Source: Eledone cirrhosa (lineage: Eukaryota). From it: a stretch of 64,000 nucleotides of DNA. The translations under genes were made by a program, and so were the position numbers. The stretch covers positions 86,366,001 through 86,430,000 of the forward strand of contig OZ024742.1 in the NCBI GenBank assembly GCA_964016885.1. The letters run 5' to 3'. The notes beneath the pieces were generated by a model. It was not told the DNA's origin, ran no database searches, and saw only the letters and a list, made by a program, of their open reading frames with translations. Shown piece after piece: positions 1 to 64,000 of the stretch (its first letter is position 1; each line of letters opens with the position of its first letter).

Positions 1-520
1 AGGACCATAGAATGAACCAAATCCTACGAACACACGATATCATAAAGAGCAAAAGACAATCTAAGTCAATGAAAAACATCCTAACACATTCCAAAGTACT
101 GCCAACCACATCAACGAAACCCACAGTAAAAAAATGCGATAGACCCAACTCTGGCATTTGCATCAACCTAATAGTGGGTTCGGAATTCTATTTCAAAGAA
201 GGACAACGTTTTATAGTAAAACACAATTTCACATGCGCATCAGAAAATCTAATATAAGTATTAACTTGCTCAGGTTGTCGAGAACAATACATAGGCCAGA
301 GTAAAAACAGCCTCCGCTAACGCATGACTGTGCATAGATCCCAAATTAAAATACGGGAATACAGGAAAATACCACTGAGTGAACACATTGATACCTGTGC
401 CGCTCAAAATCATCCCAACTTCAGAATCTTTCCCCTCTACAAATTTAAAGATAATGCCACCCACACCCAGCGTATCAGCAAGGAATCTTACTTTATTAAC
501 AAATACGGACCCCGTCTAAA
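1..520 (+). mobile_element. Penelope-like element 3' fragment, GIY-YIG endonuclease with Cys/His zinc motif (pseudogenised)
   Basis: ORFs 12-257 and 324-520 join across in-frame stops: KCDRPNSGIC...FTCASENLI*VLTCSGCREQYIGQS..SLR*RMTVHRSQI...PLSEH..C...KESYFINKYGPRLN. This is the typical C-terminal PLE GIY-YIG signature; homologous to 7830-8345. Confidence 0.85.
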
Positions 521-672
521 CACTTCTCCCTGCGACGAATCCACAACATACACACGTCAACATACATACCTACATCAGCATACATCTCTACACACATATA
601 AACACAATGACATACGTAAACACACATGTTCTATGGTGCAACACAAATATACACAAATTTGCATAACTTTTG

Positions 673-932
673 ATGTCTATAGATATAAACGTGCCGATAT
701 ATGTCTATAGATATAAACGTGCCGATGTCTATAGATATGAACGCACACATGCATTGCACACTGATGGGCACATACATATTTGTGCACAGGTATTCCTGTA
801 CGGCCAGGTCTAATGAATTCCCCTTGCAGTACGTACAATCTGGACACACTCCAGATACATATTTGTGCACAGGTATTCCAATACGGCAAGGCCTAATGGA
901 CCCCCCTTGCAGTACGTACAATCTGGACACAC
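673..932. repeat. Short tandem duplications in PLE 3' region (about 24-bp unit x3, then about 82-bp unit x2)
   Basis: atgtctatagatataaacgtgccg repeated; atacatatttgtgcacaggtattcc...cccttgcagtacgtacaatctggacacactc present twice. Confidence 0.8.
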
Positions 933-1079
933 TCACACACACCTTGGTATTATGCCAATACTATATATCATTTCACACATTTTATTATTAAGTTTTTTGA
1001 TGTTCTACTGAGAGAATCGTTTTTACTGAAAAATATCGAATAATGTACACCATTTTAACAGAAATAAATACTGATCCAC

Positions 1080-1162
1080 CCACACACACACACATTATCT
1101 CACACACACACACAGACACATATATACACACACACATACAGACGCGTACATTAACATACAAA

Positions 1163-1211
<49 letters not shown>

Positions 1212-1238
1212 GCGCGCGCACGCGCGCACACGCGCGCG

Positions 1239-1327
<89 letters not shown>

Positions 1328-1563
1328 CTCCGTATGAGACAAGAGCTGAAAAAATATCTTTTAACATGTTAAAATATCCCCCACACACTTACAGACACAC
1401 TAACATACAAAGAGACACACACATACACACACACACACTTCTCCGTATAAGACAAGAGCTGAAAAATTATCTTTTAACATGTTAAAATATCCCCCACACA
1501 CTTAGAGACACATTCCTTCTGACCATCCCTCTACTACGAATTACTCTGCTAAACACACACACA

Positions 1564-1610
<47 letters not shown>
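1080..1610. repeat. (CA)n/(CG)n microsatellites with a duplicated ~65-bp spacer
   Basis: Long CA tracts; cttctccgtat(g/a)agacaagagctgaaaaa...aaaatatcccccacacactt at about 1325 and 1438. Confidence 0.9.
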
Positions 1611-1613
<3 letters not shown>

Positions 1614-2120
1614 TCTTAATAGGCATTTGAACTGTCAACAGGCTGCGGTTCGCGCGCACACATCCCTGCTGACCATTATCACAACAACGAACCTCTTTAC
1701 TACTACTACTACACACACACACACATACTTGTTGTGAAAGACTTATTTCTCAGTCAGCCGACACAAACCTACATTTGGTGCAAAATCAATTTTTTACATT
1801 CACATGACCTCTACCGACAAATCAAAATTGTTTTGACCACAAGAATTTTTGCAACACGAATTGGCGCAAAACTTATTTTAATACCGCTGGAGCCACTTTT
1901 TTAACATAAAAACAGGTAGAATTCCCAAAACTAATCAGATCAGAGCAAACATCACGGACGCTCTATCTCAAAATTATTTTTGAAAAGCATTAGAAATGCG
2001 CAACCGGTAAAACTTAAAACCAAAACATAATACTAACCAATACTATTACTAATTATCACTTATTCCTAATTAAACTATTTTTCACTGTGAACAATTTGTC
2101 AGCATTTTCTATTCCGTTTA

Positions 2121-2160
<40 letters not shown>

Positions 2161-2216
2161 GCGAGTGGGTTTGAAATTATTAACAATGTAAGCTTTCGCC
2201 GTATTTGGACTAATGA

Positions 2217-2368
2217 AATTAAAGAAATTATTTAGCCTGATAGTGACGTTAGGAGACCTCGGTAATATGGAAAAAGATGAATATCGACGTACATATATAC
2301 ATATATATATATATGTACATATTACCGAGGGCTCCTAACGCCACTATCAGGCTAAATAATTTCTTTAA
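2217..2368. repeat. Short fold-back (about 52-bp arms)
   Basis: attaaagaaattatttagcctgatagtgacgttaggagacctcggtaatatg versus catattaccgagggctcctaacgccactatcaggctaaataatttctttaat. Confidence 0.85.
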
Positions 2369-2439
2369 TATATATATATATATATAATGAGATAATGATA
2401 TAGATATATATAAATATATATATATAATATAAATGTACC

Positions 2440-2898
2440 TATTATACATACATACATATATGTATACAGACGTACAGTAGTATGTATATACATACCAACA
2501 TGCACACGGTTTACCGAACATTTATTATAATGCCCGGTTTGTTTGTAAACAAACAGCCCGAATTAATAGCTGTAAAGTGTGCGGCAACCATCGTTGCCCT
2601 TTTGTTTAACACTGACAAAAGAAGGATGAAGTAGTTTCTAGCTTATTAGCTGTGATCAGCACCGGATACCTTCCTGTCAGTCAACTGAATTTCGAAAGTA
2701 TATACTTTCCTGATGCATATTAACGGGTGAACAGCCTAATTTGCATATCGAGTGAGTTAGTCGTACATATATATATGTGTGCATGTATGTATGTATATGC
2801 ATACTACTGTACATCTGCATACATATATGTATGTACGTATAATACTTACATTTAAGTATCAGCCGTACAAAGAGTGAGAAATGAAATATCATTTTTCC

Positions 2899-2900
<2 letters not shown>
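2440..2900. mobile_element. ~430-bp HHR-bearing repeat family, copy with internal inversion at about 2760
   Basis: Homologous to 14265-14892, 19062-19510 and 22757-23487; orientation switches near 2760. Confidence 0.75.
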
Positions 2901-2933
<33 letters not shown>

Positions 2934-2934
2934 T

Positions 2935-3035
2935 ATATAACAAAGGAATTGTGGTAAGGAACCAAATGGCCCATAACGCACCAGAGTCCAGAAATAGCCG
3001 TCGAATCGGCTTGACCTTTGCCGTCGGGGTCATAT
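2935..3035 (-). repeat. ~120-bp interspersed repeat flanked by (TA)n (other copies 19570-19690 +, 50245-50375 -)
   Basis: Shared tatgaccccgacggca...tcgacggctatttctgg...ctctggtgcgttatgg...ttcctt block in three places. Confidence 0.8.
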
Positions 3036-3536
3036 TTATAAATCTTATTGCTATCACCTCTTCAGGCCATACACTTTAAATATATTAAACATTATGAAAT
3101 ATCATTTTCTTACAGAAGTAATAGGATAAATCACTTCTAAGGTTTGAAAATAAACTGTAGATGATGCTGAAGAATTATAGCAGCACCTGCATGCTAGAAA
3201 GCTTTCCTCCTATTGATAATCATCCTTAATATGCGTTCATTGCAAGTTTAGAAGATATTTGATGGTGCCCATAGTACTGTGGACCGATGAGACTAGAGAC
3301 CGATTGCCAACGTACATACTGTATGCCTGGTAAAATGATTCAAATTACGGACTAACAACACTGTTTGTATTCACTGATGAGGCAGGCCTTTAAACTTACA
3401 AAGGCCTGTATCATTTGAGAGAAATGATATATAGACAACGATAACTTTGATAACTTTGATAGTTTCGGGCAGTATTGGCCCATGCCATGTTTAAATTAAT
3501 AGCACCACCTGCTGAAATAGTAGACCAGCCACCGAA

Positions 3537-3603
3537 TGCCGAGTCCCGGGAATAACCAGGGAGCTTTAGGTCTTCAGTCTAACGCTCTTCCACATGGTGA
3601 GCA
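3537..3603 (-). pseudogene. tRNA-Phe(GAA)-derived pseudogene or SINE head
   Basis: Minus strand reads gctcaccatgtggaagagcgttagacTGAAGAcctaaagctccctggttattcccgggactcggca, matching eukaryotic tRNA-Phe from D arm to 3' acceptor. The 5' acceptor strand is missing and the T-loop is mutated. Confidence 0.75.
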
Positions 3604-6228
3604 CATACACACACCGATGACGAGAAGCTGCCACCTGCTACTTCCCTCGAGTATATATGCGTATCAATATCTAAAAATTGTGAGATTTTGCCTGACCAGA
3701 AGATCCCGACCGCTTCAGAATGAAGTTGAATAATAGGGGTTTTGTCTTGAACATACTAAGTCGGTGACACTTTACAGTTAAAGGACGTCAGATGTAATTT
3801 TAAAATTCATGAAATTAGGGTTAATTTCCACTTGCTCAATCTTTCAATTTCTTTCCATCTTGAGATTTGAGCCGAAGCTGGACCCGAATATTTTAAACAA
3901 TGAGCCGAGCAATTGGGATATGACACTGCCCAATAACAATGCATTGTCTCTCCAGCTTCTGATTTGTAAATCTACGTCTTCCACCATCTCATATTATTTA
4001 GCAGTTTAACAACCAACTCCAGTTCCGTAGTAGGCAACATCACTACAGTGAGTTATTCAAAACTACGATAGGGTTTCTTGTATGGAGGAAATCACAACAC
4101 TTCAGAAAATACATCTAGATTTACTGTGCATTAAGCTTTAACCTGAAATATTGCATGCATATTCTGAAGAATTATATTTTGTATGAAGTATCAAAAACCC
4201 AAAATAAAAATGCTTTAAATTACGAAGTTGTACGGAGCTGTTTGAAGTAATTATTCATAAATATCTATAATAGTAAATTAATTATATATTTTTGGATCCA
4301 AAAAGTAGATGAAAAAATGATAAATAATTTCTAACCTAATAAAATGAGTATTCAAGGAATGTTCTCAATAATTTAATTCCTTTTGGTATTTTTTCTTCAA
4401 CTATGTAGAAGTGTCTTAATCGTTACACTACAATATCCGATTTGAATTAAATAGAAATAGATATAATCAGTTCTTTCATTTTCTGCGTTGACTTAATACA
4501 TATTACTAACAGAGTATTTCCATACTTGCATACTATCTTCTCTGTCAAAGTAAACGAGAGATTTAAATTTGCTCCAACAAACAACTGTCAAAATACAATT
4601 GCCGCTGTATGTCTATAAAGCTGTCATTCAGTCCAATGTTTTCTTAACCGATGACTAAATGTCGTTTACATTATACAATAGACTATGTTAACCTGGTTGC
4701 GTGGATATTACATTTTTCTGGATTATTCGTTTATAAACAGGAGAACCGTTATTGTTACACGTCTATATTTAATCCATCAAGCCCAAGGCCACTTTCAATT
4801 CCTTTAGAGCAATATCAATTTTTTCAACAGACATGTCTGCGATATTTTTCAAAATAGATTTCAAATACTCGTTCAATTTCTACGTCAAGTTTCCAAGAAT
4901 ATTCTGTATAAGTGTGTATTAACGTAGTGCAAATATGTTTGAAGGAGTTGTTTCAATTGAAAGTCTATCGCACACGTCCTCTTATCCTAAACTTCATTTA
5001 TCAGTTTCCAGGCCTTTTAGGGCAGTTGTTATTACTAGCCTCAGAAGCAGCCAATGTCTTCTTGCGTTCTCCTCCTCCAGATTGTCAAATGTAGAGCGCT
5101 GCATAATCTGCTGCTGCTCTAACTCTGAGACCAGACGTTTGAAGGTGTCATTTTAACTAGTCAGATATGTACATTTCAGAGTAGGTTTGCCAAAATGGGA
5201 GCGTCTTTGATGGTTGTCTGCAACCATTATATTACAGGTATTCACAAAGTATTATTTTCTTCAGCTTGCAAAGATTCAAATCTTTCTGTAAGTTGCCCAT
5301 TTCCTTGTTGTGAGGAGATACCTTACACTCGTGTGGGTCCTTGTTCAAGGAATGAACGGATTTCATATTTGACGGTTAGCAACGAATATATAGAATAGAA
5401 ACTCCCAGACTAAATGATGGGTCACGCTTTGGCAATTCAGAAGAAAACGACAACCAAGTGTGCATGGTTATGCGAAGATCGTTTTGTGAAGCGGGAATGG
5501 TTGTTATACTATGAAGTGAGAGCCGATTAAAAGATGTCTCAGTTTTCAGTACATGTTTGATTATTGGATGAACCAATCATCAGAGCAGCAACATAATATC
5601 TCTGCATCTATCAGTTGAGTGCTTTGTTGGGAGTTGTCCTTGTACGTCATTTGCAGTATTTCTTGTAATATTAGTTTCAATTGAGAGTTTAATTCGTTAC
5701 ATTATAGAACATTTAGAACTCTAATGGTTATAAATCATAATTATCCAATATCGACGAAAACTAAACCTTTGCTTCACAAGCTCCCTTTCTTACTCTTGAA
5801 TAGCCTGATTATGACGAAAATGCGAACATATTGAATCCATATTTTTGCCTCATACTTATATGGGAATCCATTAATAAGGGTGGTAACGAAGTCGTTATGA
5901 TATGCAAAACAAATACTACACAATAATTGCATATCGTAGCAGAGACGCTATATAATTTATTTCATTTAAGTATGAACATCTATAATGGACCATTTATGTA
6001 GAGAGAAAGAGAGCACAATGTGCATAATGCTAAATTATAAAAGTCACATCAGCAAAATACTAAGACGTGGAAAGGATAAACATTTCTCAAATTATATCTA
6101 TTTCAGATACAAACTCGGAACAATTCAGAAAGTACCGCTCCTCCTGTCGTCGAAGATGCTTCGCCCTCGAGGACTCACCCACATTTTGGGAACCAGAAAT
6201 TTAAAAATAAAATGATAATGGTAAAAAT

Positions 6229-6410
6229 AATTCTTTCTACATTTGGCACAAGGCCAGCAATTACCCAGTGCATTACTTGTAGTTTATTTTATCGACCCCT
6301 TAACGATGAAAGGCCACGTTAACCTCAGCGGGATTTGAACTCAGAATGGCAAGGGCCGTAACACTGCGTCAAAGCATGGCGTCCGACCCTCTACCGATAC
6401 TGCCAATCCA
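6229..6410 (-). mobile_element. tRNA-derived SINE (octopus OK/OR-like)
   Basis: A box tggcagtatcgg, B box gagttcaaatcc, tail cctttcatc...ggggtcgataaaataaa...ggccttgtgccaaa; multiple copies in the window. Confidence 0.85.
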
Positions 6411-7139
6411 AAGATAAAAATAATGTCCTTTCACTCGGGTTTTGTTAGATCATTTTTATATTTTGTTTCATTACTACTTTAATTAAATATAATTTATACG
6501 CGTTATTGAGACGTCACACACAGGTGTTCAGATCACAGTCCTGTATAGATAATTTTCGTCTGGGATAGGATGTGCCTATGAAAAATGCTACCTCCGAACA
6601 CCAGGAAGCATTAGTACATTTTTTAGGCTTATTTTAGAAAAACAATTACCGCATTCCACGCTAGGAAATACGATAATATAATTTCATGGAGATATATATG
6701 TACAAAACAAATTGGAAACCTTATATTCACCATCCACGTACAATTTGGATATTATTTCATGCAAATCATTAAAATATAACTAATGCACATAAATATCTTG
6801 GACATATATATATATGATCACTAAATCTAATGTATATGAAACAATGGCAATTCAAATAATGTGGCACCATTTAGAAATACATGCAACAAGTACCCTATGA
6901 ATATCTAGATATCTCTTGAAATATAAATAGAAGTATGATAAATACATTTGCGAATATTTTGTAATTGTTTAAGCAACACCGACATTTTGTGATAAATCAA
7001 GAATTTTTAAATCAGAATACTGATTGTTCAGGCACATTAATGTTTTCTTACTTACTTTATACATCATATATGTGTATGAATATCAGAACAATATTCATGT
7101 TAACATTGATTGTTTGTTGAAGTTAAGATCAATGTATGT

Positions 7140-8341
7140 ATGTTTATATATATATATATATGAAAATAGGGAGAAAGAGACGATTATGAGGAAGAACAAT
7201 ATTTTTTTTCCTTTTTTTTGTGTCTCTCTCTCTCTTTTTTCTGGGTTAGAAAATGATTAAAACGAAATGTTTTACTTTGTGTGAAGTGTTTAGGTATTAG
7301 TTGATTTATTTATTATTTAACAATGGCATTTATTTATCTATTTATATCTTTAATTATTGTCTATTACCGGTTTCTGCATTTATATGCATTATCAAATGAT
7401 AGTGAAATGTATTAGTGTGGTGTTGCACATGTTAAACAGAAGGTGCAGAAAGAATAATGTTATATACAAACAAGGTTTAAGAAGTGAAAAGAAAAAAGAA
7501 AAAGGAAAAAAAAACCTTGCATAATGTGGAAAGTAAAAAGTCAATGTGGAAGAAAGGTTAATGTTATTTACAAGCACAGTCATTGAAGTTAAGCAGTTCA
7601 AAATGTGTTAATATCGCAAGAGTGTTTAGTTGAACCATGGTTCCGTGTAGAAGGCAAATGGTGGACTGTGGTTTGATATGATTTCCCTTTATAGAGAGTT
7701 AATATGCAGGGGAAGCAATTCTTGCTGCGTGATATTTAATTAATTTAAGAAAAAGGATTAGGTAGGGTGTGAGGGAGGTAACTCTTGTAAATATTTGATG
7801 GTTTGTTGCAGTTTTAGAAAGGTGCGAATTTCAGGGTAATTGAGTACTGGTTGAAATTCATTAATGAAATTTGCTTCCTTATTGGTGCGTTGGATGAAAG
7901 TAGCGTTGTCTATGAATTTGTAGATGGGGAAGATTTTAAAGTTTGGAAGTTGGTTGAGAGCACAATTGGCGATATGTTCACTAAATGCAATCTTTTTGTA
8001 TTCCTGTATTTTAATTTGTGATTTATGGACGGTCATACGTTGACGGAGGCTGTTTATTCTCTGTTATATATAGTGCTCTCGACAACCTGAGCAAGTCAAA
8101 ACATAGATAAGGTTTTCAGATGCACATGTAAAGTTGTGTTTAACTGTGAAACGTTGTCCTTTTTTTAAATGGAATGTCGAACCTTCTATTAGATTTATGC
8201 ATATGCCACAGTTGGGCCTTCCGCATTTTGTTACTGTAGGGTTTATTGTGAAGGTTTGTTGGATTTTGGCTTGTGTGAGGATGATTTTTTATGGATTTGG
8301 GTTGTCATTTTCTCTTTATGATGTGTGTTTGGAGGATATTG

Positions 8342-8345
<4 letters not shown>
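7140..8345 (-). mobile_element. Penelope-like element, 5'-truncated (GIY-YIG 7830-8345 plus 3' pseudo-LTR)
   Basis: Minus strand encodes KCGRPNCGIC...FTCASENLIYVLTCSGCREHYI...RMTVHKSQI...FSEH..C...KEANFINEFQPVLN; decayed HHR at 7361-7402; 5' end abuts (TA)n. Confidence 0.85.
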
Positions 8346-8404
<59 letters not shown>

Positions 8405-8411
<7 letters not shown>

Positions 8412-11400
8412 GTGAATATAGACATAGAATATTCGAAAATATTCTGTATGTTTATAATAAACATTTTGAAGACCTAATCGCTATAGAATAGAATACGTCA
8501 CGTATTACAATTAGATTCTCGATAAAAGCAAGGGAAGTAATCTACGCGTTTCATTCTCGTTAGAAATCATCAGGACTACATATCCAGTGCTTTTATCGAG
8601 AATGACACAGCTAGAGACTTATAGAATACTTAGCTGTGTACAGGAACTGGTTTGAAAGAGCGGTTGCCGGTCCGGCAGAAATTAGAAATTGGAATAAATG
8701 CTCTGAAATAGCGATATATATGTGAATATAGACATAGAATATTCGAAAATATTCTGTATGTTTATAATAAACATTTTGAAGACCTAATCGCTATAGAATA
8801 GAATACGTCACGTATTACAATTAGATTCTCGATAAAAGCAAGGGAAGTAATCTACGCGTTTCATTCTCGTTAGAAATCATCAGGACTACATATCCAGTGC
8901 TTTTATCGAGAATGACACAGCTAGAGACTTATAGAATACTTAGCTGTGTACAGGAACTGGTTTGAAAGAGCGGTTGCCGGTCCGGCAGAAATTAGAAATT
9001 GGAATAAATGCTCTGAAATAGCGATATATATGTGAATATAGACATAGAATATTCGAAAATATTCTGTATGTTTATAATAAACATTTTGAAGACCTAATCG
9101 CTATAGAATAGAATACGTCACGTATTACAATTAGATTCTCGATAAAAGCAAGGGAAGTAATCTACGCGTTTCATTCTCGTTAGAAATCATCAGGACTACA
9201 TATCCAGTGCTTTTATCGAGAATGACACAGCTAGAGACTTATAGAATACTTAGCTGTGTACAGGAACTGGTTTGAAAGAGCGGTTGCCGGTCCGGCAGAA
9301 ATTAGAAATTGGAATAAATGCTCTGAAATAGCGATATATATGTGAATATAGACATAGAATATTCGAAAATATTCTGTATGTTTATAATAAACATTTTGAA
9401 GACCTAATCGCTATAGAATAGAATACGTCACGTATTACAATTAGATTCTCGATAAAAGCAAGGGAAGTAATCTACGCGTTTCATTCTCGTTAGAAATCAT
9501 CAGGACTACATATCCAGTGCTTTTATCGAGAATGACACAGCTAGAGACTTATAGAATACTTAGCTGTGTACAGGAACTGGTTTGAAAGAGCGGTTGCCGG
9601 TCCGGCAGAAATTAGAAATTGGAATAAATGCTCTGAAATAGCGATATATATGTGAATATAGACATAGAATATTCGAAAATATTCTGTATGTTTATAATAA
9701 ACATTTTGAAGACCTAATCGCTATAGAATAGAATACGTCACGTATTACAATTAGATTCTCGATAAAAGCAAGGGAAGTAATCTACGCGTTTCATTCTCGT
9801 TAGAAATCATCAGGACTACATATCCAGTGCTTTTATCGAGAATGACACAGCTAGAGACTTATAGAATACTTAGCTGTGTACAGGAACTGGTTTGAAAGAG
9901 CGGTTGCCGGTCCGGCAGAAATTAGAAATTGGAATAAATGCTCTGAAATAGCGATATATATGTGAATATAGACATAGAATATTCGAAAATATTCTGTATG
10001 TTTATAATAAACATTTTGAAGACCTAATCGCTATAGAATAGAATACGTCACGTATTACAATTAGATTCTCGATAAAAGCAAGGGAAGTAATCTACGCGTT
10101 TCATTCTCGTTAGAAATCATCAGGACTACATATCCAGTGCTTTTATCGAGAATGACACAGCTAGAGACTTATAGAATACTTAGCTGTGTACAGGAACTGG
10201 TTTGAAAGAGCGGTTGCCGGTCCGGCAGAAATTAGAAATTGGAATAAATGCTCTGAAATAGCGATATATATGTGAATATAGACATAGAATATTCGAAAAT
10301 ATTCTGTATGTTTATAATAAACATTTTGAAGACCTAATCGCTATAGAATAGAATACGTCACGTATTACAATTAGATTCTCGATAAAAGCAAGGGAAGTAA
10401 TCTACGCGTTTCATTCTCGTTAGAAATCATCAGGACTACATATCCAGTGCTTTTATCGAGAATGACACAGCTAGAGACTTATAGAATACTTAGCTGTGTA
10501 CAGGAACTGGTTTGAAAGAGCGGTTGCCGGTCCGGCAGAAATTAGAAATTGGAATAAATGCTCTGAAATAGCGATATATATGTGAATATAGACATAGAAT
10601 ATTCGAAAATATTCTGTATGTTTATAATAAACATTTTGAAGACCTAATCGCTATAGAATAGAATACGTCACGTATTACAATTAGATTCTCGATAAAAGCA
10701 AGGGAAGTAATCTACGCGTTTCATTCTCGTTAGAAATCATCAGGACTACATATCCAGTGCTTTTATCGAGAATGACACAGCTAGAGACTTATAGAATACT
10801 TAGCTGTGTACAGGAACTGGTTTGAAAGAGCGGTTGCCGGTCCGGCAGAAATTAGAAATTGGAATAAATGCTCTGAAATAGCGATATATATGTGAATATA
10901 GACATAGAATATTCGAAAATATTCTGTATGTTTATAATAAACATTTTGAAGACCTAATCGCTATAGAATAGAATACGTCACGTATTACAATTAGATTCTC
11001 GATAAAAGCAAGGGAAGTAATCTACGCGTTTCATTCTCGTTAGAAATCATCAGGACTACATATCCAGTGCTTTTATCGAGAATGACACAGCTAGAGACTT
11101 ATAGAATACTTAGCTGTGTACAGGAACTGGTTTGAAAGAGCGGTTGCCGGTCCGGCAGAAATTAGAAATTGGAATAAATGCTCTGAAATAGCGATATATA
11201 TGTGAATATAGACATAGAATATTCGAAAATATTCTGTATGTTTATAATAAACATTTTGAAGACCTAATCGCTATAGAATAGAATACGTCACGTATTACAA
11301 TTAGATTCTCGATAAAAGCAAGGGAAGTAATCTACGCGTTTCATTCTCGTTAGAAATCATCAGGACTACATATCCAGTGCTTTTATCGAGAATGACACAG

Positions 11401-11512
11401 CTAGAGACTTATAGAATACTTAGCTGTGTACAGGAACTGGTTTGAAAGAGCGGTTGCCGGTCCGGCAGAAATTAGAAATTGGAATAAATGCTCTGAAATA
11501 GCGATATATATG
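8405..11512 (-). repeat. Tandem array of 10 x 310-bp HHR-containing units (retrozyme-like), left arm
   Basis: tgtgaatata recurs at 8411, 8721, 9031 ... 11201 (period 310); no differences between copies noticed; no ORF; HHR on the minus strand. Confidence 0.95.
8537..8579 (-). ncRNA. Type I hammerhead ribozyme (first of 10 minus-strand copies, every 310 bp)
   Basis: GUAGUC-CUGAUGA-U-UUCU aacg AGAA-U-GAAAC-GC-GUA-GAUUAC: 6-bp stem I, intact core, minimal palindromic stem III (ACGCGU). Confidence 0.85.
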
Positions 11513-12881
11513 TAAATACGTGACGTATTCTATTCTATAGCGATTAGGTCTTCAAAATGTTTATTATAAACATACAGAATATTTTCGAATATTCTATGTC
11601 TATATTCACATATATATCGCTATTTCAGAGCATTTATTCCAATTTCTAATTTCTGCCGGACCGGCAACCGCTCTTTCAAACCAGTTCCTGTACACAGCTA
11701 AGTATTCTATAAGTCTCTAGCTGTGTCATTCTCGATAAAAGCACTGGATATGTAGTCCTGATGATTTCTAACGAGAATGAAACGCGTAGATTACTTCCCT
11801 TGCTTTTATCGAGAATCTAATTGTAATACGTGACGTATTCTATTCTATAGCGATTAGGTCTTCAAAATGTTTATTATAAACATACAGAATATTTTCGAAT
11901 ATTCTATGTCTATATTCACATATATATCGCTATTTCAGAGCATTTATTCCAATTTCTAATTTCTGCCGGACCGGCAACCGCTCTTTCAAACCAGTTCCTG
12001 TACACAGCTAAGTATTCTATAAGTCTCTAGCTGTGTCATTCTCGATAAAAGCACTGGATATGTAGTCCTGATGATTTCTAACGAGAATGAAACGCGTAGA
12101 TTACTTCCCTTGCTTTTATCGAGAATCTAATTGTAATACGTGACGTATTCTATTCTATAGCGATTAGGTCTTCAAAATGTTTATTATAAACATACAGAAT
12201 ATTTTCGAATATTCTATGTCTATATTCACATATATATCGCTATTTCAGAGCATTTATTCCAATTTCTAATTTCTGCCGGACCGGCAACCGCTCTTTCAAA
12301 CCAGTTCCTGTACACAGCTAAGTATTCTATAAGTCTCTAGCTGTGTCATTCTCGATAAAAGCACTGGATATGTAGTCCTGATGATTTCTAACGAGAATGA
12401 AACGCGTAGATTACTTCCCTTGCTTTTATCGAGAACCTAATTGTAATACGTGACGTATTCTATTCTATAGCGATTAGGTCTTCAAAATGTTTATTATAAA
12501 CATACAGAATATTTTCGAATATTCTATGTCTATATTCACATATATATCGCTATTTCAGAGCATTTATTCCAATTTCTAATTTCTGCCGGACCGGCAACCG
12601 CTCTTTCAAACCAGTTCCTGTACACAGCTAAGTATTCTATAAGTCTCTAGCTGTGTCATTCTCGATAAAAGCACTGGATATGTAGTCCTGATGATTTCTA
12701 ACGAGAATGAAACGCGTAGATTACTTCCCTTGCTTTTATCGAGAATCTAATTGTAATACGTGACGTATTCTATTCTATAGCGATTAGGTCTTCAAAATGT
12801 TTATTATAAACATACAGATTATTTTCGAATATTCTATGTCTATATTCACATATATATCGCTATTTCAGAGCATTTATTCCA

Positions 12882-12883
<2 letters not shown>
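11513..12883 (+). repeat. Inverted arm of the 310-bp array, about 4.4 units
   Basis: Reverse complement of the same unit; ttgtaatacg at 11821, 12131, 12441, 12751; only two substitutions seen (12436, 12819). Confidence 0.95.
11752..11794 (+). ncRNA. Type I hammerhead ribozyme (further copies 12062-12104, 12372-12414, 12682-12724)
   Basis: gtagtc ctgatga tttctaacgagaat gaaac gc gta gattac; predicted cleavage after GUA at 11788; enclosed by 15-bp stem ttctcgataaaagca/tgcttttatcgagaa. Confidence 0.85.
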
Positions 12884-12912
<29 letters not shown>

Positions 12913-12959
12913 GTGACGAAACATAAGTCAATTGCATGAACTCATAATCCTTTATTTAG

Positions 12960-13011
12960 TGCTATATATATTTCGATGATAGCCATTGAATGGCTATGAT
13001 CTCCTCAGGCA
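12960..13011 (-). ncRNA. Type I hammerhead ribozyme candidate in PLE-like 3' end
   Basis: ugc CUGAGGA gau c auagccauu c aauggcuau c auc GAAA u auau a UA gca; stem I weakened. A PDGLN-like GIY-YIG terminus lies upstream on the same strand (about 13200). Confidence 0.6.
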
Positions 13012-13812
13012 GTTAGTCAGTTCTTAGATATGCCAGCTCTGTGTTTATAGTGTTGATGGTATCAGAGCCTGGGGACATATGAGCGTGTTAGGAATAATTT
13101 AAGGTTGTCAGCAGGAATAGTCTTAATTCTCATTGTTCAGTTTGTAGATGCTGGTAGGGTTGGTATTTGACCTCAAAGAGGCAGGTGGTGTTATAAAGTT
13201 CAAACCGTCAGGCAAGATGACAATAGTTCCATATGACTGATTTTCACAAAAAGCATTCCTGGTCAGATATATATTCAATTAAGGTTAATAGTATGAAATA
13301 GATACTACAGGTCATTCTTAAATTAAAGAATTTATGTGGAGTGATGATACTGAAAATTATGGTTAGAGTAGAAAATTTACAAATAAAAAGACTCATGTAG
13401 GTTGGCTTGCACATACACTCACACCCACCTCCACAGACACAGACACACATCCACACATACACATTGAGGAAATAATGTGGGGTGGTAATACTTAAAATAA
13501 TGGTTAGAGTTAAATACTTAGATAGTTTAGAAAATTCAGAAATAAATGGACTTATGTTGGTTGACTTATACATACACTCACATCTACCCCCCTCAGGCAC
13601 ACACACATCTACACACACACATCAATACAGGTGTGCATATATATATGTGTACGCACAAGTGCATATATATATATACAACAGAGGCTCCCAAATCCAAGTA
13701 TAAGGCAGACATAAAACTAGGTGGGTGTTATTTAAAAAAAAAGTAAAGTGGGTGTTTGGAAAAGTTATTGTTTAGACTAGACATATATATTTGTTATTGT
13801 TTAGATTATATA

Positions 13813-13887
<75 letters not shown>

Positions 13888-14125
13888 TTTGTGTATATGT
13901 TCGTTGTATACCACATCTCAGTATGCAGATTGGAGCACTCGACGAAGTGCGCTGGTTGGTTTGGTTACTCCGGAGTAATGTAAAATAAAAAAAAATAAAT
14001 AAGACAAATGTTTAAAATTTGGCTTCGTTTATTACTGCTATATATATTTCGGAAATAAACGAAGTAATAAACGAAGCCAAATTTTAAACAATTGACTTAT
14101 TTATTTTATTTATATATATATTTAT

Positions 14126-14196
<71 letters not shown>

Positions 14197-14264
14197 AAGC
14201 ATGTATGTATGTATGTATGTATGTATGTATGTATGTATGTATGTATGTATGTATGTATGTATGT

Positions 14265-14892
14265 ATCGGTAAACCGATACGTGCATATATATATATGTGC
14301 ATGTATGTATATATATATATATACATACTACTCTACGTCTGTATACATATATGTATGTACGTATACATACATACTTACATACATACTTACATTTAAGTAA
14401 GTGCCGCAATAAGAGTGAGAAATGAAATTTCGTTTCATTCTATTCCATTTATCGTTTTCCTTGTGCCCGTCCGATTGAACTCACACGATATGCATATTAG
14501 GCTGCTCAGCCGTTAATATGCATAAGGAATGTATTTACGCCCAGACGTTCAACCATCTGGCAGGAAGGTATAGGATGCTGAAGATAGCTAATAAGATTGA
14601 AACTAGCACATCGTTCCTGTGTCACTGTTGAACAAGAAGTTGACGTGGTTGCCTAAACACTGTACGGCGTAATTCGGGCTGTTTGTTTGTTTACAAACAA
14701 ACCGAGTATTATAATAAATGTTTGGTAAACCGATACGTGCATATATATATATCTATATGTGCATGTATGTATATATACATACTACTGTACGTCTGTATAC
14801 ATATATGTATGTACGTATACATACATACATACATTTAAGTAAGTGCTGTACTATGAGTGAGAAATGAAATTTCGTTTCATTCTATTCCATTT
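14265..14892 (+). mobile_element. ~430-bp HHR-bearing repeat, about 1.4 tandem copies
   Basis: ggtaaaccgatacgtgcatatata...gaaatgaaatttcgtttcattctattccattt occurs twice. HHR at 14574-14612: gatg CTGAAGA tagctaataagatt GAAAC ta gca catc (cleavage-site U mutated). Confidence 0.8.
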
Positions 14893-14975
14893 ATATATAT
14901 ATATAAATATATATTTCGTTTCTGAATTTGTTTAGTAACATTCTTTATCTGAAAACGTGTGTTGAAACCGATATT

Positions 14976-15435
14976 TTTATACTTTGGGAAGGTCATGTTG
15001 CCAATAAGAAACACACGCACCAGTTGCTTTCACTTCAATTTATAAATTTACGAATTTATACATTTCCGGTTGGTTGGTTGGTTCCACAACCAGACGATTG
15101 ATCATATATTGTCAAAGTTTTTTCGTCACACATTCTGTGACCTCTTCAGTGACTGGGGATTCTTTTCTTCTCATCTCTTTGTTTTTGTGCCTCTCCTTTG
15201 TCCTGTCCTACGCCATCTTGTTTGTTTGTGTGTTGTGTGCTTAGTTTGCGCATGTCTTACATCCGGGTGTCGGTGTGTGTTTATATTTGTTTATTTATTT
15301 GTTTTGGTTGTGGAATCAACCAACCAACCGGAAATTTATAATTTCCTAAATTTATAAATATAATTTATAATAAATTGAAGTGAAAGCAAGTGGTGCGTGT
15401 GTTTCTTATTGGCAACATGACCCTCTCAAAGTATA
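14976..15435. repeat. Fold-back repeat (arms 14976-15092 and 15305-15435) with degenerate HHR at 15111-15153 (-)
   Basis: ggtcatgttgccaataagaaacacacgcacc versus ggtgcgtgtgtttcttattggcaacatgacc; guca CUGAAGA ggucacagaaugugugac GAAA...ugac. The same arm recurs at about 40397-40450. Confidence 0.75.
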
Positions 15436-15439
15436 ACAA

Positions 15440-15482
<43 letters not shown>

Positions 15483-15533
15483 TATATATATTATTAGAAA
15501 TAATTCTTATATATATATATCGAAAATATTCTT

Positions 15534-15734
<201 letters not shown>

Positions 15735-16005
15735 TATACATATATATAGATTGACGTGTGTGTGTGTGTGTGCGTGTTCGTATGTGTATATATGTGTGTC
15801 AGTGTGTTTTATATTTATGTATTTGTATGTGTTGGCTGGCTTTATATTGTGCTTCAATAATCAATATCTCCTTCTTATCGATGTTTAATCTATTTGCCTA
15901 TAAGGCAGGGATGTAAAAATATGAATATAAAGAACATTATTCGTACCGTGTTTAGATAAAACTAAATATTCGGTCTACTATTTATAGGATTTATACAAAT
16001 AAATG

Positions 16006-16094
<89 letters not shown>

Positions 16095-17689
16095 ATGTAT
16101 GTGGGTGCGTGGGGTGGGGGTGTCTGTGTGCGTTTCTGCGTGTGTGTATGTATGTATAAGGATATATAATATGTGTATGTAAAAATTTGAGTTTCAAGTT
16201 AAGATAAATATATTTTCAGCTTATTTATGTGTTGATTGTACGCTGTCTGTGATTTATCGATGTAGTTTTAAATGTTGCTTTGAATTCCTTGTATATATGA
16301 CGTATATTCCAGTTTCAGTAACATTGATATGCGCTGTTACAGTATTTCTTCCTATATCTGATTAAACGCATGTATTTATAAGTGTGTATTTATCTGTTTG
16401 TGTGTAAGTGTACAATTGAACGTCCATATATTCATATATATATGGAATTTGAATTAAAAATATGTAAAATATATATATACATATATAAAATGATATTAAA
16501 TAAATGGAAACTATATTTATAAAACCATATTTATTTTATTATATATATTTCAAATAGTAACCAAGACAACATTGGTACGCTTTCATCAGATAAAATACAA
16601 AGTTTGTTTTATAAATCATACTTTATCGGTTGGAAATTCACTGGATAGTGGAAATATATTAGGGATTATTCAAACTTATGTGTGAATATGCAAATGAATA
16701 TTTAAATAATTGAAAAACAACCGATTATTTAAATGACACTGGAGAAAGAGAAAGAGAAAAAATATAAGTGTATAGAGATAAAAAAATATTACAAGAGCGA
16801 TAGAGAGGAGAAATTAACAAGAGGATGAATAAAACTCATATAACATTAATTTAGGGGAAATATATGTCTAATAGTACGTGTATTTACGATTAATTAGTTG
16901 TTTAAAATTATTTTCTAATATAATATTTTCTGTTATACGTATATAGAAACATAAATAGATAGAAAAATAGATAGAAAATAAATAAATAAATAAATAGATA
17001 AATAAATAAATAAATAAATAAATAATTAAATAGATAAATAGATAAATAGATAAATACATGAATAAATGAGTATATCGTGTTATAGATAATTGTTTTAATG
17101 AGTTATGAGGGATATTGGTTTTGTATTAATGTAAGTAAATATTAAGCTAAATTAAATTAAGTTAACTGAGTTAATAAGAATATTTATATTTATATATTTT
17201 AAAATGGGAAGATACGGAAAAAACTCAAGTTTTCTTTAGTTATTCATTAGTATGAGATTATTTTGTAAAAATAAGTATAAATGTTGAAAGATATATTTAG
17301 CCAGAATTAGTTAGTGTTTATAAATCTAATAAAAGTCATAGAAAAAATATAAAAAATTCGAGTACATTTTTTTAAAAAATAATTTATAAGAGATAAGTAA
17401 TTTTTAAAAGTTAAGTAATTTTTCAAAATAGATAAAAAATTAAAGAAATAAAAAATAAAGAATTAAACATTATTAAGATTAAAATTATAATTAAAATTAA
17501 AATTAAAATTAAAATTAAAATTTAAAAATTTAGAATTATATATATATATATTTTTTATGAAACTTTCAGAAGTGAAATTATAGCAAATGATATGATTTAG
17601 AGATATCAATATATTAAAACCAAGTGTATGAGATTGTTATGGAAATAAGTAGAAATATTATAAGTGTAATTATAATTTATATATATTTC

Positions 17690-18810
17690 TAAATGTTGAA
17701 TTCATGCGATGTCTACAAGAACGAAAAAAAGTTGTCCTTATATTAAGAAAGTTCTTACATTTAAGTATGAAACAAATTTCCTCAACACACAATTGGCAGA
17801 ATCTAGATAAAGCTGTGTTTCATTACGCGGGTGCTTTGAAATTATTTCCCAAGTTAATGAATAGTCCATATTTTTGCATTTTAAGTTCCATATCAGGTTT
17901 GAAATAGAAGTTGAAGAGTTTTTATCAAATCTTAGGAAAGAGCATTTGTGATTATTCCAGCGAATTTTAAATTCTGTAGAAGTTGCACCTACATATTTAA
18001 ATATATTATCACTGATTTTAACTATACATTTATAGATCACATGCTTATCTAAACACTTATTTTGTAACGGACGGTTTAATTTAATTCTACAGTTATATTT
18101 TGCCGAGTTGTTGTTATTCAGAACGGTACTATTATGTTGGATATTTTTAGAGATATTACTGCTATTTTGGTTATTTTGGTTAGGGTTTAAATTTCTATTA
18201 TTGATTCTATTTATATTTTGTACTATGTTCAGAGTAGTAGAGTAAGATAGTTTTATAGTATGTCTGTTAAAGATTGAATGGTATCTGTGGGCTTTAGGAA
18301 AACATTTATCTAATGCTTTAAATAATAGCTTTGCTAAAGGTGTTTTAACGGTTAATGAGAATGGGGGTGCGTACCAAATAATATTTCTAGTTCTATTTCT
18401 TCTGTTAGTTTTAGAGTTTAAGTTAGATTTTTTATAGTAATTATAATTAATAGTATGGTTATTTGCATTATCACTGTTGTCGATGTATTTAATCTTATTT
18501 ATATAGCCTGCTCTATTTAAAACTTCATTATGCTATCCGGCCTTATCGTCAAAAATGTTTTTATTAGCGGAGATGCGTGAAATACGTTGTTGGATAGCAT
18601 TGACAAGATTGTTCTTGATAGATCTAGGATGATTAGAGTAAAAAATACATGGTTTAGATTCTCATTAATTTTATGGAACAGATAGTAGAGTCCTTTATTA
18701 AGGTTTAATCATTACGTCTAAAAAGATAACAATGTTATAGTTATTCTCTATTTCTAACTTAGGGTTGTAGCTATTGAAGAATTGTATTATGGATTTTCTT
18801 TTTCTATTAA
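17690..18810 (-). mobile_element. Penelope-like element (RT thumb region, linker and GIY-YIG), degraded
   Basis: Minus strand: RNIIWYAPPFS..KTPLAK...DKCFPKAHRYHSIFNRHTIKLSYS...NCRIKLNRPLQNKC...IYKCIV...KYVGATSTEFKIRWNNHKCSF...IWNLK...WEII. Confidence 0.88.
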
Positions 18811-18872
18811 TTACACAATTACTATGATTTTCTATATACACACACACACACACATACAAACACACACACACA

Positions 18873-19047
<175 letters not shown>

Positions 19048-19061
19048 GTATATAAATGGAA

Positions 19062-19506
19062 AAGAATGAAACGAAATTTCATTTCTCACTCTTAGTACGG
19101 CTGATACCTAAATATAAGTATGTATACGTACATGCATATATGTGTACAGACGCACAGTAGTATACATATATATACATACATGCACACACATATATATCTA
19201 CGTATGGGTTAACCGAACAAAAGGAAAGTACATACTTTCAGACGTTCAATCATCTGACAGAAAGTTATACGATGTTGACGACAGCTAATAAGCTTGAAAA
19301 TAGTTCATCGTTCCTGTGTCAGTGTTGAAGAAAAGGGCGATGATGGTTGCTGAGCACTGTACAGCGTAATTCGGGCTGTTTGTTTACAAACAAACCGAAC
19401 ATTATAATAAATGTTCAGTAAACCCATACGTACATATATATGTGTGCATGTATGTATATATATACATACTTCTGTGCGTCTGTACACATATATGTATTTA
19501 CATTTA

Positions 19507-19510
<4 letters not shown>
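19062..19510. mobile_element. ~430-bp HHR repeat family copy with inversion at about 19220
   Basis: Forward block, then reversed block; decayed HHR at 19270-19310 (cgatg ttgacga cagctaataagctt gaaaa tagtt catcg); (TA)n on both sides. Confidence 0.75.
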
Positions 19511-19571
<61 letters not shown>

Positions 19572-19686
19572 GAAAAAGTATGACCCCGACGGCAGAGCTC
19601 AAGCAGTTTCGACGGCTATTTCTGGCCTCAGTATTGAGTACTCTGGTGCGTTATGGTCCATTTGGTTCATTACCACAATTCCTTTG

Positions 19687-19765
<79 letters not shown>

Positions 19766-21947
19766 TATATAGATGTATGCAAATGCATATATGTATTTAT
19801 TTAGCTGTTGCAAAATTGTTCTCATAATAAGTATAAATATGTGACCATATGCGTTAACAACACGGTGAAAAACTATATTTTCAAGGAACTAATTGCTTTT
19901 TTTAATGTTAATTATTATATTTTTCCAAATATAATTCATTAGTAGAGAAAAGCAATGAAGAATGAGATGAGTGTCTCGTTATGAATGAAAACAAACAGGG
20001 TATAGAATTTTTCTCTCTCTTTTTTGTTGCACGAGCACACTATACCCACCATTTTTGCCGATGAGAATGGTATACATTTTTTCTAGATTCGTTATATTCG
20101 CCTTGGTCATAGCAACACACTCTGTACTGAAGTGTCAGTAAGGTATGTCTTCTGTAGATTTTGTTTATTGAAAATTTGCTTGAGGTGATCATTTGCATAT
20201 ACAATTGAAACATCAGCTGAAAATGGTCATTTGCGTATGGCTCAGACGTCATTGTCTACAATACACTAGCTGTTATAAACATATCGGTCATGAAAATTAA
20301 ATTTAAATGATCTCGAAATATGTATTTTATAGACATATTTGATGACATGCTTTCTCCTTGATGAGCAAATTTGCACCTTAATGCAGTTCGCTAAATGCGT
20401 GTAACGTGAATCAAAAGTGTCAATAATTTTAGTTAGAGAAGAAAACAATGATGACTTAGTACTACATTCTATAGCTATTAGAATAAATTAATATGTCAAT
20501 ATGTACATTTCATCTCGTATTTTGCAGCCACATTAGAACTTAAATTATAAATTCTAGAGAGACGTGTCAATATAAAAACGAAACAAAAGGGAAGCAACTT
20601 GTGTTACACAAGGAGCTCATGTGTTAAGTTGAAATATCTAAAAAAAGCAAATTCAGTTAATCCAGTCTAGAACATTTCAGAATACATTTCGCTTCATGAG
20701 GACGACCGAAGAACTCGTGACGGGTATTTAAGCAGTGTTTTGCTGAAGTAGGGGGTGAGAGTATATTCCACTTCGAGTTACACAGTTGGCAAAATCCCTT
20801 CCATTGACATTGGGGGGGGGGGTTCCAGCATCCTCCATTTAGTGGAAAAGAGTTTGCTGTTATTTTGATGTCCTACATAGCACTGGAATTGAGTGGTAGG
20901 CTTTTTGTCTGGATATAGAGAATATTATTTTTTTTTTACAGAAAACGGTCTTTAAAGCGGCACGCAGACATTCGTACATGCGTCCAGGCTCGTGGTCTTG
21001 GTTGTTGGAGGTCAACTATACTTCATATATCACCGCTGGAGTGTTATACTTCTTATCCAGGGCTCCTGCCTCTGGCTTTCATCGCAAGCATCCGTAAGGT
21101 AGAAGTATATGCATTTGATGGTGATGTGGGATGTATGCTACTAGTACAAGTGTAGCCTATAGATATTGCTCGATATTGTGAGACCACCATCTCAATATTG
21201 GCATGTATAAAAGTCAGGTAATTTTTTACGTAGTATGTCTAAGATAAAATGCACAGAGAATCGCATTTATCAGTACAGTCAAATGATTCCAACCGTACGT
21301 ACAATAGGTCACATATAGTGGATATCTTAACTATTTCAACATTATCACACTGATTACGTGTGGATTGTTTTCTAATAGGTATTTTAATAATTCCTAATTC
21401 AGCTTTGGCAGAGCTTATTAGTGAAGTTATATGCACGATCCTATATATTGATAGGAATAATTTTGAGAGAATAATAGGATTTTCCCTACCACAAAACGTA
21501 AATATAGTCTCTCATAGATGTTTTAGTGTAAAAGTAGTTTCTAGAAGAAATATCAGATATATTACTCAGATTATTCAAACATGATATATAGCATATTGAA
21601 ACAATATATAATTCTTTTAGCATCAATATTGCTAAGTTGTTATGGAATGCATTCTTTTAATTTCCGATCAATCAAATAACTAATAGCTGAGAAATGTTGG
21701 CTCATGTATTTTCAATTAGCCGCACATAACATATATAGTTCAAATATTTCGAATAGACTTTTAGATATATATTAAAATAAATAAGATATATTTACGTGAA
21801 TAACAATACTTTAAACAGATAGGTGTCTTGATACAAAACTACACAAACTGGCGTACCAATTTATAAATATTTTAGTGTAACGACAGTTATATATAAATGT
21901 ACATATGTACAAATGAAATGTATGAATATTAAGTATATATATATATA

Positions 21948-22084
21948 ATTGTTTCTACTTTTTGAAACAAGGCCAGCAAATACCCAGTACTTTATTTTAT
22001 CGACCCCGTAAGGATAAAAGGCAAAGTTAACCTAGGCGGGATTTGAGCTCAGAATGGCAAGGGCCGTAACTCTATGCGTCAAAG
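21948..22084 (-). mobile_element. tRNA-derived SINE, 5'-truncated
   Basis: Same family as 6229-6410. Confidence 0.8.
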
Positions 22085-22633
22085 AATATATATATAATGA
22101 AGGATGAAGTGGAAATTATATTTTGAATTCTAATTCCGCGAAAACACTATACATATTTCGATGATCCATCTTCATCATAATCAGATGGATCATCTAAATG
22201 TGTATCGTGTTTTCGTCGAAATAATATACTAAAGAAAATGTTCATTCCTGGCTTCTGTTTTTTTCATGTATAATAAACTCCATTCCAGCAACAGCTACGG
22301 GACACCACATCTACAATAATTTGCATCACGTCGAGTGCTATGGTGTATTAGAACATCATTTACCATCTTGTATCACCAGTTCTGCCCACTGGTAAACAAC
22401 CTAACATAAATTATATATATATATATATGGGGGGGGGGGGGGGGTATGCGTGTCTGTCAGTCTGTTTGGTTCTCTGTGCACTGTCAATTCAAAAAATCTT
22501 CAGAAACTTTGATAACTCTATTGAAAATAAAAAATACATTTATTCAATAATTTAGCAGCAGTTATTCCGCCTCAAGCTTTGAATAAAGGAATCCTCTTAA
22601 ATGAATTTAATACAGACCCCCCCCCCCACACAC

Positions 22634-22685
<52 letters not shown>

Positions 22686-22756
22686 GTGTGTGTGTGTGTG
22701 TGTGAAGAACAATTTAAGAGACATCCTTTATTATAGTTAAGATTATTTCTTTAATA

Positions 22757-23487
22757 TAAGTATGTATACGTACATACATATATGTATACAGACGTACAGT
22801 AGTATGTATATATATATACATACATGCACACATATATATATATATATACGTATGGATTCACCAAATATTATTATAATGCTCAGTGTGTTTGTAAACAAAC
22901 ATCCCGAATTAAGCCGTACAGTGTCTAGCAACCATCGTTGCTCATTTGTTCAACACTGACAAAGGAACGATGTACTAGTTTCAAGCTTATTAGCTTTCGA
23001 CAGCAACGTGCACCTTCCTGCCAGATGGTTGAACGTCTGAAAGTATAAACTTTTCTTATGCATATTAACGGCTGAGCAGCCTAATTTGCATTTCGAGTGA
23101 GTTAATCGGACTGGATACCGAAAACGATAAACTGAGAAAATGAAACGAAATTTCATTTCTCACTCTTAGTACGGCTGTTACTTAAATATAAGTATATATA
23201 CGTACATACATATATGTATACAGACGTACAGTAGTATGTATATATATATATACACACTTGCACACATATATATATATGTACGTATGAATTCACCGAACAT
23301 TTATTATAATGCTCGGTGTGTTTCTAAACAAACATCCCGAATTAAGCCGCACAGTGTCTAGCAACCATCGTTGCTCATTTGTTCAACACTGACAAAGGAG
23401 CGCTGTACTAGTTTCAAGCTTATTAGCTATCGTCACCAACGTATACCTTCCTGACAGATGGTTGAACGTCTGAAAGTATAAACTTAT
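22757..23487 (-). mobile_element. ~430-bp HHR repeat family, about 1.7 tandem copies
   Basis: Unit restarts at about 23188; both copies carry tgtactagtttcaagcttattagct (reverse: agcu aaua agcu u GAAAC ua GUA ca). Confidence 0.8.
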
Positions 23488-23555
23488 TTCTTTATTTTTA
23501 ATATTATTTCTATCACTCTATTATAATATAGCATGGGATATTCGATGTAGGAATG

Positions 23556-23788
23556 TCTTCTTCTTCTTCTTCTTCTTCTTCTTCTTCTTCTTCTTCTTCT
23601 TCTTCTTCTTCTTCTTCTTCTTCTTCTTCTTCTTCTTCTTCTTCTTCTTCTTCTTCTTCTCCTCCTCCTCCTCCTCCTCCTCCTCCTCCTCCTCCTCCTC
23701 CTCCTCTCCTCCTCCTCCTCTTCTTCCTCCCCATTCTTCCTCCTCCTACCCTTTCTTCTACTTCTCCTTGTTCTTCTTCCTCTTCTCC
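23556..23788. repeat. (TCT)n/(CCT)n microsatellite
   Basis: Direct trinucleotide tracts. Confidence 0.95.
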
Positions 23789-24997
23789 AAATTATCTATG
23801 AGAGAATCCTTGGTGACAGATTCCTTAGACACACATTCCAGAGGGTCTTTTCTACAGCAATTAAGCCAAAAAACCTTTCCGGGTGAATGCCCAATGAAGG
23901 TCAAACGAGATTCCGGTTTTTAACAGACCGTCTTGCTGGTTGTGTACCCATTGACGATAATATTTCCACTTATATGTTGATCAGCATCCTTTCCTTATTT
24001 GAGAAGCTGTACTCAATGCAGTAGTTCCAACAATTGTTTCACTTAATTGAGACTCTACTCTTCTATTAAAACTTGGAAATTCCCCATAATTACTTCATCT
24101 CAACATCTTACAGTGTAACACCGTGTAGGGGTAGGTCGTGTTCGAACTAAAAGACGAAGAGCGTCGATTTAGCTGAGCACAAAACAAAACCGACCAATAT
24201 TTACTGTGTTTGACTACGTTTAACCGGTGGCAATACAAAGATAATAACGCTTGTTACGTTGATTTCGAAAAAAAATGCTTACGACTGTGTTCTACTAGAA
24301 ATGTTGTAGGTTCTGCTAGATATGGGATGGATGAGTATATTCTTGGATTCCTTATGTGAATCTCCTTTTATTTCTGTTTGTTTAAAAGTCAAAAGCACAG
24401 GGTGTCCGTTTGGTCCACGATCCAACTATGGATGTGTTTATTCACTTCTGTTGTTCTGAAAATGCATGTATATGATTCAAATGTCTAGCAGTTTTAGTAT
24501 TGATATCAAAAGTGTTTGAGCAGTTTCAATCGACTGGAATCTGCTGAAAAATATATTTATCTAATTGTCAGAATATAGTTTTTTACACGTTCTAAATGAA
24601 CGCTGCATTTATCGGGAGACTAGTCCTCCTTAGAGAATTGGTGCACAATGAACTTCGGTATACAGCAAAGGCTAAAGCAAACAAACCAACACAATATATA
24701 TATGTTTGCTCTGATCTGCAAACAACACGGACACTCTATCTCAAAATTATTTTTGAAAAGCATTTAGAAATGCGCAACCGGTAAAAACTTAAAAATAATA
24801 GTGTATAAAATATTTTCATATCATTCCAATACAAAGGTCTGACGACATGGTGTGTTTGCTTACAGTGTACCTTCGGTTTATGATAATATTTTTATATTAT
24901 TCAAATAGCGAGGTATAGGTAACCCATACATTATAGAAACAATTGTTACCTAATAAATTCTTTATACCCGCATTTCCATTTCATAAACGTCTTCTCC

Positions 24998-25090
<93 letters not shown>

Positions 25091-25632
25091 TATAGATAGA
25101 CGGATAGATAGATAGGTAGATTCGTAGATAGATATAACTTTGAGTCTGTGTTGGTTGTTTACCGACTCTGCAGTATGCAGGTTGGAACATTACACGAAGT
25201 GCGCAGGTGGGTCTTTTTCCTCCGGAGTAATGTAAAAATAGCAAGTGTAAGTCAACAGGTTAAAAATAACTTCGTTTATTATAACGTATTAACGCTGTTT
25301 ATGATAAAACTGTAAAACGTAATTATTTCAGTTCCTTGGAGGATTGACACCACACTCTGGATCTGAACATATCAACAAATTAAGAAGGTAAAATCTATTC
25401 CAACATAATATATTTTTATCTGTTCAAGTTATAACTTACTGATGCGGTCATAGCTGTTGAATAATGGATATCACCGAAATATATGTAGCAGCCAATAGGA
25501 ATAAACAAAGTTATACAGTTTTGTCGTTTTCCTTCGCGTTACACTCCCTGGATATATATATATATATACACACACACACCCGCACACACACACACATACA
25601 CACGCGCACACACACACAATCCCCCCCCCCCC

Positions 25633-25688
<56 letters not shown>

Positions 25689-25870
25689 TATACATATATA
25701 TATACTTATATATATACATATATATGTATTTAAAGGTTAAACAAGATTCAATGAATAAATCAAAGAACGGGTTTTACAATAGATTGGAAGCACTCAACTG
25801 TATTGGTTTTTCGGAGTTATTAATATTAATTCAAAATATTAACAATAATAGAACTTCTTGTGATCAAGTA

Positions 25871-25937
25871 TATTTTATTATACATATTTCAGAGGTACTG
25901 AGCTACCTTCAACAGTACGTCCTCATCAGATAAAATA
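25871..25937 (-). ncRNA. Type I hammerhead ribozyme
   Basis: uauuuuau CUGAUGA gga c guacug...caguac c ucu GAAA u augu a UA auaaaaua; perfect 8-bp stem I. Confidence 0.75.
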
Positions 25938-27205
25938 AGATGATGCATGACATACCCTCACATAGTAGATGGTTAAGACCCAGTCATGGTAGTGAGTAAG
26001 ATGTGACAAAACTCAATATTGATATATCTTAAGATTTAGACATGAACAAACTTGCATATAATACATATAATACAGAGTGTGCGTGTGAGAAAGCTTAAAA
26101 ATACATAAATTGATCAAGGAAAGAGAGACGAAGAGGAATAATTGTTATAGTGTAAAACATAGGGTGGTATGAATTATATATATCTATACAGAATTATACA
26201 TTTGGCATAGCTTTGCGAAAGAGTAAACTCGAATCTTTGAATTATTGAATTATCAAGAAGTATTCATCAATCTAAATCTTAAATATAACAGGGTGTAAGT
26301 ATATGAAGGTTAATTTCCAGTCCTTAGTTAATTAGTTATATATACTATCCAAACGTAATCGGTTGACCGTTAACTTTCATATCATTTAAGTTAGTTCAGA
26401 GTAATGAATTAATCAAAGTGTATAATATATCAGGCTATAAAAGTTTATAAATATCTGTATTAATATTAAAGTATACTATCATATTTTATTCATAAAATCA
26501 TATTCTATGAAATCATATTTAAACTATTTGCAAATATGAGTAAGAAGGTATAATATTTTTATCCTCACGAAGGTAATTCTTATTAAATGTTATATTATAT
26601 TTAATTATTTATATTATATTGAAAATAATTCACATTATATAATTTATAAAATAATTACAGTTATAATTAAAAAAATTAAGATTAACAATTGCAATGCCTT
26701 AAAGCATCTAAGACCTTATAATTAAACTTTAAAACAGTTTATTATTAAATTAGATATATGCACTTGTCTAAATATAAACAAAGATTATATTGTCTAAAGA
26801 TTATGATGATACCTATCAGTTACATATAACATAATACAATACAATAAATAAGTTACTGATAAAATTGTTAAACATTTAGGTTTTAGATCAATTATTATAA
26901 TAGGATCATGTAATAAATATATACTATACATATACAAGTCAAACTTCATGAATCCTAAGGATTAGTAGCAGATTCAAAGTAAAAAAGTGAATTGTTTAAA
27001 TTATTTGAATCTCTAACAGTTATGTAAATTGCTGTTATGTATTTTTAAGCGTTCTCACACGCACACTCTGTATTATATGTATTATATGTAAGTTTGTTCA
27101 TGTCTAAATCTTAAGGTATATCAATATTGAGTTTTGTCACATCTTATTCACTACCATGACTGGATCTTAACCATCTACTATGTCAGGGTATGTCATGCAT
27201 CATCT

Positions 27206-27272
27206 TATTTTATCTGATGAGGACATACTTTTGAAGTTAGCTCAGTACCTCTGAAATATGTATAATAAAATA
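27206..27272 (+). ncRNA. Type I hammerhead ribozyme
   Basis: tattttat ctgatga ggacatact...agtacctct gaaa tatgta ta ataaaata; stem II partly decayed. Confidence 0.7.
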
Positions 27273-27322
27273 TACATGATGACAAGACGTTTTATTGTTA
27301 TTAATATTTTGAATTAATATAT

Positions 27323-27402
<80 letters not shown>

Positions 27403-27404
<2 letters not shown>

Positions 27405-30400
27405 TATTATTATTATTATTACAGTTGCATTTATCTTGCTTTATGTTCATACGAGTTATCACCAAGTCACAACCAGTGACCTCAAGAGACAACAAGGGCC
27501 GCCATTTTCAAGAAAGAACATACATACTCACACATGCATCTTTAGTGTTTAGACTTGTGATGTACTTATATTGACAGAATCTTCCTTAGTATATGGGCAG
27601 TTCCCATTAGTACTATCTTTTGTATTTCTCCTATACGCGGGTTTCCTGGGATTTGCGATAAGTAATCAATAGACCCCTTAGGTATCATTCCCAGAGCGCC
27701 TACAACCACTGGTATTGTTTTAGTTCTCAATTTTCACATTTTTCCAATTTCTATCACCAGGTCCTTATACTTGCTCAATTTTTCAAATGTTTTATAGATA
27801 CATTCTTGTCTATTGGAACAGACATATCAATTAGCAGGCATACCCTCTTTTTAAAGTCTTTCAATATTATATCAGGTCTATTTGCATCTATTTTTCGGTC
27901 TGTTTGGATGCTAAAGTTCCACAGGATTAAGATGTGATCTTTTTCAAGAACGGGAGGTGGTTGATGCTCCCACCAATTCTTTTGATGGGGCAGATCAAAA
28001 TGCTTACACATTATCCAATATATGTATTGTGCAGCTCTGTCATGCCTGTTTAGGTATTCGGTTGGAGCTATAGGACTGCACATTGAAATTATATGGTCAA
28101 TGGTCTCTGGTTGTTTTTTGCATACACGGCATAATGGGCTGCATCCATATTTTATTATGTTGGCTTGGTAATTTTTTGTTGGCAGACACTGATCTTGTGC
28201 TGATATAATCAGTCCTTCAGTCTCCGATTTCAGTCCAGAGGATGCCAACCACTGATGGGTTAAAGTTTTGTCAACATCAGGATTGTGAGCTCGCTCTGGG
28301 TATTTTCCATACAGAGGCTTTTCTTGCCATTTCTTAGCCAGTTTCTGTAGCAGTTCTTTCTCTGCAGTTACTTTTACCTGCTTTGCTTTTTCTGTGTTTT
28401 CCATTTCAGCAGTAAATGGGACTTCTGAAATTTGTAGTCCATTACTGTATCTTTGTGCATCTTTTGTAATGGAATATGAACTTTTGATGCTTTCGTGTTT
28501 CAAAACGAGTTTGATCATCCAATCATGTGATTCCCTTAGATATGTAGATAATCCAATTGTCGCAGTTTTCAACGCAATGTCTAACTGGATTAACCCACGT
28601 GCTACTTCTTTCCTAGGGAGAGATATTCTATCTATATCTGCCTTAGGGTGATGCATTCTGTGCATGGTGAAGAATTTTCGAATTTTTGTATCGAGCCTAC
28701 GGATCTCTGTGCTTGACCAGTTGATGACATTGTAACTGCAGGTTACTACTGGTATGGCAAGCGTGTTATGGCATCGATCCTATTCCTTGCATTCAATTCC
28801 GTTCTTAATATTGCTCTTACTCTGCGGTAACATTCCTTCCTTATCCTTTCCCTCATTGTCGAGTGCTTGATTCCGTCTCCTTCACAAACACCTAGATATT
28901 TGTAAGTTTTTTCTTGATCAAGTTCTCTCATCACGTTCCCCCGATCAAGATTAATGTCTGAACTCTTCAGCAGCTTTCCTCTGGTGAACGTTGCTTTGGC
29001 GCATTTATCTAGTCCAAACTCCAATTTAATGTCATCACTGAACTGCTCCACAGTGGATAATAGCCCTTGCAATTGTTCATCATTTTTTGCAAATAGTTTC
29101 AGGTCATCCATGTAGAATAGGTGATTAATGATTTTGTCATAGACTTTATATCCATGTTTTGTTTCATTGAGCATTTTACTTAATGGTATAAGTGCGATGC
29201 AGAATAAAAGCGGTGATAAAGAGTCACCCTGAAACATTCCACAATTAATATTAACTTCTCCAGCTTCCAGTGATTTTGTTTCACTATTCAAAAGGAGTGT
29301 TGTTTTCCATGTCTTCATACTGAATGACAAAAACCTCCTGACAACGGGGGATATTTTGAAAATCTCTAAACATTTTTCAATCCAACTGTGTGGCAAACTA
29401 TCGAATGCTTTTTTATAATCTATCCAAGCAATCGATAGATTTTTGTGTCTATTATGACAATCTTCCAGTATCATTTTGTTAACCAGAAGCTGATCCTTAC
29501 AGCCATATGAGCCTCGTTTACACCCTTTCTGCTCAATGGGAAATAGGTCATTTGTTATCAGGTGGTCATAAGTGTATTCAGTTAGGACTGATGTTAAAAT
29601 GTTATACATTGTGGTCAAGCAAGTTATCGGTCTGTAATTTTTGGGATTGTTTTTCTCATCATTCTTCGGAAGCAGGAATGTAATGCCGTTAACTAGCCAT
29701 GATGGTATCTTTTCTGGCTCCTTAACTATTTCATTGTAAAGTTGGGCTAACAGCTCATGAGAGTCTGTGAAGGCATTTATCTAAAAGTTTTGTATTTTGT
29801 CTTTTCCTGGGGATTTCCATTTGCTGGTTTTTCTTAGAGCCAAGCGCAACTGTTCAACTGTTATATTTACCCATATTTGTTCCTCAAGGTGAGCTGTATC
29901 TTTCATTTGTCTGTCTATCCATGGGGCATGTATGTTATGAACTTTTTCTTCGGCCCAGATCTTTTCCCAGAATTCTTGCACTTCCTCCTTGGGTGGTATT
30001 GATTTAGCAGTTATTGTTGACTTACCAATTTTTCTGTAGAAGTTGCTTTGGTTGTTTTTGAACATATTATTGTCCTTATAGAATCTAGATCGTTTTTCAA
30101 AGCGCGTCATACGAGCAGCTTTGGCCGACACTTTTTGTTTGATTATTTCTATCAGCATGTCTATGTCACATGTTGATTTTATACTGTACTTTTTTTTCAA
30201 TTTTCTAAGTTTAGTTTGTTTAACATGTTCACCTACTTTATAGTTTGTTAAAATTTCTATGTCAGATCGGAGTAGGTTTATTTGGCGATTGATGTTCTCT
30301 TGCCAAGTAGATTTCTTGTGGGACTTCCTTTGTTTTTTCATCTTCACTCCACATAAGTGAGTGGTGACTTTAGCCGATGCATAATAGAGATGATTTAAAT

Positions 30401-31375
30401 CAGTAATGTTTAGTTTGTTTGTGATGATAATGTTTTTTGAGAATTATGTTAGTCTTATGTATTATCTTTTGGTTCTGTTTAGAGTTCTGGATCTTAGGGA
30501 GGGTGTCTCGTTGCCCCATGTCAGATTCTTTCATTTTCATCCAGTCGATCATAATTTCATCCTTCAAGTTGCCAAGTTCATTCTCATTCATTTCTTTATC
30601 ATTTACGATCTCATTATTTTCATTTGGAGTTTCATCTTGAGCATGCACTCCCTCCACTTTTTCGATCCTTTCTTTAATTTGTTCTGTTGCCAGTGATTCC
30701 GCCCCAACCCTGGGGTTCGAAGTGTTACAGTTTACCTCATTTTCACTGACACATGTTTCATTTTCCCTTCGCTGACTTTGTGCTAATAGCTTGATCTGAT
30801 CAATTTCTATATCAGTTAGTAACTTTTTTCTTACAATATTTCTTCGTATATTGGCTAGTTTGTTACTGTCAATATAGCCTCTGTTTTCGGGATGTTTCTT
30901 TTTCCAGTTGATATATGTCTGTTCTGTATTCGATGTATTTGATGGGTAGTACATGGCAGTGTAGAAAGCCTCAAGGACTTCTTTATTATCTTCCCTTGAC
31001 CATTTTTCTCTCTTTATCTTTGGATTTCTTGGTGGTGAGCATGGAGTAGGCGTATTCAGGTTATGGGAGGTCTCCAGCTCCGAAGTGATGGGAAGGTTTG
31101 AACCATTAGCTGATTTTTCGACCCCAGTCTGGTTCCTCTCTGAGGGACGCGGGCCTTTTTTACCCGGGTGACGGCCGATGCGGTATGAGATTTTATCATT
31201 AGACATTTACTTTATTTTGTCGCGTTTTATCCTTATCCGCCAAGGGGTAATCATTTCGTGTTACCACTTCTAGAACGAGTGTCAACCAAGACTAGAGGGG
31301 TCGTTCTCCCCTAGAGACATGGCTATTCCACGCCGGCCGCAATCCCGGTATTTCTTGGTCACGGGGTTTTCTTTT
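27403..31375 (-). mobile_element. R4/Dong-type non-LTR retrotransposon, near full length, disrupted ORF (31206 to 27566)
   Basis: ORF pieces encode NYRPITCL, EQKGC, WIDYKKAFDS, FQGDSLSPLLF, HLFYMDDLKL, CRVC..PETIDHIISMC, RHD, RPDII and VVGALG. Several frameshifts and stops; ends in (TAA)n. Confidence 0.93.
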
Positions 31376-32337
31376 TGTTGTTTTTTTTAAATTGTTATTA
31401 TCATGAGTGGTTCCTTAATGTGAGCATTGCGTGGCTTAAGAATGAAATTATTAATAATTGTCTCCACTCCAGGCACAAGGCCAGCAATCACCCAGTGCAT
31501 TACAATAATATAATATACTTTTTGCTGTAGTTGCCTGTTATTGTTGTTGGCTATGTCGGTGGTGGTGCCGGCGCTTTTTATATTGTTGGTGAGGAAGGGG
31601 TGAGACAGCTGTCCCAAAGTTGTTGCTGTTGACGTTTGGCCGGTGGCCAGGTCACTAAGTCAATCTATTTATATCTTTTGCTAGCCTCTCCCTTGTCTAG
31701 TGATACCGCCACCTTCCCCTTTCTCTCTCAAGTTAACAGGGGAATAGTGGTGGTAGCAATGAAGGAGTGGTGGCGGCGGCGATGGGATAGTGGTAGCAAG
31801 ATGATGGATGGGGTGGTGGTGGCGTTGTGGTTACTGGGTTTTGTGATATGTAGTATCTATGAGTTTGTGTTCGTATGTTTAATATATATTGTGTTGACAT
31901 ATTCCCGTAAAATTGGGATTAAACATTTTGTTAAAATTTGAGACAATAATAATAGTAATTATTATTATCATGCCGGGATTGATGGTGGTGGTGGTGAAAT
32001 TGCCGTTATCTGGCTGTTATATTTAGTGTGATGGGATATGTGGTGTATCAACTTTCTGGTGTTGGTGAAATTGCTGTTATTTGGCTGTTCTATATAGTGA
32101 AGACAGAGGGTGTTTTCTTCCATCTATAACCATTTTCTTTTTTTGAATACAAAATATATAATATAAAATTGAATATTTGAGCGATATAACAATATAATAT
32201 GGATCCGAAATTGTATGGGACTTCAGTCGGTGGATTATGCAACATTTGTACTAAGAATTGTTATTTCACAATTGATTTAAATAAGTTAAAAATCAAAAAC
32301 TTACGGGAGCGATTTCATGACCTTCTACCACCTCATG

Positions 32338-32420
32338 CTTCTTCTTCTTCTTCTTCTTCTTCTTCTTCTTCTTCTTCTTCTTCTTCTTCTTCTTCTTCTT
32401 CTTCTTCTTCTTCTTCTTCT

Positions 32421-32458
<38 letters not shown>

Positions 32459-32546
32459 TTCTTCTTCTTCTTCTTCTTCTTCTTCTTCTTCTTCTTCTTC
32501 TTCTTCTTCTTCTTCTTCTTCTTCTTCTTCTTCTTCTTCTTCGTCG

Positions 32547-32578
<32 letters not shown>

Positions 32579-32687
32579 TTCTTCTTCTTCTTCGTCGTCG
32601 TCGTCTTCTTCTTCTTCTTCTTCTTCTTCTTCTTCTTCTTCTTCTTCTTCTTCTTCTTCTTCTTCTTCTTCTTCTTCTTCTTCTTCT

Positions 32688-32722
<35 letters not shown>

Positions 32723-32748
32723 TTCTCTTCTTCTTCTTCTTCTTCTTC

Positions 32749-32801
<53 letters not shown>

Positions 32802-32810
32802 GTTGTTATT
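32338..32810. repeat. Compound (TCT)n/(TCG)n/(TTA)n microsatellite
   Basis: Direct trinucleotide tracts; these account for the poly-S/L/E pseudo-ORFs. Confidence 0.97.
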
Positions 32811-33202
32811 CCTTGAATCTCAGTCATTGATGTTGGTTAACTGGAAAGTCCATTGGAATGAATATCAAGCCACTACCTGCAGCCTCAGATATTCAGGACG
32901 TATCGGAGGGTTCTTGCTGTTCCAAGCAAGCATGCATTTTGAAGCGTTCCAAAAAGCGTGAAGGGGCCGATTTTCTTTAACCATCCCTGGAAACTTTTGG
33001 AGATAGTCCCCAGTGCGCCTATGACAATCGGGATCACTTTGACTTCATGGCAGTTCCAAATCCTTTTCACCTCCCACTTTAGGTCCTGGTATCGGTTAAT
33101 TTTCTCCCTCTCCTTCTCTTGCACTCTCGTGTCGAAAGGGCAGGCCACATCCACAATCAGACACGATCTTTTTTATTTGTCCACAACCACCAGGTCAGGT
33201 CT
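32811..33202 (-). mobile_element. Second, 5'-truncated 3' end of the intact Dong-like element
   Basis: Near-identical to 33241-33632 (PDLVVV...LRYVLNI plus 3' UTR); (TAA)n on both sides. Confidence 0.93.
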
Positions 33203-33314
33203 TTATTATTATTATTATTATTATTATTGTTATTGTTATTCCTTGAATCTCAGTCATTGATGTTGGTTAACTGGAAAGTCCGTTGGATTGAATATCAAGC
33301 CACTACCTGCAGCC

Positions 33315-36300
33315 TCAGATATTCAGGACGTATCGGAGGGTTCTTGCTGTTCCAAGCAAGCATGCCTTTTGAAGCGTTCCAAAAAGCGTGAAGGGGCCGA
33401 TTTTCTTTAACCATCCCTGGAAACCTTTGGAGATAGTCCCCAGTGCGCCTATGACAATCGGGATCACTTTGACTTCATGGCAGTTCCAAATCCTTTTCAC
33501 CTCCCACTTTAGGTCCTGGTATCGGTTAATTTTCTCCCTCTCCTTCTCTTGCACTCTCGTGTCGAACGGGCAGGCCACATCCACAATCAGGCACGATCTT
33601 TTTTCTTTGTCCACAACCACCAGGTCAGGTCTATTGTGTTCCAGTTTTTTGTCCGTCTGTATCCTAAAATCCCACAGCACCTTCACCTGACTGTTCTCCA
33701 TCACCGCCTCTGGCCTATGCTCATACCATTTCTCAGAATGTGGTAGATTGTTTACTTTGCACAGGTGCCAGTGGATCACCCTGCCCATCACATCGTGTCT
33801 CCAGCCCTTATAGTGGGTCTGGGCTAGGTGTTTACACTCGGACACAATGTGAGCCACAGTCTCCTCTCTCTCTCCACAGATCCTGCACAGTGGGCTAGCC
33901 TCCTCCTTGTAGATATGGTGCTTCAACCACTTCGTTTTGAGGGCCTGCTCCTGCGCAGCCATTAGCATTCCTTCTGTAGCCTTTTTGAGGTCTCCTCTTC
34001 TCAACCAGTTCCATGTCTGTGGATCTCTAAATTCAGTTTTCTCAAAGAAGGTACTATGAAGGGATTTTCCCTTAAGGCTGCTCTTCCTCCTTGATGTTAT
34101 TTCCTCCTTGGATATCCCCTGGCCTACTGTCCCCTCCTTCAGTACAGCTCTGAGCATTGGCTCCTTACTATAGGTCACGTATTTGTATAGGTTGTTTTTC
34201 TCCATCTGAACACAGTCCTCTATACTGATAAGACCTCTTCCACCCTCAGATCTCCTTAGGTAGAGTCTATCGACATCACTCCTCTTGTGGAACATGTTGT
34301 AGATAGTCAATAGCTTCCTAGTCTTCCTATCCATTTCTTTTTGTTCAGCAACATTCCATCTCAGAATTCCCGCACTGTACCTAATAATAGACACAGCTCG
34401 GGAATTTACTGCGCTTATGGCATTTCTGCTGTTCAGATGTGACTTCAATACGCTCCTTACTCTCCGAATGTATTCAGTTCTTAACAATTCCTTCATTTTT
34501 TTGTTCTTTATGCCATCAGCCTCCAGAACGCCCAAATACTTGTATCCTTCCTCAGAGTCAATTTCCTTTATCATCTCACCTGTTGGTATCTGGATCCCGT
34601 TACTTCTGCTCAACCTACCCCTCTTCATCACAATGACTCCACATTTACCAATACCAAACTGCATACGTATATCACTGCTGAAAATACGGACAGTGTCAAC
34701 AAGCACATCCAACTCCTTCTCACTTTTCCCGAAGAGCTTAAGATCGTCCATGAAGAGGAGGTGATTGATGGTAAGCTCTCCCCTTCCCAACTTGTATCCT
34801 GCTCTCACTTTTCGCAGCATAATGGTCAAGGGCATCAGGGCAAGGACAAACAACAGAGGGGACAGGCTATCTCCCTGGAAGATACCTCTCTTGATCTTCA
34901 CGCTTCCCAAGGATACTCCAGTTGATGTCAACTCTGTCTCCCAGGACCCCATACTCCTGCCCAGCAACTGTCTGATGTTATCAGCCACCCTGAAGATCTC
35001 CAGGCTTTTGGTGATCCAGGAATGAGGCACCATGTCAAATGCCTTTCTGTAGTCTATCCATCCCATGGCAAGATCAGTGTGTCTCCTCCTGCAATTCCCC
35101 ATTACCATCTTATCAATAAGCAACTGGTCCTTTGTACCACGTGACTTCTTTCGGCATCCTTTCTGTTCGTCCGGTAACAAGTTGTTTGTGTGGAGGTGAT
35201 GGTAGATTTCCTCAGACACAATGCTCGTCAACAGTTTCCACATTACGGGCAGACATGTGATAGGTCTATAGTTGGTAACATCATTACCCTTGATTCGGTC
35301 TTTCATTATCAGAACTGTGGTACCTTTTGTCAACCACTCTGGCACCTCACCCGACACCAAGCAGTCATTGAACATGGCCGTCAGCTTCGGGTGGAGGGAT
35401 GTTAAATGTTTAATCCAATACCCCTGCACACCATCTGGGCCTGGTGATTTCCAGTTGGTTAGTTTTTTGGCTTGCCCCTTAAGAGTTTCAACTGTGATAC
35501 TCAAATCAGTCTGTTGTTGTGCCTGCTCACCGATCTCCCTCTGTACTGTCTCAATCCACTCTGCCTGGGCATTGTGTCTAACATCCTGCTCCCATATTCC
35601 TCTCCAGAATGTTTTAGCTTGTTCCGCCCCAGGGATCAAGTCGTTGCCTCTTTCTTTCCCCTCAAGCTGTCCAAACAGCATCTTCTGGTTGTTGTCGAAC
35701 ATGCGGTTCTGTTTATACTGACTGACTCTGTTCTCGTATCGCCTGATTTTGGCACTCTTTGCTACAATGCGTTGCTTCAATTCCTCTATGATAATATTTA
35801 GCTTTTTACTCCTAGTTTTGTATTTTATTTCCAGTCTATTTTTAGTGCCTATGTTTTTTAGTGTCCCATTCAGTAGTGACTCAAGCTTTCCTATGTTATT
35901 TCTCATTTCCCCGATTTGCCCACTCAGTCGTTTCTTCCACCACGGCTCTGCTCTTTCTTGTCTGTTGTTTCCTCTCGCTTTTATACCAAGTAGTTTCCTC
36001 ACCGTATTTGCTGTTGCTTTGAGGATATTGTTGCACTGGTGAAGACTCCTCGCCTCAAGGTATGGGATGACTTTGTTTACCTTAGCTGTTGTTTCTTTTA
36101 ACTTTTTCCTGTCTACAAATCTTAGGTTCATAGGTCTCCCACTATCATTGTTCAACTCATCTACCACTAAATTTAGGATGTCAACCGAATCTTGTCCTAG
36201 CCCGTCAGCATTCATCTCCTCAGTGGCCGTATCTCTGTTCCAGGTATTATTTATCTCAGTATTCAGATCATTGTCTGCTTCGGGTGGTTCCTCCGTTCTC

Positions 36301-36707
36301 AGGACCTCCTCACCTTCATTTCCCGCCGGCTCGCTTGTCTGGCATACTACACCCGCCATCTCCAAGCCATTCTCTCTGCTCAGTTCCTCCAGTTCCAGCT
36401 CGCTTATCCACCCATTAGTTCTTATTACCCGAGCCTGCCCGGCCAATTTTTGTTCATCTAATTTAAATAAACCAATCTCGTTCCAGATGTTATGCATCCG
36501 TCTCCTGTAGCCCCTCTCCTTGGGGTTACTTTTCAGGTAGCATTGCATAACAGTTCTATTCAATTCTTTCGTCCAGTTGGTTCTGGCCCCTTTCCTTCTT
36601 CTTCTTCCTCCAACATCAGCAGTATTTGGTTGACAGTCAGGTTCCTGCTGCTGAGCCAGGGGGCACCTGTTGGGTGAGAGTCTGTCACATGACGTTCTAG
36701 TCTCCAT
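33315..36707 (-). CDS. Intact R4/Dong-clade non-LTR retrotransposon protein (RT, CCHC knuckle, restriction-like endonuclease), 1130 aa
   Basis: Uninterrupted ORF with KSPGPDG, NYRPITCL, WIDYRKAFD, GIFQGDSLSP, FMDDLKL, YKYLG, CRIC..EETVAHIVSEC, RHD, RPDLVV..IVDVACP..EKINRY. Element spans about 33241-36773 between (TAA)n tracts. Confidence 0.95.
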   Translation of the reverse strand: METRTSCDRLSPNRCPLAQQQEPDCQPNTADVGGRRRRKGARTNWTKELNRTVMQCYLKSNPKERGYRRRMHNIWNEIGLFKLDEQKLAGQARVIRTNGWISELELEELSRENGLEMAGVVCQTSEPAGNEGEEVLRTEEPPEADNDLNTEINNTWNRDTATEEMNADGLGQDSVDILNLVVDELNNDSGRPMNLRFVDRKKLKETTAKVNKVIPYLEARSLHQCNNILKATANTVRKLLGIKARGNNRQERAEPWWKKRLSGQIGEMRNNIGKLESLLNGTLKNIGTKNRLEIKYKTRSKKLNIIIEELKQRIVAKSAKIRRYENRVSQYKQNRMFDNNQKMLFGQLEGKERGNDLIPGAEQAKTFWRGIWEQDVRHNAQAEWIETVQREIGEQAQQQTDLSITVETLKGQAKKLTNWKSPGPDGVQGYWIKHLTSLHPKLTAMFNDCLVSGEVPEWLTKGTTVLIMKDRIKGNDVTNYRPITCLPVMWKLLTSIVSEEIYHHLHTNNLLPDEQKGCRKKSRGTKDQLLIDKMVMGNCRRRHTDLAMGWIDYRKAFDMVPHSWITKSLEIFRVADNIRQLLGRSMGSWETELTSTGVSLGSVKIKRGIFQGDSLSPLLFVLALMPLTIMLRKVRAGYKLGRGELTINHLLFMDDLKLFGKSEKELDVLVDTVRIFSSDIRMQFGIGKCGVIVMKRGRLSRSNGIQIPTGEMIKEIDSEEGYKYLGVLEADGIKNKKMKELLRTEYIRRVRSVLKSHLNSRNAISAVNSRAVSIIRYSAGILRWNVAEQKEMDRKTRKLLTIYNMFHKRSDVDRLYLRRSEGGRGLISIEDCVQMEKNNLYKYVTYSKEPMLRAVLKEGTVGQGISKEEITSRRKSSLKGKSLHSTFFEKTEFRDPQTWNWLRRGDLKKATEGMLMAAQEQALKTKWLKHHIYKEEASPLCRICGEREETVAHIVSECKHLAQTHYKGWRHDVMGRVIHWHLCKVNNLPHSEKWYEHRPEAVMENSQVKVLWDFRIQTDKKLEHNRPDLVVVDKEKRSCLIVDVACPFDTRVQEKEREKINRYQDLKWEVKRIWNCHEVKVIPIVIGALGTISKGFQGWLKKIGPFTLFGTLQKACLLGTARTLRYVLNI

Positions 36708-36770
36708 TTCACCGTTATTCGAACTGTTTATGTTCGATATTTAAACACTCTTATCGATATTTAAACACTC

Positions 36771-36874
<104 letters not shown>

Positions 36875-39800
36875 ATTGGCGATCTACGTAGTAAATCGTA
36901 TCATCGTGAGCTCCGCAAAGGTTTGTTATTTCCGTTTGTTAAAAATTGTCATTTATGGAAAATCTTATTGTTAACTGTTTATAAGCGCACATACATTGTT
37001 TTCCGAAAAGGACACCCAAAAAGATTGGGGCCTTGTGCCCAAAATTTAAACTTTTATGATTATCAAAACATTTCTTTGAAAAAAAAATGGCTAATTCACC
37101 ACTGCACAAAGCAGCTGAAAGCCTTTCTCACAAATTAACACCTGACACCGACACCACCATTGTAAATGTTACTACGTTTGCCAACACTACAGAAAATATA
37201 AGCAGTAGCAATATTTTAAATTTGACTCAGGCAGACATTCATTTCCCGCCGTTACCAATGACTGCAGGTGTTAAAGCCTCCACCACCACCACCACCGCGA
37301 CAACCACCACCCCAACCACCACTGCGACAACAGAAACAAACAGAAGAAAAAAATAAATTAACTCGTGATGTCGAAATGAAATCAAGCAAAATGGACTCTT
37401 CCCCACCAAAGACGACTGACGTCACCACCACCACAACTGAAACTAAAATTAATATTAACACAAATAACGATAGCAACAACAACAACAATGACATTATAAA
37501 AACCCTCCTCAGTTTTGCCAGAGTAGCAAAACAGTTCGAAGCATTTACGGTAACTCAGGAGGATTTAGAAAATGCCAAACAAATGGTAAAGAAAGATGGG
37601 TACAGGGTCAGCCTCACCCCCCACCTAATAAAATGGAGCATCGGCGCCTATGCACCGTGTCGTATCGAACAATAAATGTAAAATCGCGCCGAGTGGAACG
37701 GGCATCCGAGTCCCAAATCCAAAAAGCTTTGGGACATGTGTGGGCAAGAAAAACCCACATCAGACGTGGGCAGAAGTATGGAACCGTGTACGTGTTCTTT
37801 GAAACACCAGAGGAGGCTAGAGAACACTCCATGGCCCCATTAAGAAGTGACGACTTCACACTCGTCCCAAGCTATTGTGGCCAGAGACTCGTAAAGATCA
37901 GGGTGACCCACGTTCCACCGGCCATCGAAATTCCCTGGCTAATAGCGGCCGTACCCACCGGCATCGAAGCCAACACAAAAATAATAGCAATAGCAAAAGA
38001 AAAACAGGAGAACTGGTCCGGATCTGGGATGGAGCTCCTGATCCAAGCGGACCAAAAAAGCACTGAGGATATCCCAGAGGTAATAGACCTCACTGACGGC
38101 AGCCACCTCACGGTAATTGTCGAGGGCAGAAGACCTAGGTGTGTCGTTTGTGGTGAAGGAACCCACCTAAGGGCTTTCTGCCCTCAGGCTAAAAGGTTGA
38201 GGCCACCTCTCTTACCCACCCCAGTGACACAACCATGAAACCACTAGTAGCAGAGATGGCAGCAACAACTGTAGCAGCAACAGCAGGAACAATTATAACA
38301 GCAACAACCCCACCAACAGTAGCAAAACCAACACCACCACCACCACCACCACCACCAGCAAAACCAACACCACCACCCCCAACGCTTCAGAACTAGCACC
38401 AGCGCCTACACCATCCACCACGCCACAACCAAAACTAACGCCTGTGGATTATTTTCCACTCCCCGGCCTATCACAACTGGAGACAGATTGTGACGACGAG
38501 GAGTGGGAAACGATATCCAGAAAAAAAAAGAAACCAAAAAAGAAAAAAATTCTCTTCCTTCCCCCTCCAAAAACAAAATACAGAGGGAAACAAATAAATT
38601 AAGAAACAAAAAAGTTAGGACAGATATGCCACCATCCACACCAGCATCACCAACCCCATCAACCCAAACACCAACACCATCACCATCATTAACCCCAACA
38701 CCACCATCACCTACACCATAAAAGTCACCAAAATGCGAAACAGAAACAAACCCACAACAAACGCAAACAAATCAAAACAACCAAAACGATACACACTACA
38801 CAGCATTAAATTTGAACAACAAGCAATGATTACACTACATCCAACACAACACCAGCATCACAGAAAAAGACTACACAACAACCCCAAAATTCACACCACC
38901 TCCACACATACAAATCACTCGCAAAACACAGAAAACGTACATGACACTAACAAAAAAATTCCCCAAAGACATCGGAGACTTCCGACAAGCACTCTCCAGG
39001 AGGATTTATAAGGACATCCTTCCTGAGGAGGCCACAAGCAGTGAAAAGGATGGAAAAACCGTCCTTCCTCTACGAGAAGTAAGGTAAGTGGTCTTTCCTA
39101 TCTTTTCCACTCCTTTTCAACATGACCTCACTCAGAATAGGCAGCATAAATGCGCGTGGCTTGGGGTCGTCATGGAAGCAGGGCCACCTGCTCAACGACC
39201 TCAGGTCACTAAACATAGATATAGTGGCCATCAGCGAGACCAGAATCTCCGAAGCACAGGCTTTCGCACCGATCTTCGGCGGCTGCGATGTGTACGCATC
39301 TCCCAGCCGTCCGGGATCGGGGGGAGGAGTTGCTGTGCTTTTTCGGAGAGGTTTGGATCTTGCCATACGGGCCATCTTCCTGGACCCAGAAGGTAAGTTG
39401 GTGGTGCTGGACGTGACCAGCGGAGACGTGCAAGCTTTCAATTTAGTGGCCGTCTATGCCCCGACAGGAGCAGGGCGGCCTGATTTCTTCCGGCGTCTGG
39501 AGACCTTTCTTGGAACGTCCCGCTCTTTAGTGTTAGTGGGCGACTGGAACGGGATCTTAGATGCACGCTGGGATTGTGTGGGATTAGTGGATAGGGAAGG
39601 AGGGTGCAAGAGTCTCACCAACCTGCTCAGACGTTTTGAACTTTCTGACAGGTACCGAATGGATTTCCCGAATGTACCAATGTGGACTTGGACAAATCGC
39701 ATAGGGTCATCCAGATCATATCTAGATAGAGTATTTTGTAGCGAAATAGATAGGTCTAGCATAGGATGTCCACAATACAAGATAGTCAGCTACACGGACC

Positions 39801-40392
39801 ACAAATTCGTGATCTGTGTGCCTGACTTAGCTAGGCTTCATAGACGAGGACCCGGCTACTGGAAGCTAAACGCGTCCTTACCAGCGCGCAAGGCCTACAG
39901 AGACCGGATTAGCGAACTAGTTAAGCGGGCGTTGACGGGGGCCATCGTCAACAACAAGTGGTGGTTTGCTCTGAAAAGAGCAATTATAATAGAGTCCATT
40001 AGGTTTAGTAAGAATTTAGCAATAGAGAAAAATAGAGCAGAGGGAGAAATAGTTAGAAAATTAGTGAGGCGCTTAGCAAAGGCATCGTGACTGACGTACT
40101 TGCGGCGAAATTGCGCCCTTGACCAATTCTTCAATGCAAAGCACGAAGGCTGCGTTGTCAGAGCTAGGGTGCGAGCTCTCAGACACGAGGGGACGAAAGC
40201 CGTTCAATGGGCCCGAGTGGCGGAGGCGCGTCGTGGCAACAAAGCCACGATCCGGTCTTTGGTGGACAACGACGGGCGCATGCTACTCGATCCCGGGAAA
40301 ATGTGTGAAGCTTTTCAGCGACACTTCGCTCAACTGTTCGGGGGCAGTGGCGGGCCGGATCGAGGGATGGACTTTAGTGTCTACCTCGAAGC
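36875..40392 (+). mobile_element. L1/Tx1-type LINE: ORF1 (frameshifted, CCHC knuckle) and ORF2 APE endonuclease; lost before the RT domain
   Basis: ORF1 pieces 37087-38238 with GRRPRCVVCGEGTHLRAFCP. ORF2 39122-40090 has INARGL, ISET, GGGVAVL, VYAP, GDWN, YLDR, TDH, GPGYWKLN and continues in a shifted frame to about 40390. Confidence 0.9.
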
Positions 40393-40743
40393 GACTGATG
40401 CGTGTGTTTCTTATTGGCAACATGACCCTCCCAAATCATAACAATATATAAGTATATATATATATATATATATAGAAAAAAGATGAAATCGAAAGTGCAA
40501 CTGGAGTCTTATTTAAAAAATATATATATATATTCTTCTGCTTTTCAAAAGTTTTTCTCAACATATATCATCTCATGATGATATTTGTTTTTGAAAGGCG
40601 CATAATAAAATACTTGGAACTCTTTTAACCATATCTTGATCTTATATTATTTATACTCCAGTCCTACAAACTGTAGAATGCTACTTATCCGAATTTCGCA
40701 TTGCGTTATTGTGCTACAGTTAAAGTCACCTCCTACATATATA

Positions 40744-40824
<81 letters not shown>

Positions 40825-40834
40825 ATAATAATAA

Positions 40835-41496
40835 ATTTGAAGACTAAAATCCAAAGAGTGCTCGATCAGTATAAATATATATCAAATATATAAGAACCGT
40901 AGAGCAAATATTTCTTAAAATAGCAGATTAAGGTTTAAGCGAAGATTCGCTGCTTTCACCCTTAACGGGATCTTCAGAGGATGGACTTTTTTAGTTTCAG
41001 AAGATCCTGTTCGGGCTGAAAGCAGCGATTATTTGCTTTAACTTTAATCTGTTATTTTAATAAATGTATATATATATATAGAGATTTTGAGTATATGTTG
41101 GTTGCATACCAACACCTCAGTATGCAGGCTGGAGCACTCGACGAAGTGCGCAGGTTGGTTTGGTTACTCCGGAGTAATGTAAAATAAAGTTAAATAAAAA
41201 GTCATATGTTTTAAATTTAACTACGTTTATTACTGCTATATATATGTCAGTGACAGCCATCTTTGGCTGTGACCTCTTCATATGATTCCAGTTCCTCAGT
41301 GAAATAACAACCCAACCAGGAACTGGGCATATCAGAGTATTGACAAAATTATACACCTCAACAACATATGTACTTGTCTATACCACACTAATTCGGACTG
41401 CCTGAAGAGGTCACATCCAAAGATGGCTGTCACTGAAATATATATAGCAGTAATAAACGAAGATAAATTTTAAACATTTGACTTTTTATTTAACTT

Positions 41497-41548
<52 letters not shown>

Positions 41549-42034
41549 TAAAATAAGAGATTAAAGTTTAAGCAAAGAATCGCTGCTTGCAGTTGTTCTC
41601 CACAGTCCACATAAGACGTATTATCTTCGTTTTTTCCGTTCATTGCCAGAGAACGTCTGTATGAACCAATTAAGAGAATATTAGTCTACGACTTCTTTCA
41701 TACCATTGCGTGTAATTGTTTTTGACCGCTCCAAATAATGACGTATTATATTCGTTTTTTCCCGTTCGTTGCCAGGGAAAGGTTTCCACGAATGAAAGTA
41801 TCGTGTTCCGTTCTTCCTCCGGTTGCAAATTTTTTTTAAAATATTCACTTTTGCGTTCAAATATTGACTTTGTTATTTTCAGAAGATCCCGTTAAGGGTG
41901 AAAGCAGCGATTCTTTGCTTAAACTTTAATCTTTTATTTTAATAAATATTTGCTCTACGTTTCTTATATATTTGATATATATTTATCCTTATCGAGCCCT
42001 CTTTCGATTTTAGTCTTCAAATTTATAATTATTA

Positions 42035-42035
<1 letters not shown>
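40835..42035. repeat. Nest of HHR-bearing fold-back repeats
   Basis: Outer arms 40835-40978 / 41875-42035, inner arms 41195-41280 / 41400-41505. HHR-like motifs at 40933-40977 (-), 40993-41043 (+), 41232-41280 (-), 41397-41451 (+), 41877-41925 (+). Confidence 0.75.
41397..41451 (+). ncRNA. Type I hammerhead ribozyme
   Basis: actgc CTGAAGA ggt c acatcca aaga tggctgt c act GAAA t atat a TA gcagt; perfect 5-bp stem I. Confidence 0.78.
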
Positions 42036-42082
<47 letters not shown>

Positions 42083-42329
42083 GTGTGTCAGGTCCCTCTT
42101 GAGTGCTACTGGTAACATGTAAACCAGTACAACCTGTGGCATGGTCGGGTTGTCGGTGACTAAACTGGCAACCCCGCCAAGTTTACTTGGTGAGGAGGGT
42201 GATTTTGGGTACCCTGAACCACAAAAAACAAATCCCGACAAGGGGCGGAAGAACTGATAAGAGTCGACGGCCATCCAAAAAATGTGTAAATATGTATATA
42301 CACATGTACATATGTATGTGTATGTATAT

Positions 42330-43382
42330 ACGAGCTGGGGTGTCAGGGTTGTGCATGTACCTCTGTAAGAGGGGGGGGGGGGGCTAGACATACCCTTTTC
42401 ATGACAGCTCGTCCTACATTTGGTCCCACCTGACACTCAGCTCTCACCTGTGGTCATAAAAAGCTGTAGCATGCGACACCGGCCACAACCTGGTAAACCG
42501 CCTTGGCTGGCGGGCTGAACCAGGTTGAAAGTAGCCGGATGGGTCTGAAATCCCCCGGTGAGTTAGATGGGGGAAGCCTGCATGTGAAGACTGGACCCGG
42601 CTGAGTGAGTTGAGGAGGACAACATCGTCCCAACGATTACGAAGGCGGCGACAGCAAGTGGTGTGGAGCGATATGGCACGGCAAGGCACTACAGACGTCG
42701 TGGCCATCCACTGCAGCCAAGGAAGTCGCTGGTCGTGAGGGTCCTCCGTACCACCGGATTCTGGCTTCTGCGGCCGAGTGAGTGGTAGCGTCAATGTGCA
42801 CTGGCCCTCCCACTATAAACCTTTCCCGCACAGGTTTCTTCTTTAGCGTACACTCCCAAAGCCCTGCAGTCATGGGCGAGAAGCGGAGGTAACAGGTGGA
42901 GGTAACCTCTGGGAGTTGCCAGTCACAAACCCACATGTGGGCGTCCTGGATGCGAAAGTCGTTCTTCTACTGACCCTGGGATGAAAGAGGAGATCAGGCG
43001 TTCCACCAGACGACTGAGCAGGCCTTTTCAAGGGAGCACTGCTCATCCTCGCACGAGGTGAGGAGCGTTAAAAGGAGCCCTAACCAAATGCTCGTCCCAC
43101 ACAAAGCCGATTTGTCTACCGCGGCTGGCGGTTTTACCCTTCCAAGCGGTAGAAGCGCCAAAGACTCTTTTGAAGAGAAGAGACGGGTAGAGGTCACTGC
43201 GACCCGTGAAAGGAGGATAAAGGCAACAACAAATGCCCCAAGTGACTCCGGTCTCTTCCCCTGCTCCCACTCTCCCCGGACCTGCAATTCTAGGATCGGC
43301 CTTCACAGCCATCTTCGTGCCCACCTCAGACGAGAACTAAAACAAAGAAGATATCATCATCGTTTACGATGGACAACAAAGA
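42330..43382 (+). mobile_element. Internally deleted (non-autonomous) RTE-type LINE
   Basis: GC-rich 5'UTR-like segment joined near 43155 to the RTE C-terminus FEEKRR...RERR...FPCSHSPRTCNSRIGLHSHLRAH; no APE or RT between them. Confidence 0.7.
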
Positions 43383-44566
43383 TATTTATATACAGTGAAA
43401 GAGGGAAGAATAACATGGCCAACAGTACAAAAAAGGGGTTTCTTTACAGTATTAAAAATTGTTTCATTGGTTAAGTTGTCTCAAAATTGCTAATCACTTG
43501 AAGTTGTGTCACCCAATTTTAAATAATGAAATCTGCAGAGAAGTTGTTTAAAATTATACACAGCGTTTGCAAATTCAAATTACATAATTAATTAAGTAAG
43601 AAAAAAAAGAAGAAGAAAACGAAGAAAATAGAAAAAATGTAGAGAGGAAAAAAGAGAAAGAAAGAAAGAAAAAAGAAAAAGAGAATAAAGAGAGAAAAAA
43701 AAGATAAGGAAAAAGAAAAATACAGAGAAAAAATAAAAGTAGTCATAATAAATGAATAATAATAAATAAGTTATAACAAAGATGATAAATAATAAATAAA
43801 AATGTCGTGTGCGAAGAAAATGAACATAATATGATTGTTGAAAATAGTTGTGGTATTGGTCGTTAAAATATAAATATATGATGGTATTGGTGGGTGGTTA
43901 AAATAGTTGTGATATAAACATGAAAGTATTAAATATATTCATATATGTATTATTTAAATTAATAAATTAATAAATTGGAAGTTATATTAGAAGTGAAGAT
44001 AATACGATAGGTTATAACGTAGGAGATTAAATACGTTTAGTTATAAGATAGAAAATGAAAGAGAGAAAATATAATAGGTTATGATGTTGATTCATTGACA
44101 GACAATAACAATAATAACAACAATGATGATAATGGGTTATTATAATAGACTCGGGTGATATAATTTGAATATATGGAATTGTTGAGTCGAATCAAGTTTG
44201 TTTGAAATTATCAAATTTATTTGCTGTTTTATGTCTACCGAAAATTGACCGTTCAATTTTTCTGTTAAGCAACATTTTGTCATATTTTAAAATATGGAAT
44301 AGTTCCATATTACAAAGTCAACAGTGGGACATAACAATGTTGTAAGCCAATGCCCCTGACAATTTAGACCAGTTAATCCTGTATTCGTGATTTGTATCTT
44401 TGAGCTGCCAGATTTTATTGGCGAGCGTTGTTGTATTCATTAGTTTACGTTTTTTTTTCAAACGAACTTGATTCGACCCAACAATTCCATAATTCAAATT
44501 ATACACCCTGAGTCTATTATAATAACCCATTATCATAATTGTTGTTATTATTGTTATTAACTGTCA

Positions 44567-45054
44567 GGCGGTGGATTGGCAGTATCGGTAGAGGGTCGGA
44601 CGCCATGCTTGTTAACATAGTTACGTCCCTTTTTATTCTGAGTTCTAATCCCACTGAGGTTAACTTTTCCTTTTTAGTGTTCTGTCAGACCCAGAATTAT
44701 TTACTTGAGTAAATATCATCAGAATCTAACTACTAATTTTTATACAGAAAAGGATATGATATATTTACAAAACACCATATCGAATACATGTCTTAATTTT
44801 ATTTTAACTCCGATATAATCGTGGTACACAAAATACCCTCATGCATATTTAGGTTTAGTTCAAGCTCGTGCTTAACATGTTCTTCTCCAGTGTTGTTGGA
44901 AGTTGCAAAAGAGGGTTCTAGACTTTCGACGGGAAGTAACTCTAACTACTGCCCTGTCTAAAGAGCGCTACACCTTTCATCCTTACGTGGTCGATAAAAT
45001 AAAGTACCAGTTATGTACTGGGTAATTGCTGGCCTTGTGCCCAAAGTAGCAACA
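44567..45054 (+). mobile_element. tRNA-derived SINE with 20-bp TSD, interrupted by a 300-bp insert
   Basis: TSD attattgttattaactgtca at 44547-44566 and 45055-45074; the empty site is visible in the mirror arm near 44095. Confidence 0.88.
44673..44972. mobile_element. Probable solo LTR (or short TIR element) inside the SINE
   Basis: 4-bp TSD cctt; ends tttagtgttct ... agagcgctaca are imperfect inverted termini of TG..CA type. Confidence 0.5.
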
Positions 45055-46070
45055 ATTATTGTTATTAACTGTCAATGAGTCAACATCATAACCTATTATA
45101 TTTTCTCTCTTTCATTTTCGATCTTTTAATGTATTTCCCTAAATATATTTCATCTCCTACATTATAAACTATCGTATTATCTTCACTTCTTATATAACAT
45201 CCAATTTATTAATTTATTAATTTAAATAATACATATATGAATATATTTAATACTTTCATATTTAATACTTTCATGTTTATACCATAATATCTTTATATTT
45301 TAACCACCAAAACCACAACTATTTTCAACAATCATATTATGTTCATTTTCTTTGCACACATATTTTTAAATTGATTATTTATCATATTCGCTATAACTTA
45401 TTTATTATAATTCATTTATTATTACTACTTCTATTTTTTCTCTCTATTTTTCTTATTCATTATCTTTTTTCTTTTTTCTTTCTTCTTTTTTCTTCTTTCT
45501 TGCTTTCTTTCTTGCTTTCTTTCTCTCTTTCTTTCTCTTTTTTCTCTCTATTTTTTTCCTTTTTCTTCTTTTTTCTTTTTTTCTTCTTTTTCTTTTTCTT
45601 TATTACTTTCTTTATTAATGTTGTTGTAATTTGAATTTGCAAACGCTGTGTATAATTTTAAACAGTTTTTCTGATGATTTGGTTAAGCATACATCGTGTT
45701 TAAAATTGAGTGACACAACTTCACGTGATTAGCAATTTTAAGACAACTTAACCAATGAAACAATTGTTAAAAGTGTAAATAAACCCTTTTTTTGCTGTTG
45801 ATCATGTTATTCTTCACACTTATTATTCCAAGATTAACTTACATAGGAACATGTGAGAACTTATATGCTCGCTACCCAAGGACACCTCTTTTTGAGTCAA
45901 ACTACGCTAAAACTATCCACAGCCTCTAGCTGGATTATCTATAACGATAACTTGTTATCCCTTATATATATATATATATATACATAGGTCCCGGGTCGAG
46001 TCGGGGATAACCACAGTAAGTAAGGTACTCAATACATGGCAGAGTAAAAAAAAAATTATTTTATAGAAGG

Positions 46071-46121
46071 AGCTTCTACAGGACTAGTACTGTTTCATTC
46101 AGATGAAATCTTCAGGAAGCT
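46071..46121 (-). ncRNA. Type I hammerhead ribozyme, complete
   Basis: agcuuc CUGAAGA u uuca uc ugaa u GAAA cag uacuaguc cug UA gaagcu. Confidence 0.82.
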
Positions 46122-46829
46122 GGGTGTCATATTAAGTTCTGGTATTTATACATTTAGGTAGTGGTAAGGGAGGGGTGGTGGATGGGGGGGGGGGGTACTT
46201 AGATACACAGGACCACTTCATGACACAGGCCGTTCTTTCTTTTGGGGAGTGGTCAATTAGCCAGAGTGCTTTTTTGAAATAAATAAATAAGTAAATAAAT
46301 AAATAAATGAATAAATAGATAAATGAATAAATAAATAAAGAAAATAAAGTATAGGTAAATATATGTGAAAAAATGGGGAGAAGAATACTGCTAGTTGCAC
46401 ATGGATAACATGTAATAAAATAAGTCCCTCATCAGTGATTTGACGACGATCATAGATATTTCATTGCATTAAAAATCATATACCTCACGTCGGTGCAATA
46501 ATAACTAAATTAAGTTATTAGGACAATTAAAACGCGTAAAGCGAGTGAGACAAGATAACAACAAGGATAGCTAACCGTAGAAAGATGGAGACAAGCTTCA
46601 TAGTTATTCTGTTAGCATAAGGTAGGTGAATATATGAGCGCTTAGAAAAAAGACCTTTCAGCAGCGAATTCAAATGTGAGATAGAGAAAACGATTTCGTC
46701 GCGAACGGGGTGAAGTGAGAAGAGGAGAAACAGTGAGTGAGTGAGTGGAAGTGTGAGGAATAGTTAACTGACATGACAGAGGGGGCGAAAGAAAGTAGGA
46801 GAAACAGAGAGAGCGAGGGAGCAGTAAGA

Positions 46830-46890
<61 letters not shown>

Positions 46891-47252
46891 CACATAAATA
46901 CATATATATACACACATATATACATATATATATACATATACATATACATACATACATACACACATACACATATACAAGCAGACACGCATACATACACATA
47001 CATACATACAAATAAATACACATAAACGCATATGCACAAACACGCACTCGTTCGCACTCATACATGTGTCTATAATATAATGGTAGTGGGACAAATTTTA
47101 ATTTTAAATATGTGTGTGTGTGTATATGTATGTGTGTGTATGTGTATGTGTATGTATATACGCACACACATATGTGTGTGTATATATATATGTATGTATA
47201 TATGTATATATATATGTGTGTGTGAGTGTGTAGGTGTGCACATATACACATG

Positions 47253-47340
<88 letters not shown>

Positions 47341-47858
47341 GGTATATATATGTGTGTGTAAGTGTTTTTGTATGTGGTTGTGAGTATGTAAATATATTTT
47401 ACTCTTTCCATTCTACAAAAACACTCTGGCCACCTGTGGCTTGTATGTTAACTTGACCACTCACCCCAGTCTGTGCCATGATTCGGTCTTGTTAAATGTT
47501 TAATTTCTATTACCAACCCACCTAAAAAATTTCCCTACTATATATCTGTTGAATTACTATTCTTGGGGTTTTTATTTATTTATTTTTTTTTATTTTTTCT
47601 TTTTAAATTTATTTTTTTCTTTATTTTCTTTATTTATTTATTCATTTATCTATTTATTCATTTATTTATTTATTTACTTATTTATTTATTTCAAAAAAGC
47701 ACTCTGGCTAATTGACCACTCCCCAAAGAAAAAACGGCCTGTGCCATGAAGTGGTCCTGTTTATCTAAGTGCCATCCCCCCAAAAAAATCCCCCCCATCC
47801 ACCACCCCTCCCTTACCACTACCTAAATGTATAAATACCAGAACTTAATATGACACCC

Positions 47859-47909
47859 AGCTTCCTGAAGATGTCATCTGAATGAAACAGTACTAGTCCT
47901 GTAGAAGCT
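47859..47909 (+). ncRNA. Type I hammerhead ribozyme (mirror copy, one stem II mutation)
   Basis: agcttc ctgaaga tgtcatctgaat gaaa cag tactagtc ctg ta gaagct. Confidence 0.78.
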
Positions 47910-48011
47910 CCTTATATAAAATAAAAATCTCTCTCTCTATATATATATATAATACTGCCACTCTCTTTTGTTCCCGTTCCATTTTTCACTATATATATAT
48001 ATGTGTCTGAG

Positions 48012-48047
<36 letters not shown>

Positions 48048-49590
48048 AAATAGACCATTTACATTGCATCGTTTAAACCACCGAGTAAATTGTGTAATCT
48101 CTGTCTTCTAGTGACACATATTATAATCTTTTCGAAACTAGACCTCCTTAATAGAAAGTCAGAAACATTTTCCGCGTGCCAAAACCGATACCGTCACTCG
48201 TTCCATAATTTTAAACTTAGCTGCTAGTATATATCAATGTCAGATTTGAATTCACCACCACCATTAACACTTTACATCTCGGACTTATCAGCCCACACAA
48301 TAACACACTCATTCATCAGCTCTTTCCTCTACACAACTACTATGTATATCTAACTCTGCAATAACTGTTAGAATTAAACAAAAGGTTACCACCTTTTGGT
48401 ATAACTACTATAGCTTAATTATATCATATAAAGTAATAGATATTTAATATGTAGAGACATTTAATGTAACATGTAATAATAAACTATATATACATTTATA
48501 TAATTAAATCTTTAATTAATAACATGTATATAAGGGATCTACCTTTAATACAATGTAATAATAATAAAGTATATATACATTTATAATTAAATATATAATG
48601 TAATAGCATTGTATATAAGGGATTAATATTTAAACAATAATGTATATTATTACACAAATGATATATCTAGTTAGACTTATAAACATATATTTTCCATAAC
48701 ATATATATTGTCCAGTAATGAATAGATAACGATCTTAAGGGACCTTTAATGTATTTTAATAAAATACACTGTATTTAAAATCAAGTATAAATGTATAGCA
48801 TTATGTAATAGAGGGCGGTGGATTAGCAGTATCGGTAGATGGTCGGACGCCATGCTTTCCAGCATAGTTACGTCTCTTTACGGTCTGAGTTCAAATCCCG
48901 CTGAGGTTAACTTTGCCTTTCATCCTTACGGGGTCGATAAAATAAAGTACCAGTAATGTACTGGGTAATTGATGGCCTTGTGCCAAAAGTAGAAACAATT
49001 ATGTAATAGAGATTCAATTGTATCACATTATAATGTGTATTAGAGCAAATATTTTGAATAACTGAATTTAATTAGCTAGTTACCTCCCATTATGTATTAG
49101 CTCCCGTTACTCACTTCCGGAAATTTTAACCGTTGGAAAACCTACCTGTTGAAAAACTATAGTCCATGTATATGAATAGAATAAGACTAATTTACAATCT
49201 ATTGTTTAACTGACTTAAAATATTTCTACACACCTGCATATGTATTGCTAATGAACTCTTTCTTTCTCAAAGCTCCTTTCACAATGCCTCTTTAATTATT
49301 AGACTATTCTCTTGTATTATCTGTTTCATGTACTCCACCCTGTGCTTTTAATTTGAATTTGAATGTTTGTACAATTCTCGTAAAATATATGTCACATTCA
49401 TTCCACCCTGTAAATACGAAACCTTTGATCACAACATCAATATATATGTATCTATATTATTGTTCAGTTGAATAGGAGGTTAATTTCATGTACAGACATT
49501 GATAATGCTCCGATGACTCCAAATGAGAGTTTGGAAGAAACGATTTTCAGCTATGAAATGATTTGAATACAACTTTGATAATGTCTAATT
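48048..49590 (+). mobile_element. Penelope-like 3' fragment with pseudo-LTR and decayed HHR (49507-49551)
   Basis: 48048-48227 encodes SKLCNLCLL..HIII...LLNRKSETFSAC; gct CCGATGA c tccaaa tgagag tttgga a GAAAC gattt tc agc; (TA)n on both sides. Confidence 0.72.
48813..48998 (+). mobile_element. Full-length tRNA-derived SINE with 14-bp TSD
   Basis: TSD attatgtaatagag at 48800-48813 and 48998-49011; A and B boxes present. Confidence 0.9.
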
Positions 49591-49603
49591 TATATATATA
49601 TAT

Positions 49604-49649
<46 letters not shown>

Positions 49650-50185
49650 AAAACGACAAAACAGAGATGCAATTTTTTCAATTATTTTTTCGCTTTATTG
49701 CAAAAAAGAAAAAGAAAGGATGATGTGTAGGGATTTAGCTTTTCTTCCAGAGTACGAAATATACAGATAGGTTTAAAATGGATAGAAACAGAAAATAAAA
49801 GGTAGGGTGATGTACAATAGAAAAATAACGAAATTGATTGTTTCGATTTTATGAAAAGGCCATCAATTACCCCAGTTCATTACTGGTGCCATATTTTATC
49901 GACCTCGTATGGATGAAAGGCAAAAACGAAAATAATGGTCGTGGATAAGCCAAAGCATTAGGTAGCCTTGGTAACGATTTTGGAACACAAATGAAATGTG
50001 TGCCTATTAGTGTCCATATTATGTCTGATGTATGTGTGAGTGTATGAGAAAGGTTAAGTGTTAATTGAAGTGTTAACATTTAATATTCTACGATACTATT
50101 TCATTGTAATACCGTTATACATTTTAAAGGAGTGTAAATAAAATGAGTAAATCAGACAAAGTTGGAACTCCTTTTATTAATATAC

Positions 50186-50247
<62 letters not shown>

Positions 50248-50854
50248 CGAAGAAAATGTGTAAGGAACCGGATGGACCATAACGCACCAGAGTACTCACT
50301 ACTTAGGATAGTAGAGTCCAGAAATAGCCGTCGAAACGTCTTGAGCTCTGCCGTCGGGGTCATACTTTTTCCTATATATATATATATATATCAAATAAAC
50401 AAGCGACGGACTGTACTACTCTTCATATCCTGATTAATGCAAACAGGAAAAAAACAGGGAATATCTTCTCATTTATTACAGTCGATATATTTCCAAAGAT
50501 AACCGATAAATTATTTACAATAATATTCAGAATAAATCAATTATGTGTCTTAAACATTTTGCATATATATATAAACAAAAAAGAAATGTTACTCTCTTCG
50601 GATGTTTTATATTCCAGAATTTGTTTTACTTGGTACGTTTATCGGAGATTAGTGTCAATCATTCTTAAGAACATATACAATATCAAAGAACGATTTATCT
50701 GAGATTTTATATATTTGTATTATATTTGATTTGGAAAAAAAAAACGAAAATATTTCGTTAGTAAAATCTAGAATATAAATAACAGAGCCTAGAATTTGTG
50801 TTTTACAATTTTTCGTTTCCTTTTCTCTTAAATGTCCACCTCTCACGCGCACAC

Positions 50855-51072
50855 CCACATATCTAGACACTCCAATAAATGAAAACATTAACACTTCTAT
50901 TAGAATGCATATAGCACACACATACACCCAGATCTAGACACTCCAATAAACCAAAACATTAACACCTCTATTAGAATACATATAACACACACATACACAC
51001 ATATCTAGACACTCCAATAAACCAAAGCATTACCACTTCTATAAGAATACACATAATACACACATACACACA
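50855..51072. repeat. About 72-bp minisatellite x3
   Basis: atctagacactccaataaa...cattaac..ttctat.agaat.ca.ata.cacac repeated three times. Confidence 0.85.
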
Positions 51073-51680
51073 CATATATATATACATATATACAAAGAGA
51101 GAACGAGAGAGAGAGAGAGAGAGATAGATAGAGGCAGAGTGAGAGAGGCAGAGAGAGAGAGGGGGGATGGGTTATGGAAAAATATAAAAAAAAGATTAAG
51201 TTACGCACTTATTTAATCAAGTCACTTTTTCCCTTAATCTTGGAACACGTGGTTGTTGCACCATTACGCCGTGCATTGTCCTGTACAACACTTGTGATTG
51301 TCTAGAGAATATGTATTCCTGTCACTTCTTCATTCAATCGATCAGGATTTAACTTTCAGGTTGTGACAAGGCGTGGTTTTTACTGTTGCACTGATTGAAC
51401 CCAGTGCAGGCGGTGTATTACATTCTTAAAGCGTTTCTAATATTCATCACTGGTTGGCACACAGTTCAAAAATGCATAATAACAGTGACAATAAATAAGA
51501 GGTGTGCAGATGTTGAATTGGTTTCTTCAGTTCTTTTCATTATATACCATTGAATATATGAGAGAGATGAACACCGATACAAGAATACATGTTTCGAATT
51601 GCAAATGACCAAGTTAGCTCGGTTGAAAAAAATACTAATTTAAAACAATATGGTTTGCTTGACTAGAATTCGAGTAATAA

Positions 51681-52035
51681 TATATACATCGCTATTTCAG
51701 AGCACCAATTCTAATTTTCAACTTTTGCTGGACCGTCAACCGCTCTGTATAATCAGTTCCTAATTATTACTGGAATTCTATAAGAGTCCAACATTCATAA
51801 TTTTCAACAGGCAAAGGGAGTGCTAAGCTCTGAGTAATACCAACAGTATGAAACAGAGCTCTGTCAGCTTATCACCCTTTGTTCTTTGAAAAAAGAAGTA
51901 TGTGACATAGTCACTACTTTAAAACAATAGCGTACGGTCTTCAAAATGTTTTTAATTAAGCGTACAGTATATTACCAAGTACACTATATATACATTCATA
52001 TATACATCGCTATTTCAGAGCACCATTTCTAATAT
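51681..52035 (+). mobile_element. 318-bp retrozyme-like monomer with terminal redundancy, related to the 310-bp unit
   Basis: tatatacatcgctatttcagagcacc at 51681 and 51999; colinear blocks shared with the 310-bp unit; HHR-like motif at 51824-51871. Confidence 0.78.
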
Positions 52036-52194
52036 ATATATACATTTATATAATACAAATAGTGAAAACAATGGCATTTAACAAAATACGGGTAATTCAT
52101 AGTAAAATTCATTATTTTATGATCGTTTCTGGGGGGTAGTTCTCCGTATGTTTATTCTATTAGTGATCTATGTAAAATATATTACAAATGATCA

Positions 52195-56317
<4,123 letters not shown>

Positions 56318-57079
56318 TGTGTGTGTGTATGTACATGGATGTGGCTTTAATGCAATTTATTGAGCTATACATGTTTCCCACTACTCACATACAATTATAT
56401 ATAAATGATGATTCAAATAGGTAATCTCTTCGTTATAAAACAAATAGTCGATAATCTAGAACATTGCCTATGTTTTAATCACAGTTATTCTACGGTATAT
56501 GAAATCAATAAATGTAATACTTTATTTCCATTAGAAACCATAGACAGAATTGACCTAAACGATATATATATACATTAAGTGTCTTATTTTAAATTAAATT
56601 ATTTTTCTTAATATATAAATATTGATTGAGAAAACCATATGGTTATATGTTGATTACATTTTTATTTTCAAGTCTCACATAGCAAATAAAAGTTCACACC
56701 ATATTTACCTAAAAATAGTATTAATAAATGTAATTATACACAATTTGTAGCATCCCACTTGAGAGTTATTTGTCGAAAGTCAGTTGAGATGATTATTGTT
56801 CACAACTGATTTGATTTGCTAAGATTGTCCTGGGCATTATATATATACATACATGAGAACACAATGATATAATGATACATAGGAACACAGAAACACAATC
56901 GAACACCAAAGTTATCACACAAACACACGCACACACGCACACGCACACACACACACACACACACGCACACACAGACACACACACACAGACACACACACAC
57001 ACACAGACACACACACACACACACACACATACACGCACACACACACACACGCACACACACACGCACACACACACACACG

Positions 57080-57112
<33 letters not shown>

Positions 57113-57258
57113 TTATTTATTAAAATAACATATTCAAGTTTAAGCAAAGAATCGCTGCTCTCACCCTTAATATTTTAATAAATATTTGCTCTAGGGTTCT
57201 TATATAGTTGATATATATTCATTATCGAGCCCTCTTTGGATGTTAGTCTTCACATTTA

Positions 57259-57305
<47 letters not shown>

Positions 57306-59548
57306 CGTCTCTATATAGGTTCGAAATTTATTGAATCTCTTATTATAATTATATCAATCATAAATATTGTTTCGCATAATTCAAAATCTTCTCCGTTTCT
57401 ATTCATTATAGATGTTGGATGTAGTAACTCCATCCATACTGTATATCAATAAAGCATGCATGTTATCCAATCACTATCTGGAACGGCATTTGCAATATAT
57501 AACTTCGTGTTGCTTTATAAATATTAAACGGCATGTACAATGCTATTTACTATGGACTGTGGCACTTTGTGTTTCCATTCTTCTCAATTGGTTTCTCATA
57601 TTTTTACGAAAAATATACTCGTTCAAAGAAATATATTCTAATATATACCATTTACTTTTGAAAACCCACTATCAATTTACAATTATTCTCCATTAAAATA
57701 TGAAACTGTAGTGAAATATCTTATTGAAAGTTCTAATGTCGTTGATGAGACCAGATTGCAAAAACAATATACAAGCTCAAGATGAGCGGTCATATACCCC
57801 ATACCTGTATGTTACTTGACAGCTGAATTAAATTATGCGCACGATTATGTACGAATTCCACAATTCAAATCACATCCTGAATATCATGAGGTGAAACTAT
57901 CCACATATACACACTTATTTCATCGGGTTCATTCTTTGGTACGTAATGCTCAAGTGGTTCAGTGTAAACAGTGTTCCTACGCCATTGCATCAAGCCTCAA
58001 GTCATCAGCAGCTATCAAAACATCTTGTGTTAAAGTAGCAAAATCAATTGTCACATAGCTAAAGACTTACACATATCAAAAGACAGCGGCCAACAAATTT
58101 ACATGATGTTTATAAAGCATAAATATGTCATAGAATGAAGGAAAAGGAACAGATTTGCATATACGTTATCTAGCAATAATATATACCATCTTAATTTCTT
58201 TTGATACTAAGCATGGCCCACGAATGCTTGTAAGAGAGAATACATTTCAGTTAGCTTGATGCATGTTGGAATATTTAATCAGCACAAACACCCGAGTGTG
58301 CTGCCCGTTTAAAGAAAGTTCTGTAGTATATACAGTGATATTACTTCCATAACGATTGGTCGTTCACATATAAGTTCCCAAGGAAACGTTAAGAGAAATA
58401 CTGCTTTTTATATACCAGTTAAATAGAGAATGCACATGCAGCAAATATTCAGAAATATGAATCTTTGTAACTATTACATCATATTCATTTTATGAAAGAA
58501 ATGTGTATTTCTGTTTAAGAATAGCATTCAAAATACCATACGTAACATATTCAGCAGTAAATCGCTACAAATTGAAGAATCACACACAAGGCTGAAATTT
58601 ACATATACAAAACCGGAACAATACTCAAGGATTCAACAGTATAACCAAAGGAAATCCTGAAGGAATGAGAGTAAAATACCAGAAAAATAAAGGGGTGCCA
58701 CGCACGACATCGTATTTATCAGAATCATCAAAGGAAAGGAGAATTCTCTATGATAAAAAGGCCACTACATCGTGAGACAACATCTCAAATTACGTCTGAG
58801 CTATGAAGCATACCAATATATGTGATACTAATAGTCTGTGGTACCTCATCAATTGATGGGGAAACAGTAATGTAGATTATGTCCGGACTGTGTTCCAGCC
58901 CGTGTTTATTCAATCTATCATAGAAATAAATACATATATACATACATGCATAAGTACCTATAGAGATACATATAGAGATACATATGCATACATATATGAC
59001 TGTAATGTATTGCAGATAATTATAGATACATTTTGAACTTGTTATTCCACATGTAATTTAAATACATCTCAATGTAAATGTACATAGTGTGACTGTATGG
59101 AAACAAGAGTAATATCGACCACTGATATGAAGAGACCTGCCGAACAACCTGTGGCATAATGCAGTTTAGCTTTGTCGAGTCTTAACATTTCTACGGATAT
59201 AGTGAAAAGTGGTCTACATATTTTAGCGCGTGCATTTTATGAGACAGTTTTCTTTGTCTGAAATTAAATTGTATATGTTTCTGATATATTCAATGAAACA
59301 TCGATCCACACACGTTTGAAATATTAACACTAACGGAGTTAGAAACAGATTGACTGTGGTTAAAATAGAAACATTTCAAATTTGACATCTTCAGTCATTG
59401 CGTAAACACATATTATCTCACACGCACGCACATACACATGCATACATACACACACATATATACACACATACATACGCATGCACATACACATACACACACA
59501 AATACACACACACAAGCACGTACACGCACACACACAAACATATTTATA

Positions 59549-59730
59549 TACAGTTTTCCTCTGGTAATCGGGGGAGTTACATTCCTAGAGCACCCGTTAA
59601 GAGTGAAAAACCGTGAATACTGGACATAGAACAAAACAATGACTATAAACGAAAAAATAAAACTAAAAATATAATTTTAAAAAAGGGAGCGTCTTATGCG
59701 TAGGGGCATCTAATAGGCAGAGATATGGTA
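59549..59730. mobile_element. Decayed Tc1/mariner (pogo/Tigger-like) terminal fragments
   Basis: TA-cagttttcctctggtaatcgggggagttacattcc...gtgaaaaaccgtgaa and gcgtcttatgcg...gagatatgg-TA resemble pogo-type MITE ends (recognised from memory). Confidence 0.45.
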
Positions 59731-59825
59731 TATTGTTATTAATAATTTAGTTTAAATATATATATATAGCCACCAAAAAGGCATACAAAATTCGTGGAAG
59801 ATATTTACGTTTGTCTGTAGGTACA

Positions 59826-59899
<74 letters not shown>

Positions 59900-61819
59900 A
59901 GAATAATCGAGTATCGGAAAATCAGCTCACGAATTTACGATAAACAAATCCGACATGAGTGGCAGAGGGCTCAATAATTCAGATAAATCAGAGCTATAAC
60001 TATCGTTAAAATACCAACACACAAAGATTATGCCTAAAATCACCCATGCAGCCGAAAAATAACGACCAGGAAGATTCGGGTCACTCAGATAAAATATCAA
60101 TAAATCAATAATTTATATGAATGTAAAAATATATATATTATTCAGAAAGGGTAATATTTGAAACACTTAAATAACCAATAGGAAAATGACATGTAGTACA
60201 CATTTTTCAATTATGATTAGGTATCAGTGTAAGTGGAATGACTTACACATGATAAGAGATTCACAAACCAACTGAATTTTAATTTAATCTCCACGTCTCA
60301 ATTACGGTTAGAACAATATGATTTTCCTTCTAGAAAAAATGAATAATCAGCATTATTATCCATATAAATGTATATGATTTTTAACTTAGACTACAAAGTC
60401 TAGTAATTCCAACCCAGAATACGTAAATGATAAATAATTAGATGCTTTTTATGTATATTGTCAATATATTGATTTTACTTTGGTGATGTATAACGAATTT
60501 AAACGATAAATCGTAACATTTAGCGGTGTAGTAAACGGAAAGCTGTTTTCAATATTGCTTTGATGTTATATTCAGAAAATAAAGTTCAGAAAACAAATCA
60601 GAATTCCAGTAAGAAGATATATAATTATATATGTAAATTTGCTTGAATGTTGGAAATTAAATGTCTATTCATCATAAATCAATGTAAGTTAAAGAAAACA
60701 TTTATTTAACGTTGGCTCGTGGGATAATACTCACGAGATATTTACATGTCTTTCAATAGAATCAAGATGTTGAATGACATTCTATTAATAACATTATTTG
60801 AAAAAAAGTTGCTATTTCTAATATATATTAAAAGTTATCGTATTAAATATTTCGAAGCACTTACTCGACACTATTTCAATTGTGATTGGATCAACGTTCA
60901 AAATCACAGACTATATTGTCCAATACCCAAAGAACATCTTAAATGTTAATAAGTCTACTCATGCATCTTATATCTTCATTCTTGCAACATGCTGCATCGG
61001 AGATGATAAATCCCATTCACATAACAGGTTTATATATTTTTTCATATACCATACAGAATCCCTCTGACGAAAATATATGCTGACAAAAAGGACTGTCGCA
61101 ATCTATTGGGATGATCACTACATTTATTTTGTCTGGAAACTACACTACCTTAGTTATGCTTTCTAAAGATAGGTTAACTAAGTAAGACTATATCACTAAG
61201 AAAATGTGCATGTTAAGTGTTTTTAATAGTACGTTATTGGGATCTACACCCCACAGATTTTGTATAAGATACTATATTAGATAAGGTCATAACGAAACCT
61301 TAGAAGACAAACAATGATTCAAAGCTCAAAAGTGATTTTATAGTCAAAAGCAAGAGAGGTAATTCATAGTGCAGATTTTAATAGAATCTGTTAATTTCAA
61401 ATCATAGATTTTTTTTTTTCAATATCACAGCTTATACTAAAACATACATAGCATAAGATTATTTTATTTATTTACGAACGTTTCTATCAATACAGCTAGT
61501 TTGTCCATCATTCTCCTCTGCACTGATTACTTCAAGAGTCAATATAAATAAACAATATAAATATAATATATTTCTCATCGATATCAGGTATCCCCAATTT
61601 GAAATTGTAAACAAGTTTAAAATATAGTTGGAAAGTCGTTAAAATCTTTTGTCTGACTAAAGGTACACATTAACATTTATAAGTGGTAACGTGCCATAAG
61701 AAAACAATATTTACTTGATGGTTAAAGCTTGTATATTAGACTTGACAATGATATCATAGGAACAGAATCAGAGCTCATAAATTTGATTATAGTTATTATA
61801 AGGCAATTATATTAGTATA

Positions 61820-61886
<67 letters not shown>

Positions 61887-62699
61887 CATACGCAGAAACA
61901 TATATATATATACATACATCTCTCCACATACTTGCTTGCATATTCAGATGTATATATATATATTCATCGGGGAATGCATATACACAAATACGAGCACACA
62001 CATATACACAACATACAAATGCGTAAATCTATATAAATGTATACATTTTCACATACCTATACATGCACACTTCTGACTACATAAATATATATACACACAC
62101 TAAATTACAGGCACACACATAGATACTAATACACATACGTATACATCGATGGAGATTGAGAGACACTTCGTTTTATAAACATCAAACTAAGAGATAAAAC
62201 ATAATATTTACTAATTAAGTTAAAGTTGCAAATGCAAATACTATCAAAAGATAATCTAAAATGTCGGCATGGAAATGAATATCTGAGACGACTATTCAGT
62301 GCAGTATCAGGAAAATTAATCCGGTTTAATATTTTAGAACGGAATGGGTGAAAGGTTCTTTGAGAACACGTAAGAATAATCTATTGTAGTGTTGAGAAGA
62401 CAAAACATTAAAAGTTATTATGCATAATGACTCTGTTTAAAAATAAAAATATACCTCGTTTTACGCACCCACTCCATAAGGATTTACTGAATAAATAATA
62501 CACCATGTCAAAGAGTGCTTGAAATATAAACAATTTAACAACAAAATTAGTTTAGTTAAAGACGTATACTCTTTACGTTTTCATACATACAAGTATGTTG
62601 GTGTGCATAAAAACTAATTTCAAAATTATAACCAGTTGCGTCTATGTTGTTAAGTTATTCATTTAAACATGTTGATTACTCTAACATAGCGGATAGCTG

Positions 62700-64000
62700 G
62701 ATTTATTTCGTGAGTGAATAATAACATTGATGATAATAGTAATTATAATATAATATCCTTAATATTCGGTTCATTTGCAAACAAGCAGCCTCAAAACACC
62801 ATGTACAACATTTTCCCACAGCTGTAGCAGATGCAAAAACAGTCTACAGTGGTTTCAGAGTTGCATCCTCATTAATGTTACCAAAAATGTTTCCGATGAA
62901 ACGTCGGGGTTGATTTGGAGATACATCTAGAAATTAAACCAGAACAGCTTAAAACAAACCCAGGATCATGTTCGCTTCCGTGAGTGGCCTGGGGACAAAA
63001 GGCCGGACTGTTTCGTAGACACGGAAACAACGCTCCTGTGAGCCATCTGTCCACAACTAAAAAATGCAGGGGACTCAAACAAACAATGCTGTTCGAGCGG
63101 GAATGGGCTCATACAGTCCCACAACCAATAAAACTAGCACCAGCATCCCCAACTGTGGAAGATACAGCAGCAGCAACTGCAAATTTAGTCGAGCTACAAC
63201 CATCAAGGACATTTCTCCCATTCCCGCTTGCCCTCAACAAAATTTTATACACACTAAAACCCCACACAAACACAAACAGAGAATCATCTGACACAGGTAT
63301 TGACACCTCATATTCTCACAGGAGGGACCAAAATCATCAATAGACTCAACCAGTATAAATAGCACAAACAACATAGACACCAACATCCTCTAAAATACAA
63401 CAAAATCCCAAATCTCACCAACAACAGTAAAAACATCAAAACGATCTAAAGTGAAACAGACATTGTACATAGTAGAAATAAAAGAAAAAAAGAAAATATA
63501 AGGAATCGTATAGAACAGCGCTTAAGCTCTAGAGAAAATAACTACACCTAATCAAAATTAACTATATAAATATTCATACAATTCACGTCAGATAAAAATT
63601 AAATATGAAATTCAACAACACAATTGGAAATTTCCGAGTCACCATCTCCAAAAGAATGTTCGGTTTTGTACTAGTGAAAATGCCCATAATACACCGAAAG
63701 CATGGATCAACAGTCCGCCCTCCACTGGAATGATATAAATGATACTTCCCTATTTTACACTTCTTCAAATATGTCATTACTCAGGATCAGCAGTGTAAAA
63801 AGGTAGTAGATTGCTGTCATGGAATCAAGACCAACTGCACAACGATCTCAGATTACGAAATATTGATATGAGGACCATCAGCGAGACCTGCATTTCAGGG
63901 ACGTGGTCATTTCTAAAGGATATGCGCATAGTATCGGAGCTATGATCTCTCAAGTTGGAGAAGTAGCGGATCTACCTGAGATGACTCTCTGATCTCCGTG
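62700..64000 (+). mobile_element. Older degraded copy of the L1/Tx1-type LINE (runs off the window)
   Basis: About 62995-63058 reads DKRPDCFVDTETTLL*AICPQ (cf. GRRPRCVVCGEGTHLRAFCPQ). From 63771 it reads MSLLRISSV...SWNQDQLHNDLRLRNIDMRTISETCIS (cf. ORF2 start). Confidence 0.75.

What the first reader, a model, noticed from the sequence alone, without database searches (positions are those of the whole stretch)
11495..11535. Inversion junction with microhomology; outer ends anchored in (TA)n
The forward arm ends gcgatatatatgt and the inverted arm would begin ttgtaatacg. The junction reads tatatatgta-aatacg, i.e. a shared tgt(a) plus one extra base. The left outer end falls at the unit's own TATATA and merges into genomic (TA)n; the right end also runs into (TA)n. 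The three breakpoints fall at different phases of the unit and none is at the HHR cleavage site. That fits a circular or multimeric template primed by annealing to TA repeats.
Basis: partly seen in the sequence, partly recalled or inferred. Interest (0 to 1): 0.72.

Follow-up and report, generated by a model that had tools for sequence, protein, structure and literature searches.

The report
Penelope-style double-primed retrozyme insertion
This junction joins two back-to-back arrays of a 310-base repeat with a predicted self-cutting RNA motif; the same layout at 77 insertions in this genome suggests that both ends of cut TA-repeat DNA were likely extended on one RNA, from two fixed start sites, by a borrowed Penelope-type transposon enzyme.

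Summary
The junction is real in the assembly: 10.03 minus-strand units (8405-11513), one extra A, 4.42 plus-strand units (11515-12883), head-to-head, both 3' ends in (TA)n. The overlap is larger than reported (TGT[G]AATA against TGT-AATA). The unit is a young animal non-LTR retrozyme (4,101 exact ribozyme-core matches). Inner ends are uniform and avoid nothing; 36 of 60 clean junctions overlap by 2 nt or more (chance 18%). Both arms carry the same variants, so they likely come from one template; 13 of 74 pairs cannot be a fold-back copy. Best reading: dual target-primed reverse transcription at two protein-defined sites, then microhomology joining. Annealing to TA explains little (1-2 nt at most ends). 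Circles are likely for most, but six loci need a mixed multimer. No partner element, RNA or junction-spanning read was found. The scan reported this family before at other loci of this genome. New member of a known kind.

The parts
8345..8404 (.). Left part of the (TA)n target tract, ending in a TG interruption (8403-8404)
8400..8411 (+). Left copy of the candidate target duplication (12 nt at most, 3 nt at least; its last 7 nt also fit the unit)
8405..11513 (-). Left arm: 10.03 identical 310-nt units, RNA sense on the minus strand; outer end at the 'short' site (phase 138, ambiguous 131-138), inner end at phase 130
11511..11518 (.). Head-to-head junction: TGT overlap, extra A at 11514, AATA overlap (gapped 7-nt homology)
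11515..12883 (+). Right arm: 4.42 units, RNA sense on the plus strand; inner end at phase 37, outer end at the 'long' site (phase 165); two single-unit differences (12436, 12819)
11752..11794 (+). Predicted type I hammerhead (first plus-strand copy; one per unit): stem I 11752-11757/11789-11794, CTGATGA 11758-11764, stem II with a U-U pair at its base, GAAA 11779-11782, one-pair stem III with palindromic CGCG loop, predicted cut after GTA between 11788 and 11789
   Evidence: sequence; fold z -5.2; not called by Rfam; motif layout from established hammerhead knowledge and PMC7229834 passages
12858..12883 (+). Penelope-type 'tail': the 26 nt (35 from phase 130) between the short and long sites, present at this end only
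   Evidence: tail as described in PMC8557442, PMC3846280, PMC11167929
12882..12893 (+). Right copy of the candidate target duplication
12884..12912 (.). Right part of the (TA)n target tract

Best explanation
This is one insertion of a 310-nt non-coding hammerhead retrozyme, likely made by a Penelope-like (Neptune-type) reverse transcriptase-endonuclease that would cut a (TA)n tract on both strands and extend both cut ends on the same RNA, one from each of two fixed sites about 30 nt apart, after which the two cDNA ends were likely joined by a few bases of homology. Shown by sequence: head-to-head layout, one short and one long outer end per insertion, uniform inner ends, junction microhomology, shared variants in both arms, TA targets. 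Inferred: the enzyme, the staggered cut (target duplication up to about 12 bp), a dimer holding both sites of one RNA, strand displacement so that both primers can copy the same stretch, host end-joining at the junction. The template would be a monomer circle for most insertions (about 0.6) and a mixed multimer, linear or circular, for some. The extra A is a joining scar: an untemplated addition, a G>A change inside the gapped homology, or one base copied from the target, which itself reads TATATATGTA at 8397-8406; these cannot be told apart.
For: 77 two-armed insertions, all minus-then-plus. One end at phase 120-139 and one at 155-172 in 76 of 76 scored and in the 77th read by eye; no short-short or long-long pair; also 9 of 9 two-armed loci among the first 10 loci found without regard to flanks. 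Inner ends uniform (chi-square p 0.12). 60 of 77 junctions lack inserted bases; 36 of 60 overlap by 2 nt or more (18% by chance), 21 of 60 by 3 or more (6.7%); 0 of 100,000 resamples reach the total even with the 17 inserts counted as zero. Both arms share locus-wide variants: 26 haplotypes in 71 loci, 18 seen once, chance of a match 0.16. Four loci share a single-unit variant across arms, 0.06 expected. 13 of 74 arm pairs nest in no register. Marker-bearing target duplications in 7 of 73, shuffled mean 0.67, maximum 4 in 300. The genome holds RT plus C-terminal GIY-YIG frames with a CX4CX2C linker. A purified Penelope-like protein cuts and extends both strands and starts at two adjacent internal RNA sites that bound the tail (PMC11167929, main text).
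Against: No autonomous partner: none of 50 GIY-YIG loci carried this unit as its terminal repeat. No RNA, cleavage or circle was observed. In PMC11167929 start sites did not differ between strands, which would allow short-short and long-long pairs; the strict pairing needs a coupling not shown in vitro. In three loci the two arms start in different units (L075 by 2, L052 by 14, L062 by 4 or more), so adjacent sites on one unit are not the rule everywhere. Most single-unit differences are not mirrored (54 against 14 cells). Mirrored variants could come from later conversion between arms. 14 insertions have one arm only. 26 of 33 loci with a marker near an end gave no duplication match, and 2 of the 7 matches lie in periodic repeats. 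The 46-unit arm of L081/L082 shows a partial 27-unit repeat of variants, so length alone may reflect later expansion, not rolling circles.
Confidence: 0.7

Rival explanations
1. Hairpin intermediate: an antisense RNA or the first cDNA folds back on itself by microhomology and primes its own copy; the endonuclease then resolves the hairpin by cuts at the short site on one strand and the long site on the other and joins both to (TA)n.
For: Proposed for Penelope head-to-head repeats (self-priming on an antisense template, PMC3846280 passages; tail from endonuclease resolution, PMC8557442 passages). It explains the strict short-long pairing, shared haplotypes, same-register mirrored variants (L074, L112, L119) and two junctions that fall on the unit's own 16-nt stem (L045, L099).
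Against: The simple form (second arm is a copy of the target-primed first cDNA) fails at 13 of 74 loci where neither arm fits inside the other and at L062 and L075 by variant register. The freer form (both ends cut out of a longer hairpin) survives this test, but the two tail ends are reverse-transcription start sites on the sense RNA in vitro (PMC11167929).
Confidence: 0.14
2. One reading: the cut TA tract anneals to the unit's own AU run and to other AT-rich spots, and these pairings, not fixed protein-defined sites, set the ends.
For: The window's left end has 6-7 nt of TA homology; 20 of 76 short ends fall at 138-139; the phase-130 class could be the same annealing with one dinucleotide slip; long ends prefer positions with 1-2 matching bases.
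Against: The long site has no TA run, yet every two-armed insertion uses it once; other AT-rich spots of a 34.5% GC unit are not used as outer ends; a related family at 75-82% identity ends at the same long site.
Confidence: 0.08
3. Two successive insertions at this locus: TATGTA stands at all three breakpoints (8401, 11509, 12883), so the right arm may have come first with a 6-bp duplication and the left arm later beside it, the extra A being target sequence.
For: The junction's TATATATGTA (11505-11514) equals the left target at 8397-8406.
Against: Nine of these ten letters are the unit's own; the other 76 junctions are direct arm-to-arm joins or carry short inserts rather than target tracts; independent insertions would not give one short and one long end 77 times, nor shared rare haplotypes.
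Confidence: 0.05
4. Assembly artefact: a fold-back chimera of long reads or a misjoin inside a tandem array.
For: The arms are nearly identical repeats, where assemblers err.
Against: Chimeras would not give fixed, paired outer ends, one polarity, junction microhomology and target duplications across 77 loci. Copy numbers inside single arrays may still be off.
Confidence: 0.03

Closest known systems
Animal non-LTR retrozymes (Cervera and de la Pena 2020, PMC7229834, passages; review PMC7761336, passages; Li, Clavereau and Pollet 2026, bioRxiv 10.64898/2026.07.22.740005, part 1 of 5 and passages)
   Same: Tandem non-coding unit in the 150-450 bp range, low GC, one type I hammerhead per unit with a weak palindromic stem III like axolotl HHR_Amex1, thousands of copies, proposed circle template and Penelope-like helper.
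   Different: The passages read describe tandem arrays only; no head-to-head arms, paired fixed ends or junction microhomology. The 2026 preprint favours local amplification of a Penelope terminal repeat, whereas here each array is a dispersed, end-defined insertion. The 2020 paper's supplement could not be read and may show such loci.
Endonuclease-bearing Penelope-like elements, Neptune and Naiad type (PMC8557442 passages; PMC3846280 passages; PMC11167929 main text)
   Same: Inverted 5'-truncated copy joined head-to-head, 30-40 bp tail at one end, (TA)n bias, 8-10 bp duplications, two internal start sites.
   Different: No protein is encoded; both arms are many-unit arrays; the tail is strictly on one end of every two-armed insertion.
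L1 twin priming and dual priming (PMC2837659 passages)
   Same: Both target ends prime; inverted and direct parts joined at their 5' ends with microhomology; target duplication.
   Different: No poly(A) start; the second start is fixed, not picked by homology; the arms overlap in template instead of leaving an internal deletion; it is the rule here (77 of 91 insertions), a variant in L1.

Membership tests
Animal non-LTR retrozyme | Tandem repeats of 150-450 bp, low GC | tested here: met
   310-nt unit, 34.5% GC
Animal non-LTR retrozyme | Type I hammerhead in every unit | tested here: met
   Core, stems I and II and GTA triplet read from the sequence and fold; Rfam gave no hammerhead match, so the call rests on motif inspection
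Animal non-LTR retrozyme | No protein coded | tested here: met
   Longest ATG frame 30 aa
Animal non-LTR retrozyme | Dispersed multicopy, mobile | tested here: met
   4,101 exact core matches, control 0; 721 and 667 forward-strand matches to the two end patterns
Animal non-LTR retrozyme | Expressed as linear and circular RNA; self-cleaves (likely as a dimer) | not testable with these tools
   No RNA holder listed
Penelope-like insertion signature | Head-to-head inverted 5'-truncated copy | tested here: met
   77 of 91 insertions; all minus-then-plus
Penelope-like insertion signature | 30-40 bp tail at one end | tested here: met
   Modes 130 or 139 against 165, 77 of 77
Penelope-like insertion signature | (TA)n target bias | tested here: met
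   66 of 74 both flanks (one flank often selected for); all 10 loci found without regard to flanks end in TA-rich tracts
Penelope-like insertion signature | Target duplication of about 8-10 bp | tested here: inconclusive
   7 of 73 marker matches against 0.67 shuffled; most targets are pure TA
Penelope-like element (autonomous) | RT plus GIY-YIG frame | tested here: not met
   None in the unit; present elsewhere in the genome
Penelope-like element (partner) | An autonomous element sharing this terminal sequence | tested here: inconclusive
   Not found in 50 of the 150 listed GIY-YIG loci (10,595 candidates unscored beyond these)
L1 twin priming | First start at a 3' poly(A); second start chosen by homology; internal deletion between arms | tested here: not met
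   Two fixed internal starts, overlapping arms

The most novel reading that the evidence does not exclude
These insertions record the unexplained Penelope transposition step in bulk: an enzyme dimer assigns one subunit to each of the two tail sites of a single RNA, so every two-armed insertion gets exactly one tail, and on a ribozyme-made circle the two enzymes chase each other round the same template by strand displacement, giving two inverted many-unit arrays from one 310-nt molecule.
Probability: 0.4. Interest if true: 0.68.

Novelty: new member of a known kind. Interest (0 to 1): 0.45.

Why it matters
How Penelope-like elements make their inverted ends and tail is stated as open (PMC8557442), with self-priming on an antisense RNA as one published proposal (PMC3846280) and two internal start sites as the only biochemistry (PMC11167929). 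How animal retrozymes integrate is also untested. About 1,400 near-identical insertions of a 310-nt RNA give a large natural data set and a minimal substrate: the strict one-short-one-long rule, the shared haplotypes and the non-nesting arms already narrow the models, and they tie retrozyme movement to Penelope machinery by insertion anatomy rather than by sequence likeness. Every part is known separately, the single junction is ordinary for its family, and the scan has reported the family before, so the score is moderate.

Tried and rejected
DNA search of the own genome with one unit found nothing because common words are skipped; patterns were used instead. Rfam: no hammerhead match. An early impression from 10 loci that inner ends cluster at RNA hairpins did not hold in 153 ends. 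The first microhomology count (23 junctions with inserts) mistook haplotype differences for inserts; recounted against each locus's own unit it is 17. The first duplication measure was too loose; replaced. Reads: no RNA holder listed. No contig or read bridged the junction by 31 letters on both sides; a hole proves nothing and the runs may be other individuals. The pile of read ends near the long site in the reduced-representation run coincides with AATT sites and was not used. The empty allele could not be read: the tool skips repeats and the right flank is itself a high-copy repeat. Partner search among 50 GIY-YIG loci found only other small hammerhead elements. One search stopped with an error after the first array; three further arrays were not analysed that way. 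Rows dropped before the count of 77: the second junction of L041 (internal re-inversion) and the duplicate copy in L060; 3 of 17 unpaired arms are fragments of an older family; L082, L090, L041 (and L060 for flanks) were left out of flank, duplication and nesting counts. Two plus-then-minus neighbours (inside the L041 junction; a 23-nt older fragment in L086) are not tail-to-tail insertions. Three of four flagged arm discordances (L093, L099, L119) come from arm edges or one deleted base. Searches of papers for a description of two-armed retrozyme insertions listed none; subscription papers are not covered.

Full report
What is at the locus. The finding lies at the centre of a 4.5-kb insertion. 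A 310-nt unit is repeated 10.03 times from 8405 to 11513 without a mismatch, then, after one A at 11514, 4.42 times in the opposite direction from 11515 to 12883 with two single-base differences. The unit has 34.5% GC, no ATG frame over 30 codons and one hammerhead-like motif: stem I, CTGATGA, stem II with a U-U pair at its base, GAAA, a one-pair stem III capped by CGCG, and a predicted cut after GTA (11788/11789 in the first plus copy). Rfam does not call it; the identification rests on the motif, which matches the weak-stem-III form described for axolotl (PMC7229834, passages). By this motif the left arm reads on the minus strand and the right arm on the plus strand: the arms are joined at their 5' ends and both 3' ends run into (TA)n. 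Phases below count from the first base after the predicted cut.

The junction. The left arm stops at phase 130, the right starts at phase 37. The left arm would go on TGT-G-AATA; the right arm is preceded by TGT and begins AATA. The extra A may be untemplated, a G>A change within this homology, or copied from the target, which reads TATATATGTA at 8397-8406. Single added bases occur at 4 of 77 junctions.

The outer ends. The left end is at phase 138 and shares 6-7 nt with the TA tract; the right end is at phase 165 and shares 1-2 nt. A TG that interrupts the tract is present on both sides (8400-8411 and 12882-12893), as expected from a target duplication of 3-12 bp.

The family. A 24-nt core pattern has 4,101 exact matches in the genome, the control none. 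End patterns give 721 and 667 forward-strand matches (reverse counts are inflated by overlapping matches), so about 1,400 insertions. I fetched 90 regions from the first 140 Mb of contig C1: ten chosen by the core alone, the rest by an end followed by TA. With the window they hold 77 independent two-armed and 14 one-armed insertions (dropped rows under Tried and rejected). All two-armed ones are minus-then-plus. In 76 of 76 scored, and in the last by eye, one outer end lies at phase 120-139 (modes 130, 139) and the other at 155-172 (mode 165); class limits were drawn after seeing the data, but the two groups do not touch. No outer end is within 20 nt of the cut. Inner ends are uniform (p 0.12), 3 of 153 within 5 nt of the cut (4.9 expected). 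Either arm may be the longer (short-site arm longer in 37 of 76).

Microhomology. Against each locus's own unit, 60 of 77 junctions have no inserted bases; 36 of 60 overlap by 2 nt or more (18% by chance) and 21 of 60 by 3 or more (6.7%); counting the 17 inserts as zero, 0 of 100,000 resamples reach the total. Several inserts are short copies of nearby unit sequence.

One template. Among 71 loci with two simple arms there are 26 haplotypes, 18 seen once, and both arms carry the locus's fixed variants; two random loci match with probability 0.16. The one clear discordance is L062. Four loci share a single-unit variant between arms (0.06 expected): in the same register in L074 and L112, offset by 2 units in L075 and 14 in L052. 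L119 has the same two-haplotype order in both arms. These six loci need a template of unlike units, linear or a large circle, or later conversion between arms. Private variants fixed in every unit of both arms, on the other hand, point to a bottleneck through one unit, as a monomer circle would give. Arm length is weaker evidence, since the 46-unit arm of L081/L082 shows signs of later duplication. Most single-unit differences are not mirrored (54 against 14 cells) and probably arose during or after insertion. The window's own arms carry the commonest haplotype and cannot decide circle against multimer.

Fold-back. If the second arm were a copy of the first cDNA, one arm would fit inside the other in some register. 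At 13 of 74 loci neither does (about 7 expected if arm lengths are independent). A freer hairpin model with both ends cut out by the endonuclease is not excluded.

Target duplication. Marker-bearing matches occur at 7 of 73 loci, against a shuffled mean of 0.67 and a maximum of 4 in 300; 26 of 33 loci with a marker near an end did not match, and two matches lie in periodic repeats. This is modest support for a staggered cut of up to about 12 bp.

Machinery. The genome has many GIY-YIG matches (150 scored of 10,595 candidates); five frames tested carry an RT domain, four also scored GIY-YIG at the C-terminus, and four show a CX4CX2C motif before it, the linker described for Neptune elements and linked to microsatellite targeting (PMC8557442, passages). 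None of 50 such loci had this unit as its terminal repeat, so the partner is unknown.

Comparison with print. Penelope-like elements are known for an inverted 5'-truncated copy, a 30-40 bp tail at one end and (TA)n bias (PMC8557442), 8-10 bp duplications and head-to-head polarity, for which antisense self-priming was proposed (PMC3846280, passages). A purified Poseidon protein cuts and extends both strands and starts at two adjacent internal RNA sites that bound the tail, without homology to the target (PMC11167929, parts 1-2 of 4). Animal retrozymes are described as tandem arrays expressed as circles, with Penelope-like helpers suggested (PMC7229834; PMC7761336; bioRxiv 10.64898/2026.07.22.740005). 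L1 twin priming gives the same polarity but different start rules (PMC2837659, passages). Five searches listed no paper on two-armed retrozyme insertions; the supplement of PMC7229834 could not be read. Earlier agents of this scan reached a like reading at other loci of this genome (seen after my own reading was set); that is not independent evidence.

Mechanism. Most likely (0.7) a Penelope-like enzyme cuts (TA)n on both strands; each 3' end primes on the same RNA, one at the short and one at the long site; both cDNAs run for several units, which needs strand displacement where they copy the same stretch; their free ends are joined by a few matching bases. The layout, pairing, microhomology and shared variants are shown; enzyme, coupling, circle and joining pathway are inferred. 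Rivals: resolved hairpin (0.14), ends set by TA annealing (0.08), two successive insertions here (0.05), artefact (0.03).

What could not be shown. No RNA run was listed; no record bridged the junction; the empty allele could not be read.

Verdict. Observation partly confirmed, interpretation partly supported. A new member of a known kind whose family-wide end pattern bears on an open question in Penelope transposition. Interest 0.45; the boldest reading (a coupled enzyme pair circling one RNA) has probability 0.4 and would deserve 0.68.

Noticed in passing
window 7132-8344 (minus strand; endonuclease part 7830-8300) and 3-530 (plus strand): Two 5'-truncated Penelope-like fragments with the CX4CX2C linker region and GIY-YIG end; the first abuts the TA tract in which the retrozyme landed.
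   Followed up: partly
window 12913-13250: The right flank is another high-copy repeat with a degenerate hammerhead-like core on the minus strand at 13008; its copies end in TA runs near 13080. The insertion is nested between older elements of the same type.
   Followed up: partly
window 41402 (+), 46115 (-), 25929 (-), 16589 (-): Further hammerhead-like cores of other families.
   Followed up: no
L151:290-705, L122, L166, L045:1688-1973, L033:4623-4709, L086:3118-3222: An older family, 73-84% like unit phases 59-212, with a different ribozyme part, ends at the same long site and shows the same two-armed layout; a third small element (L164:3130-3325, L160, L156) shares the ribozyme part instead. 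Tail and ribozyme modules seem to be exchanged.
   Followed up: partly
L053:1449-1720: A 272-nt foreign piece is captured at the junction; it matches 96-98% a repeat clustered on contig C25 (40 matches listed), beside what looks like a retrotransposon frame.
   Followed up: partly
L119 (G000:C1:136719500-136725900): Both arms carry two outer units of one known haplotype followed by units of another: a mixed template copied twice from the same end.
   Followed up: yes
L052; L081/L082: Variants repeat at 7 units in L052 and partly at 27 units in the 46-unit arm of L081/L082: multimer circles or later duplication.
   Followed up: partly
L051, L067, L071, L072, L080 junctions: Inserted bases are short copies of nearby unit sequence, the kind of scar recalled for polymerase-theta end joining (the attribution is from memory).
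   Followed up: no
L033, L101-L108, L113, L114 (short end); L048, L064, L095 (long end): One-armed insertions end mostly at the short site (11 of 14), with the 5' end joined to TA-rich DNA; L102 keeps an inverted stub of about 11 nt.
   Followed up: no

Follow-up and report, generated by a model that had tools for sequence, protein, structure and literature searches.

A 64,000-nt stretch of Eledone cirrhosa DNA (hereafter the window) holds a 318-bp unit that a first-pass annotation described as a diverged sister of a 310-bp retrozyme, with the same scaffold and a hammerhead of different sequence. This raises the question of which features of the locus are those of one copy, which are those of a family, and what has been selected in the elements from which the copy came. 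We conclude, with a probability of roughly 0.85, that the locus is a decayed single copy of a high-copy, non-coding type I hammerhead lineage, which probably spread as a non-autonomous retrozyme with the help of a Penelope-like element (PLE).

One decayed copy and its lineage

The seven sequence blocks listed for the unit on first pass, the hammerhead-like motif and its enclosing stem were all present where they had been placed (Table 1). The proposed colinearity and homology with the 310-bp unit were borne out: local alignment of the two units gave a score of 217, far above 1,000 dinucleotide shuffles (29.9 +/- 4.7, maximum 53) and above 497 real fragments of the window (maximum 59), and the identity of the 318-bp unit as a retrozyme was likewise supported. 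Globally, the units were identical in 217 of 297 aligned columns. By part, identity was 74/98 in the 5' portion, 65/119 in the hammerhead arm and 78/114 in the 3' portion, making the arm the most diverged third. The reported 35-bp terminal redundancy was correct in length, being the sum of a 7-nt AT run and a 28-nt tail, but its nature had to be corrected to a Penelope-type tail. The locus at 51688-52033 is thus a single monomer plus tail, not a tandem array. No reading frame of at least 100 aa overlaps the unit, GC content in the surrounding 2 kb is 0.32, and no empty insertion site was identified for the copy. Its left flank (51560-51680) is a different high-copy repeat, also seen at two other loci (L332, L339), which stops exactly at the copy's start.

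Table 1. Features of the 318-bp copy and the 310-bp array, in window coordinates.
Feature	Position	Strand	Remarks
Monomer, retrozyme lineage subfamily c21, 318 bp	51688..52005	+	decayed; 18 substitutions off c21 consensus
End of unit's internal AT run	51681..51687	+	5' boundary of the copy; abuts another repeat
Penelope-type tail, 28 nt	52006..52033	+	repeats unit start; followed by AT run
Tail-proximal block	51690..51703	+	predicted partners 51927-51932 (closing helix) and 51742-51747 (Y-shaped helix)
GC-rich invariant block	51730..51747	+	predicted hairpin and partner strand of tail block
Likely snRNA-type promoter remnant	51753..51784	+	TCAGT 51753-51757, TATAAG 51779-51784; by motif position, PWM test negative
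Long stem bearing hammerhead	51801..51892	+	strong covariation among subfamilies
Type I hammerhead	51824..51871	+	by motif and pairing
Hammerhead helix I	51824-29/51866-71	+	
Hammerhead core	51830-36	+	G8U at 51835
Hammerhead helix II	51837-49	+	
Hammerhead GAAA	51850-53	+	
Hammerhead helix III	51853-64	+	predicted cut between 51865 and 51866
GTGAC hairpin	51902..51914	+	pairing register differs in 310-bp family
Conserved 3' block and three small hairpins	51936..52004	+	compensatory changes; AT run at end
Young 310-bp subfamily array	8405..12883	10 copies minus, 4.4 plus	inversion at 11515; tail on right end only

A DNA search of the 3.0-Gb genome with the 318-bp unit returned 2,482 first-look candidates, and the 39 other places that were scored were 91-94% identical over the main match. 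Exact matches to two hammerhead patterns numbered 932 and 523, compared with 0 for the reversed-pattern controls. A variant pattern in which the GC-rich block is followed by A or C gave 16 matches, all of them mutants of known subfamilies. For the 310-bp unit the DNA search had returned 16 candidates, a low copy number that was overturned by 16,741 pattern matches genome-wide; the search undercounted this unit because it skips very common words.

The loci fetched for analysis, which were picked by similarity or pattern and not randomly, contained 226 distinct full-length units. We aligned 189 of these (all 164 non-310 units and 25 of the 62 310-type units) and obtained 11 clusters of at least three units plus 20 smaller ones, the window copy belonging to cluster c21 (n = 49). 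Across the lineage, units are low in GC, non-coding and 310-322 bp long, within the retrozyme size class of 150-450 bp; tandem units each with a hammerhead occur as 310-bp arrays, and no LTR-type structure was seen in the locus maps. The 318-bp and 310-bp units belong to a single lineage, which comprises at least 11 subfamilies. The c21 and 310-bp hammerheads are bridged by intermediate subfamilies, along which helix II is altered step by step and helix III is reduced from three pairs and a palindromic loop to one pair; the 310-bp unit has the helix I of subfamily c15. This stepwise series argues against the claim that the hammerhead had been replaced.

The 310-bp subfamily is young and abundant. 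Its units lie 1.0% from their consensus, its arrays average 5.6 units (the first 100 matches listed fall in 18 loci), and the units of the array in the window carry intact minimal hammerheads by motif and pairing analysis. The non-310 subfamilies lie 3.7-6.1% from their own consensuses and span a median of 1.4 and a maximum of 4.1 unit lengths, so that age and array length are confounded between the 310-bp and the other subfamilies.

We also analyzed the CUGAGUA core, which had been taken as non-canonical and probably inactive. At the level of the family a type I hammerhead was found, with the core CUGANGA...GAAA...UH, a 3-8 pair, three helices recovered by consensus folding, and an open helix I. 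The core is canonical C3-G8 in 44 of the 49 c21 units, and the window copy lacks an intact core owing to a private G8U substitution that is common to 0 of its 48 siblings; CUGAGUA is thus no family feature. Core position 8 was G in 288/306 and 260/280 reads from two independent DNA runs. Among the 189 aligned units the 3-8 pair was C-G in 86 and U-A in 91 (177/189 paired), with C3-A8 in 6, and a hand count of the first 100 hammerhead-pattern matches listed gave 34 C3-G8, 58 U3-A8, 8 mismatched and 0 C3-U8. The 18 substitutions that separate the window copy from its consensus comprise 6 that break pairs, 6 that keep them and 6 at unpaired positions, a spread that looks like decay. With the core mutation, the copy is probably dead, in agreement with the first-pass annotation on this point. 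An Rfam search of the window (E <= 1) gave 110 matches, microsatellite-driven miRNA and snoRNA only, and 0 hammerheads, intact 310-bp units also being missed; the ribozyme call therefore rests on motif and pairing analysis.

Compensatory changes, invariant blocks and the promoter question

The hammerhead arm of the window copy folds with a z-score of -4.3, and none of 200 shuffles was equally stable. Folded as circles, the 11 subfamily consensuses reached z-scores of -5.2 to -9.8 (25 shuffles each) and shared one branched structure. Covariation was evaluated against a home-made simulation on a tree of the 11 consensuses, in which each column's change count was kept (400 runs). The 15 hammerhead pairs showed 15 double changes compared with 1.8 expected, a number reached in 0 of 400 simulations. 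The enclosing stem showed 10 (1.4 expected) and the 3' hairpins 4 (0.4 expected), both less independent because their pairs were predicted from the same alignment, and the 5' invariant pairs showed 0 double changes among the 11 subfamilies.

The non-helical 3-8 pair of the core showed 3 double changes compared with 0.36 expected (1/400 simulations). It is C-G in five of the subfamily consensuses, U-A in the other six and mismatched in none. On a tree built with the hammerhead masked, a single switch between C3-G8 and U3-A8 was rejected (AU p = 0.0005), whereas a two-switch tree was not (AU p = 0.24); the branch leading to the 310-bp subfamily is long. The core pair thus switched at least twice, that is two or three times, within the lineage. 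Template switching could account for part of the helix covariation but not for that of the 3-8 pair, because this pair is non-helical. The compensatory changes in the helices show selection on the RNA fold in the source elements, as had been suspected from conserved structure; a distant family with the same topology agrees with this. The repeated swaps of the core pair likely reflect selection on catalysis in these elements, judged from their sequences.

The distant family yielded 3,264 candidates with 85-91% identity to the query copy, and 30 copies were aligned (L378, L442-L471, L162). It gave local scores of 59 and 64 to two lineage consensuses (shuffle maxima 45 and 44) and of 40 to c21 (shuffle maximum 49). 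Its predicted fold keeps the topology of the lineage with altered sequence in the closing and Y-shaped helices, and it carries a C3-G8 core in 24/30 copies and a perfect octamer in 23/30. By these similarities it appears to be an older relative of the lineage. The invariant blocks of the unit had been proposed as reverse-transcriptase-recognition or promoter signals, but they divide in two kinds: the TCAG...TATAAG region is likely a promoter by motif position, whereas the tail-proximal blocks, which pair and change compensatorily in the distant family, are therefore likely RNA structure under the predicted fold.

A perfect octamer lies 41 nt before a conserved TATA-like box in two lineage members (L255, L305), and four more members have decayed versions; these octamer-bearing copies are probably basal in the lineage. 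All 11 main subfamilies, c21 included, are without the 12-nt octamer segment, which in c21 would sit just downstream of the GC-rich block, and the TCAG...TATAAG region lines up with the octamer-TATA arrangement of the octamer-bearing copies. The octamer-TATA distance is 43 nt in the distant family, 40-41 nt in two other hammerhead repeats and 45-47 nt in host U6 genes, in which the octamer lies ~77 nt upstream. In host U1 and U2 genes, TCA(G/A)T lies ~57 nt upstream and is followed by a TATA-like run near -30, with no octamer within 200 nt (U2) or 110 nt (U1) upstream, and the same TCA(G/A)T-then-TATA order was seen by eye in the unit at 51688-52005. An ungapped U1/U2 matrix, built from 9 promoters and weak in leave-one-out, missed the proposed promoter in 18/18 sequences. 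No tRNA A or B boxes were seen in the unit by eye against the consensus, and its T runs would argue against Pol III read-through. Taken at the level of motifs, the lineage likely had an snRNA-type promoter ancestrally.

Tandem snRNA gene arrays were observed on G000 at C19 (U6), C3 and C13 (U2), and C2 and C1128 (U1). Further hammerhead repeats with an octamer were also seen. One (L362:6380-8001, also in L164, L215, L282 and L381, with decayed window copies at 2746 (-) and 23091 (-)) has a tandem unit of ~490-510 bp, octamer and TATA 41 nt apart and a core ~88 nt after the octamer; another (L365:300-1100 (-); L020) has a ~466-bp unit with 40 nt from octamer to TATA-like box.

Insertion pattern and the readings it leaves

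Among 190 fully seen non-310 insertions, 113 were inverted, 76 direct and 1 head-to-head. A one-sided tail was found in 77 of the 81 inverted non-310 insertions with both ends typed (the other 32 had an untyped end) and in 9/9 inverted 310-type insertions, and an AT run followed the tail in 34/46 and 11/13 cases. AT-microsatellite targets, inverted arms and a one-sided tail together are, by analogy, a Penelope signature: for PLE insertions, a tail confined to one end, partly tandem units, copies that are inverted and truncated 5', and a bias for (TA)n have been described (Craig et al. 2021, PMC8557442). Both end types also occur, at AT runs, in Neptune-like PLEs of this genome, 13/39 ends being tailed in one family, and the tails of these PLEs had no resemblance to the 28-nt tail of the lineage.

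Intact frames with reverse transcriptase (RT) and GIY-YIG nuclease are present in the genome, including a 784-aa frame. None of 35 Neptune loci and of 30 plus 20 GIY-YIG loci among the top-scoring hits held an autonomous element sharing the scaffold; strong scaffold hits at GIY-YIG loci looked like separate AT-run insertions or were far from the nuclease gene. No autonomous element joined to the scaffold was found by tblastn of 311 loci, nothing was shared in the DNA upstream of 21 truncated copies, and 16 and 30 variant-pattern loci plus 70 scanned loci contained unit copies without an attached PLE frame.

Several further elements were observed in the window and at the fetched loci. In a very active Neptune-like PLE (321-2123; L061-L095), the 784-aa frames are preceded by a frame of ~320 aa; the element also has a 33-nt tail and, near its 3' end, a hammerhead-like motif with U3-A8 and GCAA replacing GAAA; 150/150 scored hits were identical over 67 C-terminal residues. 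A second Neptune-like family (7758-8330 (-); L312-L339), whose fragment lies beside the AT run holding the 310-bp array, has a U3-A8 hammerhead-like motif whose helix III is minimal and palindromic. Another five type I hammerhead-like motifs lie at 16589 (-), 25929 (-), 27214 (+), 41402 (+) and 46115 (-), that at 16589 downstream of a PLE-like frame (17738-18532, no Pfam match). An abundant short AT-run repeat with a GAAA/helix III-like hairpin (50248-50368; L091:283-485) probably represents a further non-autonomous family of PLE type. A reverse transcriptase frame of 1,141 aa that is intact (33315-36740 (-)) and its broken relative (27775-31206 (-)) are of non-LTR type with a nuclease-like C-terminal end. 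At L292 (C1:327904137-327907231), a complex retrozyme insertion and its flank occur in three copies with ~1.53-kb spacing, a secondary tandem duplication.

If the lineage is a PLE-mobilised retrozyme, an internal snRNA-type promoter in intact source copies would drive the synthesis of multimeric transcripts, which the hammerhead would cut to monomers that circularise, as in described retrozymes (PMC7229834). A Penelope-type RT with a GIY-YIG nuclease would then begin copying from the fixed site of the tail, and partial-tandem and inverted cDNA would be inserted into AT microsatellites, in the pattern that we observed; inserted copies such as that at 51688-52005 would decay afterwards. A more specific form of this reading, which we consider less likely than not, makes the lineage an old, self-contained circular-RNA satellite of PLEs with its own snRNA-type promoter, in which a cloverleaf would recruit the RT by shape and not by pseudo-LTR similarity. 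Its ribozyme would be under continuous selection, and the strength of the ribozyme would set array length: a minimal, dimer-dependent helix III would give long arrays, and a stable helix III short insertions.

Other explanations have lower standing. An origin of the units as solo or deleted pseudo-LTRs from an unsampled autonomous Penelope-like family, in which fold and ribozyme would be selected and from which each subfamily would be shed separately, is unlikely. Such an origin has a precedent in Xenopus, where the ends of 24/57 retrozyme families show homology to known elements, nearly always PLEs (Li, Clavereau and Pollet, bioRxiv 10.64898/2026.07.22.740005), and in the present genome hammerhead-like motifs with U3-A8 cores are found close to the 3' ends of PLEs; moreover, our partner search covered top-scoring GIY-YIG loci only. 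Yet the 16, 30 and 70 loci held units with no PLE frame attached, the truncated copies have nothing in common upstream, and 310-bp arrays averaging 5.6 units among the first 100 matches listed fit copying of the unit itself.

It is very improbable that we are dealing with a sister family in which the hammerhead was exchanged for another sequence and the non-canonical core is a family trait. The hammerhead arm is the most diverged part, as noted above, but the part concerning the core is already refuted by the canonical state in c21, and the intermediates, the helix I shared with c15 and the stepwise helix II connect the two hammerheads. We give the least credence to a satellite or foldback DNA repeat that spread at the DNA level, its palindromes kept by template switching and its hammerhead a neutral relic: many of the stems do consist of near-perfect inverted repeats, and recombination can lengthen tandem arrays, yet template switching cannot explain the two to three double changes of the non-helical 3-8 pair, and the internal inversions, like the fixed tails on one side, agree with PLE integration.

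Comparison with known systems

The window copy is a mutated copy of a small, many-copy hammerhead repeat of a kind already known, the animal non-LTR retrozymes. The lineage resembles the metazoan elements of Cervera and de la Pena (2020, PMC7229834) in its non-coding, low-GC units of ~300 bp, which contain a type I hammerhead and occur as dimers to multimers; units of mussel retrozymes are 350-390 bp, and the U-U mismatch at the base of helix II is common to the axolotl form and the 310-bp unit. Expression, cleavage and circles were demonstrated for those retrozymes and are predicted from DNA sequence for the present lineage. The lineage was not found in the literature searched, which excluded Repbase/Dfam entries and subscription journals, and the text of PMC7229834 has 0 occurrences of "octopus".

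Li et al. likewise describe hammerhead monomers, dimers and multimers that co-occur with PLEs, and advance the same model. Their link to PLEs is sequence similarity to Xenopus pseudo-LTRs; ours is insertion architecture, no such partner having been found. By their definition, which requires two consecutive complete hammerheads, the window locus is an inactive monomer, and cleavage was seen in only 1/9 Xenopus dimers that they tested. PLEs and non-autonomous Chlamys elements such as MRC1 (PMC8557442) share the partial tandems, inversions, one-end tail and (TA)n bias, the tail being 28 nt in our lineage and 30-40 nt in theirs; unlike those elements, the lineage has no coding frame, and no 3' similarity to an autonomous family was found among the PLEs sampled. 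Newt satellite 2 is a hammerhead tandem repeat with an internal snRNA-type promoter and reported Pol II transcription (PMC2220036), whereas the promoter here is suggested by motif position only and the octamer is absent from the 11 main subfamilies.

The locus itself is ordinary, and it is the lineage that offers a test bed for selection on catalysis in PLE-mobilised elements. Craig et al. regard the function of hammerheads in PLEs as unclear and the motifs as possible mere parasites of PLEs (PMC8557442), and PLE mobilisation of animal retrozymes is a proposal (PMC7229834; bioRxiv 10.64898/2026.07.22.740005), to which the one-sided tail and inversion counts add direct insertion evidence. The compensatory swaps of a non-helical core pair in the source elements suggest that cutting is selected and likely matters for spreading, and the subfamilies together offer naturally occurring ribozyme sequences with C3-G8 and U3-A8 cores, helix III in monomer- and dimer-type forms, and predicted promoters with and without the octamer. 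Covariation from C3-G8 to U3-A8 is natural, including in Schistosoma PLEs, and U3-A8 is reported to be active in vitro (Perreault et al. 2011, PMC3088659; Cervera and de la Pena 2014, PMC4209133); unlike in those cases, both core states alternate at least twice here in one lineage of one genome. Relative to the retrozymes of PMC7229834, the present lineage thus adds an integration signature, a series of 11 subfamilies and swaps of the core pair.
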